DNA of 63,971 bases, the filler included, from Circinaria calcarea (taxonomy: Eukaryota): assembly GCA_051942165.1 (NCBI GenBank). It is 4 parts of 4 records of this genome, joined end to end, with 100 filler letters (N's around TTAATTAATTAA, not from the genome) between each part and the next. Parts side by side here need not be neighbours in the genome. Positions count along the whole stretch, not along the records: positions 1 to 16,555 come from JAVECS010000316.1; 3 more parts are not named here. One strand, written 5' to 3'. Positions 1 to 63,971 of this stretch are shown piece after piece. Within the stretch, counting starts at the first letter, position 1; each line of letters begins with the position of its first letter. Below the pieces are notes generated by a model. It ran no database searches. It saw nothing but the letters and a program-made list of their open reading frames with translations, and had not been told where the DNA came from. Made by a program: the position numbers and the translations under genes.

Positions 1-1578
1 CACAGTTCTTTGATCTGTATATTAAGAGAGTTATCCCCCATATCTGCTGCCAGGAGGGCCGGATTCGACATCAACCATGAACTATAATGACGTAGTCCGG
101 GAAGCACGCGGCGAGCAACCAGGGTGATCTTCTCTGAACCGCTGGTGCTGTTCGCTTGATTTACGCCTTCTTCGGTCACGAGGTGCTCAAGTTCAGGTTG
201 GAGGACCTGGAGAAGGGTAAAGAATGTTTTCACATTTAGCCGCTGAAAGAAGAAAAAAGCCTGTAAAACGTCTGCAGATTCTGGTGAAGCTATAGAGGTG
301 TCAGCTTAGCCAACATGAGATGGATCATAGAAGGTACCGACCTTGTAATCGAACTCTAGCAAAATATTGTGCAGCTATGTTTATGAGAATGAACTTATGC
401 AGGGTACCCTCCAGCGATCGCTCTTTCAAGTCAATCGCCAGCTGACTCAGGACCTCATTTTCTAGCTCGTCATGTTCGGCGAACTCTGCGCCTTTGTAGC
501 ACCGTGCATGGAGGCGCATGAACCATCCCAATAGGGCCTTTCCAGGTCCCTGGCCATCCCTCTGCGGGCCACTACTTATCAATTCACCCCTATCCCAAGC
601 AGCCGTGATCTTTTTAAACTCAATTTCGAGATTGCCCTTGGCAGTTGGATGGGGTTCGTCGACAGCTAGAGCACGGTAAAGATGATAAGTTGCTCGTAGA
701 TGATTACCATCAGCAAGAGCTATCACCGCCAACTGATTATGGGAAGCACCAGAGCATGGCCGTATAGACCCAGCTAGGTCGTAGTATCCAACGGCAGGAC
801 TCCAGTTGCGTTCCTTGGTGATTAGCTCCGTCTCACGATATCTAGAAAGATCACCTAAGCGGACCAAGGTTCGATGGCAAGATAAAAGCACTGCATGACG
901 TAGCTCGTCTGATAGCTGGAGCTTTCGGACTGTCTGAGTGGCTGCTATTTCTATATATTAGGCGTGACTGACTACCTATCGAAAGTAGGAGCGAACGTAC
1001 TGTCTGGTTGAAATTTGCCAGCTACAGCCTCGAGTTCTACTATACCACCAAAGTGCGAGGCGAGTCTCTGAATATACGCACGATAGAAGCGCTGACTAGA
1101 CTTGATGAACTCTAGGTATTGTTTCATTGCCTTGCGCTGTTCAACCGGCTTTCTCTTTCCTCCACCCTCGCGGAACTGTGTGGGCAAAACCATCAGTTTG
1201 ACCCGTTGAATAGTTGCCGAATGAACCTCACACTGCTGAGATGCTTGCGGAATTTGCTGTTGAGCTTGCCATGGGCTTCCCATAACTTAGCTTCAACATT
1301 TTTACTCTGCGCAAACTCGATGTCCAAGAATATAAGGGAATCGCAGTTGACACGGTAGCTTAGGCGCATTAGTTGGAGTGGAATAAAAGAGGCTTAAGAC
1401 CTCACTCTATGAGACGAAGGCTGACATATTCGAGTGAATAGCTTTTATCTACAATGGCCCTCTGAAGCTCTTTGTCGGCTTGTTGGTTGAATCTATGCGC
1501 CGTGAGCAACAATACGGTTAACAGTGGGTTGACGCATGACCAGTCCTACCTCCATGCTTGCTCTATCGATCCCGCCAT
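1..1578 (-). CDS. Est1/Ebs1/SMG5-7-type DNA/RNA-binding (TPR-like) protein, multi-exon, 3' end outside the window
   Basis: ATG at 1578 (MAGSIEQAWR, then a GTAGG donor). Downstream exons encode FIKSSQRFYRAYIQRL, CHRTLVRLGDLSRYRE, GYYDLA...P.SGASHNQLAVIA and YHLYRALAV..PHPTAKGNL, which are hallmark Est1-family motifs. Confidence 0.85.
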
Positions 1579-2290
1579 TTTGCGCAAGTGGAAGACGCTG
1601 TTCCAAGAAGACCCCACGGTCAACAACACTGTCAAGTATATAGATGAAGCTCCGGACAGAGGAAGGTGTTGAAGTAATCCATGACCTTAATCTTGGCTCT
1701 GAACGAACCTATCAGGTTAGAGGCGTAAGTTGCAGGTGGAATGTTATATAGTTGTATTGAAAGAGGAACCAGGCAATAGATGGCTAACATAGGTCGCCGC
1801 CGCAAAGAGAATGTTGGGGTTGCACATAAAAGGTGGCGGCAACTGTATTAAACATCACGTGATTTGCTCTCGACGCCCACCTCCCACAATCAAAAATTCG
1901 TGCAACTTTCGGGCTGTCAGCGAGGCTTATGATTCTACCATTTCGTTCCTCTATTTCAAAGGGCAAACTCAATGAAGAATCTATGGAAGCTTCCTATCAC
2001 AGCGAAAGTGTGAGATGGTGAAGAGGAATTACTGCGCTTTGGTTGATCCCCTTTCGAGGTTATCTATCAAATAAGAGTATTACTATACGAAGGCATCAAA
2101 CTCGAGGCAGAAAAGTCTCAGCAGTTTTCGATTAACATCCGGTTGTCTGCAGCTGTCAAGCTTATCAACTCTTGTTATATACCTTGAAATGCCGCCTCTC
2201 TCATCCTCAAGCCTCCATTTCCCTCTACCTATCTATGTCACACTCTTAACCTTCCATTTCTTCCACTGACACAAACACTAACCGACGGCA

Positions 2291-3673
2291 ATGAATATGA
2301 AGCTTGTCTTAGAAGACTTACCCAACGAAATCCTGGTTGCTTGCTTTCAGAACTTGAAGAATTCGAGCAAAAGAGATGACATCAAATCCCTGCGTCTTAC
2401 ATCCAAACTCTGCAATCAAGTTAGCTCCGGATTGCTCTTTGATTTCATACGAGTATATCTCGCGCCCGAGAGTCTCTCCCGATTTGAAAACATGTCTAAA
2501 CACCCAGTTTTCCGCAAGTGCATAAGTCAAGTGGAGGTGGATGTACCTTTCTATGATTATGCTCTGCCGGAAAACAGGCCTACCTATGGACACTATTGTC
2601 AAAATCGTATGATGCAGAGATTCATAGGTTTTCGCGATCCAGCGAAGATTAAGGCGTCCGGCCGCAATTACTCGACCACATACCGTATGCACGAAGAGTG
2701 GAGACGTTTTGGGAATGAAAAGGAGGAAACGACGGAGACGTTACCAAGTCTGACTTTTCTAGAGAATCTATATCAGGAGTACTGCCGATGCTACGCAGCA
2801 CAACAACTTGCAAAAGTCGATGGCCAGCACCTTCGTATCATAGTCGAAGGGCTTCTGCGTATGCCTATGGCAAGATCTATCAATCTGAATGATCAAGGTC
2901 AATCCTACGAAGAATCGGAAACGTCCTTCTCCGATGAAGCCATTACTTATTGGTGTCTTCGAAGAATGTCCTGGAACAACGCTGTCTGCGTACCTCCCAT
3001 TGAGATTCTCCCCGAGCTATTCACGGCTCTTTCAACAGCCGGGAGTTATCCTACCAGTTTCAAGGTCGACTTAACCACTCCACATGATCTGTCAATACTA
3101 CAATTGTCCGTAGATACTCAAGACCATATCCGTCGTGCCCTCTCGCAATCCCAACATCTCGTCTGTGACTTCAGACGATGGCCCCATCAAGGTGTTATTA
3201 GGCACGAAATGGCTCAGCTTGGCTCCTTAATTAAGGCTTATTTCTCGGCTATCAATCTCCAGTCCTTAGACCTGAGCTTCAATGATGACCCCTCTTGCGA
3301 GATTCCCACCTTCTCATTCACTGACGTGCTTCCTGTCAAGGCTTGGCCCTATCTGAGGACAGTCTCACTGCGCCACGTTCCTTGTCACGAACGTGATTTG
3401 GAGGCTTTTGTGGATCGCCAACAAGCGAGTGTTAGACATCTCACAATGGATGAGATCCATTTATTAACCGGTACGTGGCACAACTGTTTGGACAATCTGA
3501 GGCGCTTTTCGAAGTTGGAAGATGTGGTGTTATCATGGCCCATCGGTGGAGAGTTTGGAGATGATTATTGGCAGCTTAAGTCGCGTCCCAGTGAGGAGGC
3601 GCTTGTTGGCTATATCCTTCATGGTGGACGGAATCCCTTGGAAGGTTGGTTAGAGAATACAGACAGATTATGA
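2291..3673 (+). CDS. F-box domain protein with LRR-like C-terminus (intronless, 460 aa)
   Basis: N-terminal LEDLPNEILVACFQNL...IKSLRLTSK F-box pattern. The C-terminal WPYLRTVSL/VRHLTMDEIHL..GTW repeats are typical of fungal F-box/LRR proteins. Confidence 0.75.
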   Translation: MNMKLVLEDLPNEILVACFQNLKNSSKRDDIKSLRLTSKLCNQVSSGLLFDFIRVYLAPESLSRFENMSKHPVFRKCISQVEVDVPFYDYALPENRPTYGHYCQNRMMQRFIGFRDPAKIKASGRNYSTTYRMHEEWRRFGNEKEETTETLPSLTFLENLYQEYCRCYAAQQLAKVDGQHLRIIVEGLLRMPMARSINLNDQGQSYEESETSFSDEAITYWCLRRMSWNNAVCVPPIEILPELFTALSTAGSYPTSFKVDLTTPHDLSILQLSVDTQDHIRRALSQSQHLVCDFRRWPHQGVIRHEMAQLGSLIKAYFSAINLQSLDLSFNDDPSCEIPTFSFTDVLPVKAWPYLRTVSLRHVPCHERDLEAFVDRQQASVRHLTMDEIHLLTGTWHNCLDNLRRFSKLEDVVLSWPIGGEFGDDYWQLKSRPSEEALVGYILHGGRNPLEGWLENTDRL

Positions 3674-4232
3674 ATTTCAATATAGAGCGATGAGACTCAG
3701 GGCTCCTTGCTTTCATAGCTTCGTGGTCTATTGACGTTATAGAATACACCTGGAAATTGCAATTAGATACAATGTGTGCTACCTAACCCTTAACCAAATC
3801 AATCACCCCTTGATAAGGTAGCTGCTGTATCACGCCTCCATCATTGACTGCGTCCTCTTGCCTCTCGTGGAGACTCATCTGGCTGCCGAGGTGAATCCAG
3901 TTTGCTACAGGCATACATAGTACAGATAATTCACCCTGCAGAGCGGCTAAAAACATCACGTAAGGTATCTTTCCAAAACAACAACCTACCATGAGCTTTA
4001 CCCCACACTAGATGAGTAAGATAGACATACAGTGCCACCCATCCTCCCCTCCAACGCCAGATTATTTCCAAGCTGTACTCACGGTTTTGGTATAGAACAT
4101 GGGTACATAATCCCGAATTTTCGAAATTTTAGCATTCCGGCACTCGATAAAATCCGTGAATTTGCTTTCTCACAGCAAAGGATATGAACAGAGGATCAAG
4201 CAAGTAATTATCCCACCGCTACATCATGCGCT

Positions 4233-5173
4233 ATGGCAAAACACTCACGAGAAGACTCCGTCTCCTGCTCCGACAGCGACCTCTCAGCCGACGTTCAGCC
4301 AAGGAGCTCTAAATATACTCAAATATCCAGCGAAGAGCTCCCAGCACACGTAATGGAATGCTCCCTGCCGCCCCATCAGCCGTTGTCTTTTACTACCTAC
4401 GCAGACTATGAAATACACTATGCTCAAGTTCATACCAATCGATGCTCGGAGTGTAGAAAGAACTTCCCAACAGAGCATTTCCTCAATCTCCACATAGGCG
4501 AAAACCATGATCCTCTGAATGATGCTCTAAAGGCAAGGGGAGAAAAGACGGTATCGTATCGCCAGCAGTCCGAGTCAGTCTGACATCACACTAAGTCTCT
4601 TCCATAGTACCACTGCTTCGTCTCAGACTGCGATAAGATTTGCTCTACTCCGCAAAAGCGTCGGATGCACCTCATCGATAAACATCTGTTCCCTAAGGTG
4701 AAGTAGTATCTGTGATTCATATCATTTTATCGTTGCTAATTTCATACTTGCAGAATTATGATTTCTTCATAGTCAACGACGGTATCGACAAGCGTAGCTC
4801 TATGCTTCGTGTTCGTTCTACACACCGTCGCAGGCGTAGCTCGGCCGCGTCTAGAGCAATGCATCGAGATTCACATGCTCAACAACACCGGGCTTCAGTC
4901 CCTCTTGTTGCCGGTATTGATGAGCGACCTGATAAAGAACCCGTGGATGACGAGCCCAGCTCCAGCCAAGCTTCGAAGGCGGTGCCGAATGCTAGCTCGA
5001 GACCTTTACCAAATAGATATAATGGTGAGGCTTCACCGTCCCGAAGCCTGGATGAAGCTCCTGTTGACGATGTCATGGAGTCTTTAACCTCCGGTTTGTC
5101 ATCACTTAAGTTTATCCCGCCAAGTGTCCGGTTTGGTCGCGGAGGCCGAAGGGGAGGATTTGCTAAGAGTTGA
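4233..5173 (+). CDS. C2H2 zinc-finger protein, ZNF511-like; exons 4233-4550, 4608-4697, 4754-5173
   Basis: Fingers CSLPPH...H..QVH, CSECRKNFPTEHFLNLHIGENHDP and CFVSDCDKICSTPQKRRMHLIDKHLFPK. The GT-AG introns 4551-4607 and 4698-4753 join in frame. C-terminal FIPPSVRFGR motif. Confidence 0.85.
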
Positions 5174-7314
5174 AAGCCTATCACATTATTCTCTATGAGA
5201 AAGTGGTCAGGTTTGACTTTGGTTCATATGTTACTTCCGATTGCCATGTAAGATTCTGCGATCTCCCACGACTCCTTAGTCGTTTGTTCACTACACCTTA
5301 AACATATGTCTCCTACAGACCGGCCGTCAGCTTAACATCATTTTTGGATTATCATGCTTGATCCATCTTTGGGATATCGTAGTATCAGACGTGAGGAGAC
5401 CGTCAAGTCAAAAGGTACTCTTACGAATAAGGGAGTTAGTCGAGTTGTTTAAACGCTACTTAAGACGAGAGTTCGGTGTTTAGAAACAAGTGTGAAGCAA
5501 GCCATTCTTCTGTTCCTTTCAATCCCCCCAAATTGGTCACTCGTTAAACTATGCTTTGACCCTGACAGCATCTGCCTTCCTTAGTACTCACTACCTCAAT
5601 CCCATGAATGCTCGCCTTATTTTACCTTCGTACTACCGCCTACCGCATGTTCGACGCCATTTTGAATTGCGTACATCCGGTTGTTATCCTAAGTTCCCTC
5701 GACAGATCCAATTCTGCCGCTACTAGGCAGCAGATGTTTGAAGATTGCACCTGCTCGGAATTTTATGCATTGGGCGACATTGTGGGCAAGGAGAGGAGGG
5801 AGATGAGCAGTGATATGACGGCCGAAGAGAATCCCGATGAAAAGGGGGTATGGTCCTACCTGACGACTATGATCAGCGGACATTAGTCCTCCCCAGCCGA
5901 CTTATCAATGCCTTGAAAGTCACACATGGCCACCTGATTAGATCAGTCCCTCTACCACAATCATCATTTGCCAAGGAGACAAACTCGCTACGGTCCGAAC
6001 CCGAATGTAGACTGCTCTCCGGAGAGTCATCATCGCTGGCCAAGTATATCAACCCTCTCGATCGGTTGTCGAGAAGCACCCTGCTGACTTTTGCCTTTTC
6101 AGGGAGTGGTGGACCAGTACATTAGCCGTGGATTGTGCAGCGCTGAACAAATTGCAGCGTTGCAGGTGGCGCAGGCGAAGCTTGCGGAGGAGAACGCTGC
6201 CACGGTCCTCGCACTTGCAGACAAGATTTTGGCGTGCGCGCTCTGATTGCTTGTCGAGGTTTGGCTGATATGGAGTGGAGATTATGATCGGCTTGAATCT
6301 TTTTTTTTTTTTTTTTTTTTTAGAAAAAAGGGCCCCTGATCTCCGCCGTCAATTCTTTTATTTTGGAAGCATCTTAGTCCCCCCCCGTCTTAGTTCCGGT
6401 TTACTTTGAATATTATTTGGCTGCAATCGTATCGCTCTCTTATAAACCTCTTACAAAGGCTCCACCTGGAGCACTTTGCCATTTTAATGCCTCAACTTTC
6501 CCCACGACATAATTACTCCCGAACCCCCCTTTTCATAAAAATGCAGTCCCTATCCCTCCGGGCCGCTGATCGCTGATCCAGCAAGCCGTGCATATTGTTG
6601 GAATAGGTATGACATACAGGTAATAGTAATCGTATTGTATGAAGATCTATCTATTCTATATGGGCATTAAAGCAGTGTATATAGCAAGATATAAATAGTA
6701 ACACATAGAAAGCATATACCACTCCGCCAACACAGTAAACATAGGTTCGCTAAATCCATGGCTCAACAAGCCCCTTTTCCCCTTTGCGTGCTATCTAATA
6801 AATATATATATTAAACTCTTCGGGTCTTTAAATACTCGCGATAAAGTCTATTAATTGGCGCTGAGTCACATCTCTATTTACGTATGCACAATGCGTTGAA
6901 TGAGGCAGTTCATATGTAGTGATTTGAATGCAATTCGTGTTCATTCAGAATCTATGGAGAGTCTGCGGTTCTATGGAGAGAAAAATAGCGCTTTTATGTG
7001 TATGACGCGAAGGCGCTAGTGTCCTGTTTACTGAATTCCCAGGTCTGAACCGGCGAGTTCACGTGTTAGTGCCAAGTTCGACAATACTGTTTATAGCTAC
7101 GCAATTGCTATGGCCTATACCTTAAATTCATATAGTAACCATGGGAGGAGGCCTACTAGTATGAAAATTCAACATATTGAGTTGCGTGTCAGAGGGTAAG
7201 TGGGCAGGGTGTCAAGCTGCCTTGATGAGTTCGTTTGGACTGCTTGTTTGTAAACGTCTATAGGGCTAATAATATCAAGTGCTTGACGTCTTGAGAATGC
7301 CGTACATGTCTTAT

Positions 7315-9479
7315 TCAAGATGGATGTTGAGTAGTGCGGATTGAAAGATACAATATAGAAACAACAGCAAGAGCTATAGCCGCCATAGGATCGCGCACAG
7401 ATCTCCATTCCGGGAAAGAAAAGATGAGAATTCCTAGCGTTATCAAGTTGCCCCAAAGCCGTACTGGGGATAATGCAATATGTTTGGTATCGGATCTCTT
7501 ACCTGTGCTGGAGCTTTGGTAAAGTGGGTTTCCTTTGTGTGAATCCGTTCCAGATTTTGCTGCTAATTCAAGACCTGCCAGAGATTCACGAAGCACAGTT
7601 GCCTTCAGTCCACGAGCCAAATCCGAGGGCATGTTTCCGTTTTCGTCCGGTGACAGAAGGATTTCACTGTCCCCTAAAGCCACTATTTTTCTGGCTGCTG
7701 CCAAATTCCCCCACCTCGCAGCACAATGTAACACAGTCTGAGATGAGTTGTCCTTGGCATGAAGATCTTCACCATTAGCATGGAGCAGGTCAATAGTCTC
7801 CAATCTCTTGCTTTGCACCGCATAATGAAGAGCCGTACGCCCTTTATTATCTGCCCTCTGAACCTCAGTTGAGCTGGCTCTTTCAAGAAGGTATCGAAGA
7901 AGGCTAACATTCCCCCTGGATGCGGCAAGATGTAGACAAGTCCTTCCGAAGCCATCCACGGACCACAAGTCGGCAGAATCATGTGCAATGCCTCGTTCGA
8001 ATAGCTCGGGGGTGCTCTTGCTGCTCCATGCTAGAAAATGAGTAATCGACATTCCCTGAGAATCTGGAAATGTGACCTCGATCCAGTCATCCCGCAAAAG
8101 GACCTTTTCGACGGTGTCACTGAAAAACGTGTGCAATGGGGTCCTACCGTCGACCGTGTTATTTGCAAGATCCGCGCCATTCTCAATTAGCAGTCTCACA
8201 GTATCGTAGTTGCCTTTCCTAGCCATCGCCCAATGGAGTGGTGTGTCTCCGTCTCCATCTTGAGCGTTCAAGTCTCCACCTTCCTGGATGAGCAATCGTA
8301 TTAGCTCAATGTTCCTGGTCTTAGAAGCCAAATGTAGCAGCGTGGTGCCGTGGATTGTAACATCCCTTGATGTTGCTCTGCCGGCACCGAGCATACGTTG
8401 TACACCCTCTACTGACCCCTCTTCTACGCATCGCATAATTTCTGCGCTTCGAGGAATGGTCCTAGGGCAGTCGATATCCCAATAGAAAGTGAGTCTCACT
8501 CGGGATAGGAAGGACGCTTGAACCAGGTACAGAGCTATATCAAGTCTTCTACGGCAAAGCTTTGATAAACTCAATGACAAACCAAGCCCAAATCCGGTTT
8601 GACGATAATGCGGTGGGAATCGGGCTTGTTGCTTTCTGTTCAAGTTCGGCATGATGGCCGGACCCAGCCGAAGTGCAAAGTCACAGAATAGGAAGCTCCA
8701 CCGTTGTATAAATGTGACTCTGATTGAAGATGATGGTGAAAACGATGCTGGAACACCAAGGATAGCAACATCGCTGGACTTGGCACAATGGCCGAGGGGT
8801 CCTGGAGAATGGGGTGTTCCAGTTGCCGGGTATTCGTAAAAAGGTAATGACTGAGATAGTCGCGGCGCCCCAGCTACACTTGAGGAAGACGGCGCCAAAG
8901 CTGAGGCTGTTATCACCGACTCTGGCGGAACCATCGACGGTGTTGGAGATCCGTTGATGGTCCTGCAATCTAACCTTAGCCCTTATGACTTTCCGAGTCT
9001 CCTTGAACCCCAGGTGGAACTTACGTCAGCAGCATGAGAAGTTCTAGAAAGAATTCATTTTGATATAATTTGACTTTCTCCAGAAACTTCCTTGTTTCTT
9101 GCTCTCCAATTAGCAGCCATCTTACCCTCTCCCATGATCTCCTTGCTTTGCCATCCCAGTCACGTTTACAGCTCTTTTTTACGCCAAATCTGGCATCAAT
9201 CTTGCCTATCTTGACCTCAAAGGTTTTCAAGTCGTTCAAGCACTGATTGAGCCTATGGCAGAAATGCGTCGAGAACTTATACTTCGGATCTAGCTCCGTG
9301 CCACTTTGTTGAAGGTTGGTCATGGTTATATGTAACGAGTCTAATGCTAACAAGGACTCATGTACATTGGCTGGCATAGACGCGATCCCACGAAAAAATT
9401 TGAACATAGTTCTGCTGGACTCAGCAACAAAACTGACCACGGCTAGGACTGACGCGGTGGTGGAAAGAGGTTCGGCCAT
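7315..9479 (-). CDS. HeLo-like (fungal STAND N-terminal-type) domain + ankyrin repeats + C-terminal TM helices, ~700 aa; exons 9479-9025, 8962-7315
   Basis: The N-terminus MAEPLSTTASVLAVVSF...WERVRWLL...FLEKVKLYQ is typical of fungal HeLo-like/SesA-class N-terminal domains. The intron GTAAGT...GCTAAG...TGCAG (9024-8963) restores the frame. Multiple G.TxLHxA ankyrin repeats, then a hydrophobic C-terminus (LITLGILIF, AIALAVVSILYL). Confidence 0.8.
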
Positions 9480-10113
9480 GCTGGCGCTTCCTACTTCAAA
9501 GATTCCAATAATGCAAGTGGAGTGGAAAGCAACCGTTCGAAAAGAGCAATCCAAAACTCAATAGGGCTACAGTAGGCAGCACCGCATATATGTTGTGATC
9601 TCAAGCTATAGCCTGAGTCCAATTTTATAGAGGCTATGCTATTGCAAAGAGTAAGGCTTAGCAACGACGTCTACTTCCCGATCAAGGCCTCCAATAGTAC
9701 AGTCAGTGCAGTGCAGAGCTTCACCCTGTCAAGGCAGTCCAGTGCAGAGCCCATGCTGTACTGCACCAGCTAGTGGAGGTCTTACTTTTCATATTAGTTC
9801 CGAGTCGATGTGTCGTTCAGTTCGACTGTTATCACGTCTGTACACAGCCACTATTGTACAGGGGGAATCTAGGGCTGTGTACCAAAGTATAAACAACGTC
9901 GTACAAGATGCGGGGTATGCCGGCAGGCAGAGCGTCCCTTTCCTTTCTCAAATCCTTCCTACTTCATTCAAGATAGTATGTACACTCCTGGTGAAGCCTC
10001 ACTGCAGCCACTCTGTTAATATTCTGTGGACTATTTTCGCAACGACGTTGTTCCAGGAAAGTGTCAGCGCATACCCATTGGATCAGTAACAGCTCGCGGT
10101 CAGCCTATGAGAG

Positions 10114-10463
10114 ATGCCCTCAAGCGCAAACCCTCCAGCAGGCTCCACTGAGGAAACAACCTACACTATATCAGACGGAGTGTACTACTTCCGAAGCGGT
10201 ATGTGCCCGAGTCTTTGCCACCTGAAATGCACCTTCATTTCGCTCTTAGCTGAAGTCTTCCATTATATACAGGAAAGTGGCGGCGTGGGGAGATCAGAGG
10301 CGAAGGAGGCAGCAGCGATACCTCTAAAAGATATTTGGTAAGGCCCTTCCTGCACTTAAGTGGTTGATAACCATCACTCATAGCATTGATACAGGTTAAG
10401 GATATCGATAAAGGCGAAGAATACATAGCGGACATACATGATATTCGAAAAATTCCTGCATAA
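10114..10463 (+). CDS. 72-aa Tudor/SH3-fold microprotein; exons 10114-10198, 10273-10337, 10395-10463
   Basis: Introns GTATGT...TACAG (10199-10272) and GTAAGG...TACAG (10338-10394) give the open frame MPSSANPPAGSTEETTYTISDGVYYFRSGKWRRGEIRGEGGSSDTSKRYLVKDIDKGEEYIADIHDIRKIPA*. This resembles the Tudor consensus (G.WxRa.I ... V.fvDyG..e.v...dIr.lp). Confidence 0.65.
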
Positions 10464-10669
10464 TCGACCTTTAGCGACTCACTACGGCTTAAGAAAAAGG
10501 CACACCCGACTACAGCACCTTCCACTTACAACTCCTGGGCTAAAAGGTTTACCATTTTGCCTCCTTCCGCGGTTGTGTGTCTTTCGTTCACACTCGTCTT
10601 GGATAGAATATACTTCACCCCTGAAAATTACTCCAGTAGCCTTCATCCGGACAACTGATATAGCCCAAG

Positions 10670-13600
10670 ATGATGAAAAGTTCTTCATCAGCATTTGAAT
10701 CTGTCGGCGGTCGTTCACTCCATGAGCTCCTTCAACAACATCTCGCAGAAAATAAAAATTACGAGGGCAGGAGTTTTATGTGTAGGGCAACAGTTGAGCA
10801 GCTGCTAACTTACGAACGAGTTTCCGGCTGGATAGACAATCATCCAATCAGTCAAGGCTCGAACATTTACAACCAAGATCTGATTACCTATATCGTCGAC
10901 AAATCTCGCATACTTTTTGCTATATTAGTAATGGCAAAACTCGAGCATCTTATATCCGCCTTTTTCTCGAAACGCCTAAGCGATGATTCACTCCCCGAGA
11001 TCGATTGCAGCTTCTTGGGCTTAAGCCACGACGAACAGCGTAGGCTTGATAAATATCGTCATCTTGTTGGTCCAGTTTTCGGGATGAACAAGCACCTATA
11101 TCTGTCCCAAGAAACTATATTGCCATTTGTGAAGAGGGGATCGATCAACAAAAATGGATCGTTCGGTCAGATATTTTATGCCGAGGTTGCAGATGGTCAT
11201 CTGAAGGGCTATAACAAGGTATAACGCCAGCTATGCATCTGAAGACATGAAAATTGCTAACGGTACGCAGAGCAGAGTCGCGGAGAAACTTATTCGTTTA
11301 GACAAGCCTGACAATGAGCAAAGCGCCCTCCGCGAAATAAACACTCTTCGACAAAGACAACATCCTAATATCGTCCCTCTGTTAGCATCATACACTTTGA
11401 AAACGGTGGAGTCAGAAGTTGCCGTGAAAACCTTGCATCTGATATTACCGCTTGCTGAAATGGATCTGGCAGACTGGATGGTCCTTCCTCAACCGCCGGA
11501 TTGGCTTCAAGAGCTGCCAAGACCGGAACGCCGGGCATGTTTATATCGCTTCATATATGCACTTGTGTCAGCCCTTTCGTTTCTTCACCGCGAGAAGGAT
11601 GGTATGGTCACAGCACACCATGACATGAAACCGGGGAATATCCTGGTATTCGAGCAAGAATTGAAGATCGCTGATTTCGGACGCTCGCACATTCGCCCTT
11701 TGGTCAAAGGTTCGGAAACTGAGGCCGCCTCGGGGTTGGGAACATATGAATATCACCCACCTGAATACTGGAAGGATAATGGATACCGTGCAGAAGAAAA
11801 GCACGGACGCGCGTTCGATGTTTGGTCTATGGGTTGCATTATCATCGAGATTGCAATTCTGACTGTCTATGGTTGGGGACCCGGGAAAGTCACCGAATTT
11901 AGAAATCAAAGGGGAGATAATTCAAAGAAAGAAAGGCCTATGCTCGCCGCTCGGCAGCTCGCCGCTCGGCACACTCCCGATTATTCTTTTCACAACAACT
12001 GGGCCGTAGTCGAAGATTGGATCGAACGTTTACAGATTGAAGATGGTAGCTCGAAATTGAAGTCGACATTGAAAGTAGCTACGCAGATGATGACTCAAAC
12101 GCCTAGCAGCCGCTTGTATGCATGGGAGGCTGAGTTGGATCTACACAATATACAACAACCTGACGACGATCGAATCACGCGGTTGGAGGAAGGAGCTCTG
12201 TGTGTTCAACCTCCACCACTGCAAAGAAAGATACTCAACGGCACGCAGACGCCTCTGCATAGGGCTGCACAGAACGGGGACACAGAAAGACTTGTCCAAC
12301 TTTTTGAAGCTAAATGGTCGCTATTTGTGCAAGATCATGAAGGTTTGACGGCGTTAGATGTGTTCAAACAGAGCCAGAAACGTTCCTTATATGATTACCT
12401 ATGCACGCGTCTGGCTCCGAAGACAATAGAGAAAACAACAAATGGAGAACAGGGCCGAAAGCTGCTTCAGGCTGCAACGAGAGGCCAGACTGACGTGGTC
12501 CTGGATCTGTTAACCCAGGGAGTGAACGCCATGTTTGTTAGCGAAGAAGGTCATTCGGCTCTGTACAAAGCAGTTTTATATGGCCAATTGAGTGTAGTTG
12601 AATGCCTCTTACGAGCTAAGGGGAAGGACCTACTGCGACTGAAAGACGTTCGGTCGGGTGACACGCCTCTGCATAAAGCTGCCTCGTTAGGCGACGCGAC
12701 TATTATCAAACAGCTATTAGCAAATTCTCCCGAAATCGAAGCCCAACAAATGGAAGGGAAGACCGCACTATTCCTTGCGGCTGAATGGGGCCGCGAGGAA
12801 GCTGTCGAAGTCCTTTTAGGTTATGGCGCGCAAGTTAACACCCAACAAAACTGGGGAGGAGGAACCCCGCTTCATGCTGCAGTGAAAGGAAACAAAATCA
12901 AAGTTCTCGAGCGGCTTCTCGGAGCTGATGACGCTGGCAAGTGTCTTGAGCATAAGAATAGGTCTGGCGACACCCCGTTATGGCTTGCGCTCTTTCACAA
13001 GCATTTTGAATGTGCCCAGATCTTGCTCAACAATGGAGCCTCATTGCATATTGCTGAAAATGACGGTAATGCCGTACTCCATGTCACCGTAACGAGAGGC
13101 TTGCATGACTTTCTAAAGGAGAATATACGCCAATTTCGCCGGGATGATATACAACGCACGATCAAACTTGGCGAAGAAGGCAGAATTGGGTTCCAAACCG
13201 TTTCTTCTCAACTTTCACATTCCACGGGTCAATTGAGCGACGAGACTAAAGCTGGCTTCCAGATGGTTTCGTCCCAGCTTGCCGGTGCTGTGTCAACGCG
13301 AGAAGCAAAGAACCTGGAGGCGCTCAACCGCTCAGACGATCTTACACAGAATGGAAACCTCAATTCTCAAAAGCTGGATGAAGTTTTCCAGCAACAGGGT
13401 AGGGTTATTCATGTGAGTGAAGTGGGTCTCCAAGCCGTCCACTCCAGCCTCATGAGGAAAGGGCACAAGGTGACTCAAGCTTTGTTGAGTCAATACGGCG
13501 CCCAATTAGACCAAATCACAAGGATCTTGGGGACGGGTGGACACAGTGTATATTCGACATCAAAACGTCTTGAAGCACCGCATCTCACTACTATGGAGAC

Positions 13601-15734
13601 CTCTATGTTCTGGAGATTTTTCTCCTACAGCTTGCCTATCGGAAATTTGAACATCGCACGTCAAAGTATACGCTCGAAGCGCTCAGCTTCACAAGATCAC
13701 ACAGAGTGGAAAATCGCGGTAAACTTTGTGCCACCGTGGTGGTTATCTAGTTTCGCGGTGCGATATGTTATGAAGCTTGATCACGATTTGATTGGTGACC
13801 AATGGCGCTGGGGCGCGAGCTTGAATCCTCTGACAATCAATCATGACCCTTTTTTTCTCAAAGCTGCTAGAGATTGTGTCGTTGAAGGTGTACAGGAATC
13901 TTTCCGGAAAGGTCTAGCCCGAAAAACAGACTACGTCTTGGATCCATGGGGTGAACCACAACCATGGCAAATAGTTAGTCTCCCTTGCAACCGTTGATAA
14001 TGACGTGCTGAGTATGTCATTCAGTCACTCGTGTGGAGACACCGTGGAGATTCCTGCTATCGGGCACTTTCGATGTTTGGGTGTATGACAAAGGAAGGAA
14101 TCCCAAATGAGTAAGTGGATTTAAAAATGCAAGATTGGTATTTCCTGATATACTCTAGGGAACACGTTTTGTTCTGGATCTCACGAGTTGTCGATGCTAC
14201 AACTTCCCATAAAACTCTCCGAGGTCAATTAAACACCTATGCAGAATATGGCGGTGATCTTTTTAAAGGAAACTGTTCTGTTATTAGATGGTTGTTCATA
14301 AATGGCCCTGGTACTACTGATTGGGTTCTGGACTTGTTATCCCATCCATTTAAGTCGTCTGAACCATTGGTGATAGATGACCTCTCACCGTTTGCAATTT
14401 GCCTTATTGGTATCTTGGCCCACGCGGATACCAAGTTTCGAAGCCTGCTAAAGGAATATCTGGCTAGCTACCGTTCGCCGCTCCTTTGTTCTTCAGCTCA
14501 CGCAACGGACCAACTGTTTAGATCTACATTCAACATAGATTCCATCTTAACCCACTTTCGCAATTTGGAACCAGACCTGAGATGTGACTTATTAGCAATA
14601 TTATGCAAAGCCGGCTCGCCTTCAATGCTGAAACCTTTTATGGACATTGGGATTGATATCAATGATGATTCCGGTAACACCAACATGCTAGCAAATGCAG
14701 CAGCGGCGGGGAATACTGAAATTGTCTCCATGCTTCTGGACGCTGGTGCGAACGGCGCTTTAGCCATCAATGGATTCCTGCATAGGAGTCAATGCCTCCC
14801 TGAGGCGCGCTTCAAAGGACTTCTCCAATTATTAGTGGAAAAAGCTAGACCTCCGGTATCCGAGCATTCGTTCAGAGACCCGTTGAACGCAATCCTCAAG
14901 TCAAGCAGAGCACTCTCGCTTTGCCCTGAGGCGCCAGAGATCCTTCTCAGCCAGGGAGCGTTCTCCCACGAACTATTATTTGGGGGAATTGCCAGCTTTA
15001 GCTCGAGTTATATGTTTCAGGCTATTACAATGAGGGATGATAACCTGATGGAGTTGCTTTTGAAGCAGGGGGCACTTTTCGGCGCACAGATTGATAATTT
15101 GTTTTGCTATGCAGATGGGTTCAGTTCATATACCTGGTTGACTTTCTCTATTCTCTGTGGCGCTGCATCTTGTGTCAGCATTCTTATTAGTCATGGAGCG
15201 GATGTTGCTGCTCCGGACGGATCTGGCAGGTCTGCAATTCAAATCGCCAAATCTAACGCGGTGGCTTCCCATCCTCGCAATTGGAAGTCCAACTGGTTAC
15301 GCCTGCCTAAAGTCACTGCTGAGAAAGATGCCAGGACTCTAGCTGTGGTGAAGCAAGCCTTCGACCTCAAGTTTCAGGGCACCGAAAACTTCGAAGACTA
15401 CATTGACTCCAGCGGTCAGATTGACTATCATCCACCCACGCGGCGAGAAAAATTCACATCCACTATTCAAAGGGCTCACGAAATGATCCTTGGGTTCATC
15501 TTCACCCGTTTCATTCCTCACGAAGTGTGGAACCTCTGGCGTTTATCATTCTTCGAAGCTTTACTGGTGAGGTCCATCTACGTCCTGTCATATTTCCTGC
15601 TCTTCGCCGTCGAAGCGGTCGCCTTTGCTACAGGCCAGAAACCCATCCCGAAACCCTCGAGGACCTTTCTTTCAGCAGTGGCGGTGCTGATGCTGGCGAT
15701 TATCTGGGGTGGCTTTTTTCACTTTGGGACATGA
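10670..15734 (+). CDS. Ser/Thr protein kinase + ankyrin repeats + linker domain + second ankyrin block + C-terminal TM, ~1637 aa; exons 10670-11218, 11271-13973, 14025-14110, 14159-15734
   Basis: Kinase motifs GSFGQIF, VAEK, HPNIVPL, HHDMKPGNIL, DFG, GTYEYHPPE and DVWSMGCI. TPLH ankyrin repeats follow. Three GT-AG introns join the ORFs in frame. Two hydrophobic C-terminal segments. Confidence 0.85.
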
Positions 15735-15802
15735 TGAGATGGGGACTGATATTCTTGAGCTATGAGGTAAATGACTATATGTTCAAGGAGGTTAGTGGAT
15801 GC

Positions 15803-15970
15803 TGTTGGAAAGTATAGGACTTACTGAGTTGTGTGTTACCTACGGGTGATACAAGGTCTGTGCTCAACAATTCCTCCACCTAAAAGCACTTTTTCGCTGT
15901 ATGCTAGCTTAGACAAAACACCACTTAGATAGCAATACATACATGTCACCATACATGCTGCTCAACAGAT
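15803..15970 (-). repeat. Dispersed ~160-bp repeat, copy 1
   Basis: Shares blocks with 30602-30756 (same orientation) and 31373-31528 (opposite orientation), e.g. AAGCACTTTTTCGCTGTATGCTAG, TTAGATAGYAATACAT and GAAAGYATASGRCTTACYGAGT. Confidence 0.8.
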
Positions 15971-16416
15971 ACCATTCGAAAGAGAAATAGGCTCGGGATG
16001 GGATATAGAATGGATTCTGGGTGGAGAAGAACAGGGTGTTTTGGCGGTATAAAGGGTATTGACTGTTGAACGGAGGCAGGTGGGCATGCAGAATGTGAAG
16101 GTTGCTTGCATTTCTATGTATATATGCCCGCTATTTATGCAATGGAAGGGCAACACGCCGCTAAGCCTAATCGGGTCTAAAGGGGACTTCCAACATTGAT
16201 GTTATTGAGTTTTCATACTATAAGCATTCTCCCATGACTGGTATAAGAATCTAAGGTACATACCATACCTAGTACATAAAATATGCACATTACAGAAATA
16301 GAAGAAACGGGCTCTCAAGCCGTAGTTAAGCAAGACCGTGTCTATTTGCGCTAAAGTACTGTTTTTACCAAAGTACATATGGTTTTCCGCAAGTGGTAAT
16401 TTATATTTACAGTGAA

Positions 16417-16517
16417 TTACTGCCATACCCCCTGAACATGCTATTCGTTACTCCCATACCCCCTTAACTTACCGCCATACCCCCCCACCCTTTCATCTTA
16501 CCGCCATACCCCCCTGT
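16417..16517. repeat. Four copies of TTACYSCCATACCCCC, possibly a transposon terminus
   Basis: Copies at 16417, 16448, 16469 and 16498. The last ends in CCCCCCTGTA, i.e. TA-CAGGGGGG on the minus strand. Confidence 0.7.
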
Positions 16518-16555
16518 AAGGGCGCTGCAATCCTTAGGCCTATTGAGGAATATGA

Positions 16556-16655
16556 NNNNNNNNNNNNNNNNNNNNNNNNNNNNNNNNNNNNNNNNNNNNT
16601 TAATTAATTAANNNNNNNNNNNNNNNNNNNNNNNNNNNNNNNNNNNNNNNNNNNN
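16556..16655. other. Artificial contig linker N44-TTAATTAATTAA-N44
   Basis: Exactly 100 nt with a six-frame-stop 12-mer in the middle; identical to the two other gaps. Confidence 0.97.
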
Positions 16656-17283
16656 TCCCGGACTACCCGTTGTCAAAGTCCTCAGTGCAACCTCGGCGGC
16701 ATCTTCTTTGGCGTTATGCACGTACTGCCCGTCATACCAGTATCGGGCGGCGACTGTGTGGGCGGTTTGTTGGTGGGCGGTGCTGGGGATGGGTATGGTA
16801 ACGGTGGAGGACCAAGCTGTACGGCCGCCTGGAAGAAGGGGGGAAGGTTAGTTTCGGAAAGATGGAAAGGCGATAAGGAAGAAGTTGGAGGAGAAGGAAT
16901 TAGGATGGAGACGGGAGGAAGGAGTATGTAAGGTTGAAGGTGGATGATAAGTGAAGAGAGCCATATGGAGGGATTGAAAGATTAGAAGATTGAAGAGTAT
17001 ATCGAGTTTTTTCGGATATTCGGCTTGGCACTTGAAGGTGGCCTGCCATGCTGCAGTGCCAAAAGTATTCTTACCACGCCGATCCGAGACGATGTTGAAA
17101 ACGGGAGGAAGAAGTTGGGCTGAGCGGCAATGTTCTAGAAAATCGACAGCGGTTAGCTTCAGGCTCTTTGGAAGTCTCTGTACGATTGAGGTTGCCAAGA
17201 GCCGTTGGTGATCCTGACTTACCATGAAGTTTTTCTTGCCACGAAGAAGAGCGAGATCGGTTGGGAGTAGTCGGATTGGACAT
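16656..17283 (-). CDS. Small double-stranded-RNA-binding-motif (DRBM) protein, 3' end truncated by the gap; exons 17283-17223, 17134-17075, 16828-16656
   Basis: Spliced product MSNPTTPNRSRSSSWQEKLHEHCRSAQLLPPVFNIVSDRRGGRTAWSSTV...AARYWYDGQYVHNAKEDAAEVALRTL matches a conserved fungal dsRBD-fold protein (helix 1 WQEKL, helix 2 AKEDAAEVAL). Confidence 0.8.
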
Positions 17284-19350
17284 TGCGAGGAAGCGGGATA
17301 AGCCGAAGGATGGGATACAGTAACGATAAGTGAACAGAACGAAAATGGATTGACCGCTGATATGTAAGGGTCGAGATAGCGTTGACAAAAGCTTGAAAAA
17401 CAAGCTCAGCGGAAGGATGCAGGCCAGTAAGGGATAGCTCTCCAGTCCATCTTATAGCTTTCCGACAGTAGAGAGCCAAGCATTCATCTCGATAGGAAAA
17501 GAGGAGAAAGTAGAAAGAAACTTGGAAGAGAGGTCGGTGGTTAGCCATTCGGCCTACTCTGAAGGGGGAAGAGACAAAGAAGCTTGAGAGCGTCTTCATG
17601 CATGATGAAGTATAAGACAGGTGATTCGAAATACCTCCTGTCCCCAGGACCAATGCGCGGTGCATCAGAGAGACTTGCGTCTGAAAGCCTTTGGGATATT
17701 GGACATCTGGTAGGTGCCGGGATCAGGTTCAGGATCAGGATGAGGACAAAGGAACGGGCCGGCGCGTGTTCTGGTGCGAGAAGGGGGAGGGTGGAATAGA
17801 GGGCCAAAAGGTCGATGGCGGTGGACCCGACTACCTTAGCTTTGGGCATGGCGCCCTCTTTTTGGTGCGCTGGTAGACGGACAAAGATCTTGGTAGGCTC
17901 GACAACGGTCGATGACGAACGGGGTGCGCATATCATGAGAACCATTGACATGTCGTCGCCAGGGATCCCTCGACGCGATGAGTCTTAGGAGCCGCCAGGA
18001 TGCCGACCGATGGGCGGTCATGGAGAGGGTGCGCCGGCTTGTGAGAGGGCGAGCCGGGTCGAGTTGGGCAGCATGTTGGGGAGCGCATTGGCATCCAGAG
18101 GAGAGAGAGAAAGAAGGAGAGGAGAGACCTTCTTCGCTTCCCGCTGATCGAGGGCAAGACTGGAGTGGGCATGTGTCTACCTTGGGGACGGACGGGCAGC
18201 AGTACCGAAAAAATGAACAAGACCATCTGCAAATACACGTGCGTTGGGACCATATGACCCCGGCAATTCAGTATTTGTCAGAGACGAGAGGGAACATCGT
18301 TGGCGGTCAACGGTCAATGGGTGAAGATTAGGGCTCGAACGTCAAGTCGGGAGGGGGATTGGGGAGGGGTAAGTGCTGGTTGGGACTGTCATTGAAGGCA
18401 GCCGCAGCCGGATTCAACCACGTCCCAAGATGAGGCTCACGGATCCGCACGGTCGGCATGTAGCCATGTGCAACGGTAGGCTGTCAACCGTCCAAGTCGG
18501 CTGGATGGCCTGCAATCGGGCTCGACAACGATTCGACGCGGATATATTTCCAGTGCGAGAGTTGGCGGGCGCATCGTGCCAGCTGCAGTGAGAGGTGTCC
18601 TCGGTAGTAGGAGCCCGATAAGCCTCAAGCCACAGAGGATGCTGGACTGGAGCAGACGCAGTTGGAGCAGAGGAGATGGAGAGAAGCACGGCAGAGTTTG
18701 GATCGGATGGTGGCATGGTATGAAACACGACTGACTCGGGCGGGGATCGTCTGCACGTCGGCCTTGTGAGCAGGAGGCAGGACTTCCTCTCTACTTTGTT
18801 TGGGCGGTGCACCGTCAACCTGACCTTACCAAAATCAGGCTTCGTTGGGCTGCAAACACCTGGCCTGCAGGTCGCCATCTCACCCTCAACCGCCAATCAT
18901 CGGTTCCTCTACGACTGTGGAGTGACACTTGTTTCGAGTGGCAAAGAGCGTGTACCACGCTGCTGTATGGAGGTCATAGCCGAGCACCCCGATCAAGGTC
19001 CAAATATACGAGAATTCATACTACATCGGTGCTATGTACATGTAGACCATGTCGTTTGCTAATGCAGGCTCCTTCCCCCGGTCTGCCGGCTCCGAGACCA
19101 CCAATGCCAATGTCGTCTCTTCGTTATCCGTTGGTGTATCCAAATGTGGGAGCCGCTGCAAGGCCGAGATGTCGTTGATAATAAGGTACCTTCACGATGC
19201 CGCTGAATATCGCTCGAATAAATCTGGAGCGAACATGACTGAGCCGAAAGTGTGCTGAACGAGGGTATAAACCCCGTAGTATAATTTACATGGTAGCTAT
19301 CCTTGTGTCCGAATGGAATGTCCGAGTGTGAAGAAGTCAACTGTTCGAGA

Positions 19351-20723
19351 CTAAGCTTTTGCAGTGTTCTGTCGTAATGGAGTTAGGGGTCGGGTAGCTG
19401 TATTTCCCCGGCGGTTGAATACTTCATTGATTAGTCGCTTAGGCCCCACATACTCCATGTTGATCTTGCGAGTAGACAACACGGGCATGGGTATGGGTAT
19501 GTGAAAGCGATCCTTCCGGTGCCAACGACTCTTGATGCAATCGTCCACCAAAGCTAATAAACCTGTTGCCACGATGACACTAGACCGATCAGAAAATGAC
19601 GAGTGAGATTTATGACTGGGTCAAATACTCACTCAGCAACGTCAGTGCATCCGCTTATGGTTTTCTGATCGCTTATCCACATCGAGCAAGGTGGCACCCA
19701 TCCGCCTTTTTGATTCTCCTCTTCAGTTTCTTGAGGAGTCATTGGCGTAGGGACGATATGAGCCACCGAAGCGGATGTCTCTGTATTGATCAGATGATAG
19801 GAAACCTCTTTTCTGTTACCGTTTTTCTTGGCAAGCCTCTTCCAAGCGTAGGCAATACCCCAATATTCGAACTCGTAGCGCTTGGACGTTGTAGCTCCAC
19901 GCCGTTTGATGTCAATGTGTGCATAATTCGAAAATTCGAGCTTCGTAGTGTTTGTCGGCAGAGGGATCGTATTACTGGCTTCTTTAGGAGAAGGACGCTT
20001 CATCTCGACCTCTGCAACATCGTCATCCGACATGGAGTCGTAACCAGAGTCATGCCTCTTTAAACCTTGGAATGTATCTGCCTTCGATTCAGATCTCGAT
20101 CGAAGACTTGCTAAGGCGTTACTCATCGACCTTTGTAGGCCGGGCCTTCGGTCAATAGCTGGCTTGGTATACTTTCGACTTGAATGACATACTTCTCGCC
20201 CAGACTCGCGGCAATACCGACGTAAGGAAAAGTCTCGATTCTTCAAATCGTGCATCCGTAAATGAAATAGAGTCAACTCGACCCTACGTCCTGCTTCTTG
20301 AATTTCCGTATCGATGCGAAGGTTCATGTTCCCATCGACTGTATCGTCATGTCTGATGCATAACCTTCTGGTGGATGGGAAGTATTCGGCAAACTCGGTT
20401 GGAGTAGATGGAACAGCACTAGGTGTGAATGCTTCGTACCCATACTCCGGTTCGTCGTACGGTGTGAAGTCTTCGACGGGGTCCTCGTCTGAAGGAACTG
20501 TAGATGCATAGGTCAGGGCAGATGACCGAGCGTCCCAGTTACTATCGTAAGATTCATCCCAGCTGTTGTCCGCCTCGTACTTGGCTAAGGCAGTCTGATG
20601 AAATTTGGACGAAAGGGGTTCGCTATAGACGGTAGGTGCGGTACTTTGCGAGCGGTCCGAGTATTGACTGAACTCGGAAGTGGTACTGCTATCCCTTCGT
20701 GCGATCTGAGATCTCGACGGCAT
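19351..20723 (-). CDS. Conserved fungal protein of unknown function; exons 20723-19633, 19579-19351
   Basis: Long ORF with conserved-looking blocks PSTRRLCIRHDDT.DGNMNLRIDT, LFHLRMHDL..R.FSLRRYCR.SGREVC and GGWVPPCSMWI. The intron GTGAGT...CTAG joins to DVIVATGLLALVDDCI. Confidence 0.75.
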
Positions 20724-23114
20724 GTTTGTGAACCGTTCAAGGACTGGTCTCAACGGAGGAAGCTTAACAGAAGACTGCTACTTCGCCATAAAAGGTCGGA
20801 GGGGATAAGTGAAAGGGCCCGAGGGATAGGAAGCGAGGATATATGAGGATCGAGAGGAAGCACGGAACTTGAATAGATCAAACGCATCCAGGGTGATGAA
20901 GTTGTGAGCAACGCATTATAACGGTTTGAGGAGCTGTTCGAGAAGGGTATTTGTTGGAGTTGGTTCTTGAGGGCGGACAGTCTTTGAGGTCGGATCACTA
21001 ATGAACGGGTCTCGCAGCAGGGGGTATGTGTGTGTATTTGAGATCTCTCTGTGGCATATGACAAAGGAAGCGAGTCTCAACCGCTAGAGAACAGGACTGC
21101 GGTTAGCGTTGAGTAAGCAGACAGCATCTCTCACAAAGACAGACAGACGGCTGAAGGAGTTGAGATGTTGGAGGATTTCGGAAGAGAGTCGGTGAATAAG
21201 GGCACGGGGAGAGGAGGGGGAGTTTGGAGAGGCAAGGAAGACGGTGGCTCTGAGATGTTTGCCCAGTCAGATTGTTGTGATCCTTTAGTATTACCGTGAT
21301 GCATCCCGACTATGACTGCATAGGGAAAGGACAGCCGCCTTTAGAGCCACGCTAACCATTGCTGGATTAAGGCATCGGCTCGATCACGATTGTGCCCCGA
21401 AATCGCACTCGTGTGCCCCTCCAATCAACCAGCTCGGCCGGATCCATTCTCACACGGTAGTTGGGAATACATCAGAGCCTCAGTCACCCTGCGAGCCTGC
21501 TTGTCTCTGTCTGCGCAACGATGGCAACAACTTCAACTTAGCCCTGTCGAGCATGTTTCTACTCGATGATGCGGGCAATGTTGCAACAGCACGAAGAGCA
21601 GCAGCAATCAGCCGCCATGGCAACCAAACGAGGAGCAGACGAACATCTCTCGTCATTCCTCCGACCATCCGTCCATTACATTTCCACCGACGTCGCATTC
21701 GGTTTTCCGTGGTGGTGCCCGTGGTGATGCGAGAACTAGAAGGCCTACTAGGGAGTAGGCGGAGTGTGTACGGAATAGAGTAACCAAAGGCGACGGCAGG
21801 CTGTACACCACTTCGACCCTCCTACTCGTGCCTATCGCTTCGCCATCATACGGGCGCCTACCAATGAAGCATCCGGCGAGGACACACAGACTTCCCCCCC
21901 GAGTAACCGGCCATGGGTCTGTCTCCCATGCCAAATTGTCATCGATGCGACGGACGAAAGGCGCTACGACTTTGTCAGCATTCTCGAGTTCAACGCTGCA
22001 GAGTTCATTTATGTTGGGAACGTTGGTCTCTACGGGGCAGGCAGGTGTGTAATATGTCGATTGTACGGATTGCTACCACATGCGAACGCATTTCATCATG
22101 CTGACAGCAGCCCTTGCACATGAAGATGGTGGATGCGCCCTGGCTTTCTCAATATGGACAAGTGTCTTGGGAGAACTTTTCCATTTCGCGCCCTGCCAAC
22201 ATTCCGTGCATACACCCTGGGCACCCGGCTGCGGCTCAGCGAATCACCACCGTCCAGTTTTCTCGTCGTTGGCAAAGTGCGGGGTGGCGTTGCATGTCTT
22301 CCGCGGCATAGGACTTCCTATGGAATTGTGGTCAGATGAGCACCGTCTTCATAAACTGATGTCTTGGGCCAATCACTTCTTCCCTTTTGGAAATTCTTCA
22401 ATCTCGGACCACGAACGTAGGTAATGGCAAACTTGACCAAACGAAACTCCGTCCAGACAGAGTTTGCTGGGTTGGTCGATTAATGGCAGCATCTACCTAT
22501 TTTCGATTTTCACCGCGACGTCACTGCTGTGTTGTCCATTTGGCCAGGACCTCTTCAGGAACTGCCTGCGGACTTTCGGGGAACGGCATCTGGCACCTGA
22601 GGCTCTGCCGTCTTGCCTCAATAGAGAATTGGGACTCAAGCTGATCGGTTCGTCGCTTCGTTTCTAGCACATGTACAAGCCGTCGGCTGCCTGGTACCTT
22701 GTGCCTGAAACAACGTTGAAAGTCAATGGCCCTGAAAGGTCGCCCAATCGTGGCCTGTTTGCCTGTTTGCCTGGTTGCCTGGTTGCCTGGTCGCTTGGTC
22801 GCCTTTGGTACCTGTCGCCCGAAAATGCTGCTGCGGGATTTATCAGCCTTTCTGCGGGTTTTAGGCAAAAATTGGCTTGGCGCTTTGCTGTGGTCATCAA
22901 CGAGGCTGTGCAAGGTCTGCCTACTTTCACCGTAAATTGTCAATGCTCTAGGTAAGTGAGATTCTCTCGTTGCCTATCCATGCTGCTACACATGTTCAAC
23001 CAGATGTATCCCAAGAATGTTAATCCCATGGCTTTGGAGAGATAGAAAGATAAGCAAAGTATAAATAAGAAATCGAGCCTTGGAGTGTCCTAATGAGTAC
23101 TTCCAAGGGCGCCA

Positions 23115-24517
23115 ATGGATCAAAACCTGACATCACTCCCCATATGAAAGATACAAAGACTATCTTTATACGCAGCTTGAGGGTCGGCCAAGCTATCGAT
23201 GGCTAATGCACTTCTCTGAAGCTTGAAGCAGTTCCTTTAGAGACTTCTGTAAGCGTACACGAAATTGAAGATGGAACCTCTAACAAGCGGAACTTTTCAT
23301 GGAGGATTGACGAGCTTGCCGAAGCTCGGCAGTGCCACTCAGCAAAACTGAAGAGCAGGGTGACAGTAGTGCCAACACGAAAGTCGGAGTATCGATCGAG
23401 ACGTTGTTAATACATTAGGAAGAACTTATGACATTGACCCATGTTTCTTACGGACTCATTTCGACTAGAAAGACTGTCAGAACGAGAAGTCGTTTTCGCC
23501 CGAGTTGAGAGCAAGCTGCAGAGAGAAAGGGATTGGATGAGATCATGTTGAAACCAGAGAGAAAAGTGGAACTCTGCTTCCCCGACCTTCGGTACCTCAG
23601 GAGAGACGCTCCGCGTAGGCCTAGGTAAGGATTGTACGTCTGTGCTTTTTACAAAGGGACTATACGAGGAAGCTACGGGTATACCTACTCATTCTGTCCA
23701 GGTGACAAGAAAGGCGGATGTTGAATGTGCAAGTCGTTATTTGGATTCGGGCTTTACGAAAATGTACAGCTGGTACTTCTGAGATTGAACGAAGCAGTAT
23801 TAGAATTTACGGGCGACAGTCACCCCTTTATAGTCGATACAATTTCCTCTGTGATAGGTAAAGGAGCACACTTGATGGGCTATTTTTAACGCTGGGAAAC
23901 CTTGGTCAATGTGATGTGACTTGGTTCATTTTTTATTATGTGGGTTTTCTCGTACTCGAATAATATAGTGAACTGGTGCATGAATTGGATCCAGCAATTC
24001 ATTGCGAAATATATGACCAGGAAGGTGGTTGGAAACAAGCTATCTATGACCTTCTGCAAGACCTTGGCAACATGCAAATAGAGCTCTCACAATTCGTCAA
24101 AGGCACGCAAGTCCGGAGATGAAAAACGATGGTGGCATTACGGAGACTACTACAGGATATCCAATCACTTCGTTTCAACTTCGAAGATATCGCGAAGAAA
24201 TACCATGGAGATGACCAGTGGAGTATTGAAGTGTTCAGCAAACTCTGATGAGCAGCAGCTGGAAGAGATCAACAAATCCAAGGATGCTGTCGAAGCTAGC
24301 ATTCATATTCATTCCCCTCAACTTCATGACTACTTCCTTTGGGATGAATTTGGCAATCCGGACTGGCCTAGCACGGCTATGGACTTTCCTACTAATTGCC
24401 GTCATGATCAGTAGTCTTACTGTATCCCAGCTTTCGGAAGTATTTGGACATACGCAAGGCAAAACAAATCTGTGGATGGCTTTAGCTTTACTCCAACTTA
24501 CTGGCCATTTGCCATGA
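23115..24517 (+). pseudogene. Degenerate CorA-like Mg2+ transporter-domain gene
   Basis: The CorA-type signature LSKLAFIFIPLNFMTTSFGMNL is at about 24284-24350, but upstream coding-like fragments are broken by stops and frameshifts. Boundaries are approximate. Confidence 0.55.
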
Positions 24518-25258
24518 ATTGCTTTCTGGTTTGGGACGTTTGTCTCTTCCATTCTAGCCAGATCAATGCAGCACTTTATAGTAATGGTATCAACCATAAT
24601 TTGAGGTATGGCCTCAAATCGAGAGATTACCCATATTCTCCCACGGCAGATGTGTTTTAGCTTCCAGAAGGTGACAAAGCACGGCCTTCCCCAAGATATT
24701 GGCGGAGCAGAGTGCATCAGGTCTATAACCTTATTATCATGCCAGGATGCGAAGATGAGACATTTTTCGATCGTCTTAAGTCGAGGTTGCGGAATGAGTC
24801 ATTGAATCCTTGGGCATGGAAGTAGAAACTTACTAAAAACGTTGACAATATAAGTACAAGTTCGCCAGGTCAGCTTTTCCACAAACACATCTGTCTTCGA
24901 CGACAGAATCCTTGCAGCTGACATATTTGTTCTATCCATCAGTGTGCACTTGGCAATTCGTCTTGGGAGATACCAATAAGGATGTCAGTAAAGGTCCACA
25001 GCTTCTCCATCCTCTCTCTGCTAGAGCCTTGAGCGCAGCTGCTAGCGCTCTTTCTATTGGATGAGATATTACATTAGCTATTGTAAAGCTAGGAACTAAT
25101 TCTCGCCCTGCAATCCATTGTTAATCGACCAAGTCCATAAACGGGTTACATGGTTAAGGGTGGAAATAGCCTGAAAAGTTCAGTGTGACATCTACGGCGG
25201 GTGGAACGGCGTTTAAGCCTTCAAGAATGTCAGCCTTGATGTCTTGAAAAGATGATTG

Positions 25259-25814
25259 CTACCAGAGTGCCAACGACCGAACTCCTCGAACAGCCTCTGC
25301 ATATTGTGGGATCCGCGGGTTGCAAGTCGATGATTTATGAGGCTTACCTTTAACGGCATTCCGTCTTTCGTCTCTCTTCCGCCGGCCACTAATATTCAGT
25401 AGTGTTGCTTGCAGACTGTAATAAGCTTTACCCCTCACCGACGATAGCAGTGGATCGGAGACGCAAAGATCGACAATGATGTCGATAGCAGCTTTGACTT
25501 GTTCCCCAGGTAATAACGATCTGACGCCGGCGGTGATGGCAACGTTGCAGGACTCGAACAACCAAGCATTAGCCACTGAATTGCGGAATACTGAGAACTA
25601 GGACCTCTATTCTACTTACTCGAATGGAGGGGCTTAGATACGCCTGGACCAATGGCCACGTTATCACTTGCTCCCCAAAGCAGTGAATACTGCAGTTGAC
25701 TTTACGACGAGCTCCTAAATGTGCATCGCATTTATAGCTCAGATGATCCTGTATGACTGAATTCTGCCACCATGGACCTGGTTTGCTCAACCCGGTTAAT
25801 ATCGCCTTGGCCAT
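25259..25814 (-). pseudogene. Fragmented Cys-containing gene of an uncharacterised fungal family
   Basis: Adjacent ORFs in different frames carry SYKCDAHLG...VNCS and SCNVAITA...EQVKAAIDIIVDLCVSDPLLSSVRGKAYY. These recall a family of fungal hypothetical proteins (from memory, not searched). I found no clean splice path. Confidence 0.3.
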
Positions 25815-27112
25815 GATTGAGAAAGCACCTGTGTGGTAGTGAAGTCAAAGTGCACTAAACGATGGCGCTTTCGCCAGCCTTTTGCTGCAACGTTCTGGCA
25901 AGGGCTAGTGGAATGGCTTTGTTGTCGTTGCCAGGCTCGGTATCGTCAATTGGGTTACCAACGGTGAGTATGGTGAATAATGTGTAGGTTTGTGTACGTG
26001 ATAAGCGGCTGTTAGTGACGAATTGAAGACAGTGAATGCTCTTACGATGGGTTGCTCAAATCCGTTATAATGTCTACCATAAATTCCACAGATTTGCTAA
26101 TCCGAACCCTCCAATACCGCCTCTCCGCTCAACGCACTGCTGTATGATTAAATCCGCCAGCCGTCAATATCGTCCGGCTTCAGCATTATCGGTTGAGGGT
26201 GGGATGATGGGCCGGCTTGCTCCAATGCAATCACAGAATGTAATATGATATCGCACAATAGGTTGATCAGCTCTCGATATTCCGATTCACACGAATAATG
26301 GCTTCTGCAATCTCATCGAAGGACGAAGGACATACGACTGACCAGATGCTCCGACCGACGCAATCGTATACGGCCCTTCAGTTCCATGCACATAATACGG
26401 TACTGGCACTACGCCTCTGGGATATTGGATTCCCGGACGAAAATAATTAGAAAGGAAAAGGTTGGTTCGGTATGTCGCTTCGCAAAAATGACAGTGAGGC
26501 GGTATACTTGGGAGAATGGGAAGAGGATGGAGGGATATGTCCGACAGCTAAGTTAAACGAAAATAGTAAAGGATGCAATGACCTAATTACGGGTGCCCGG
26601 CTCCCCAATTGACCTTTCTATTAATTCCTGCATCGAGGTCTCTGTTTATATAATATCCCCAAATACCACCATCAATTTTTACGAAGAGGGTCCTTTCTCT
26701 CGATTTCATTATTCATGGCTTATTGATTTCCGTTGACTCTGCTATGCATATGTTCCCGTGTAACAAACCAAATGTGAAATCAAGCCAAACTTCTATAAAG
26801 CTGCTCGAGGTTAAATTTGGTATGTCATTCATGAAACTCGTTATTTGGTGGATAGTATAAGCAGTTTGGCCGAAGAATTTTTTTTTGGGTTGGTTACACA
26901 GCAAAAACAATTTTCCTGCAAACATTTCAGTCAAGGGAAGTAAATCAAGGTACGGTACATGATATAAACGAATGACTTTTGGATTTCGCAAAATAACTTC
27001 ATGGAACGGATCATTTGGTCAATTTCCCCCCAGTTTCATCGATTTTCCCCCATGGCTCTGAACCTTTGCCCGCGATCAGGCTTCCTTCGAGAAGGGTATC
27101 CCGGAGAAATGT

Positions 27113-27627
27113 CTAGGAGCACCAGGGAGGTACGCGCCCTTTGGCTGCAAGGAATGAGCGAGAATGATTAATGCCATGGGAAAAGCTTCTGGAGAGTACA
27201 TACGTCGACAATTTTTCAAGTAATAGAAAGACACAAAGCATCCGTCTTGGGTTTTACCCCAGAGCCTACAAAGCATCAGTCTTCTTTCGAACCCGAGCCG
27301 GAACGGCATTGGAGGTGGATAAACTCACGAGTTACCCTTGATGTTCTCGCCACGTTTACGGCATCTAATATTCACCGAAGCCCCTTTGGGGTACTGTCTC
27401 TCCGCTTTGCAACGTCTCCAGGGGCATGACCTGCACTTGAGAGCGCTGGCCGCAATTGTGCAGGTAATGGTCTCTGTATCTGCTGAGGCAGAAGAGTCGG
27501 ACAGAGTACTAGATGGGTCGACTTCGACATCACCGCCGGACTCCTCCCCGTCTTGGGGTGCGGCCATGGGGTTTGCCACAACAAACAAGGCGAAGAAGAT
27601 GGTAAGAAGGAGAGTGGTAAGCTTCAT
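27113..27627 (-). CDS. Secreted 130-aa protein: signal peptide, acidic spacer, cationic SH3-like cell-wall-binding domain with 8 Cys; exons 27627-27329, 27265-27204, 27144-27113
   Basis: Signal MKLTTLLLTIFFALFVVA. Introns GTGAGT...TGTAG and GTATGT...TGCAG give ...LKCRSCP...QYPKGASVNIRC...GENIKGNSLWGKTQDGCFVSFYYLKNCRPKGRVPPWCS*. This matches the fungal SH3b-like module pattern (CRsgP...Y.kG..V.I.C...G..v.Gn.iWdKt.dGCyVsdyY). TATA-like TATATATAAG at 27763-27754. Confidence 0.8.
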
Positions 27628-27852
27628 ATTTGGGTAGGTTTCTGGCTGAGAAAATATAAACGCTTTGGCGCTCTGGAATTTGAGGTAGACTTGTGAATAT
27701 TTTGCTGATTGTCTGGTTGAGATTGAGGAGAGAGACAGGAGCCCTCGAGCATTCTTATATATATGTTGGTCCCAATGCCGATGGAACCTCATCTCAATCG
27801 GCCGCCCTCCACCACACTGTTCACTAAGACGCGCACCATTCGGAGTCGATAC

Positions 27853-27966
27853 GGGTTCTCGCCGTTTCTGGGGAGAATGTCAATTCATGCTTTCCTCGTA
27901 TTCGAGCAATATGGGCTCTTGCCGTCTCTGGCGAGAGTGTCAACTCATGCGTTCTCGTATTCGAGC
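27853..27966. repeat. Imperfect ~60-bp tandem duplication
   Basis: GGGTTCTCGCCGTTTCTGGGGAGAATGTCAATTCATGC...CTCGTATTCGAGC (27853-27912) versus GGGCTCTTGCCGTCTCTGGCGAGAGTGTCAACTCATGC...CTCGTATTCGAGC (27913-27966). Confidence 0.85.
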
Positions 27967-30601
27967 GGGGCATCTGGAGGCAATCACTGACGGATCTTGA
28001 GTCCATATTCTATCCCATCCGAATGAAGCACAAGGCATCGGCGAGGCAAGCCAAGATGTTACACCAAAGTAGCCATAAACCCAAGCTTGGACAGAGGAGA
28101 AGAGGTTGAAGTTGACATTGTGGAGAGGTCATGCACGGCGATTTTGAACCTCTGTGGCCTGGTGAACGCCATTTACCACATAGGTCCACCGGCTTGATCA
28201 CTAGACGACGGGAACCTAAACATGTGGCCGAGGCAGGGGTACTCTTCATTGAGGTAGTATCAGTTATTCAATTGTTTGTGATGGTAAGCTTGGATGGCTG
28301 TACTCTTCCTTTTAACTCCGTTGTATGGGTGGCACAGATAATGACAGCTGCAATATTTTGCTTGGTAGCACGAACTCATCTCCCCATGGCGAACCCAGAG
28401 GTCCCAGATCATCAATGCACTCTTCAGATGTACAGATGATATATTTACGGGCAAAACTCATAGCATATGGTCTAGCATCATCAATACCAACCCACGAATT
28501 CCAAAAAGCATATTTCCTATTAGGCGACTTGAAGCGTTTCCACGGGTTCTTCACGGCGGTCAATGCCAAGTCAACCAAACTCTCCATATGCCCGGAGGTT
28601 ACTCAGGGGATTTAAGGTTAGCACCGTGCTCATCCATCCTTCAAACCGGCACTTCTTATAGCTTCCGTGGATTCTTGCGCAATGCCAAGCCCTGGGGAAT
28701 ACGAGTGTAACGGTCTGGCATGCCCCCATGTTCAGTAAGTGACCTTTTCTGTATGTAGGGAAATGGCTGCGAACAGTGCGAACCGAGACAAGGCGGAAAG
28801 TAAGGGTGGGTGGAATTCAAGGAAGCTGACTGCATTAGCTTCTCTATAAGGGAGTGACCCAATCCGTATTGCGGGGGGCAGAATGGGTATGACGAGCTCG
28901 AAATCTGATTGGTTGAGTAGCTCACGTCAGCAGTTAAAAAAGCACGGAACAAAAACCGAGTCAATCCGATATATCGCCAAGGTGGCTTTCTCCAACTCGA
29001 TCGGCCAAAAAGCCTCTTGGAGTTGGAAGGCTTGAGAAATGCCGGCAACATGTTTCAAGATGCTTGCTGTTGCCCCCATTTCGCTACCGGTCCCAAAGCC
29101 ACCATATAATTCAACCGGCATGTGAAGATGCGCGCTCATGTCCACTCCACTGGACCGCAAATTTCTCCCCACCCTCGTTTGTTGGGGCAGGGTAGACATC
29201 CGGTCGCTGAGCTAGAGTGATTGGTGCCACTGTACTGCTAGCGACGGTTAAGAGTCGACAACTCGAGGGCTTTCGTACCTCTGGCTAGACTACTGATGGG
29301 CTGTCTCGATCCCAGAACCCAGTGAGGATTGCCCCGCACATGTCTATGCCCCATCAATTATCGTGTTGGGGTTTTTTGAGGTATTCAAATGGTATTGGGA
29401 CCATGCTGCACCTGCTTCGTAGAAGAGCGGTCGCGATATTCGATATTCGATCTTGGAGATTAACTCGAGAGCCCGGGTTGTTACTACAGCGGCAGGTACG
29501 GTTAGTTACATCAACATGGCCGCGCAGAAAGAAGTCTCGTCCGAATCTGTGGGATTGGTCATACTTCCTCATATATCCGGCTATACCATTGGGGGTCACT
29601 CAATAATCCAACAGTCTGTATGCAGTACGGGAGTCTCAATCATATATCTTCGCCCTACAGAGGTCTGCTTTGATGCCTTTGTGCACAGCTTCAAGTTTGT
29701 CCATGGTTCCTTGACTTGACTTTGGTTGGCACGCAGTCTCGCGTAAGGCTCCCGACGTGGAAGATTGCTTGGTCAAAACACGAGGAATAAGCCAATCGAG
29801 ACGGCATCGGTCAGTTTCGAATCCGGAGCCTAATACTCGTTCAGGTTGTTCGATGAAACCATGTTAATAGGGAAACAATCTGAAGTTGGGGACAAATGCC
29901 TTAAGTATATCTTGGCGATTCGCCGGTCAGTCTTTGATATTCAGACACACCACTAATAAACGCCATCATCAACACCAAGGAGAAATAGACCCTCGGAATA
30001 CGAAGCCTTGATCGATTCTCGATGGTATCAGAAGACGCTAGCGGCTACCAGATTAAGTTCCAGTAAACGTATCATGCACGTTACTGTCTCATAAACCGAG
30101 ATATTACAGCCACAGCCAAGGACCCAAGGCCCATTCCTAGCTATCCTAGAAGGTCTCCATGCGACTATCACTTCCCCGAGCTAAATAGAAAGGCTTGAGC
30201 AGAAAGGCGGAACTTATTTCGCCGAGGATTATTCGTACTTAACCTAATAGCCTTCACTACGCTCGTGGCTACGTCCACTGAGAATCTACTTCGTTCGTGC
30301 CATCGCCAGCGCTACTTCCTGGTACCATAAGTGACTGTTTTTTTTTTTATCACGGCGTCAAGAATCATCGGCCGTCTTCTTTTCACCGGAAAACGTCAAT
30401 TGGAAATTCTACAATAACTCTTTTAAACTAGGATAGAACGCTCTTGTAGATTTTCTTTCCAGCGGCAGGCTCGGCTTCGGTCACCGCACGTTCATACCCG
30501 GCTTAGCCGCTCTGGGTTCGTAGTCTTGAGACTCTTTGTCGCATCGACCTTATCTGCCGGCCGGAATCAATGCTCCTCAGGCCTCAGCTCTTGCACTATG
30601 A

Positions 30602-30756
30602 GAAAGCATACGGCTTACCGAGTCACGTGTTATCCATGCGGTAACACGGGGTCCATGCTCAATACTGCCTGCTCACTCTTTTCCAAGCACTTTTTTCGCT
30701 GTATGCTAGATGAGATAGTTATAGCAGTTAGATAGTAATACATGCCGCTTAATATA
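30602..30756 (-). repeat. Dispersed ~160-bp repeat, copy 2
   Basis: Homologous to 15803-15970; contains the hairpin CGTGTTA-N9-TAACACG (30626-30648). Confidence 0.8.
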
Positions 30757-31372
30757 CAACAACTACTTTTTCCGTCCTATTCTTAAGGCACACTTAGTTC
30801 CTTCTGCACTCCCACCACTGTGATATCTTTCCTGGAAGTTCAGTTCCGATATTTTCTTCGCAAATCTAGGCCAGGAGTAATAATTTACACTACACGCAGG
30901 GGTTGGGGTGGGGTTTCCTAGGGCTAATAAAACCTAACCCAATTTATTTGGTTGGGTTTTTTTCACCGGGTTTGGGTTAGAACAGTAAGTTGCATGATGC
31001 AAAACCCGGAACCTTAAGGCTTAACGTTTAAAAAGAGCTTTCGAATGAAAAAAAAAAAAAATTCCTTTGGTCCCTAGCCGATAATATCCGGCCGTTTTCC
31101 ATATCCGAAAAATTTCCTCTTTTTTAAAATAAAACCAACCTGTTCCGAATGCAAAGCCACTCCATTCGGGGGACCCCTATACTTTCGTAGGGGGATTTTA
31201 CAACTGAGCGCGCACGCGTCGAATTTCCATAAACCTTTAGCTCCTCGAAAACCCCGGTCTCTCTTCTCCTCTCTGCCCCCACAATTCCCCCTTTTTCCTT
31301 CAGCCCACGTGACAAAGCGCTGTGCGGGCGCAGAAATACAATTATAGCGGAGTTGTTAAGTCAACCAGGTCA

Positions 31373-31528
31373 ATCTGTTGGGCAGCAGAATGTATGGTGG
31401 CATTGCTACCTGAGTATGTAACTAAGGAACTATCTATGCTACGAAAAAGTGCTTTTATGGTGTGTGGAAGTGTTAAGCATGGACCTCCTAAGCAACACAT
31501 GCCTCGGTAAGCCCTATGTCTTCCAACA
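31373..31528 (+). repeat. Dispersed ~160-bp repeat, copy 3 (inverted relative to copies 1 and 2)
   Basis: ATCTGTTGGGCAGCA...ATGTATGGTG...CGAAAAAGTGCTTTTA...TGTTAAGCATGGACC...AACACATGCCTCGGTAAGCCCTATGTCTTCCAACA aligns with the reverse complements of copies 1 and 2. Confidence 0.75.
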
Positions 31529-32631
31529 CAATCAATAGGCAGCATAGAAAGGGGTGAGTTGGACTACTTAACTCTCGCGTGGATTGATGCATATGCTGGA
31601 TGATTCTATCGTGCGTATGTGTGTGTGTATATATGTGTGAGTGTGATGTGTAAGATATATAAGTTCTGCAGAGTACGAAAAACCAAAGGGGGAAAAAAAC
31701 CCCCTCTGCAACACACGCTACTGTTAATGCCAGTAGTGCGGTGCCGAAAACCTTCTCTGTATGCAGTGCCGAACTCGACCCTATGATACATTTAAATTCA
31801 GTGTTTAAAAAATAAAAGTTATTGTATATATATTTTCCAAGATTTTAAAATCTTATAAAAGAAAGAAAAAAAGAAAGAAAAAAACAAGACCAGAAAAACC
31901 CGTCGGGTTAAAAAATCCAATCTACTGGTAAAAAGGCAAAAGCCCAGCGAAAGCCAAAGCCAAAGCCAAAGAAAAGAGGAAAGAACGAAAGAAACAAAAA
32001 TTGCGTTTGCAAAGGGTATGCGTGTGCTAGAGATAAGCCAGACTAGTCCTTCGTAAAAGGGATAGAAGTCACATCCGTTGTGCACGATTACTATACTAAG
32101 AACGTAATGGGGTATCGAGTATTGTTCCATATATTGGTGTGCCGATATCGATAAGCATGCTATTCCAATGGACGAGGAACAGCCTGGTTATATGGTATGG
32201 TATACGGAGCACCCTGAGCAACTTCTCCTGCTCATTCTGCTCCACTAGTGCTAAGCGAACGCACTAGTCCCGTGTTTGGCATACGAAGGTCGCCTAGTAT
32301 GGCTTGGCGCCATAATAATGCACCGTATTACACCAAGTGGTAATTCTCTTGGGAGGAAAGGAATCCTGAGGCTTCGAGCGGATAGATCTTGCAAAGGTAA
32401 TCAATCCTATGTAGGCTTGGTAGAAATCTATTTCTCTACCCCGTATACCCGTACATTCCACCCCGATTCCCTAATAGCCCTCTAACCCGCTCGGTTCGCT
32501 CGCTGTAGTCCCATGGACAATACCCTACCCAAGAAGAGGCTCTCGTGATACATGTCTCATAGAATCATTCCATCCAGGATTCCTTCCTCCTCGAAAACCC
32601 ACCTTGCCCCACACATCTCAATATTTACCGT

Positions 32632-33208
32632 TCAAATTTTTAACAACGCTCCTCTTGTGCCCCCATCTAGCTTGACCCTCCACAGTCTCCTCTCCCCAAA
32701 ACACCACATCTCACCACCCCTGCCAAAACAAAAGTTCGCACATCCACCTTCGATGAGAATTTTCCCGATCAACATTCCCCCAGTATTCCATACATTAACG
32801 CCGTCTCCGCACCCAGCATATACATTTCCGAAGACATCGCATTTGATGCCGTCTGGAACACCGGTATCTGCATAGGCGAAGACGCGACGGTTCGTGAGAA
32901 ATGGCGAGGAGGTGGCGGAATCATAAATGATGGAGTAGGCGTAAATGGTTGCCGCGCGCGTATGTAAGGTGGAGCCGTCACCGTGGATAAAATCCGTGTC
33001 GGTAATGTAAACAGTCATTTGGTCAGGGGAGAAACAGATCCCATTAGGCCGGCCGAATCCATCGGCAACTACACGGATATCACCCGTAGCGGGATTAAAT
33101 CGGTAAACCTGTTGCGGGAGCTGTGGTTTAGGTCGAAATCCTTGTTCGTAGCCATAAATGGGATCTGTGAACCAGATTGAGCCATCGGAGTGAACGACAA
33201 CATCGTTG
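32632..33208 (-). CDS. SMP-30/gluconolactonase (lactonohydrolase) family beta-propeller, 5' part lost in the gap
   Basis: Motifs NDVVVHSDGSIWFTDPIYG, RPNGICFSPD, TVYITDT, VPDGIKCDVFGNVYAGCGDGVNVWN and ANFCFG. Confidence 0.9.
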
Positions 33209-33308
33209 NNNNNNNNNNNNNNNNNNNNNNNNNNNNNNNNNNNNNNNNNNNNTTAATTAATTAANNNNNNNNNNNNNNNNNNNNNNNNNNNNNNNNNNNN
33301 NNNNNNNN
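33209..33308. other. Artificial contig linker N44-TTAATTAATTAA-N44
   Basis: Same 100-nt structure as the other two gaps. Confidence 0.97.
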
Positions 33309-33610
33309 AAAGGGGGGGGGGAGATGGGGGTTTTAGTAAGAGATGGGTACGATAAATGATGAATCAGTGGCCAACAGGAAGGAATTCACTCCCCGCATTT
33401 TCAACCTCAGGTGACAATAGAGGCCGACTTTCGATAATTAGAAAAGGCACAGGTCATGCATCGTGCCGGCAATTTTTTTTGCACCCGTTTAGTGGTCCCT
33501 CTTGCAGAAGAATTTGTTGCACACGCTCTTCTCCAACGCCTATACCTGTCCCTTCCCAAACCAACCCCGCCAACCCGACCCCAGAACTCCATAAACCTTC
33601 CATTGGCAAT

Positions 33611-34447
33611 TCAAACCCTCGCCGCGCCGATAACAGGCCCACCTGGAACCGCCTGCACTAAGATCGCCGCCTCCAAACCGTCCTTGCCCTTCTTCGGAAG
33701 CGAAAACGTCTGCGATCCGCCGCGCCAGCTGCCCAGCTGTGTCACATCCTTGACGACATTCCGGTGGGGGATATTCCTGCCTGCGTTTTCCCCGCGAGGG
33801 ATCGAGACATTGTGAGTGCGGGGATCGTAGCGGACCATCTGCACGAGCCCCCCTTGAGAACCGTTAACGGTAACCTGATCGGCAGAAACTTTGACGATGA
33901 CGTTTGTAGGGGTAACCTCGGTGCCCTTTTTGATGAGGGAGTCGAGGTCTTTGGAGTTGGAGCCGACGCCGTCGACGCGGCCGTTGACGATGCACTGGGG
34001 CGTGTAGGCGCTACGCTTCTTGAGCGCACGTACGTACTGACGCTGGCGGTCGTCGTGGGCGGAGCGGCCAAAGGTGTCGGTCCAGCCGAGGTGGTCCCAG
34101 TAGGTGACTTCGTAGGTGAGGATGAGGAGGTTGGGGTCCGAGTCGATGAGGCGGAGGACGTTGGTGTTGGCGGGCGGGCAAGAGGAGCAGCCTTGGCTTT
34201 GGAAGAGCTCGAGGACGGTGAGCGGTTGGATGGTGGCAGAGGCCATCATTTTGTCGTCGTCCATGCTCATTGTGTTGTTGTCTGCGTTCATCATTGGGGC
34301 GTCGCCGCCGCTCCGGGGGACTTCCATGCTGGAGGGTTGGGTCGAGGTCATGGAGTCGCCGGACATGGAGGTGCTGTCGGACATGGATTTCTCGGACATG
34401 GAGGTTTTGGAGCTGTGCTTGCGGAAGGACTTGAAGATATTCTTCAT
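33611..34447 (-). CDS. DUF1223 thioredoxin-like protein with Met/Ser-rich N-terminal extension (intronless, 278 aa)
   Basis: VLELFQSQGCSSCPPA, VTYWDHLGWTDTF, YTPQCIVNG and V.I.RGENAGR.I.H.NVV are DUF1223 signatures. Confidence 0.88.
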   Translation of the reverse strand: MKNIFKSFRKHSSKTSMSEKSMSDSTSMSGDSMTSTQPSSMEVPRSGGDAPMMNADNNTMSMDDDKMMASATIQPLTVLELFQSQGCSSCPPANTNVLRLIDSDPNLLILTYEVTYWDHLGWTDTFGRSAHDDRQRQYVRALKKRSAYTPQCIVNGRVDGVGSNSKDLDSLIKKGTEVTPTNVIVKVSADQVTVNGSQGGLVQMVRYDPRTHNVSIPRGENAGRNIPHRNVVKDVTQLGSWRGGSQTFSLPKKGKDGLEAAILVQAVPGGPVIGAARV

Positions 34448-36561
34448 GGTGGCGGTAGTGGGAAGGGTTAGGAGGTTAGTGTTTGGTAGGTAGGGAGTTA
34501 GTCGACAGAGTTGATGACGAAGGAAGAAGTATATATCCCAGAGGCATCTGGAATTGGGTTTTGGATTTTTAGATCATTTGGAATTCACTGTAACGTGGAG
34601 AAGTAACTCAAATCAATAGACGAGGTACCTCAGCATCACCACATAAGACGCAAACTAGGGCGGTCAATGCATAAAGTACTACAGATTCCATCCATCATTT
34701 GGAAATCCATTCGTTCAGTATTTGAATTTGAGAAGAGTGGTGATATACAGGTAAGAGAGAGCGAGAGAGAGAAAACGCTGCGCCGTGTCAGTATGTGGAA
34801 TCGTGGCAGTGGGACATCAAGGTGACTGCATCAAACGACCCTAAGTGTCCATGAATCACATCCAGAAAGACGAGACCTGCCATTTCCCCCCCCTTCCGTA
34901 TGAGGAGTAAATATAATGGGCTTGAAGGAACACAGGCAGGAGGCCGGTGTAGAGAATGCTCTTGCCAACGAGAGGCAGTTGGTTGTGAGAAGCGCCCATT
35001 TATGGTACCGTGCTAAATCGCTTGCATCGCGTAGCCCAAATCTTCCACGGCTTTTCTAATATCCCATAACCGTTCATTCTATTATAATACGATAGGTCCC
35101 TTGTTCATGATGTACTCCAGCTCCCTCGTTTTGACTACAGACGTGGGAGAATTCAGTCTCACGCCATCGAGGAAGTGGTTAGCGGCAAACACTATGATCC
35201 GAATCTCATCGAGAAATTAATGCTCTGCCTCTCCAGCATACAACTGTAATGTATCAGAGCTCGACTCCGCCCGTGGACATCAACATATCCAAGGTATGCG
35301 GTAAAGTATAATGGTATTGGGCTGTGTTTCTCTCGCAGTCTTCGTCTGGGTTGCTCGCCTTGAATCCCACCCAAGATCCCAAGCAAAAATCAACTGTGAT
35401 CCAGAATCGCAAAACGCTGCCACGCTGGCTGAGGGAGATCCGTGTCCACCTTTCATCTTGAAACTAGAACGTTTCTGCTTCTTTGTCTCTGTCCAAAGAA
35501 GCGCCTGAAAACGATTCGACAATAGCACGAATATGCATGAACGTTATTTGAGGATCCAAACTGGCGGCGTTTGCCCATTGGAGAAAGTCGCACAGCACCA
35601 GCGACTTAAGTTCGACATGGAGCAGCTTGGATTCGACGTATAGCGACACCGGAACGGTGGTGGAGTTCTTGAGAACCCGATGTGTTCATGGCCCAAAGTG
35701 CATTAGCTGATAGCCAGGGTACTATTGCTCCGAGTTCTTGTTGGCTGACATAGGGCAAACGTCTAAGAGAAAAGACTGACTTGGACGTTATCATGGAAGC
35801 AGTTAATAATAGAATAGGGCTCTACAAATGATTCCATTTTGTTTGCGATCCCACCGCCCAGCCACGGGACGACTGCCTTTTATGGCGATCATGGTAACGA
35901 ATGCTCTCCTCCTATGCTATCTTTTGTCAATGTTACTTGCCCTTTGGTGTTGCGGTTACAGTACCTTGTGTGACCACCGGAATGGAGTGGTCACACTCTA
36001 CTGATAGTGTACACGTTGCCGAGTACCGAAGACGTCCCTCGGCCGGTTTCTGTGTTTTCGTGGAATCATCCAAGGCACTTGTCCTGTCTCCACTCTGTCA
36101 TCACTTGATGATTGTCTGGTCGAGGCAAAAGTCGTACAAGCTCTCAAAGATCAATATATTTAGCCTTGAGGGCTTCTGACGGATAATCACATATTAAAGC
36201 TTCACGGCCACAGAGACATTCGCACTAAATATGCGTGGTAACTTTCTGTCCAATTGTCTACTATGAGGGTTCGCTTTGGTCTGGAGTATAATATAATATC
36301 ACAGGCCAGACTTGGCGCAGCCACGATGAGAAATGGCTTCCCGCAACGCCAATCCTTTTCCCTTTCAGCTCTCTACAGCCTGGTGCAGCTCTCATGTTGC
36401 CGGTTGGTTCTGCTTTGAACTTAACGTAGTCAACAAGGCTGCAAGACTTCACTCTATCAGCCTCGCCGGGTCTCATTGTTTCCATATATTAGTTATCCTC
36501 TCCCGCCTTCATTTCGTCTTAAGCTCATCTAACTAACTCTAGACGTTGTTGACCTATCGCC

Positions 36562-37956
36562 ATGGGTGGCCTTTGTGCTAGCTCAAGCTCCCCAAACTGC
36601 TCTGCCAATTACACCACTATTCAGCCTGATCCAGACATTGGCGGGACTGGTGCGTTAATCTCGTTTCTCTATTCGGTAATTACGTTTCTTTCTGTCGCTT
36701 CTCGATATTGCTATCAATTGTTCCCTGAGGCTTCACATGAAGCAGCAAGCCTCACCGCCTCAATACGAATTCCGCGATGAGCACTCCTCCGCCAGGTACC
36801 AGACAGATCCGGAAGTTGTTTCGTCAACCTATCTAAATAAGTGCCGACAGAAGGGAGTACTGGCTTACGATTATTGAACGCTTTCTTCTTGTAATGGCCG
36901 ACCAGCAGTTGATCACAGGTACATCGTTGTTTGGTTGCAGAATTTATCAAGTGTGACAATGCCGTATATCATTTCACAATCGTGACGGATCTGGGCTGTT
37001 CTCTCCACTAGCACGCATCTGAATGCTATGCCCATCATCAGTCGCTATCTTCGGGAGTACACCGCCGCTCGTTTATGGAGGGTCGTCGTTATCTAATAAC
37101 GTCTCTTCTTTTAATGACATCGTTGGCCCTTGAGAGTAACAATTCCTAGCATGATAACCTTCAGTGACCGGCTCGCTATCTTTTTAAGAACATGTATAGG
37201 AACGTTACGTATTCTTTGTCCGCAACCTGGTTAGCTCTGAACTTCGGCTTTACTACCTGGGCTTACGCCACAACGATTATACCACTCTTTCCCTCATTCT
37301 TTTTTAGCTATTAGAGATGGATGGAAGCTTCTCCTCAAAGGAGTCAAGCTGTCCGTGATGTCTAGGATCAGTAACACAAAAAGCATTCAAGGCCCAGGAT
37401 TATAGTCATAAGAGTTCTCCGCACACTTGCCTATGGAAGCCTATTTGGCTCCTACTTCAACGTAACCTGGTTTACCCGGTCTTTGGCGGGTCTTGTTACT
37501 GACAGAGCCTGAGGGGAACGGTATATGAGCAGCAGTGACGCCGGTATTCAGTCTTCCTGGGGGTTCGGACAACTTGTTCCTGTTGTCTTAATCTCTTTGC
37601 GAATCCTTACTGCATTTGAGATCTTCTATGGTATGTAAAATCTAGCAGTCTACTCAAATACAAACTCATTCAACTGCTTACTACATATGGGAAATAGAGA
37701 AGAAACTAAGGAGTTCACAGCTCGCAAGAAGTCAAGAGTAGCTTCATCCATTTTAGGAGTTGGACAAGCTACTAATCGGAAAAGCAACAATATTGAAGTT
37801 ATAGAGCTCAGTCCGCAGCAACCAGATTCGACTAATACACACAGCCTAGAAATCAGCCAGCAACATTCCGAGGTCGTTAATACCCTAGATAATACTGATC
37901 ACAGAACCCCTGAAGCTAGCGAGCAGAACTTGGAACCTCCGCTACGTGCTAGGTAG
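36562..37956 (+). pseudogene. Degenerate multi-pass membrane protein gene
   Basis: Family motifs PDPDIGGTG, DQQLITG, YHFTIVTDL and WGFGQLVPVVL lie in order but are interrupted by several in-frame stops (e.g. TAATAA near 37094, TAG near 37147). Confidence 0.65.
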
Positions 37957-38783
37957 ATACAGAAATGAGCATGGGCATGGAGTCAATAATCACACCGCAA
38001 TCTCCCAGGACGAGGCGAAGTCACCGGCTCTAGCTATTCGTTACACCATGATGAGAGGGCCAAGCTCGAACGTTGAGCATCGCTGACCTGCTGAAGAGAC
38101 ACCACTTCAACCTTCTCTGATGGGGACTTGGACAGTTCGGTTGGCTGCATCTGACAGTGGTCCCAATCATTAGAGAAACCACTGGCCCCGATATATGCAG
38201 ATCTGGTACCTGTTCGGATTGAATCAGTAGATCAAGTTCACCCTTTGGTAGCAGCGTCGGACAAACACCTGTCCCTGGGTTGTATTCTGCATATTTGGTT
38301 GTGGAAAAATGGATAGTTCCACGTGAACAACGGTTCTTGGCTAATTATTCAGCTCCTAACCCGCATCAGCAAAATATCGGTGCGACATATTGCCTAACTA
38401 TCAAACTGGATGGGAATCGGGTATGACTATGGAATGTGTCATACAATCACTCCTACATGCTACGTTGCAGAATCAAGCCTATTTGAGCCAACCCCTCACA
38501 ACTGACCCAGATGACCTCTAGCATATGGTTATTGGATACGCAGCTTGTTAAAAAGTTAATCTCTGAATACACTCTGGCTCGCTTGAGTTGAAATCGATAA
38601 TCCCGATGAAACATGTATAACGCATATACGCGACAGCCTCCCCAATTCCAACCCCTGATCCGTCCAGTGGTTTATAAAGAGCTGTGGTGTTATCGGAGCT
38701 GTCCGCCATCGTTGATCTCGTCATCTTTTATATACGGTTCCTTACACCCTCGTTGATAATCCCCGGCTTGCGGTCTTCCAATC

Positions 38784-39496
38784 ATGCGATCAACTCTCCT
38801 ATCTTGCATCGCGCTGGCTCTATCCCCTTCTGTCTTTAGCTTTGTGTTGCCCAATAGCATCTCATCGAGAGAACCGGCCCCAGCTGGGATTAGCAAGAAC
38901 CTACCGGGAACCCTAGGGGACCATCCCCCAACATCGTTTTCAGACCGTTTCGAAAATTCTCCAGATGCCATAGTAGGAAGGTAAGGATCCACACTCTTTC
39001 ACTTCCCTGCCCTACCCTAGATCATCATCGCAGGAAAAACAGAGCAAGATACACTAACCCTACCCACAGCCTCCCCACGCCTCCATCCCACCCTCGCCTT
39101 CGCCGTTCCTCCTTTTCTCCTCTTCAACCCCGCGCCAGCGTGAATACCGGCACCTGGCTTACCTCTACCAAAACAATCACCGTCAAGGTCATCGTCGCCC
39201 GTACCATTCTCGGCCCAATCATCCCCTCCCTCCTCCTCGAAGTCTATGGCGTCGTGCACGACACCATCGCCCACATGAACGACGGCATCATCAAACCCGG
39301 CGGGTTTCGGTGGACCAGCATGTACAACGGGAGGGCGCTGCACGTGCACAATTCGAACGGCGGGAAGCTGATGTGGGGGACCTTGGAGGCGGCGTTGCAG
39401 GCGACGTATTGGGTTATGAGTACGCATGAGTGGGGAACGGCGATGATTACGATTTTCGAGGAGGGGACGGAGGTGGCGAAGGCTATAATTGTGTAA
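38784..39496 (+). CDS. Secreted protein of unknown function, 207 aa; exons 38784-38980, 39070-39496
   Basis: Signal peptide MRSTLLSCIALALSPSVFS. The intron GTAAGG...CTAAC...CACAG joins in frame to the ORF ending LMWGTLEAALQATYWVM...VAKAIIV. Confidence 0.7.
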
Positions 39497-40264
39497 AGGG
39501 GGGGGGTTTTTGGGGTTTGGATTGTGGTTCTCGGTACATCTTCTAGGAGTTTTTTAAAAGGTGCATGTGATATAGTAGGGAGGAAGCCCGCGCGCCCCCC
39601 GGGGTTCGCGAAAATATCCGACGGGGAAAAAGTTTTCGGTAAAAGGAAAACCAAAAAAAAAATTCAAAGATTGGTTATTATTACGGTGGTAGGAAATAGA
39701 TGAAACTTTTTGTGGCTTCGAGTTACTTAACAAACTTAAACCGGGCCCAAACCAAGAGTGCGAGTCCTTGGGCAAGAAAACGAAGTTATTTATTACCTAT
39801 TCTTCCCCTGGGGAGAAGAGAATCCTTGCAGAACATACACCTTCCGATTCCCCCCCCCGGGGGCCCCGTTTTCGGAATATCTTTTTGGTCGGTTGGGGTT
39901 TTGTTAGTTTTGTTGGTTGATTTTTGGATTTCGGATTTTTGGAAAATGTGTCACTGTGGAGGGGAAGAAGAAGGAAGAGGGAAGAAGGAATATTACAGGG
40001 TTTTTCTTCCCCCTTTCGCGGGAAATACCCCGGCCGACGCTTTGGGTTGCTTTGGTTTCTTTTTTTTGGTTTGAGAATACGTAAAGGCTGCTGGGCAGCC
40101 CTAGCCCATCATATTGGAGCAAAAGCCTTTTTGAAATCTTTTGAAAAACTAATCATCACTTCTCCTTTCCTTTCGTAGGTGTTTATCTTACATCGGGTCC
40201 CCCTTACGCCCTCACTAGCCATCTCCCCCTCCCCACCTGGCTTTCTCCCCCTTCACACGGCGTC

Positions 40265-43200
40265 TCACACATCATCCAAGCTCCTGACTCTCACTCCTCC
40301 CTTCCCCAACATCTCCTTCAATAACCCGTTCACCTCCTTCCTCCTGTTCGTCCTCGCCCTGTACCGCCTCACATCCTCCGCCTGCACCTGCTCCATCCTC
40401 TTCCTCCGCGTACGCGAAGGCGTCAGGTCCGACCCGACCGAGCTCGCAAACAGACTCCGCGAGCTCCTCGGGGTGAAGGAGGCGTTCCCCTGGAAGCTCC
40501 CCGCCGTCATTGGGGTCTTTGCTACTACTTTGATTTTCCGGGTCGAAGTGGGCGGGGTGACAAAGGGGGAGGCTTCCCTGCTGCTGTCTCGGCTTTCTCC
40601 TCCCAACGAGAAGCCCTTCAATCGCCGCATCTGGATCTCCAAGACGTCAATGTCTCCGCTCTTCTTCTCGACCATACTGGTCATCTTTAGGATCGTATTC
40701 GTCACTGCTTCCACCGTCGGCGCTTTTTGGAACCCAGAACCGTTTGTTTTGCCGTTGGCGGCATTGTGTGAAGCAAGTTTAGCTCGTAGCATTACAATGC
40801 CTTCTTCTGCTTCCGCGAGCAGTTTTTGAAATGAAGTGAAATCTTTTCGAAGATCTTGCTGGATGGATGTCTGTTCTGCTGTCAAGGGGACAGAGCGTAA
40901 TGCCTCAATCTCATCGGGATCCGACTTTGCATGGACTATGCGTTTGATGTCGTTGTGTTTTGAACGGATCCTGGAGAGGTCTTTTTGTAATTCACGGCAG
41001 CTATTGACCTTGGCTTGGACACCGTGTAGACGAGATTCTTCAAGCTGTTCCTGCAAGGAATTCTCGACGACGTCAAGGTCCTCAATCTCTACAAGACACC
41101 AGTCATCTTCGCTGTCGAGATCTTCACGCGAACGCCCACCGTCCTTGTAAAACTCTGAATGACCTTTGGTGAAGGCCTCAAGCGAGCGAGCATTCAAGCC
41201 TAGTGTATCGATCATAGAATTGATATCGCGGTACACTTTTTCAATCTGACCTGGTATGCCTGGCTTGTTGATACTACCAACATAGTCTTGGTGCGCGAGG
41301 AATGGCTCCAAGATTAGAGTTGCTTCAACCTCGCTTGCTAGCTCTTCTCGCACTTTCTCGTCCTCATGATCACTCAGCTCTTGGTCCTCTTCAGCTGCTT
41401 GCCTAGCTTTCTGAGCGGCCAGACGAGCCTGCTCTTCTCTCCGTCGTTCCTCTGCAGTGACTTGAGGGTTCTTCGTGCCAAGGGTTTGTAAAGCCCGATT
41501 TGTCGTAGTTGTCCGCTGATGGACAGGTTTTGTTGGTTGACCAGGAGCGCTGATAGATCTTGCATTTTCGGGTCTCAGCACGTCTCCAAGCACAGATGAA
41601 CGAATCGGGCTTGGCGATCTAGGACTTTCTTGAACCTTGGAAGGTGGAGGAAAAAAGGGCGCAGAAGTCTTTCCGATTTCCCCAAATAACTGCTTACCAG
41701 GCTGTTGTGGATTTTGGCGGGTAACGGTGGTGAAAAGGCCACCAAGTGGACTTTTATCTTGTGCCATTCCGAAAGAGCTCTCTGGTGTCATTTTCGGGCT
41801 TTGGTTTGACTCTGAAATTGGACTAACATCCTGAGCAACATCCACACCGCTTCCTTCATCGTCCAAGCCATCGTCATCACCATCTGCAGGAAGTGCTGGT
41901 TGTTCTACTGGTTTCTCATTGGATGACCTTGGTTTACTTTTCGAAGGTAGGAAGTCCGGAGGCAAAGGTGCATCATCTGGAGGGGTTTTCGATGCCGCTG
42001 GTGAAGAGCCTGATGAGCCACTTGGAGTATAGCTAGCCTTACTTCTTGGGTCTGGGGGTAGAGGCGCTTCGGGGATATCCTTACTAACACCACCGAAACT
42101 CTCATCTGGTTCGGGCTTAATTATGGGTGATTTCTTTTCTGGATGAGGATTCGTCGCTGGGAACGGCGTCCAATCATGAAAAGCAGCAGGGGCGCTATTC
42201 TGCACAGCGGCCGGGGTTATCTTGCTTTGAGCTTGCGTACCAAAGAGGCCCCCTGTGACTGGAGGAGCGGTGGCGGTGGAGAAGAACTTTGACGGAGCAG
42301 GGGTATCAGCAGGAGTTGTCGTCTCTTGCTCCACCGGTGAGGGTAGACTGCTCAGGTCATCGTCCTTGTCGCTAGCATTGGAAGCCATGTCCGTTTCCTT
42401 GGTTGGTGGCTGAACGGGACCTTTCTGGGCATCACCAAGTGTCCTGCTGAAAGCATCGTCAAAGAACGAGTTATTTGAATTAGCCGGCGGCTTGGAGGCG
42501 TCATCTTCAGCTGAACCGTCACCTTTGAACGACGATCCTAGGATGAAACCTCGGCCAGTACCAAAAAGTCCGCTTATGGGTTGCTCGTTTTTCTTCGGTG
42601 TCTCTCCAAAACTTGACCCGGTATCCATTGCTGAACCAAAGGAAACAGCAGGGGTGGTGTTACTGAGAACACTCCCACCATTACCTTGGGCTGCGGACGC
42701 TGCAGCAAAGCCTCCAGCTTTAGCGAATGACGCAAAACCGCCTCCTGAAACTTGGCTGGATGGGGCAGCTGGGGTATTTGAGCCAAAAGTTGGAGATTGA
42801 GCGGTACCAAAACTTGATCCAGTTCGCATACCTAATCCTCCAGATTGACCAAAAACAGCGCCGGAACCTGCGGTTGTGCTTGAAGAGGGAGCGCCCCATG
42901 GAGATTGTCGACTGCCAAGAGCCCCAGACGTACCAAACGCAGACCCTGAAGCTGCCACCCCAACAGGAGCGGAAGAGCCAAAGGCGGGCGTAATACCAAA
43001 TGTTGCTCCTCCAGCCTGCGGCGCACTAGTCGTGGGTCCCCAAGGCGATGACTTGTTTCCAATTCCAGACGGGGCCCCAAAGGTCCCACTGGCAGTACCT
43101 GGCATGCTCGGATTCCCAAAAGCGGGAACAGCAGGCTTGTTCAGCGCGCTGCCAAAAGCAGTCGTGGATGACGGGGCTCCAAAGGTGCTTTGGCCAAAAG

Positions 43201-44788
43201 CAGGAGCCTTCTGTTGCAGAGCGCTACCAAATGCCGATGCATCCGGTGCCTGCTGGGCTTGTTTTTGTGACCCACTCGTAATAGCAGTAAGACCAGGGTA
43301 TAGTGTCCCTTGCCTGATTGAATCGGCATAAACTATCCACCATGCCGCGAGTATGCCCTCGTTATTCAGAATCATCAGAGCTGGCAAAGGGGTGGATGAC
43401 GCATCCATTTCCTCTCCGGGTAACGGTCGTGGCACCGGCTCTTTGCTTGAGAGATCCAAGGCCACACCAACTGGAGATGTATTGGATGTCATGTCCTCCG
43501 TCATTGGTACCGTAGCTCGGCGCGAGTCGTTGGCCATCGTGGTTGTAGTAAATACCTTCACGATTCTCTCAGCTGCTACTTCGCTCGTTAAGGGCGCTTC
43601 TGACTTTGTAAACAATCCTATATCCTCGGATGCTGTCGACGCAACCACGATGAGGTCTTGCATATTTGGAGGGAAAGACTTTAAACGCTGGATAAATTGA
43701 TATGGAGGAGATCGATTTAATCCAAATGGTCCGCAAACCTCGGGGAATCTCTGGAATATATATGCGGCGGAATCTTTCTGGCGAGTTACGAGAGTGAAGG
43801 TAGTTGGGGGCGGCATGGATGTATCGAAGGAAGATGAGGTATGGGCCATAAGGAAGACATCATTCTCCAGCCACGATAATGCAGATACTATAAACGTCAG
43901 CAAATGAATCATCCCCGGCATGTACAATGTAACATACCGTGTTGATCGCCTTCTAGCATCAGGGGCCGTGGGATCTCTGCCTTGCCTGCGCCCTCCGGGG
44001 TCATCTGAAAGGCAGTCCCGTTCCCCAGGCCAGCAACAAGTTGTTTCCCCTTATTGCTCCAGGAGACACAGCTAACACCATCCTTCATCACCTGACCATT
44101 GGGACCGCTCAATATCTGGCGGGTTTTGAAGTTTGCCATTAGCAGTTCCCCATTTGCCGTAACCAGAGCAAAAAGCTCTGCCCTTTCGGGGGTCGGATTC
44201 GGCACCAAGGCACGTAACGAAGTTCCGTTGGTCGGCAACTCAAAGGCAGATTGTGTGGTGCCTTGCATAAGAGCTTGTACATCATATACTGCCAATCCAC
44301 CTCCGACCTCCGCAGAGATGGCCAAATAGTTTTCATCGGCAGAAAATGCAACTTGCGATACCCTTGTTCCAATCGGTATTGCAAGCTGAGGAGAATAGGG
44401 CTTGATATCACTCCCGACTTGGCCCTCTGCAGTAAATGCCTGGCGAACAGATTCTGTGCTTGCTATGATGACTGAGTCTGGTCCAGCGGCTGCCAGTAAA
44501 CCTCTGGTCGAAGCTATACTGAGCAAAGATGCCGTGGGTGGAGGCAGGGAATCTAGAGGCCAGGGTGATGGTAGTAGGCGGAGCTTCGATTCGCCTGCTA
44601 GAGACTGAAAGCCAATTGCCTATGACATGTATTAGTAAAGTCCTATTACTTTGGGGCCATGGTCGTGACCTTACCTCTGTCTGAATTTCCTCCAAGTCAG
44701 GGCCTGTCTGCGTTTGCGCATTGCTCAAGCCACCGCTGGTATTACCCCCAAACGCTGATGGCCCTGGACTACCGAAGCTGAAAGCCAT
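40265..44788 (-). CDS. NUP159: FG nucleoporin Nup159/NUP214; exons 44788-44675, 44619-43938, 43887-40265
   Basis: N-terminal beta-propeller (VSCVSWSNKGKQLVAGL), many xFG repeats, APLPPD motifs and a C-terminal coiled coil. Two GT-AG introns join in frame. Confidence 0.9.
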
Positions 44789-45947
44789 TCTCGCGCGTTC
44801 AAAATGGGGGGAGACTGTCCAGACCTCACGTCCTAGAAGCCGGTATTTATTCTTGACATGGACGGGAGTGTGATGAAGGACAATAAATGAGTGACTACGG
44901 GTGATAGTTTGTGAATTCCCTCTGAAGAGCTTGAGTGTACGATCCAGGGTATTGCTGTGCTTGTGAAACTGGTGTTTGGTGTTGACTGATGCTCGCAGGT
45001 TCTCAGAACCAATACCATTCGCGCTGGTAGGCAGCTTTCGGCCAAGAGAAAAAAAAACCTACGTGTATCCACGCGTAACAAGGCGACGTCTTGGTTTACC
45101 CCTGGTGATAGGTGAGGAGGCCCAATGTTGGAAGGATTCCCCACAAACTTAGGGGCTATAGTATGGTAAGGTGGGGAACATCCCTGAGGGGCGCTGCCAT
45201 AAAACCCCCTGCGATGAAACACATGTTCCCTCCTCCAACAACTCCACCACCAACAGTTTATGATTTAGAAGGTCTAAATTTTAGAGTCCAAGGGTAGAGA
45301 CTTAGATTCTGAAGCCCGTTCCTTATAACACGAAGGTTACTTTTCCAGTCTCTGGAATAGGCGTTTTATTACAATATTGTGGAACCAGAGGTCTGGCAAA
45401 GCCAGTTCAAGAAGTGCATGTTCATCGTTGGCTGCCTTGATCAACACCGTCAATCACGGGACTGTTGAAACATCTATCCACACTTGGGGAACCAAAGTAT
45501 ATGTAGACTACGACAATGCTTTTATCTTTTGCCGCCAAACTGTACTTGATGCCACATGTTCCAGTTCCAGATTACAGGACCATCTGAGTCCTAGAGCAGC
45601 GCACGACACGTTTTGTCTACCCATCAGAGGCTGCGTGAAGCATACGACGCTTTGTAGGCCCAAACCGCCCGTATCAGCCGGCTTTCCCATAGGAATGCAT
45701 CTTGGCCTGAAATAGGAGTGTCAGCTATGAGACCTTCACCTGCCAGCAGTCTCTGAGAGGGAGATTGGAAGCCCTCGTGAGGCTTATAAGGGATGACCAG
45801 CCTGACAGAGTAGGGGAAAAGGTATCAAGTTAAGATTAACCGATGACAGGGCTCGGTCCGAATTCGGTCCGCAATACAAAGCAATGCGGGACTGAAGGCG
45901 AGATTGATAACATAATATACATCAATAGCAGATTTATTGATCATCAA

Positions 45948-46036
45948 GGTCTTGTGGTCTAGTGGTATGATTCTCGCTTAGGGTGCACCCTTTGCTAAGT
46001 TGCGAGAGGCCCCGCGTTCGAATCGCGGCAAGACCC
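45948..46036 (+). tRNA. tRNA-Pro(AGG) with a 17-nt intron (45984-46000)
   Basis: Acceptor stem GGTCTTG/CAAGACC, D-arm TGGTCTAGTGGTATGA, anticodon stem CTCGC/GCGAG with AGG at 45980-45982, T-loop GTTCGAATC, and a T7 Pol III terminator at 46038. Confidence 0.95.
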
Positions 46037-46494
46037 CTTTTTTTGCTTTTTCAGACTGAAATTCTCGGCCGCTGTCGCTTAGTCTTTCTTTCTTCTTTCC
46101 TTTTTTGGCGATAGACGATAGATGATAATAGTACGCACACATACACTATAAAGAGCGAATAGTTCGATACTTTGAAGATTATTTAGCTCGTTCTAATCGA
46201 GCTCGGGCGATACGGAGTACGGAGTAGATTTCTTCCTTTTTTTCCTGCCAAGACTTTTCAGTTCGCGTATCTGGAAGCTTGACGCCAGCCAACCTTTTTG
46301 GAGCTAAGGCATCTACATACTCGTAACCACAACCTCGCAGCTACAGTTCCAATCAACCAGCTTTTGTTTAAACTTGACGTTTAATGAAAAAGCCTAGAAG
46401 CCGTTAGATTTGATCTCCTACCTTTTCGTCGGCGCCTCAAGACCTCTTCCCAACCCCATCCAAACACCTTCCTACTCACGCCCAACCCGCCGCC

Positions 46495-47441
46495 ATGCCG
46501 GGCTTCGATTTCTCCAACTACAACCGCAACGCCGCCCTCCACGCCAAAGGCGTCCCTCTGCCCAAAGCTACCAGCACCGGAACCACCATCGTCGGCTGCA
46601 TCTTCGACGGTGGCGTCGTTATTGCTGCTGACACCCGAGCGACCTCCGGTCCCATTGTCGCAGACAAGGCATGTCCCCCTTACCCCCCCCCAAAAACAAA
46701 ACCCCATTCTCACCTTCCCTTTCCATCCACACATACATTACCTCCCCCTCCTCTCCCTCATCCCCTTAAATCTAACATCTGGCCCAGAACTGCGAAAAAC
46801 TGCACTACATTGCGCCGCAAATCTGGTGCGCGGGTGCCGGCACGGCCGCCGACACCGAATTCACCACCGCCCTGGTCTCCTCCAACCTTGAGCTGCACGC
46901 GCTGTCGACAGGCCGCCGGCCCCGCGTCGTCACCTGCATGACGATGCTGAAGCAGCACCTCTTCCGCTACCAGGGCCACATTGGCGCCTACCTCGTCGTC
47001 GCCGGCGTCGACCCCACCGGCGTCGGCCTCTTCACCGTGCACGCCCACGGCAGCACCGACAAGCTGCCCTACGTCACCATGGGCAGCGGCTCCCTGGCCG
47101 CCATGGCCGTCTTCGAGACGCACTGGACCCCGGCCCTGAGCCGGGACGCGGCCGTCGGGCTGGCGGCCGAGGCCATCCAGGCCGGCATCTTCAACGACCT
47201 GGGCTCCGGCTCCAACGTGGACGTGTGCGTCATCACGGCCGAGAAAGCGACGCTGCTGCGCAACTACATCACCCCCAACGTGCGGGAGCAGAAGCAGCGG
47301 AGTTACCGCTTCCAGCCGGGGACGACGGCCGTGTTGAACGAAAAGGTCATCACGAGGGAGGAAATTGGGCGGTACGTGACTGTGCAGGAGTTATCATCGG
47401 ATGATGATGTCGTGGTGGTGGAGAAGATGGATATTGATTGA
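46495..47441 (+). CDS. PUP1: 20S proteasome subunit beta-2; exons 46495-46668, 46788-47441 (GC-AG intron)
   Basis: [12 protein letters not shown]...TSTG|TTIVG propeptide junction, [39 protein letters not shown] and [14 protein letters not shown]. Confidence 0.95.
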
Positions 47442-48193
47442 TGCTTGAAGAAAGAAGCCTTTCTGTTCTGGGAAAAAGGGGAGTGAGTGGATCGATCGGC
47501 CTTTTGTATGTATTGTTATCATCATCGGGGCTGTATGTACCATCATCTATCTATCCGGGTTTTTACCATTTGGTATTGGGTGTTGGTGTTTAGAAGGCCT
47601 GCCTTGTTATTTGTCCTACGACTGGCAGGCATATTCGTTGACCATACATAATACAACAACAAAAACAACAACGACAGCTCAATGCATATACATAACATAC
47701 AACTAATTAATAGATTCTTTGCCACCTCAAAATCGCATCGTATCTATCCCCCTGGAAAATGGTTGGTTCATTTTGCCATTCATTGGATGAAAAAAAAAAA
47801 AAAAAAAAAAAGGAAACCCAGAAAAGACTCCATTGTTACTTACAGGTATGTATGGCAGGGAGGAGGGAGGGAGGGGCTTGATTGAGCAATGAATGAATAA
47901 ATGCATTAAGAAAGACGGGTATTCAATATGTACATACATACACAATAGTCGATATATTTATTGTGTAAGTAATGTAACCTCTACGGTAGATAGATATATG
48001 GATGGGTTCGCAAAGTGCGAACGAACGAAAGAAGCCAAGGGGAAAGAAAAACTCTGCATGCAGCCCATGCTAGTTAGTACTAATATATGGGCAGTAGAGA
48101 ACTTCTTTCTGCATAGTATATATACGGGTAGGTAGGTATGCTTGGCTCTCTCTCTCTCTATTTAACATCCATCTATTATTCATTCTTATTCAT

Positions 48194-49860
48194 TCATTCG
48201 ATCAACATCTTCCGAAAATACACCCCTCTCCTTTCCCGTTCCCTGACGCCGGAAAACTTCCTCCACATCGACTCCCGGTACACCCGACTCCGCACCACCC
48301 GCCCCCGCCACACGTACACCATCCGATCGATCTCCTCGGCCACCTTGTCGCCTTCGACCTGCCGGACGATGGCGAGGATCCTCTTCAGGCTGGCGCTGCT
48401 GACCCAGAGCCCGGCTTCGAGGTAGCGGATGATGCCGGCGACGACCATGGCCTCGGTCATCTGCGGTTCCACGAGGTCGAAGCGGCCGACGAACTGGTGG
48501 AAGCAGCGCATCACTTTGCGGAGGGCCTCGCGCGGGCTCAAGTGCGCCGCTTGGGCGAAGGCCAGGGCCATGTCGTGGAGGAGCAGGGCCTGATTGTGCT
48601 GCAAGGAGAGCGGTCGCGATTCCCGGAGACATCGCTTGGTCGCTTGTAAATTAGGGCTATCCCGGTAAAAGAGATTGAGGGGAGCGCCGGGCCGGACCTT
48701 TGGATCGGAAATGATGGCGTCCATCAATCCGGGGCAGTCGGCTATCCGTAGGGGCTTCCATGCTCGGAACAGCTTGAGGGCAAAAACCGGATTGATCTTG
48801 GAATGCTCACCGACTTCGTATGCCAAAACACTAGCGCCGATTGAAAAATGTCTATTGTGTAGATATCTAACTATTAGCAGGATGTCTTTCGGCTTACCGA
48901 GTTGACGTAAATCCGATAATACACCTGGCAGAGAGGTCCTGAGTTGTGAGGGATATGACACAAGCATGTTCTGTATTATGTTGATATAAGACTCCTCTAC
49001 TCCAGGCTGGTTGCTGGAACTGCTAGCTGGTTTTGTACCTTGTAAAATGAGACGTTTACTGTCTGTACACGATGGATTTATCGCATTTTTCTTCTGAACT
49101 GGCATGGAACGCCCATTTTGTGCCTGCAAATTCATGTATTCCTGAAGGAATGGAGGAGTCTGTCCTTCTCCGAATAGTCGGAGATAGAGCATCACGAGCC
49201 CTGGCTGTAGGGTGGTTAAGTGTTCTTCGATGACTAGCCACCTTTTCAGGAATCTCGAGTTCTTCCTTGCTCGTTGGAACAAATCAATCCCTAACATAGA
49301 GAGCCAGTCTCTGACTTGAATGTAGCGCCAATCTACAGTCGAATCATCATCGCTGCACCCTAGGATTATATCAGCGCTGAGCCTTGTTACGCATTCAGCC
49401 GACGTATGGTTCGGAAGGTCGTTCAATAACTGTAGCAATCGCGGAAAATCTGCTCTGCATGTATGATCCTGTATAGTTGCGTCCGGTGTGTCCTCTCGAT
49501 ACCCAGATACCCGCTTCATGAACTCTAATATGAGCGGTACCATCTCTTTCGACTTCTGCCTATCCAGTACTGAGGCTATAGCTATTATCATTTGTGTTCC
49601 CTGGTCAACAGGGGCAATTCGAGCTGCGGCCTGAACGAAGATGCGAAGAGTATCAAGTTGTAGATCTCGCAAATTGTGAGAGGGAGACGACCAAAGTCCA
49701 TTCCATACGCTCCAATAAACTTGCCAGTCCAAGGGCGGAGATACTTGCTGTGACTTATTGCCGGTAATGTGCGGCTCATTGCAGGTGTTGTGTGGCTCAT
49801 TGCCAGTGTTCTGCGGCTCATTGTCGATATTCTGCAGCTCATTGTCGGTATTCTGCAGCT
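48194..49860 (-). CDS. Helical-repeat (PPR-like) conserved fungal protein, 5' end lost in the gap
   Basis: The frame stays open from the gap to the stop at 48194. The C-terminal LLHDMALAFA...ALRKVMRC...VRQVEG..VAEEID..V..WRG block looks conserved. The PPR-like call is tentative. Confidence 0.6.
49773..49860. repeat. 21-bp coding tandem repeat (at least 4 units) running into the gap
   Basis: Units (G/A)GCTCATTG-N12, encoding NE(L/P)(Q/H)N(T/I)(D/G/C) in the frame of the gene ending at 48194. Confidence 0.85.
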
Positions 49861-49960
49861 NNNNNNNNNNNNNNNNNNNNNNNNNNNNNNNNNNNNNNNN
49901 NNNNTTAATTAATTAANNNNNNNNNNNNNNNNNNNNNNNNNNNNNNNNNNNNNNNNNNNN
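49861..49960. other. Artificial contig linker N44-TTAATTAATTAA-N44
   Basis: Same 100-nt structure as the other two gaps. Confidence 0.97.
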
Positions 49961-50621
49961 GGGAAGGAGGAGAGGGAGGGCAAGAGTAAGCTGTAGGATT
50001 AGGTGGCCTGGGTGAGGTTGAAACAAAGATGGGAAAGAGAAGTGGAATGGAAAGGGAAGGGAGATGGAGACGAGGAGAAGTAAGCTATAGATGGGCTCCG
50101 ATGCGGTTCTGGGCACGCAGCCAGGGGTCATATACCTGTTGGAAATTTAGTTCCGTTGTAGATATTCGCGGAACTGCATCGTAAACACGAGAATGGGCAA
50201 TGTACTGTGGTCGCAAGGCATAACAAAACTGTTAGCGCACGGGTTTCGACCAACTAACTCCGATATGCTCAGCAAAAAAGGCTGTATAAATAAATTCTTT
50301 TTTCAAAAAAAAAGAGATATAATAATGGACGGGCATTCCTCCGGTGGTATATATTCCGTACTATGAAAAAATCATCAAATTGTCCTTTGGGGGTTGGCTG
50401 CCTTTTATAATTTATGGTATTGCCAGAGGAGCAACGGCTATGGTAACAGAATGTTACCATATCATATTGCCTGCGACCAAAATGTAAAAATATACCATAC
50501 CAGTAGATATTTTCAAAAGCTTCAGCCCTTCGAGAAAGCACTAAAATAAAAACAAGATTTTGATTCCTCGGGCGGCAAGTTTTTTTTTTTCTTCGAAGAG
50601 CTTGGGTTTTTTCTGATCTAA

Positions 50622-50660
50622 ACTCGACTTGACTCGACTCGACTCGACTCGACTCGACTT
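50622..50660. repeat. (GACTC)n pentanucleotide microsatellite
   Basis: ACTCGACTTGACTCGACTCGACTCGACTCGACTCGACTT. Confidence 0.9.
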
Positions 50661-51175
50661 GGTCAGGGTACGAGTTCTTGGTTTATAGCTTCGTGGTTAT
50701 TTTCGGTAGGGTAGGTGGGGGGGGAGGGGTTGGACGTTGTTCAAATTCTCAAAGGAGAGAAGACCTTGGTTCATTGTCTTATGGAACAACAACTGCATAA
50801 TGCTAGGCTCTGTCTCTCTCTCTCTCTCTCTCGATTATTACCCCCCCCCTTTTACCCCCTAATTATCCCATCCTATACCAAGGTTAAACAGACAGACAGC
50901 AAGGAAAGGAAACCTTCCCGAAAATAAGAAGTAGATAAATCCAAATATTCTTTTTCCAATTATGGTAGCGACCTATAAAAGTAGGAGGAGACCTTTAAGG
51001 AGGGGGTATATACTATCCTATATGCCGAAAAAAAAAAAGGGGGGGGGGGGAAGAAAAGAGCCCAGAACCCTAGAATCCGGGCACACAAGGAATCAAACGC
51101 CCGCTAATGCAAAATGCCTCCATCCATTCGACCAAACCCCTAGGATCTCCCTTGGCCCCCAGAGATCAATTCAGA

Positions 51176-52517
51176 TCATAAACCCCCTGGCCAGCCCTCC
51201 GTCTGTCCCCTTACGATCCTGGGCACCCCCTCTGCCTCCAATTCCCCACCCATCCTCTGCCGGCCCCTCCCCGCTGCCAACTCCACCTGCACCCGCTGAC
51301 TGCCCTCCAGCTCCGCCTCTCTCCTGCCCCGATCCTCCAGCTCTAATTCCGTTCTCCGTCCACTAGTGCTGACATCGTACGAGTATTCTTCCTCCTCCGG
51401 CCGGTAGACTCCTCCTGGATGATAGGGTTCTTCTTTGACGGGCATGCCGCGGATGAAGCCGTCGCGCTCGAGGGGATGAATTTCGCTCAAGGGTAGGTCG
51501 GCGACGGGGTGTGGTGGGGTGCGCGTGTTGACGATGACGGGGGGCGTGCGACTGTTTTCGCGGGAGCGCATATCCTGGCTACGTGCACGGGCACGCTCGA
51601 GCGTTTGCTGCTTGCGGTCGATGGGGACTTCTTGCACTTTTCCATGCATGAGGGAGAATTGCTCTTCGAGCGGGATGGAACTCAGGCTGCGTCGGGTGCT
51701 TTCATGGATGTGGGAGGGAGGGGAGAGGTAGGAGGTGGATTGTTTGGCTTCCCGGCCGTGTTTGAGGGCATCGGGGAGGTCGATCCAGAATGTGCTTTGA
51801 CTCGCTGCCGAACTGCTCTTCTTGTCGCCTTCTTTCTGGAGGAGAAGACGGAGGAGTTGTTGGCGTTGGAGCTCGGTTTCGGGGAGGAGGTTTATGGATT
51901 CGGAACCGTTGCGGCGGTGCATGGTATCTCGACTCCGGACTACAGCGAGCTTACGGAACGACCAGAGTGAAAGGCCCGAGTAGATGATGGTTGAGGCTAC
52001 GGCAAGAGCGAGTGCTGAGATGGAGGATGTGCTCCATTGGGATTTGGTGGCTGAATGTACGCCAAGGGATATGCCAATGTTCAGCAGACCCAGGAGGCAA
52101 GAACTGAGGCATGGTCTATAGTGGTGACCGGTTAAACTTGCGAGGAGGACTAGTGCGAGGGGGAACGAGAACGTACATAAAGAGCACATCGAATTGAAAC
52201 AGCGTGCTCGTGCAGAGGAACCAGAGAGCGACAGATAGGGAGTAGCCCAGGGCAAGAAGCACAAGAGCCACGATACTTAGGACGCCCTGGCTGGCCGTGA
52301 TATTCGTAGCTGGCTGAAAGGAGAAGGGGAAAACGAGGAAGCTATCAGTTGTCAGTTGCTACATGGTCGGTCGGGTGTGGACTGGTCGAGCTTACCCTGT
52401 GAGTATCATAGAGGCTGAAAGCATTCCCAGTATCCGCCAGTACCATCGCGTATGCTCTCTCTCTGTGTACAGATCGTATACCGTCCTCCGCGACTGCCAC
52501 TTCGGCAAGGGAGCCAT
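51176..52517 (-). CDS. Four-TM fungal membrane protein with a long cytosolic tail; exons 52517-52396, 52341-52177, 52115-51176
   Basis: Spliced MAPLPKW...WYWRILGMLSASMILTGFLVFP...SIVALVLLALGYSLS...FDVLFIPCLSSCLLGLLN; introns GTAAGC...GATAG and GTACGT...TATAG; tail motif LLPETELQRQQLLRLL. Confidence 0.75.
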
Positions 52518-53665
52518 CGGTAAGACGGATGCGACAGGTACAATCTACTGTCGGCGAGCTCCACGGTCCAGCTGTAAATAATATTTTCGATGCAGTCGAT
52601 CCGATATAGGCCCCAACGGGAAAAGGACCACGCAAGATGGCAGGACCCGTGTGGAAGGACGTTTAAAACCGGGTTGCCAGCTAGAGAAAGGCGCTGCCAG
52701 TCCTGCGAGTGAGTCCTGCAGATTCCTCAGGTTCGAAGTAGTTCGCCCGGCACATCCGGTATGGCTCAATGATGGATGGATGGAGGATGTGGTGGCTGTC
52801 TTGTCTGCCTTATAGGAATGAAGTCGAAAGTCTCGGTATTTGCAGAGACCTGGCACCTGGCGCTCAGCAGGTTGGCTGTGCCCCCGGCGTGGTGGAGGCC
52901 TAGTCGAGGAGGTTAGACTCGAGAGACCATCCCCCTGTCGCTAAGCCTGCCCGCTGAATGGTCAATTTGCTGCCCTCGCTACCACAAGGCTGATCCTACA
53001 AACGGTTTTAATTAGCCCTGCGTAGCCGCCCGGAATCGAAGCGTGAAATATCACCTTTCCGTGGGCTGTACACAGGACTGATTCCAATGCGCTGCACGTT
53101 GCACTAAGAATACAAACGTTAAGAGATCCATAGGAAATGTCATCAGCTTCCCATTAGCTATACTGAGAGCTCAGGTACGATGGCTATATTTGTCACTCAT
53201 GGGCGAGGAAAGTTCCGTCACCATGCCGAGCTCGATATGAGCCCCCAGTCACCATTAACAAAGAGTAATAGTCGGTGTAAGATGCGATTGTGAGGTAATG
53301 TCCTACAAGTACGAGACTGATCGGATCACATATGACGCACTTGATCCTGCAGCGTATCTGCTCACCAACCTGGATAATGCCAGAGCTGCATCTTTGAGTA
53401 CTTCTATGCTCACAGCTCCAAGAAAATTTGACTCCCGTTTAGACGGCATCTTATTCACGAGTGTAGGATCGCGCCGCGCTTGAGCTTTACGAATATGAAT
53501 AGAATTCGCACTTCTGCAGATAGGGGTATCGAGTAGTCGCTAATGATAGTCATAAAGTCATGAGCCCATCCCGCAAGCGCATCTGTACCCAACGCTGACT
53601 CCAAAACCGTCTCCAACGTGGTTCCGACAGTGTCGCAGTCGGTTAACGACTGAGGATCTTGTCCA

Positions 53666-55017
53666 TTAGGCCAGTCCTGTATACCATATATTTACAAGCA
53701 CGGTGGCGGCTAGCGCCCAATATACTCCGTCGCCAGCCGAAAGTCCAAGGCCTGCACTGTTCGACCTAATCAATGTGATGTTCGAGGTATCTGCCAATAA
53801 CGAGGGTGTAACGCGCCCAGAACTCGCCAGCTGATGAAGCTGGGCCGAGAGCGTTGCGAGGATGTTAGATGATCGGCCTGGAGGGCAAAAGACCACCTGA
53901 AAACCACCGCCTTCGGGAATAATGAACGTGGACGTTTGATCATCGAAGGCTAATATATCATAAGTATTTTCATCCGGCTTGATAACGCTGGTACTTACCA
54001 TAGCTATATGCGTCAGGGCAGATCCTCTTCGCATCCCTGCTGTATAAACTCGGCTTACACACATTGGGACTGTCGTAGGAACCCGTACAACAATCGCTCG
54101 GTTTATTGTACCTTGCGCATGCCGAGTAACATGGATTAAACAGGGGACGTTGGATATTATCGTCAGGGTATGGGTAAACGCCATCGCCTGGCTTGGATGG
54201 CGGTGATAACTGCAAGTCCCAAGGACACCAACGCTGCACATATGAGTTCGTCACAGTATTTTCGAGAGGTATAGGGTAGGATGAGTTGGAGCCAAAGGTC
54301 GTCTCTGCTGTAGAGCTTGATTCGGCAAGGAGTGCTGCCGTACCGATACATATAGGATTCGTGAGATTAGGAGGAATGTCCGTAAGTGATGGGTCGTCTG
54401 ATTCGGGATAGAGCGAGACAATTGCCATAGGTAGGTTGTAGCCGTCCACGAGAGAAATGTCGTAAAACGTCTGCCTACTAGCGGAGGCCAACGTGAATTC
54501 TGCAAGACTGACAGGTGTTTGACCCTAGTAAATTTTAGCAAAGGAGATCTTTACACATCATTCCAGAGGCTCCAGTTCTTACCGTGACACGACAATCCAC
54601 GATGCCATTGCAGTCCCCGGTTCCACAAGCCCTGCCGCTACCGTCGTTGCCTCCAGAATTCCGAGGTCCAGTACCAGCCGCGTTGAAGCTACAATTTGTC
54701 CTTCCCCATACTCGGCCCTGCCAATCGGCACCCACCGTCAAGTTCCTTGTCTCCCCGGTACCGAGTCGAAAGCCTGAAATGCTTGGCGCTGTTCCTGACT
54801 GGGTTGCGATGGCAGGATAGATGACTTCTTTGCATTGGTTCGTGACTGACAGCGGTCGAGTTTCGTCGCGCTGGCTGACATAGTGGATTGGAGAGCTTTT
54901 CATGTGATGTAAAGCACCCGAAAGAGGCAGAGATGAGAGAAGGAACAGCTTGATGAACAAGTTGAGATCGTGAGAAAGGGCTGGGCGACACCGCCATGCG
55001 GAATCCGAGGAAGTCAT
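53666..55017 (-). CDS. Thaumatin-like (PR5/osmotin) protein with a hydrophobic C-terminal anchor; exons 55017-54583, 54524-53999, 53949-53666
   Basis: Motifs WQGRVWGRTNC, CGTGDC, SLAEFTL, FYDISLVDGYNLPM, CPDAYSYAFDDQTSTF and FQVVFCP. Confidence 0.92.
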
Positions 55018-55905
55018 GCTTTGGAGGAACTTGGGACAGAGATTATTAATGGAGTCGAAGGTTTCGACGCGTCAATGCGATGACTCGAGAAAGAATAAGG
55101 TAGAACTGGAAACGCGGGGGCTTTGTCTTTGTACTGCTTCTCAAACAAGGCGTTAAATCTGACAGGAGAGATGCAGGGTATCTATCGTTGTTGATCAGCG
55201 ATAGCCAGTGATTCCGGAGTAATTGATGGCCAGCATCTTCCAGAGTCCTCTTAAACACTATTAGCCTGTAAACGAATGAAGATACTGAGGTATCCAAGAA
55301 CAACTTGGCGACAATGGTGATGGCAAGACTGCAATTGGAGAGAAGTGAGTAACTTTGTACTCCGTAAATAAAGCAGTGAAGATTAGGCGACGCGGACGTG
55401 CCTTCGTTATGTCACAGCTGCACAATGACGTCAAAGACTGAAACTCTGGTTGTGCCTGCATGAATGACTACCTGTACAGAGTCCATCTACTGGTATGGTA
55501 TGAGAAACTTCGTCTTCGAGGACCACTTGGATTGTTAACTATCTTCCCGACATACCCTCAGACTTATACACCACAAAGTACAAAGTGATTCGGCAAGAAT
55601 GTTTAGTGTAGTCTCCAACAAGCATTCGAAGACAGACAGACCATTTCTCTCCGTCGATTTGTCCATAAGCATACTGGCTACTAGAACATCGTTAATGGCG
55701 GATATACCCTCTCAATTTGAAGCCCCAATGCATTCTTTCCTTTCATGCTTCCATTGCCTTTCTCTGATGCGCCTCCCTCCCAGACTAATATGGAGAGACT
55801 GGGATGTACTTTTATTTAACAAGTTTTCGGAGGGACAGTTCTAAGTGAAGGTTGGTATTCTCCTATTCCTCGTTGTTGTCACGCCTCGAGCGTCTCATGC
55901 CGATC

Positions 55906-57082
55906 CTAAGCAAGAATTAAGGCTTCTGTGTTGGCTACTCTATCGCAGTATGTCAATGCACATTTTCCCCAGCATGGCATTCTCTTGTACTCCGCCACTT
56001 CATTAGGCCAGCCTCTAGCGTCAATTGAGAACGCCCTCAAATCTGTGATATTCAATTCCCCTAGGTAGGTCAATGAGGTCTCGACTTTGTGAAGAATAGC
56101 GTCGGAGAGAGGCAGTCGTCTGAAAGTTTGCGTTTCGCTGCGAATGAGAATTGTCTCGGGTCCTGACGGCTTCGTATCATATTTCAAGGCGTCTGATCGA
56201 CACAGAGTCTTTGTCATATCTGCATCAGGATCAACTACCTGTACGAAGTAAGCCGAACGGTCCTTGCTGGTGTCTGGAGCGACGTTGGATAAGAACCTGG
56301 GAAAGTGTGGGCGCCGTCGCCTGATCTTATTTCAAGAATAGCTCACCGCTCTACCAGATGATTAAGTTTATCTTGTCAAAGAGGTACAGGATTATGCAGC
56401 TTGTATATCGGCCATCTAATTGTTTCTTCGAGTGATCATCCGGCTGGGAAACACGTTGCACTGGCTATTCTGTTGTATCCATTAGCTTACCATGTACTGA
56501 AACTGGTACTTGGACGGAGCCAATGAACTTACAGAACATGCTGACCTTCAGCCATTTTAATCAAGATGTTAAAGTCCTCCATGGTTAGGGCTGCAGCGAT
56601 TTCTTAAGGCACTACCTCTTTGTACGGCGGATTAACTTATAGATTTCGCTGGTGGGGACCACTCTGACGGACTCCCCACTTGATTGACTTCTCATACGTT
56701 CGAAAGAATGGGGGTAATGGAACGTCAAATATCCAGCAATTAAGTTCAAGGCTTCCTCGCAGGCTTCCTCGGATCCGGGCAAACACCTGACTACAGCGCC
56801 CTTCAAGCTATTCATCAGTCCGACTCTCACTTTGTGTTCTTTCAGATAGTTATTGTCCGCATTCAACCACGTTTCAGTATCGGCTTTTCGAAGTCACATC
56901 GTCATATGGTATTTGCTGCTTGTTCTGAAGATTGGCTGCTCTCCATGGGGCCTGATCTTGACCTTGGATGGTGGTGACTTGTTACTAACGAGAGCTGAGA
57001 GCACCTTGGCCCACCAGCCGTGGTAGACGGTGAATAATACGGAAACGCCTGAGAAGAGCATCAAGACGGAGATGGGATTCAT
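55906..57082 (-). pseudogene. DUF3445 (heme-dependent oxidative N-demethylase alpha-like) pseudogene
   Basis: YHMTM*LRK...WLNADNNYL..H..R, ACEEAL..I..YL...YP..F, MEDFNIL, CFPAG and IRSETQTFRRLPLSDAIL, with in-frame stops (TGA at 56894-56896 and others downstream). Confidence 0.75.
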
Positions 57083-58461
57083 CCTGTTGAGATAGAGGTA
57101 TCTGACTATGGCAACATAAAGACCGAGGAACCCATACAGCTGAGGGTGAGGCGTATCGGGCCTTGGAAGGCCCCAAATGATTCCCATCATCTCTGCTTGA
57201 GCGGATATCTTCCCCAACAATGATTCAATTTTTGCGAAGGCGCCACAACCGCATTTTCGAGAGGGGGATTTTCACTGCATGGGGGCCCTCTGCCTAGCTG
57301 TCCTTGCATCGAGCTAGGCGTCGTATTCCGCGAATCTTATCCAGCTTTGGTGCATCTATTCAATCTTGCACTCAATGCGCGGTATCCATCGATGCTGGTA
57401 CCAAATGTGATGGAATAATCAAGCTTAGATCTCGCTTCGGTATGTTTTGAAGATTGCCAAGCAATATGTGTAGGGAAATGCTTGAGATCTCCTATTTGGC
57501 GCAGCTCATGCAGCCACTCGGAGGATGCAAGACAGCGGGAGATCAACCAGTGAGGTAGAATGCGCGGGAATTAATGCACGACACTACCGAGAAGAAGACT
57601 TGACAGCCAGTTCCGATATGGGAGAGATATACGGAAATCCGCCATTTCCGCCTTAATCATCAAGATCCACTACCTCACGCTTCGCATATTTAACGTGGGG
57701 TGCGTGGCGGCCATAAATTAGGACTGTCAAAGCGATAGACAAAGTACTTGCATCTGCGCCGTATTAACCTCAACGATACCCGTAGCTTCCGAGTCTCACT
57801 CTGCAGACCAATGTCAACGACACCACGGTGACTTAAGTGGGTACGCATGACGTGTGTAAGATTTGAGCAGCTACCAGTATCAGGTCAGTTATCTCGCACT
57901 TGGTCTACTTCCCTTCAAGCTGGGACGTATTTAGGCTACCAGTATGATGCGCAATATATATTTATTCTGGTTCATTAAATAAAACTCGGATCCTAGAGAT
58001 ATAGTACTAGCATTTTACATGACTCGTACAATAACGTTGAAACTTTAACAAGGGCAAAAGCACATTGTCCGCAATGGCTCTGCGTCAGGCCTACCCAATA
58101 AAGACGTCGACAGTATCGGGAAGGATATTGGTACCAGCAGGCTCTCTTGTTCTGTCAAGTTAGTACGGCCGCACGGCCATTTCGGCAAAGCCGGTTTTCA
58201 GGGAGCAGTGGCTAACGCGCGATGCGAGATAAATGGCCTAAGATATAAAGCTGGCGCTACGAGGGAATAATTAGGGGCGTTTTCGATAATAGAGAATCTG
58301 AGACGTTCTATAGCCATGACAAGAAAGATAGTTGGGATTATATATTTAATCTTGCGTAAGCGTTATGATTCTTAGTGGACTTAACCCTCTGACCCCTGTC
58401 CAATTGTCTTCGGGTAAATCAACCTTGCTGTTGCATGCTTCTTAATGCTGTTCGGGGTCGG

Positions 58462-58827
58462 TTACTTGTTCACTTTGTTTGGATCATAGCGTCCTTTATG
58501 ACTATTGCTTTTTTCACTTCCAGTCACATGTTCCTGCTTTACCATCAGATGACTCAAGCCTTTGAAAATCAAGATGATTGAAAACACAGACTGTATTATT
58601 CGCCTCTGACGCGTTAGGGTCATAGCTTCCTCCATAAGACTGAGCTGTTGAAGAGGCCAACTGGTTGCCGGTCATTGCGTTGGCGGTTTCCGAATTGTTA
58701 CTTGACTTATTTGGGTCATATCTTCCCTTATGAGCGCTCATTTTCTCATTGGGGTTACCCGACTAACTCGTATTCACTACGATCAGCATCCGGGATGATA
58801 TGTGTGTGAGTGTTTAAGACTTACCAT
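58462..58827 (-). CDS. 81-aa hydrophilic microprotein with three G-x-YDPN repeats; exons 58827-58825, 58762-58592, 58533-58462
   Basis: ATG|GTAAGT intron and a GTCTGT...AGCAG intron give MSGNPNEKMSAHKGRYDPNKSSNNSETANAMTGNQLASSTAQSYGGSYDPNASEANNTEHVTGSEKSNSHKGRYDPNKVNK*. The HKGRYDPNK copies differ only at synonymous codon positions. Confidence 0.7.
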
Positions 58828-59571
58828 GACAAAGGTGGGAGTTAGAATTTCCGCTGCTAACTGTTTGCTTCTGAGCTCAAGTTGTATTGGACTCAAGAGG
58901 CAGATACGAAGCTTGATTTTTCAAAATGCGAAAACGGAGGAGAGAGAAGGTTGAAGAGATTTTCAGAGAATCGAGAGGTAATAACTTTGCAGCGTTGTTC
59001 AGAGCCTCGGAGTCTCCGATTGGTAACAAGTAAATCATACATATATCTCGCATGATAGGTTATCTCATGCCTGTAAGTTTTGTTTGACATTGACGCCCGA
59101 TTGCTGTGGTCTTAGAGTTAATTTCCAGTTGTGCGACCTCGTCTGAGCGACTATTAGTGGGCTTGAAGTATATTGCTCCACACCGCCTTTGAAGTCTGAC
59201 CAAACGCTTCTAAGCGCATCAGAGATGGCATGTGACACATTAAATAACGAATCATTTTTAAGGAGAGGCTTTTCGACCATGGCATGTCTTCCATCATAAT
59301 GTCGATCATTATGACTTCGCCACCTAGGCCGCGAAACCAGTTTCAAATCTTACCGTACTGGGATGAGGCTCGCTGATTCGCTCTGCAGAGCCTCATGATC
59401 GACTCTCCACCGGCCCTATGCATTCCTAACACATGACACATAGCTATAGAAATGCCACTGCTAATAAGACTTCCCAAACATTGTCACCATTCTGGCTAAA
59501 ATACAATTCATTGCTAATTACTACTACACGAAGCCTTTCCTGACGATACAAGCTGGAACCGTAAACTTGCG

Positions 59572-61871
59572 ATGTCCGAAGTCATCAACCAGCACGAGAT
59601 GATGCCTTTTTTGCCAAACGGTAACAAACTTTACCATCGAGATTTCCTCGGGAGGGAGACTACCGAGCTAAACAGAGGCCGCTTTATTAGAGACGGCTTT
59701 GTTAGACCCGAAGATGGACGACTGATCAGACTTGTTGTTCAGTGTTCCCCTCATGTTTTGAACTCCTCTAAATCTAGGCCTGATTGGGGAAGGACGATGG
59801 TTAAATCTGGGGCTCCTTTGCTCATCCGTCTGGCATGCTGGGCCTACAATACAAAGCCTGAACGAGCAGACGCTCGGTGGATTCCTGCGTGCTTGGCTAT
59901 TGCTGCTATTGTGGGTCGATTTACCTTAATTTTCATCTCGTACTGATATCTGTTCCTTAGTTGTTCTGGCCTATGGAGGTCGGTGCAAAATATCACAATC
60001 ATGGCCTCTACGAACCGTTCCATTACAGAGATTGGAAATATCCATACGATGCCAGAAACAAGTCTGAGAATATACAGCCCGACAATACGCATGCGGTGCA
60101 GATGAAGAGCATCCGGAGCAAGACAAAACCTCCCAGATCTGCAAAAATCGAAAAACTCCGTGAGCCTAGATTTCTGTGTTTTCTTGATGATAATAAGAGG
60201 GGTGGGATGAATATTATGAAAACTTCTGAAGGGAAAATATTATATGGTCTAAATTCGAAAACAGATTTTGTTCTTGTGTCATACACTGGTGTACAATTTC
60301 CGCAAGAGTCGGACCTGGAATACTTGCATGAGGTAGGCAAGCATGCAGCTCGAAAAGCTGGTACGAAAGCATATTGGATTTCGTGTAGCTGCGTGGAAGA
60401 CACAAAGGATGCGAATGATCCTGAGCTTGAACATGATATCTGGACAATCTGCGACGTTGTTCGCAGTGCTAATTCTGTTGTTGTGGCGGTGAATGGGAAT
60501 TCAAATGAATCAACGGACAAACTTCTCGAAAGGTGGAGTAAGAGAGTCTGGATACTTCCGGAGTGGCTTCTGGGTCCAGGACACAGCAAAATTAGTGTTT
60601 ACCGGGGCAAGTCTATTGAAGTTGTTCGGCAGTTGGACCGACGGGACTTTCCGATCTTTGGAGACGATAAAGGAAACGATAGGGACCTATTAGAACAGTT
60701 GGTCGACCACCATGAGGGATCAGTACATCTTACAGCTCTGGAATACGTCTCCATCGCCTTAGGATGCCTTCAAAGTCGCGATACAACAGAGCATCTGAAA
60801 GGTGACAAGTCCTACGTGCTTATGGGTCTCCTTCGGCAGAGACCAGAAGTGGTAGGTACGGATTCGGCTTTCCAAGCCTTTGCGCGTTTATCTCTAGCCA
60901 ACGATAGCGATCTCTTACTGGAGCGATTAATATGCATGCTTCCGTACACGGATGATCATTGGCACTCAATGGCTGATCAATGGGGTGTATCGCTTTGGGA
61001 TATCAATCCGAAATGTCAGGTTTGCGGCATTGGCGAAGGGGATGCCGTTATCCTCGACGGTGTTCACGCTGCGCCTATTGCCTGGTCTTTTGCTCCAGTC
61101 AACATTCGTCGTCGCGAAACCACAATTCGTAAAATCCTGAGGTACCTATTCCGGCTCACACCTATTTTAATTCTCTTTGGCATAGCTCTCTTGGCAACTG
61201 GCGTCTCAATCCAGCACTCACAAGGAGGACCAAACAATATCTCAAATGGGATGTACGGAGGCGCAGGTGCTTCACTAGGTATAGCTTTGATTGTGATCAC
61301 CCTTTCGCCATTTTTAATTTTAACATTCTATCATGGCAAGGTATGGGAGGCGCAGCCATGGCTCTTCGGGATCGAAGGCTACATGGAGATCAAGACGCTC
61401 GAGGAACACATATTTGGTGACTGTCAAGGAAGGCTGCGCTGGAGCGTTGCCTCTAGTGTCTTTTCCCGACACGAAGAAGAGCAGAACCATCCACGCTTCT
61501 GCACTGGTGTGGATCCTATGAGAGACCAGGAGACAAAAAATTATATCGATAACGCGGCGAAGAGCGGCAACGGCGAAGCGAAGATTTTTACACTGGTGGA
61601 CACAGTGTCCATGACGGTGACGCTATTCGCTGCTGCAAAGCCTCCAATCGCAGCACTGGTGTGCGGAGAAGAGGGCGGAATGCAACGGGCAGTGCTCTGC
61701 TCCTATGAATGGAGAACGAACACTCTATACCGCGAAACAGTTTTGAGAATGACAACACCTGTGTACGACAAAATGCCACTCACTAATAGAGTAAAGCTTG
61801 CTCTCTACAAAGAAACGAGGCCTCAGAAAGAACAAGCTGTTGAAACAGAGCTACGACAGCATACAACCTGA
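59572..61871 (+). CDS. Divergent HET-domain-like membrane protein, ~749 aa; exons 59572-59910, 59961-61871
   Basis: The motifs VSYTG, YWISCSCV, ICDVVRSANSVVV and WSKRVWILPEWLL parallel the HET-domain blocks. Two TM helices follow. The intron GTGGGT...CTGAT...CTTAG is in frame. Confidence 0.7.
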
Positions 61872-62531
61872 TTACCTGAGTATTATTTGTCCGGACCATT
61901 GTTGGAAGTCCTCCTATAGACCGGATTAGATTTAGCAGCGTGCTGCTTCCAGAGCACAGCTCAGGGGGTGGCAATAACTCACTTAACTGGCGTCTTGGCG
62001 TATCATGGAAACCTATCACTATCACACTTCTTCTTCTGTAATAATTAGTTCTCGAATACACTGCGTATAGCCACCATATTGCTCGTATCTCACATTACCA
62101 TATACTTTAGCCTTAAGTATATCTTAAGTATAGTACTCTACGGCCTCACGAGATCAAAAGGGTATTGCAATAAATAATTGGTTTATATATCAGTATTACT
62201 TGTATTTACGGATTCTACTATTGACCACAGCTAGCGTCACGTAGTGTAGGCGTGTTCCTAAGTGGATAGTATATGTATTCAGCGTAAGATGGATGGGATG
62301 CAGCCATTCTGGCTGCAAAGTGTTTAATGCACGACCTGTAGGGCTGCACCGGGCCTACGTTGCGCCCGTCAGAGGTGGCCTGGGGCTAACCCGTGATAGC
62401 TAGTCCGTTGTAGTCAAAGATCATTTGAAGAAATTTTTTCTCAAATACATAAGCTACTTAATAATTATGACTGTTGTTATCCACTTCCCTCATTGAACAT
62501 CTCTTGAAAAGGTTATTTGTCGAGATTTGGT

Positions 62532-63971
62532 TTAGCCCGGTCTTGTCCTCGACCAATGCCATACCCATCCCAAGTAAACAGTTATAACCAATGCTGTAAG
62601 GGGTATCGTGACGGCCCAGAACAGTCCATAGTTGGAAGCAGTCTTGAGGGACCGCGAGAACTCGTCAAAGATAAAGAACTGGGTTCCAAAAATGCTCTTC
62701 CGGTAAGTCAGACAATTTCGCAGTATATAGTTTCTACCTATCAAGTAGGCGATTCAACTTACACCAAGCGTGGCAGCCGGTAGAAAAATCATTGTCATGA
62801 ATGCAATGGCTTTCATTGATTGAGTATCGGCCTTCATGGTGCGACTATCTCGTTGGTTGACTGTATTAAAGGCCTAAATTTTCCTATCAGTATTTACCCC
62901 CCAAAAAGGATCTCGGTACGCATTACCAAATTGACCATACGCTGCACGCGTTTCTCCAAGCACTGGCTTCTGATGACGCATCCCTCTATAAGGGTCCGTT
63001 TGTGCTCAAGGAGCCCCTGTACACCTTGAGCAATCGTATGGGCCTGCTGTAGGCTGGAATGCTCCATCAGCTCACGATGGGCTTCGCAGATACGATTCGC
63101 AGTCGAGAAAGCTGCACTTGAGCTTTCTTCGAGGTAGATGATGTGCTTCGCCACGTTATGAATGCCAATGAAGTCGAAATTAGTCTCAGCGGCTTTGGGA
63201 GACGCGGATTGGAGTATGGCCTTATGTGTCAGCTGCGTTCTTGGCCGTCGTCAAGAGTACAGACCCTTTCGATTGGCCCCAAGACTTGCAAGACTCGGCT
63301 TACGTTCTCGTCAACCTGATCAAACATGTTATCAAGCACAACCACCAGCAAATTAAAAGGATCAAGTATAGCTTGCTCCCAGTTTGATCGAGGTAAAAGA
63401 TGCTCAAAACTCTTCCGTAGAGAGGACGGTGCACTGAATATTGTAATGACTACTGAGCCATCGTTGGGATCAGTGGTAGTAGGAGTTCGCCATTGCAAGA
63501 AGTATCCGCTTCTCAGCCACGTCCAATCGCCTTGGCTGAGAGTGGCCTTGTCAGGACGGGGATCTCGAATGCGCCAGCCAGCTCCTTGCTGTTGGTCGAG
63601 TTCAATGTTCTTACATAGAAAATGGAACCAACACACTATGGCCGTGGTCAGAAGATAGCTCTTGAATGATCTCCGCTAAGAAGTACCGTATGTGTTGGAG
63701 CTATTCCAATGCCGTCCGAATGAATGCGTGACTGAGCGCAAGCGCTCGTTGATGAATTCGGACGGAATCCCCAGATGGTGAAAAAGCTGCATCAAGCCCG
63801 TCTCAACCTCTGGATCGGGATAGTCCAAAGGAGCAAAGCTCCAAGCAGCACTTAGTATATACTGGTTAAAACTACTTGGGTAGGCTTTTGTACTTACATG
63901 ATCTGGAGTTTGGCTCTTTGACTTCGCAGTAAGTCCGGAACGTTTGTCGAGATCGGCTGCCTTGCTGGAGC
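62532..63971 (-). CDS. Fungal CorA-like transmembrane-domain protein, multi-exon, 5' end outside the window
   Basis: DPFNLLVVVL, IHNVAKHIIYLEE, LEKRVQRMVNL, MKAIAFMTMIFLPAATL and SIFGTQFF...LFWAVTIPLT. Confidence 0.75.

What the first reader, a model, noticed from the sequence alone, without database searches (positions are those of the whole stretch)
7315..15734. Candidate three-gene fungal signalling/immunity module: HeLo-like-ANK-TM <- -> Tudor microprotein -> non-RD kinase-ANK-TM
Seen: within one contig, a HeLo-like/ankyrin/TM gene diverges from a 72-aa Tudor/SH3-fold gene (ATGs about 635 bp apart). A 1637-aa kinase-ankyrin-TM gene starts only about 200 bp after the small gene. Both large proteins carry ankyrin arrays, the same unnamed pre-ankyrin domain and C-terminal membrane anchors, and neither shows a NACHT/NB-ARC P-loop. 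Established: HeLo-like domains and ankyrin repeats are the effector and sensor parts of fungal NLR/cell-death systems, and such genes often occur as linked pairs. Inference: a membrane-anchored, NBD-less sensor/effector pair in which the small barrel protein is an adaptor, substrate or inhibitor of the kinase.
Basis: partly seen in the sequence, partly recalled or inferred. Interest (0 to 1): 0.75.

Follow-up and report, generated by a model that had tools for sequence, protein, structure and literature searches.

The report
Conserved lichen kinase–microprotein–HeLo gene trio
Three neighbouring fungal genes (a membrane-anchored protein with a cell-death-type head, a tiny 72-residue protein that annotators usually miss, and a protein kinase with ankyrin repeats) stay together across many lichen fungi, so they probably form an undescribed kinase-controlled defence or cell-death switch.

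Summary
The three genes are real as described: A, 700 aa (HeLo-like PF17111, beta domain, ankyrins, C-terminal membrane helix); B, 72 aa in three exons; C, 1637 aa (non-RD kinase, ankyrins, tail). Linkage is conserved. The order A<- B-> kinase-> recurs in 4 of 7 informative metagenome loci (3 independent, down to 35-47% identity, other flanks). B keeps both intron positions and shows purifying selection.

Two corrections. First, residues ~810-1637 of C are a recent graft from a separate HeLo-like/ankyrin family (80% DNA identity to a paralogue on contig C1995). The conserved kinase is soluble, about 830 aa: 0 of 95 relatives have a membrane tail, against 72 of 74 A relatives. Second, the 'shared pre-ankyrin domain' is not detectably homologous. 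The Tudor call for B is unconfirmed.

Best reading (0.5): a soluble kinase-ankyrin sensor controls a membrane-tethered HeLo-like executioner, with B as regulator. This works like RIPK3-MLKL but lacks the pseudokinase. No function is shown. I found no description in 10 literature searches.

The parts
7315..9479 (-). Gene A, 700 aa: HeLo-like head, beta-rich linker domain, ankyrin array, C-terminal membrane helix; one 62-nt intron (8963-9024)
9025..9479 (-). A exon 1 = HeLo-like (PF17111, now named PigL_N) helical bundle with a moderately hydrophobic first helix
   Evidence: Pfam; model pLDDT 79.7, five helices; fold matches include Rx-CC, Sw-5b and MLKL among generic bundles
8467..8736 (-). Unnamed beta-rich pre-ankyrin domain of A (about aa 228-317), conserved in the A family
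   Evidence: no Pfam hit
8011..8025 (-). Ser/Thr cluster (SSKST, aa 465-469) inside the ankyrin array; S465, S466, S468 and T469 are Ser/Thr in 96-99% of aligned A relatives; candidate phosphorylation site (inference)
   Evidence: on alignment A5 (76 sequences)
7330..7386 (-). C-terminal hydrophobic helix of A; hydrophobic tail present in 72 of 74 near-complete relatives
9480..10113 (.). Divergent intergenic region (634 bp), probable bidirectional promoter (inference); 476-494 bp in L061 and L065
10114..10463 (+). Gene B, 72-aa microprotein, exons 10114-10198, 10273-10337, 10395-10463; beta-strand pattern compatible with an SH3/Tudor-like barrel, fold unconfirmed
10670..13140 (+). Conserved part of gene C (aa 1 to ~806): unnamed N-terminal domain, non-RD Ser/Thr kinase (catalytic loop at 11616-11639), ankyrin array; 52-nt intron 11219-11270
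13137..13155 (+). In-frame fusion junction: the kinase's last ankyrin repeat is cut and continues into exon-2-type sequence of another HeLo-like/ankyrin family
13155..15734 (+). Grafted tail of C (aa ~810-1637): headless copy of a HeLo-like / beta-domain / ankyrin / two-helix membrane gene; 79.7% DNA identity (13208-15802) to the paralogue on contig C1995 (L017)
16062..16196 (.). 132-bp dispersed MITE-like repeat with short imperfect terminal inverted repeats; also present behind the C1995 paralogue
7109..7172 (.). 64-bp element downstream of A, 78% identical in inverted orientation to 16205-16267 downstream of C; not found at the orthologous metagenome loci; meaning unknown

Best explanation
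A, B and the kinase-ankyrin gene form one co-inherited functional unit of lichen-forming and related ascomycetes, most likely a regulated cell-death or non-self-defence switch without a nucleotide-binding domain. Shown: conserved linkage and order, an intact catalytic kinase, a HeLo-like head on a tail-anchored ankyrin protein, a real microprotein, and changing genomic flanks. Inferred: the soluble kinase-ankyrin protein is the sensor and signal writer. It phosphorylates A, plausibly at the conserved SSKST cluster, which loosens the hold of the beta domain and ankyrins on the HeLo-like bundle so that it attacks the membrane A is already tethered to. B, directly upstream of the kinase, sets the threshold as inhibitor, adaptor or guarded bait. 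In this genome the kinase also acquired, recently, the headless tail of another HeLo-like/ankyrin gene, which would tether it to a membrane and give it a second ankyrin sensor.
For: Linkage: 24 of 81 A relatives (24 of 62 on contigs of at least 6 kb) share an exact contig length with one of 120 kinase hits; the chance control gave mean 0.2 and maximum 3 in 2000 trials, and 0 of 38 unrelated ankyrin hits match. Consecutive locus tags in 5 of 10 named NCBI A relatives. Full order in L061, L062/L065 and L064. L064's B scores 35 bits against a profile built without it; best of 999 shuffles 7.2. Flanks differ: EST1, F-box and zinc-finger genes here; Pam16, Pex24 and DUF3405 in L062. A and kinase distances co-vary over 25 pairs (Spearman 0.84, 0 of 2000 permutations). 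Catalytic residues H-H-D-x-K-x-x-N and D-[FLM]-G are kept in 76-78 of 78 aligned kinases. PF17111 is the HeLo-like family, grouped with the MLKL four-helix bundle (PMC9815663 passages). [quoted passage not shown] A and the kinase decay together in L061, L062/L065 and L066.
Against: No functional, expression or interaction data. PF17111 also heads proteins with no known death role: Monascus PigL has no discernible function in its cluster (PMC8241920 passages). The MLKL fold match (Z 8.6, rmsd 2.9, 100 aligned) ranks below unrelated bundles such as dynactin p150 (Z 11.1), within the noise range for helical bundles. The first helix of A is only moderately hydrophobic (0.9-1.6 on a 17-residue window). 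A has no pseudokinase. 57 of 81 A relatives had no matching kinase contig in the listed hits, and L067 and L078 carry decayed A without kinase or B. Co-varying distances are expected from physical linkage alone. B against L061 gives dN/dS 0.88 (p 0.43), though that locus is decaying.
Confidence: 0.5

Rival explanations
1. Functional trio, but a non-lethal signalling unit: A is a membrane-anchored ankyrin scaffold whose helical head only mediates oligomerisation or partner binding, and the kinase signals to other targets such as stress or symbiotic-interface pathways.
For: Same linkage data. Ankyrin proteins are expanded in lichen fungi and proposed to act at the symbiotic interface (PMC6652019 passages). 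Weak fold discrimination and modest first-helix hydrophobicity.
Against: Patchy presence, several paralogous clades per genome, changing loci and joint decay resemble immunity and allorecognition genes more than core signalling (own knowledge). The head passes the HeLo-like family cut-off.
Confidence: 0.22
2. Selfish poison-antidote or allorecognition cassette: the kinase or A is toxic by default and B or the partner is its cognate antidote, so mismatched alleles kill fused hyphae or sibling spores.
For: B lies 206 bp upstream of the kinase in all four trio loci, and in L066 the kinase 5' half is missing and no B is detected. The cassette changes location. The kinase tree does not follow taxonomy: a Pyrenula kinase falls in the window's clade, support 94 in a quick tree. 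Podospora het-Va/het-Vb is an enzyme plus HeLo/Tudor gene pair (PMC9262711 passages).
Against: No population data and no allelic series. B is conserved, with dN/dS 0.33-0.39 in the L065 comparisons, rather than hypervariable.
Confidence: 0.17
3. Passive linkage: three unrelated accessory genes that travel together as cargo or share a promoter, with no common function.
For: Lichen fungi carry Starship elements with ankyrin cargo (PMC13486527 passages). A occurs without a detected kinase in many records.
Against: Order, orientation and spacing (A start to kinase start about 1.0-1.8 kb, apart from a transposon insertion in L062) are kept down to 35-47% protein identity while every flank changes. 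No transposase or captain gene was seen in contig C316.
Confidence: 0.1
4. Concerning the tail of C only: the kinase-tail fusion is an assembly chimera or a fresh accident, not a working protein.
For: No other protein retrieved has this architecture; the closest relative (86%) ends normally. The assembly is fragmented (5512 contigs). The purifying signal in the tail (dN/dS 0.57 and 0.69, p 0.006 and 0.004) may predate the fusion.
Against: The frame is open across the junction and all introns are intact. Neither the missing kinase end nor a close orphan HeLo exon was found elsewhere in the assembly with these queries, which is weak evidence in an incomplete genome. The tail is 80%, not 100%, identical to the C1995 paralogue.
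Confidence: 0.25

Closest known systems
Animal RIPK3-MLKL necroptosis core (PMC12881547 section 18 read; PMC10197012 passages)
   Same: An active Ser/Thr kinase paired with a protein that begins with an MLKL/HeLo-type helical bundle; phosphorylation as the proposed trigger.
   Different: A has no pseudokinase; it has a beta domain, ankyrins and a membrane tail instead. The kinase carries ankyrins, no amyloid motif was noted, the genes are clustered, and a microprotein lies between them.
Fungal two- and three-gene cell-death clusters: het-S/nwd2, HELLP/PNT1, gasdermin with Q2L protease (PMC12881547, PMC10197012 passages)
   Same: Adjacent genes for a putative membrane-attacking protein and an enzyme or sensor with ankyrin-type repeats; patchy distribution.
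   Different: No NACHT or NB-ARC domain, no protease, no gasdermin. The controller is a kinase and both partners carry ankyrins.
Podospora het-Va / het-Vb (PMC9262711 passages)
   Same: A modifying enzyme gene beside an MLKL/HeLo-domain gene, with a small beta-barrel (Tudor) element in the system.
   Different: There the enzyme is a SET methyltransferase and the Tudor region is part of HET-Vb. Here it is a kinase, and the barrel-like protein is a separate gene of unconfirmed fold.
Monascus PigL, namesake of PF17111 PigL_N (PMC8241920 passages)
   Same: PF17111 head plus ankyrin repeats, with presence/absence variation at its locus.
   Different: No function known and no kinase partner mentioned in the passages read; orthology to A was not tested.
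HeLo-like-pseudokinase / kinase(-ankyrin) head-to-head pairs noted by this scan (unpublished AI notes)
   Same: Divergent pair of a HeLo-like gene and an active kinase, sometimes with ankyrins.
   Different: The HeLo partner here is an ankyrin/membrane protein without a pseudokinase, and a third gene is part of the unit.

Membership tests
Fungal NLR (STAND) | Central NACHT or NB-ARC domain with P-loop | tested here: not met
   No such Pfam hit in A or C; the only Walker-A-like string lies in an ankyrin repeat
Fungal NLR (STAND) | C-terminal superstructure repeats | tested here: met
   Ankyrin arrays in A and C
HeLo-like (PF17111) protein | Score above the family cut-off at the N-terminus | tested here: met
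   32 bits against 27.2; also P0021, P0039, P0070, P0081, P0085
HeLo-like (PF17111) protein | MLKL-type four-helix bundle fold | tested here: inconclusive
   Helical bundle predicted; MLKL 4btf Z 8.6, rmsd 2.9, 100 aligned, and Rx-CC Z 9.6, rmsd 3.2, 103 aligned, below unrelated bundles
HeLo-like (PF17111) protein | Membrane permeabilisation by the first helix | not testable with these tools
   First helix moderately hydrophobic; needs an assay
MLKL proper | Pseudokinase domain after the bundle | tested here: not met
   No kinase Pfam hit in A; kinase profile against the A family gives best E 0.28
Active non-RD eukaryotic protein kinase | Catalytic Asp, Lys, Asn, DFG-type and PE motifs intact; no Arg before the catalytic Asp | tested here: met
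   HHD in 116 of 120 hits, HYD in 1, motif not found in 3; residues kept in 76-78 of 78 aligned. Activity itself not assayed
Tudor / SH3-like barrel (gene B) | Match to a Tudor-clan profile or solved structure | tested here: inconclusive
   Only single exons of 22-37 aa could be scanned: no hit. Hva1_TUDOR search of the genome did not pick B; B profile against three Hva1 copies gave no alignment
Tudor / SH3-like barrel (gene B) | Aromatic cage for methyl-lysine or methyl-arginine | tested here: inconclusive
   Four homologues keep Trp-Arg and Arg-Tyr in exon 2, but the cage positions as I recall them from the Tudor consensus look non-aromatic; recalled motif, no structure
het (allorecognition) locus | Allelic polymorphism under balancing selection and incompatibility on fusion | not testable with these tools
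   One genome only

The most novel reading that the evidence does not exclude
A fungal necroptosis-like pathway in one cassette, in which a kinase-ankyrin sensor directly switches on a tail-anchored HeLo-like/ankyrin executioner with no nucleotide-binding domain, amyloid or pseudokinase, and an unannotated 70-residue barrel protein acts as its dedicated brake or bait. This genome's graft shows such sensors swapping ankyrin tails between families.
Probability: 0.3. Interest if true: 0.85.

Novelty: new variant of a known kind. Interest (0 to 1): 0.66.

Why it matters
In the reviews I read, fungal HeLo-type executioners are switched on by amyloid templating or are built into NLRs, and how far necroptosis is conserved in fungi is named as open (PMC12881547 section 18). 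A compact cassette kept across distant fungi makes kinase control of a HeLo-like protein testable with three short constructs. It also adds a microprotein that annotation skips: in the five named genomes with consecutive tags for A and the kinase, no gene is annotated between them, though whether B is present there could not be checked. The grafted tail is a dated example of domain shuffling between two immune-like families.

Tried and rejected
Sequencing runs: none was listed, so expression, splicing and the junction were not checked on reads. Complex prediction of kinase-ankyrin with A gave no verdict, as the pair was not folded; binding stays open. No whole-protein search or model of spliced B was obtained. 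Exon-level Pfam, Atlas and PDB searches found nothing usable, and a B profile found nothing among 382 fetched proteins and no further B-like gene in the fetched loci. The pre-ankyrin domain of A gave no Atlas hit, a low-confidence model (pTM 0.39) and no match at Z 5 or more. Foldseek on the HeLo-like model gave nothing at E 0.001. Search for long fused relatives (1578-4505 aa) gave 7 weak hits, mostly kinase-HET proteins; lengths 1104-1577 were covered only by the 50%-representative search. An empty-site test failed because Pam16 was not found in this incomplete assembly. The 64-bp inverted element as transposon ends was rejected for now: it is absent from orthologous loci. The kinase tree is a quick tree only; the careful search did not finish. 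Literature searches returned no description of this cassette; the library lacks most subscription papers and no supplements were read. Earlier-findings searches by place and sequence were empty.
Full report
Source and gene models. The finding lies in one contig (C316 = window 1-16555) of a 31.5-Mb, 5512-contig assembly. An NCBI protein identical to gene A over the queried region, on a contig of the same length, is labelled Circinaria calcarea (P0008), a lichen-forming fungus (own knowledge). Pfam finds PF17111 plus ankyrins in A, kinase plus ankyrins in C, and no NACHT or NB-ARC. PF17111 is now called PigL_N but is the HeLo-like family of the fungal NLR literature (PMC9815663 passages).

The A/kinase pair is conserved. 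A has 81 other family members among the best 120 of 455 hits; the kinase-ankyrin part has 224 hits, 120 listed. 24 of the 81 share an exact contig length with a listed kinase (24 of 62 on contigs of at least 6 kb). Randomly shifted lengths give 0.2 matches on average (maximum 3 in 2000 trials), and 0 of the 38 unrelated ankyrin hits match. This is a lower bound because both lists are truncated and clustered. Of 10 named NCBI A relatives, 5 have a kinase with the adjacent locus tag: Loekoesia, Pyrenodesmia, cf. Caloplaca sp. 3, Dirinaria and Bacidia. For the other 5 no adjacent kinase was listed. Named kinases also come from Pyrenula, Psora, Stictis, Vezdaea and Geoglossum, which span several classes (own knowledge); their neighbours were not seen. 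Distances among 25 pairs co-vary (Spearman 0.84), as expected for co-inheritance.

The trio is conserved. Seven have enough upstream DNA. The divergent kinase is present in 5 of 7 (as a 3' remnant in L066) and B in 4 of 7: L061 (77% DNA identity), L062 and L065 (99.5% identical to each other, so one case) and L064 (35-47% protein identity). L067 and L078 hold broken A only. B keeps both intron positions and phases in the three homologues modelled. The L064 model was chosen with B in mind, but it scores 35 bits on a profile built without it, against 7.2 for the best of 999 shuffles. dN/dS is 0.33 and 0.39 in the L065 comparisons (p 0.0003 and 0.002) but 0.88 against L061 (p 0.43), a locus whose A carries four stops. 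None of the window's upstream neighbours was found in these loci, and L062 has Pam16, Pex24 and DUF3405 genes beside A instead. L062 and L065 share frameshifts in both A and the kinase while flanking genes have long open frames. The cassette therefore changes place as a unit and decays as a unit.

C is a chimera. Its residues 830-1084 and 1127-1637 are 72% and 69% identical to a gene on contig C1995, and the DNA match (79.7%, 13208-15802) runs on into the 3' flank. That paralogue starts with a HeLo-like exon, not a kinase, and belongs to a separate family with at least four more copies here. Kinase relatives match only the kinase and ankyrin part and end about 30 residues after the junction, including the closest one at 86%. 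0 of 95 have a hydrophobic tail, against 72 of 74 A relatives. The junction is in frame and no orphan halves were found, but an assembly error is not excluded.

Mechanism. Shown: an intact non-RD kinase; a HeLo-like helical bundle whose fold matches include MLKL and plant CC domains but do not stand above generic bundles; a tail anchor on A; and a nearly invariant Ser/Thr cluster in A's ankyrin array. Inferred: the kinase senses through its ankyrins and phosphorylates A, releasing the bundle at the membrane, with B as brake, adaptor or bait (0.5). Rivals are a non-lethal signalling unit (0.22), a poison-antidote or allorecognition cassette (0.17) and passive linkage (0.1). B's strand pattern fits an SH3/Tudor-like barrel by eye (recalled consensus), but no tool confirmed it.

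Comparison with what is known. It works like the clustered controller-plus-executioner systems of fungi and, by analogy, RIPK3-MLKL. It is not an NLR and not an MLKL, since the defining domains were tested and are absent. Papers seen: passages of PMC9262711, PMC13449251, PMC9815663, PMC8241920, PMC6652019, PMC10197012, PMC12258605 and PMC13486527; passages, abstract and section 18 of PMC12881547; other titles only as search listings; no supplements. Ten searches found no description of this cassette. Earlier notes of this scan report HeLo-pseudokinase/kinase pairs; these are unchecked leads and make this cassette a variant of a recurring theme rather than an isolated case.

Verdict. Real, conserved, apparently undescribed three-gene cassette; function unproven. 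New variant of a known kind; interest 0.66.

Noticed in passing
L023 (G000:C976:5889-9144), 1-1266 plus strand and 1456-2847 minus strand: The closest in-genome paralogue of the kinase (about 30-35%, no ankyrins) lies tail-to-tail with a kinase-like gene lacking usual catalytic motifs (weak DUF7580 and Pkinase hits), resembling the HeLo-pseudokinase partners noted elsewhere in this scan.
   Followed up: partly
L017, L018, L019, L020, L021 (contigs C1995, C743, C2062, C2694, C225): An in-genome family of HeLo-like / beta-domain / ankyrin genes without NACHT in the parts examined, the donor family of C's tail; 18 HeLo-like exon matches in the genome.
   Followed up: partly
L062:6000-9139: A 3.1-kb, 28% GC element with terminal inverted repeats of about 59 bp inserted between A and B; absent from the 99.5% identical L065.
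   Followed up: partly
window 16062-16196 and 16408-16514: Two dispersed short repeat families: a 132-bp MITE-like element (at least 28 matches listed, only 40 of 200 candidates scored) and a second repeat near the contig end.
   Followed up: partly
window 16556-16655, 33209-33308, 49861-49960: N runs with a TTAA linker join separate contigs; genes across them are not neighbours.
   Followed up: yes
window 325-957, 2282-3673, 4188-4583: Left neighbours: EST1-like gene, weak F-box gene, C2H2 zinc-finger gene; not linked to the cassette in the other loci.
   Followed up: partly
P0302, P0315, P0317, P0147, P0304, P0308: Several Flavoplaca, Xanthocarpia and Caloplaca kinases of this family have lost the ankyrin tail or carry another tail, so tail swapping on this kinase is recurrent.
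   Followed up: no
window 10670-11218: The 183-aa N-terminal region of the kinase has no Pfam match yet is conserved in L061, L062, L064, L065 and the C976 paralogue.
   Followed up: no

Follow-up and report, generated by a model that had tools for sequence, protein, structure and literature searches.

A three-exon gene between two ankyrin-protein genes

The analysed window, 63,971 nucleotides of the Circinaria calcarea genome, is fungal DNA; its introns are short and of the GT..AG type, and it encodes Est1, NUP159, a kinase-ankyrin protein and a PigL_N-ankyrin protein. Filler joints between its parts, at 16556–16655, 33209–33308 and 49861–49960, appear as six runs of 44 N, arranged in three pairs about 16.65 kb apart with 12 bases within each pair. 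A small gene on the plus strand, upstream of the kinase-ankyrin gene, runs from an ATG at 10114 to a TAA at 10463. Its three exons join into a frame of 219 nt that encodes 72 residues and a stop codon.

Exon 1 (10114–10198), which is covered by RNA contigs, carries the ATG, residues 1–28 and the first base of codon 29. It is followed by intron 1 (10199–10272; 74 nt, GTATGT..CAG, phase 1). Exon 2 (10273–10337) encodes residues 29–51, including the GKWR.GE[IV] strand and the GGSS..S.RY.V hairpin. Intron 2 (10338–10394; 57 nt, GTAAGG..CAG, phase 0) is in frame, yet holds a TGA and a TAA stop. Exon 3 (10395–10463), defined by the frame and by RNA contigs, encodes residues 52–72 and the TAA stop. 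The predicted product has a mass of 8.0 kDa and a pI of 5.7; it is mildly acidic and cysteine-free, and is therefore typical neither of nucleic-acid binders nor of secreted peptides.

In the stop-to-stop ORF list this gene is split into three unconnected pieces (10111–10341, 10254–10367 and 10371–10463), as the first-pass annotation had pointed out when it proposed a hidden three-exon gene using the acceptor at 10272. The frame does join with that acceptor, and the coordinates and peptide stretches given there are correct on the joined frame; splicing to the other candidate acceptor, 10249, disrupts the reading frame. An ATG in another frame, 7 nt before the start and 10 nt past 10097, where contigs appear to begin, opens 14 codons (10107–10151, TGA at 10149–10151). 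The ATG at 10114 is favoured as the start because the N-terminus of the family described below is conserved. No second copy of the microprotein was found in the window (next best tblastn E 0.28), and an Rfam scan of 9400–10800 gave no match at E ≤ 1.

RNA contigs were obtained from the biocrust metatranscriptomes of one study, in which an index search pointed to two runs (shares 0.10 and 0.06), taken together with a third (X1–X3). When aligned to 9000–14500 at 88% likeness, four contigs in X1, seven in X2 and none in X3 fit the region. Their identity is 90–99%, so they come from a close relative other than the source organism. Both predicted joints are present, exactly as proposed and in two runs of the one study. 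The joint at 10197/10272 (74 nt skipped, GT..AG) is seen in one X1 contig and two X2 contigs, and the joint at 10336/10394 (57 nt skipped, GT..AG) in one contig each of X1 and X2. No contig uses the acceptor at 10249, and the GT..AG ends on the plus strand fix the direction of the transcript.

Exon 2 has no difference from the relative's X1 record 1. Six in-frame differences from the relative are listed, with 26 more across the 5.5-kb stretch beyond those listed. Of the six, one alters residue 5 and five fall in exon 3, all at third codon positions (four silent, one Asp to Glu), for which the chance is about (1/3)^5.

Assembled contigs show neither strand, ends nor level. Two X2 contigs (records 6 and 7) begin at 10097 with no loose letters, which weakly hints at a minimal 5' leader of 10097–10113. 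On the other side, the X1 and X2 contigs extend 27–45 letters beyond the stop codon and end about 40 letters after it, where their sequence departs from that of the window (loose ends at 10490 and 10472), giving a minimal 3' untranslated part of 10464–10507; no RNA contig covers about 10510–10655. Since contigs cannot prove transcript ends, these ends are a weak hint that the microprotein has a short mRNA of its own. We regard it as established, or very nearly so, that the locus codes for a protein, has two short introns and gives a short spliced mRNA.

A family of unnamed reading frames

The family searches were run with pieces of the window and with homologues rather than with the joined 72-residue product. 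A word-indexed protein search gave no candidate for the exon-1 frame or for exons 2–3 read via intron 2, a Pfam scan of the window pieces gave no match, and phmmer searches of the PDB with exon 3 and with the homologue P0011 gave none either. With P0001 as the query, which is 10272–10460 read through the in-frame intron 2 with X at its two stops, HMMER was run in full against 1.84 billion representatives. Five proteins were found at E ≤ 1e-3, of which four are true relatives (P0002, P0004, P0005 and P0006; E 3.7e-10 to 9.3e-4), all of them intron read-throughs. The fifth, P0003, is a repeat protein aligned to the intron-coded part of the query, and was rejected.

Scored with a profile of the relatives, 10 of 495 candidates reached E ≤ 1; eight are read-throughs and two are spliced. 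The two clean spliced forms are P0011 (73 aa, on two contigs) and P0013 (70 aa, on five contigs), the latter being the spliced version of the P0005 group. The window product is identical to P0011 at 43 of 73 positions (59%) and to P0013 at 38 of 72 (53%), over the full length and with at most two gaps. All three proteins start and finish at the same conserved places, which bears out the proposal of a stand-alone microprotein. The read-throughs carry foreign residues at precisely the positions of the two window introns, one after the R-x-G of strand 1 and the other after R-Y-x-V; the intron-1 place is interrupted in P0002, P0005, P0010, P0012, P0014 and P0015.

Conservation was counted over 12 to 14 sequences for exons 1 and 2 and over five for exon 3. 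On this basis, 19 positions are invariant (M1, S3, P7, P8, E13, Y17, D21, V23, Y25, G29, K30, W31, G34, G41, S43, S46, R48, Y49 and V51) and two are nearly so (R27 in 11 of 12 sequences and R32 in 12 of 13). Exon 2 is the most conserved part of the family. The N-terminus reads M-[PS]-S-x-P-x-P-P in all 12 family sequences that hold that end. The sequences fall into two groups, one with S-K-R-Y (the window product, P0011, P0002 and P0004) and one with S-P-R-Y (10 of 14). The frame is preserved in at least 11 distinct sequences, as are its start, its end and the positions of both introns. A degenerate pattern for exon 3 matched once in the window and not at all in 100 shuffles, and found no stretch in metagenome contigs.

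The family members are unnamed ORF calls from ENA, Logan or JGI contigs, with none from NCBI or UniProt. The only named ones, P0014 and P0015 (JGI), are each called 'hypothetical protein'; both are wrong models that read through intron 1 and end in intron 2. Public annotation appears to have missed the family because the gene is tiny and split. Among the papers listed for fungal Tudor and Agenet proteins, unannotated small ORFs, fungal annotation and bicistronic transcripts, none deals with such a family. Judging from protein searches that are non-exhaustive, this looks like a conserved fungal family that is apparently unannotated.

A Royal-family barrel and its nearest branch

Two homologues were modelled with AlphaFold2. 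The model of P0011, built from an 11-row family alignment, has a mean pLDDT of 88.3 and a pTM of 0.75. It is composed of strands 22–27, 30–42, 47–53 and 61–64, a 3-10 turn and a last strand 68–71, and residues 11–20 score 91. The model of P0013 (12 rows; pLDDT 87.5, pTM 0.70) has the same strand order. By DSSP and by structural alignment (Z up to 9.2), both homologues are five-stranded SH3-type barrels of about 55–60 residues. The first-pass annotation had proposed a Tudor/SH3 fold from the sequence pattern, a proposal that a non-barrel prediction would have overturned; the models, of proteins that share 59% and 53% of their residues with the window product, are in agreement with it.

In a structure search of 48,161 representative chains, six reached Z ≥ 8, and all six are Royal-family domains: Tbtudor (8.9; 1.8 Å over 58 residues), the MRG15 chromo-barrel (8.9), PWWP (8.4), SAWADEE (8.3), RBBP1 (8.1) and MRG701 (8.0). 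The next matches (Agenet, SGF29, PHF19, TDRD3, SMN, 53BP1 and R67 DHFR) have Z of 7.3–7.7. By the aligner's own caution, a best Z of 7–8 is common for models with no true match. Re-alignment of the best 997 Foldseek chains gave 26 at Z ≥ 8, the best being MRG2 at 9.2. The best Foldseek E-values are 2.3e-2 and 5.5e-3, none at or below 1e-3, with TM to target of up to 0.85. We assign the fold to the Royal family despite these weak scores because every high-scoring match belongs to the same fold class and the whole domain is covered. Language-model features in the ESM Atlas also lead only to small SH3-type barrels (0.88–0.91, to be read as leads).

By homology with the two modelled proteins, we infer that the window protein is one Royal-family (Tudor/Agenet-like) barrel. 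In both homologue models a conserved proline arm of the R-P-x-P-P type packs on the barrel, and the corresponding arm of the window protein presumably does the same. A prediction of two P0013 copies as a homodimer scored 0.00 against a mark of 0.32, which gives no answer on dimerisation.

Pfam places the family in no Tudor-type entry above cut-off. P0011 matches no family at E ≤ 10, no match to Agenet (PF05641) was found at E ≤ 10 among the members scanned, and the only match of a Tudor type at E ≤ 10 among 15 members is a weak one to Hva1_TUDOR. A profile made of the two spliced proteins and the three window exons, when searched against the PDB, matched residues 215–247 of 7yt9_A (AtAGDP3 AGD1-4) with E 0.11. 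With P0002 added, the match has E 0.017 and 18.6 bits, which is borderline, over profile positions 4–38 of 73. The alignment sets the R-P-x-P-P arm, D-R-V, F-R and W-R-x-G against the first part of the fourth Agenet domain. Foldseek, too, lists this PDB entry, at rank 5 and with 27% identity over 66 columns, the highest in the list. In addition, the Agenet, SAWADEE and SGF29 matches reach model residue 8–10, whereas Tudor matches reach only 14–16. Kinship with Agenet domains is thus probable but unproven. In sequence the family is new, in fold it is not, and the window protein is the first member to be described here.

The kinase gene downstream, the ligand mouth and related barrels

The ATG of the kinase-ankyrin gene, at 10670, lies 207 nt after the microprotein stop codon on the same strand. 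Exon 1 of this separate gene is 10670–11218; it is followed by an intron of 52 nt (11219–11270) with a CTAAC branch, which is removed in X1 and X2 contigs. The relative's kinase contig has different first residues and an ATG of its own near its start (loose end before 10699), so the microprotein and kinase frames are not fused. The 183-residue N-terminal domain of the kinase has no Pfam match, and a search with it found one distant locus (31% identity) among 143 pattern matches; no relative of the microprotein was found at that locus, L001 (best tblastn E 0.54).

Further along the kinase-ankyrin frame, one X2 contig skips 53 nt (13066–13118, GT..AG), a joint by which the frame would change and the protein would stop shortly past the ankyrin repeats. 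This joint was not used: it is seen in one contig, its short side is 30 letters and the next 202 letters are unlike the window, so the contig may come from another organism or a paralogue. The divergent neighbour on the minus strand (7315–9557) encodes an N-terminal PigL_N domain (PF17111, E 1.7e-07) followed by ankyrin repeats, and is separated from the microprotein ATG, on its upstream side, by about 635 nt. Together with the kinase-ankyrin gene and an ankyrin frame at 14115–15734, it looks like part of a STAND-like gene cluster.

The order on one strand, with 207 nt from the stop at 10463 to the kinase ATG, raises the question of whether the kinase-ankyrin mRNA includes the microprotein frame as its first cistron, or as a long conserved upstream ORF whose translation tunes the kinase. 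Bicistronic transcripts are reported for fungi, and the spliced homologues lie on Logan contigs of up to 3,534 nt (P0011) and 3,819 nt (P0013), many times the length of an mRNA of 280 nt. Long contigs can, however, be merged neighbours. The two contigs that start at 10097 and the ends about 40 nt past the stop in both runs speak, weakly, for a separate transcript, and in the relative the kinase contig shows a separate ATG within a few letters of where it begins. Moreover, a folded, conserved domain of 72 residues is a protein in its own right on any transcript. We therefore consider a first cistron to be a minority possibility, though a serious one, and prefer a gene with its own product. A functional tie of that product to the kinase is possible, position being what suggests it.

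The protein has no catalytic features and would work as a free-standing binding module. Its invariant residues cluster where the ligand mouth of Tudor-type domains would be, namely in the turn between strands 1 and 2 (Y-Y-[FY]-R-x-G-K-W-R) and in the hairpin G-G-S-S-x-x-S-x-R-Y. A hand alignment to the Tudor pattern, as we take it to be, puts R27, R32, D/E53 and Y60 (Arg in P0013) at the four cage positions. In this alignment the classical four-aromatic methyl-lysine cage appears to be replaced by two arginines, invariant or nearly so, and an acidic residue. A degenerate cage is thus plausible from the sequence, in line with the doubt about methyl-lysine reading that had been raised at first pass.

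Instead of methyl-lysine, the expected ligand would be nucleic acid or a peptide that is unmodified, acidic or phosphorylated, since the cage aromatics appear to be exchanged for arginines and an acidic residue. The basic and acidic residues at the mouth, with the G-G-S-S-x-x-S hairpin, suggest such an unmodified, acidic or phosphorylated partner. The serine-rich hairpin, with Ser-Pro in 10 of 14 sequences, may itself be a phosphorylation site. By analogy, the non-reading Agenet domains of AGDP3 would be comparable: a preprint (10.1101/2021.03.08.434320) describes the AGD34 cassette as lacking cage residues and H3K9me2 binding. We are fairly confident of the reading as a whole, that is, a spliced gene encoding a Royal-family barrel (the fold coming from homologues) of a missed conserved fungal family that acts as a cage-less binding module.

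Reading methyl-lysine or methyl-arginine is what most domains of the Tudor, chromo-barrel, PWWP and Agenet types do. The best structural matches are all readers of this kind, many of them solved with methylated peptides, and the family has conserved aromatics in Y24, Y25, F/Y26, W31 and Y49. A canonical reader is unlikely nonetheless: the cage places appear to be held by the residues named above, in sequence the family comes closest to an Agenet domain from the cassette that does not read H3K9me2, and neither a nuclear signal nor a partner domain is seen.

A small metabolic or cofactor-binding barrel, an oligomer binding NADP(H) in the manner of Cryptococcus Hva1 or R67 DHFR, has the same architecture, a free-standing barrel of about 70–80 residues. 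R67 DHFR is at Foldseek rank 2 (TM to target 0.77; Z 7.5–7.8), and in language-model features P0013 is nearest to DHFR_2 at 0.90, but such scores arise by chance in 4–10 of 100 shuffled proteins. P0013 also scores 13.2 bits (E 0.1) to Hva1_TUDOR (PF11160), but it is the only one of 15 members to do so and falls below the cut-off of 24.1 bits. The Hva1 structure 4P5N is absent among the best 50 matches of each structure search. The Hva1 paper (PMC5008624) compares Hva1 with 2RK1, 4BD3 and 3PNW, all of which are also among the structural matches listed here. On balance, a metabolic role seems improbable, and we retain the binding module as the preferred reading.

A more specific version of the binding module would pair Agenet-like free barrels with STAND-type kinase-ankyrin genes, possibly bicistronically, as gatekeeper or substrate. 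The hairpin would then be phosphorylated by the kinase, or the barrel would hold the N-terminal domain of the kinase. This is a speculative idea to which we give little weight. To our knowledge, Agenet is a domain type that has so far been treated as plant-specific.

Finally, a non-functional locus, a spliced non-coding or recently born transcript with a frame open by chance, would fit the lack of protein-level evidence and of a Pfam family, but it is very improbable, as the conservation of frame, ends and intron places in at least 11 sequences and the 19 invariant positions already contradict a chance-open frame, the exon-3 substitutions against the relative lie at third codon positions, and two members are modelled with pLDDT above 87.

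The gene provides a worked case of a real, conserved, multi-exon microprotein gene overlooked by gene callers: among about 15 billion public proteins, its family is present only as unnamed raw ORF calls, mostly wrong intron read-throughs. With it, the Tudor 'Royal family' gains a free-standing, probably cage-less fungal member, and there is a hint of a link with plant Agenet domains. Barrels of this fold are widespread, and it is no surprise that small genes go unnoticed; a conserved free Agenet-like barrel beside a fungal kinase gene is a testable lead. The protein is small and easily expressed, and its partner could shed light on the poorly understood kinase-ankyrin genes of filamentous fungi.

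Among known systems, R67 type II dihydrofolate reductase (PF06442) is likewise a free SH3-type barrel (78 residues; TM to target 0.75–0.78). R67 is an enzyme of bacterial plasmids that acts as a homotetramer around a central active-site pore, and the likeness to the fungal protein is one of fold alone, with no sequence relation shown. Hva1 of Cryptococcus neoformans (PF11160, 4P5N) is also a small free-standing fungal Tudor-like barrel and is the closest free-standing analogue; its function is reported to lie in NADPH-related metabolism and not in chromatin (PMC5008624).

The Tudor and chromo-barrel domains (Tbtudor 6if4, MRG15 2f5k, MRG2 4pl6, PHF1/PHF19, TDRD3 and UHRF1) are likewise barrels of five strands in which a short 3-10 turn precedes the final strand, and superimpose with Z of 8–9.2 and rmsd of 1.5–2.1 Å over 54–58 residues. 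The fungal protein differs from them in standing alone, in its low identity (7–18%), in having no Pfam match and, by the hand alignment, in probably lacking the classical cage.

Plant Agenet domains form tandem cassettes in large proteins, whereas the fungal protein is a single free domain of 70–73 residues with no Pfam Agenet match. However, those of AGDP3 and AGDP1/ADCP1 (7yt9, 7yta, 5zwz and 6ie5) have the same barrel together with an N-terminal arm, covering model residues 8/9–73 with Z of 7.7–7.9. They show the highest identities among the structural matches (27% and 20%), and AGD4 of AtAGDP3 is the sole meaningful profile match in the PDB.
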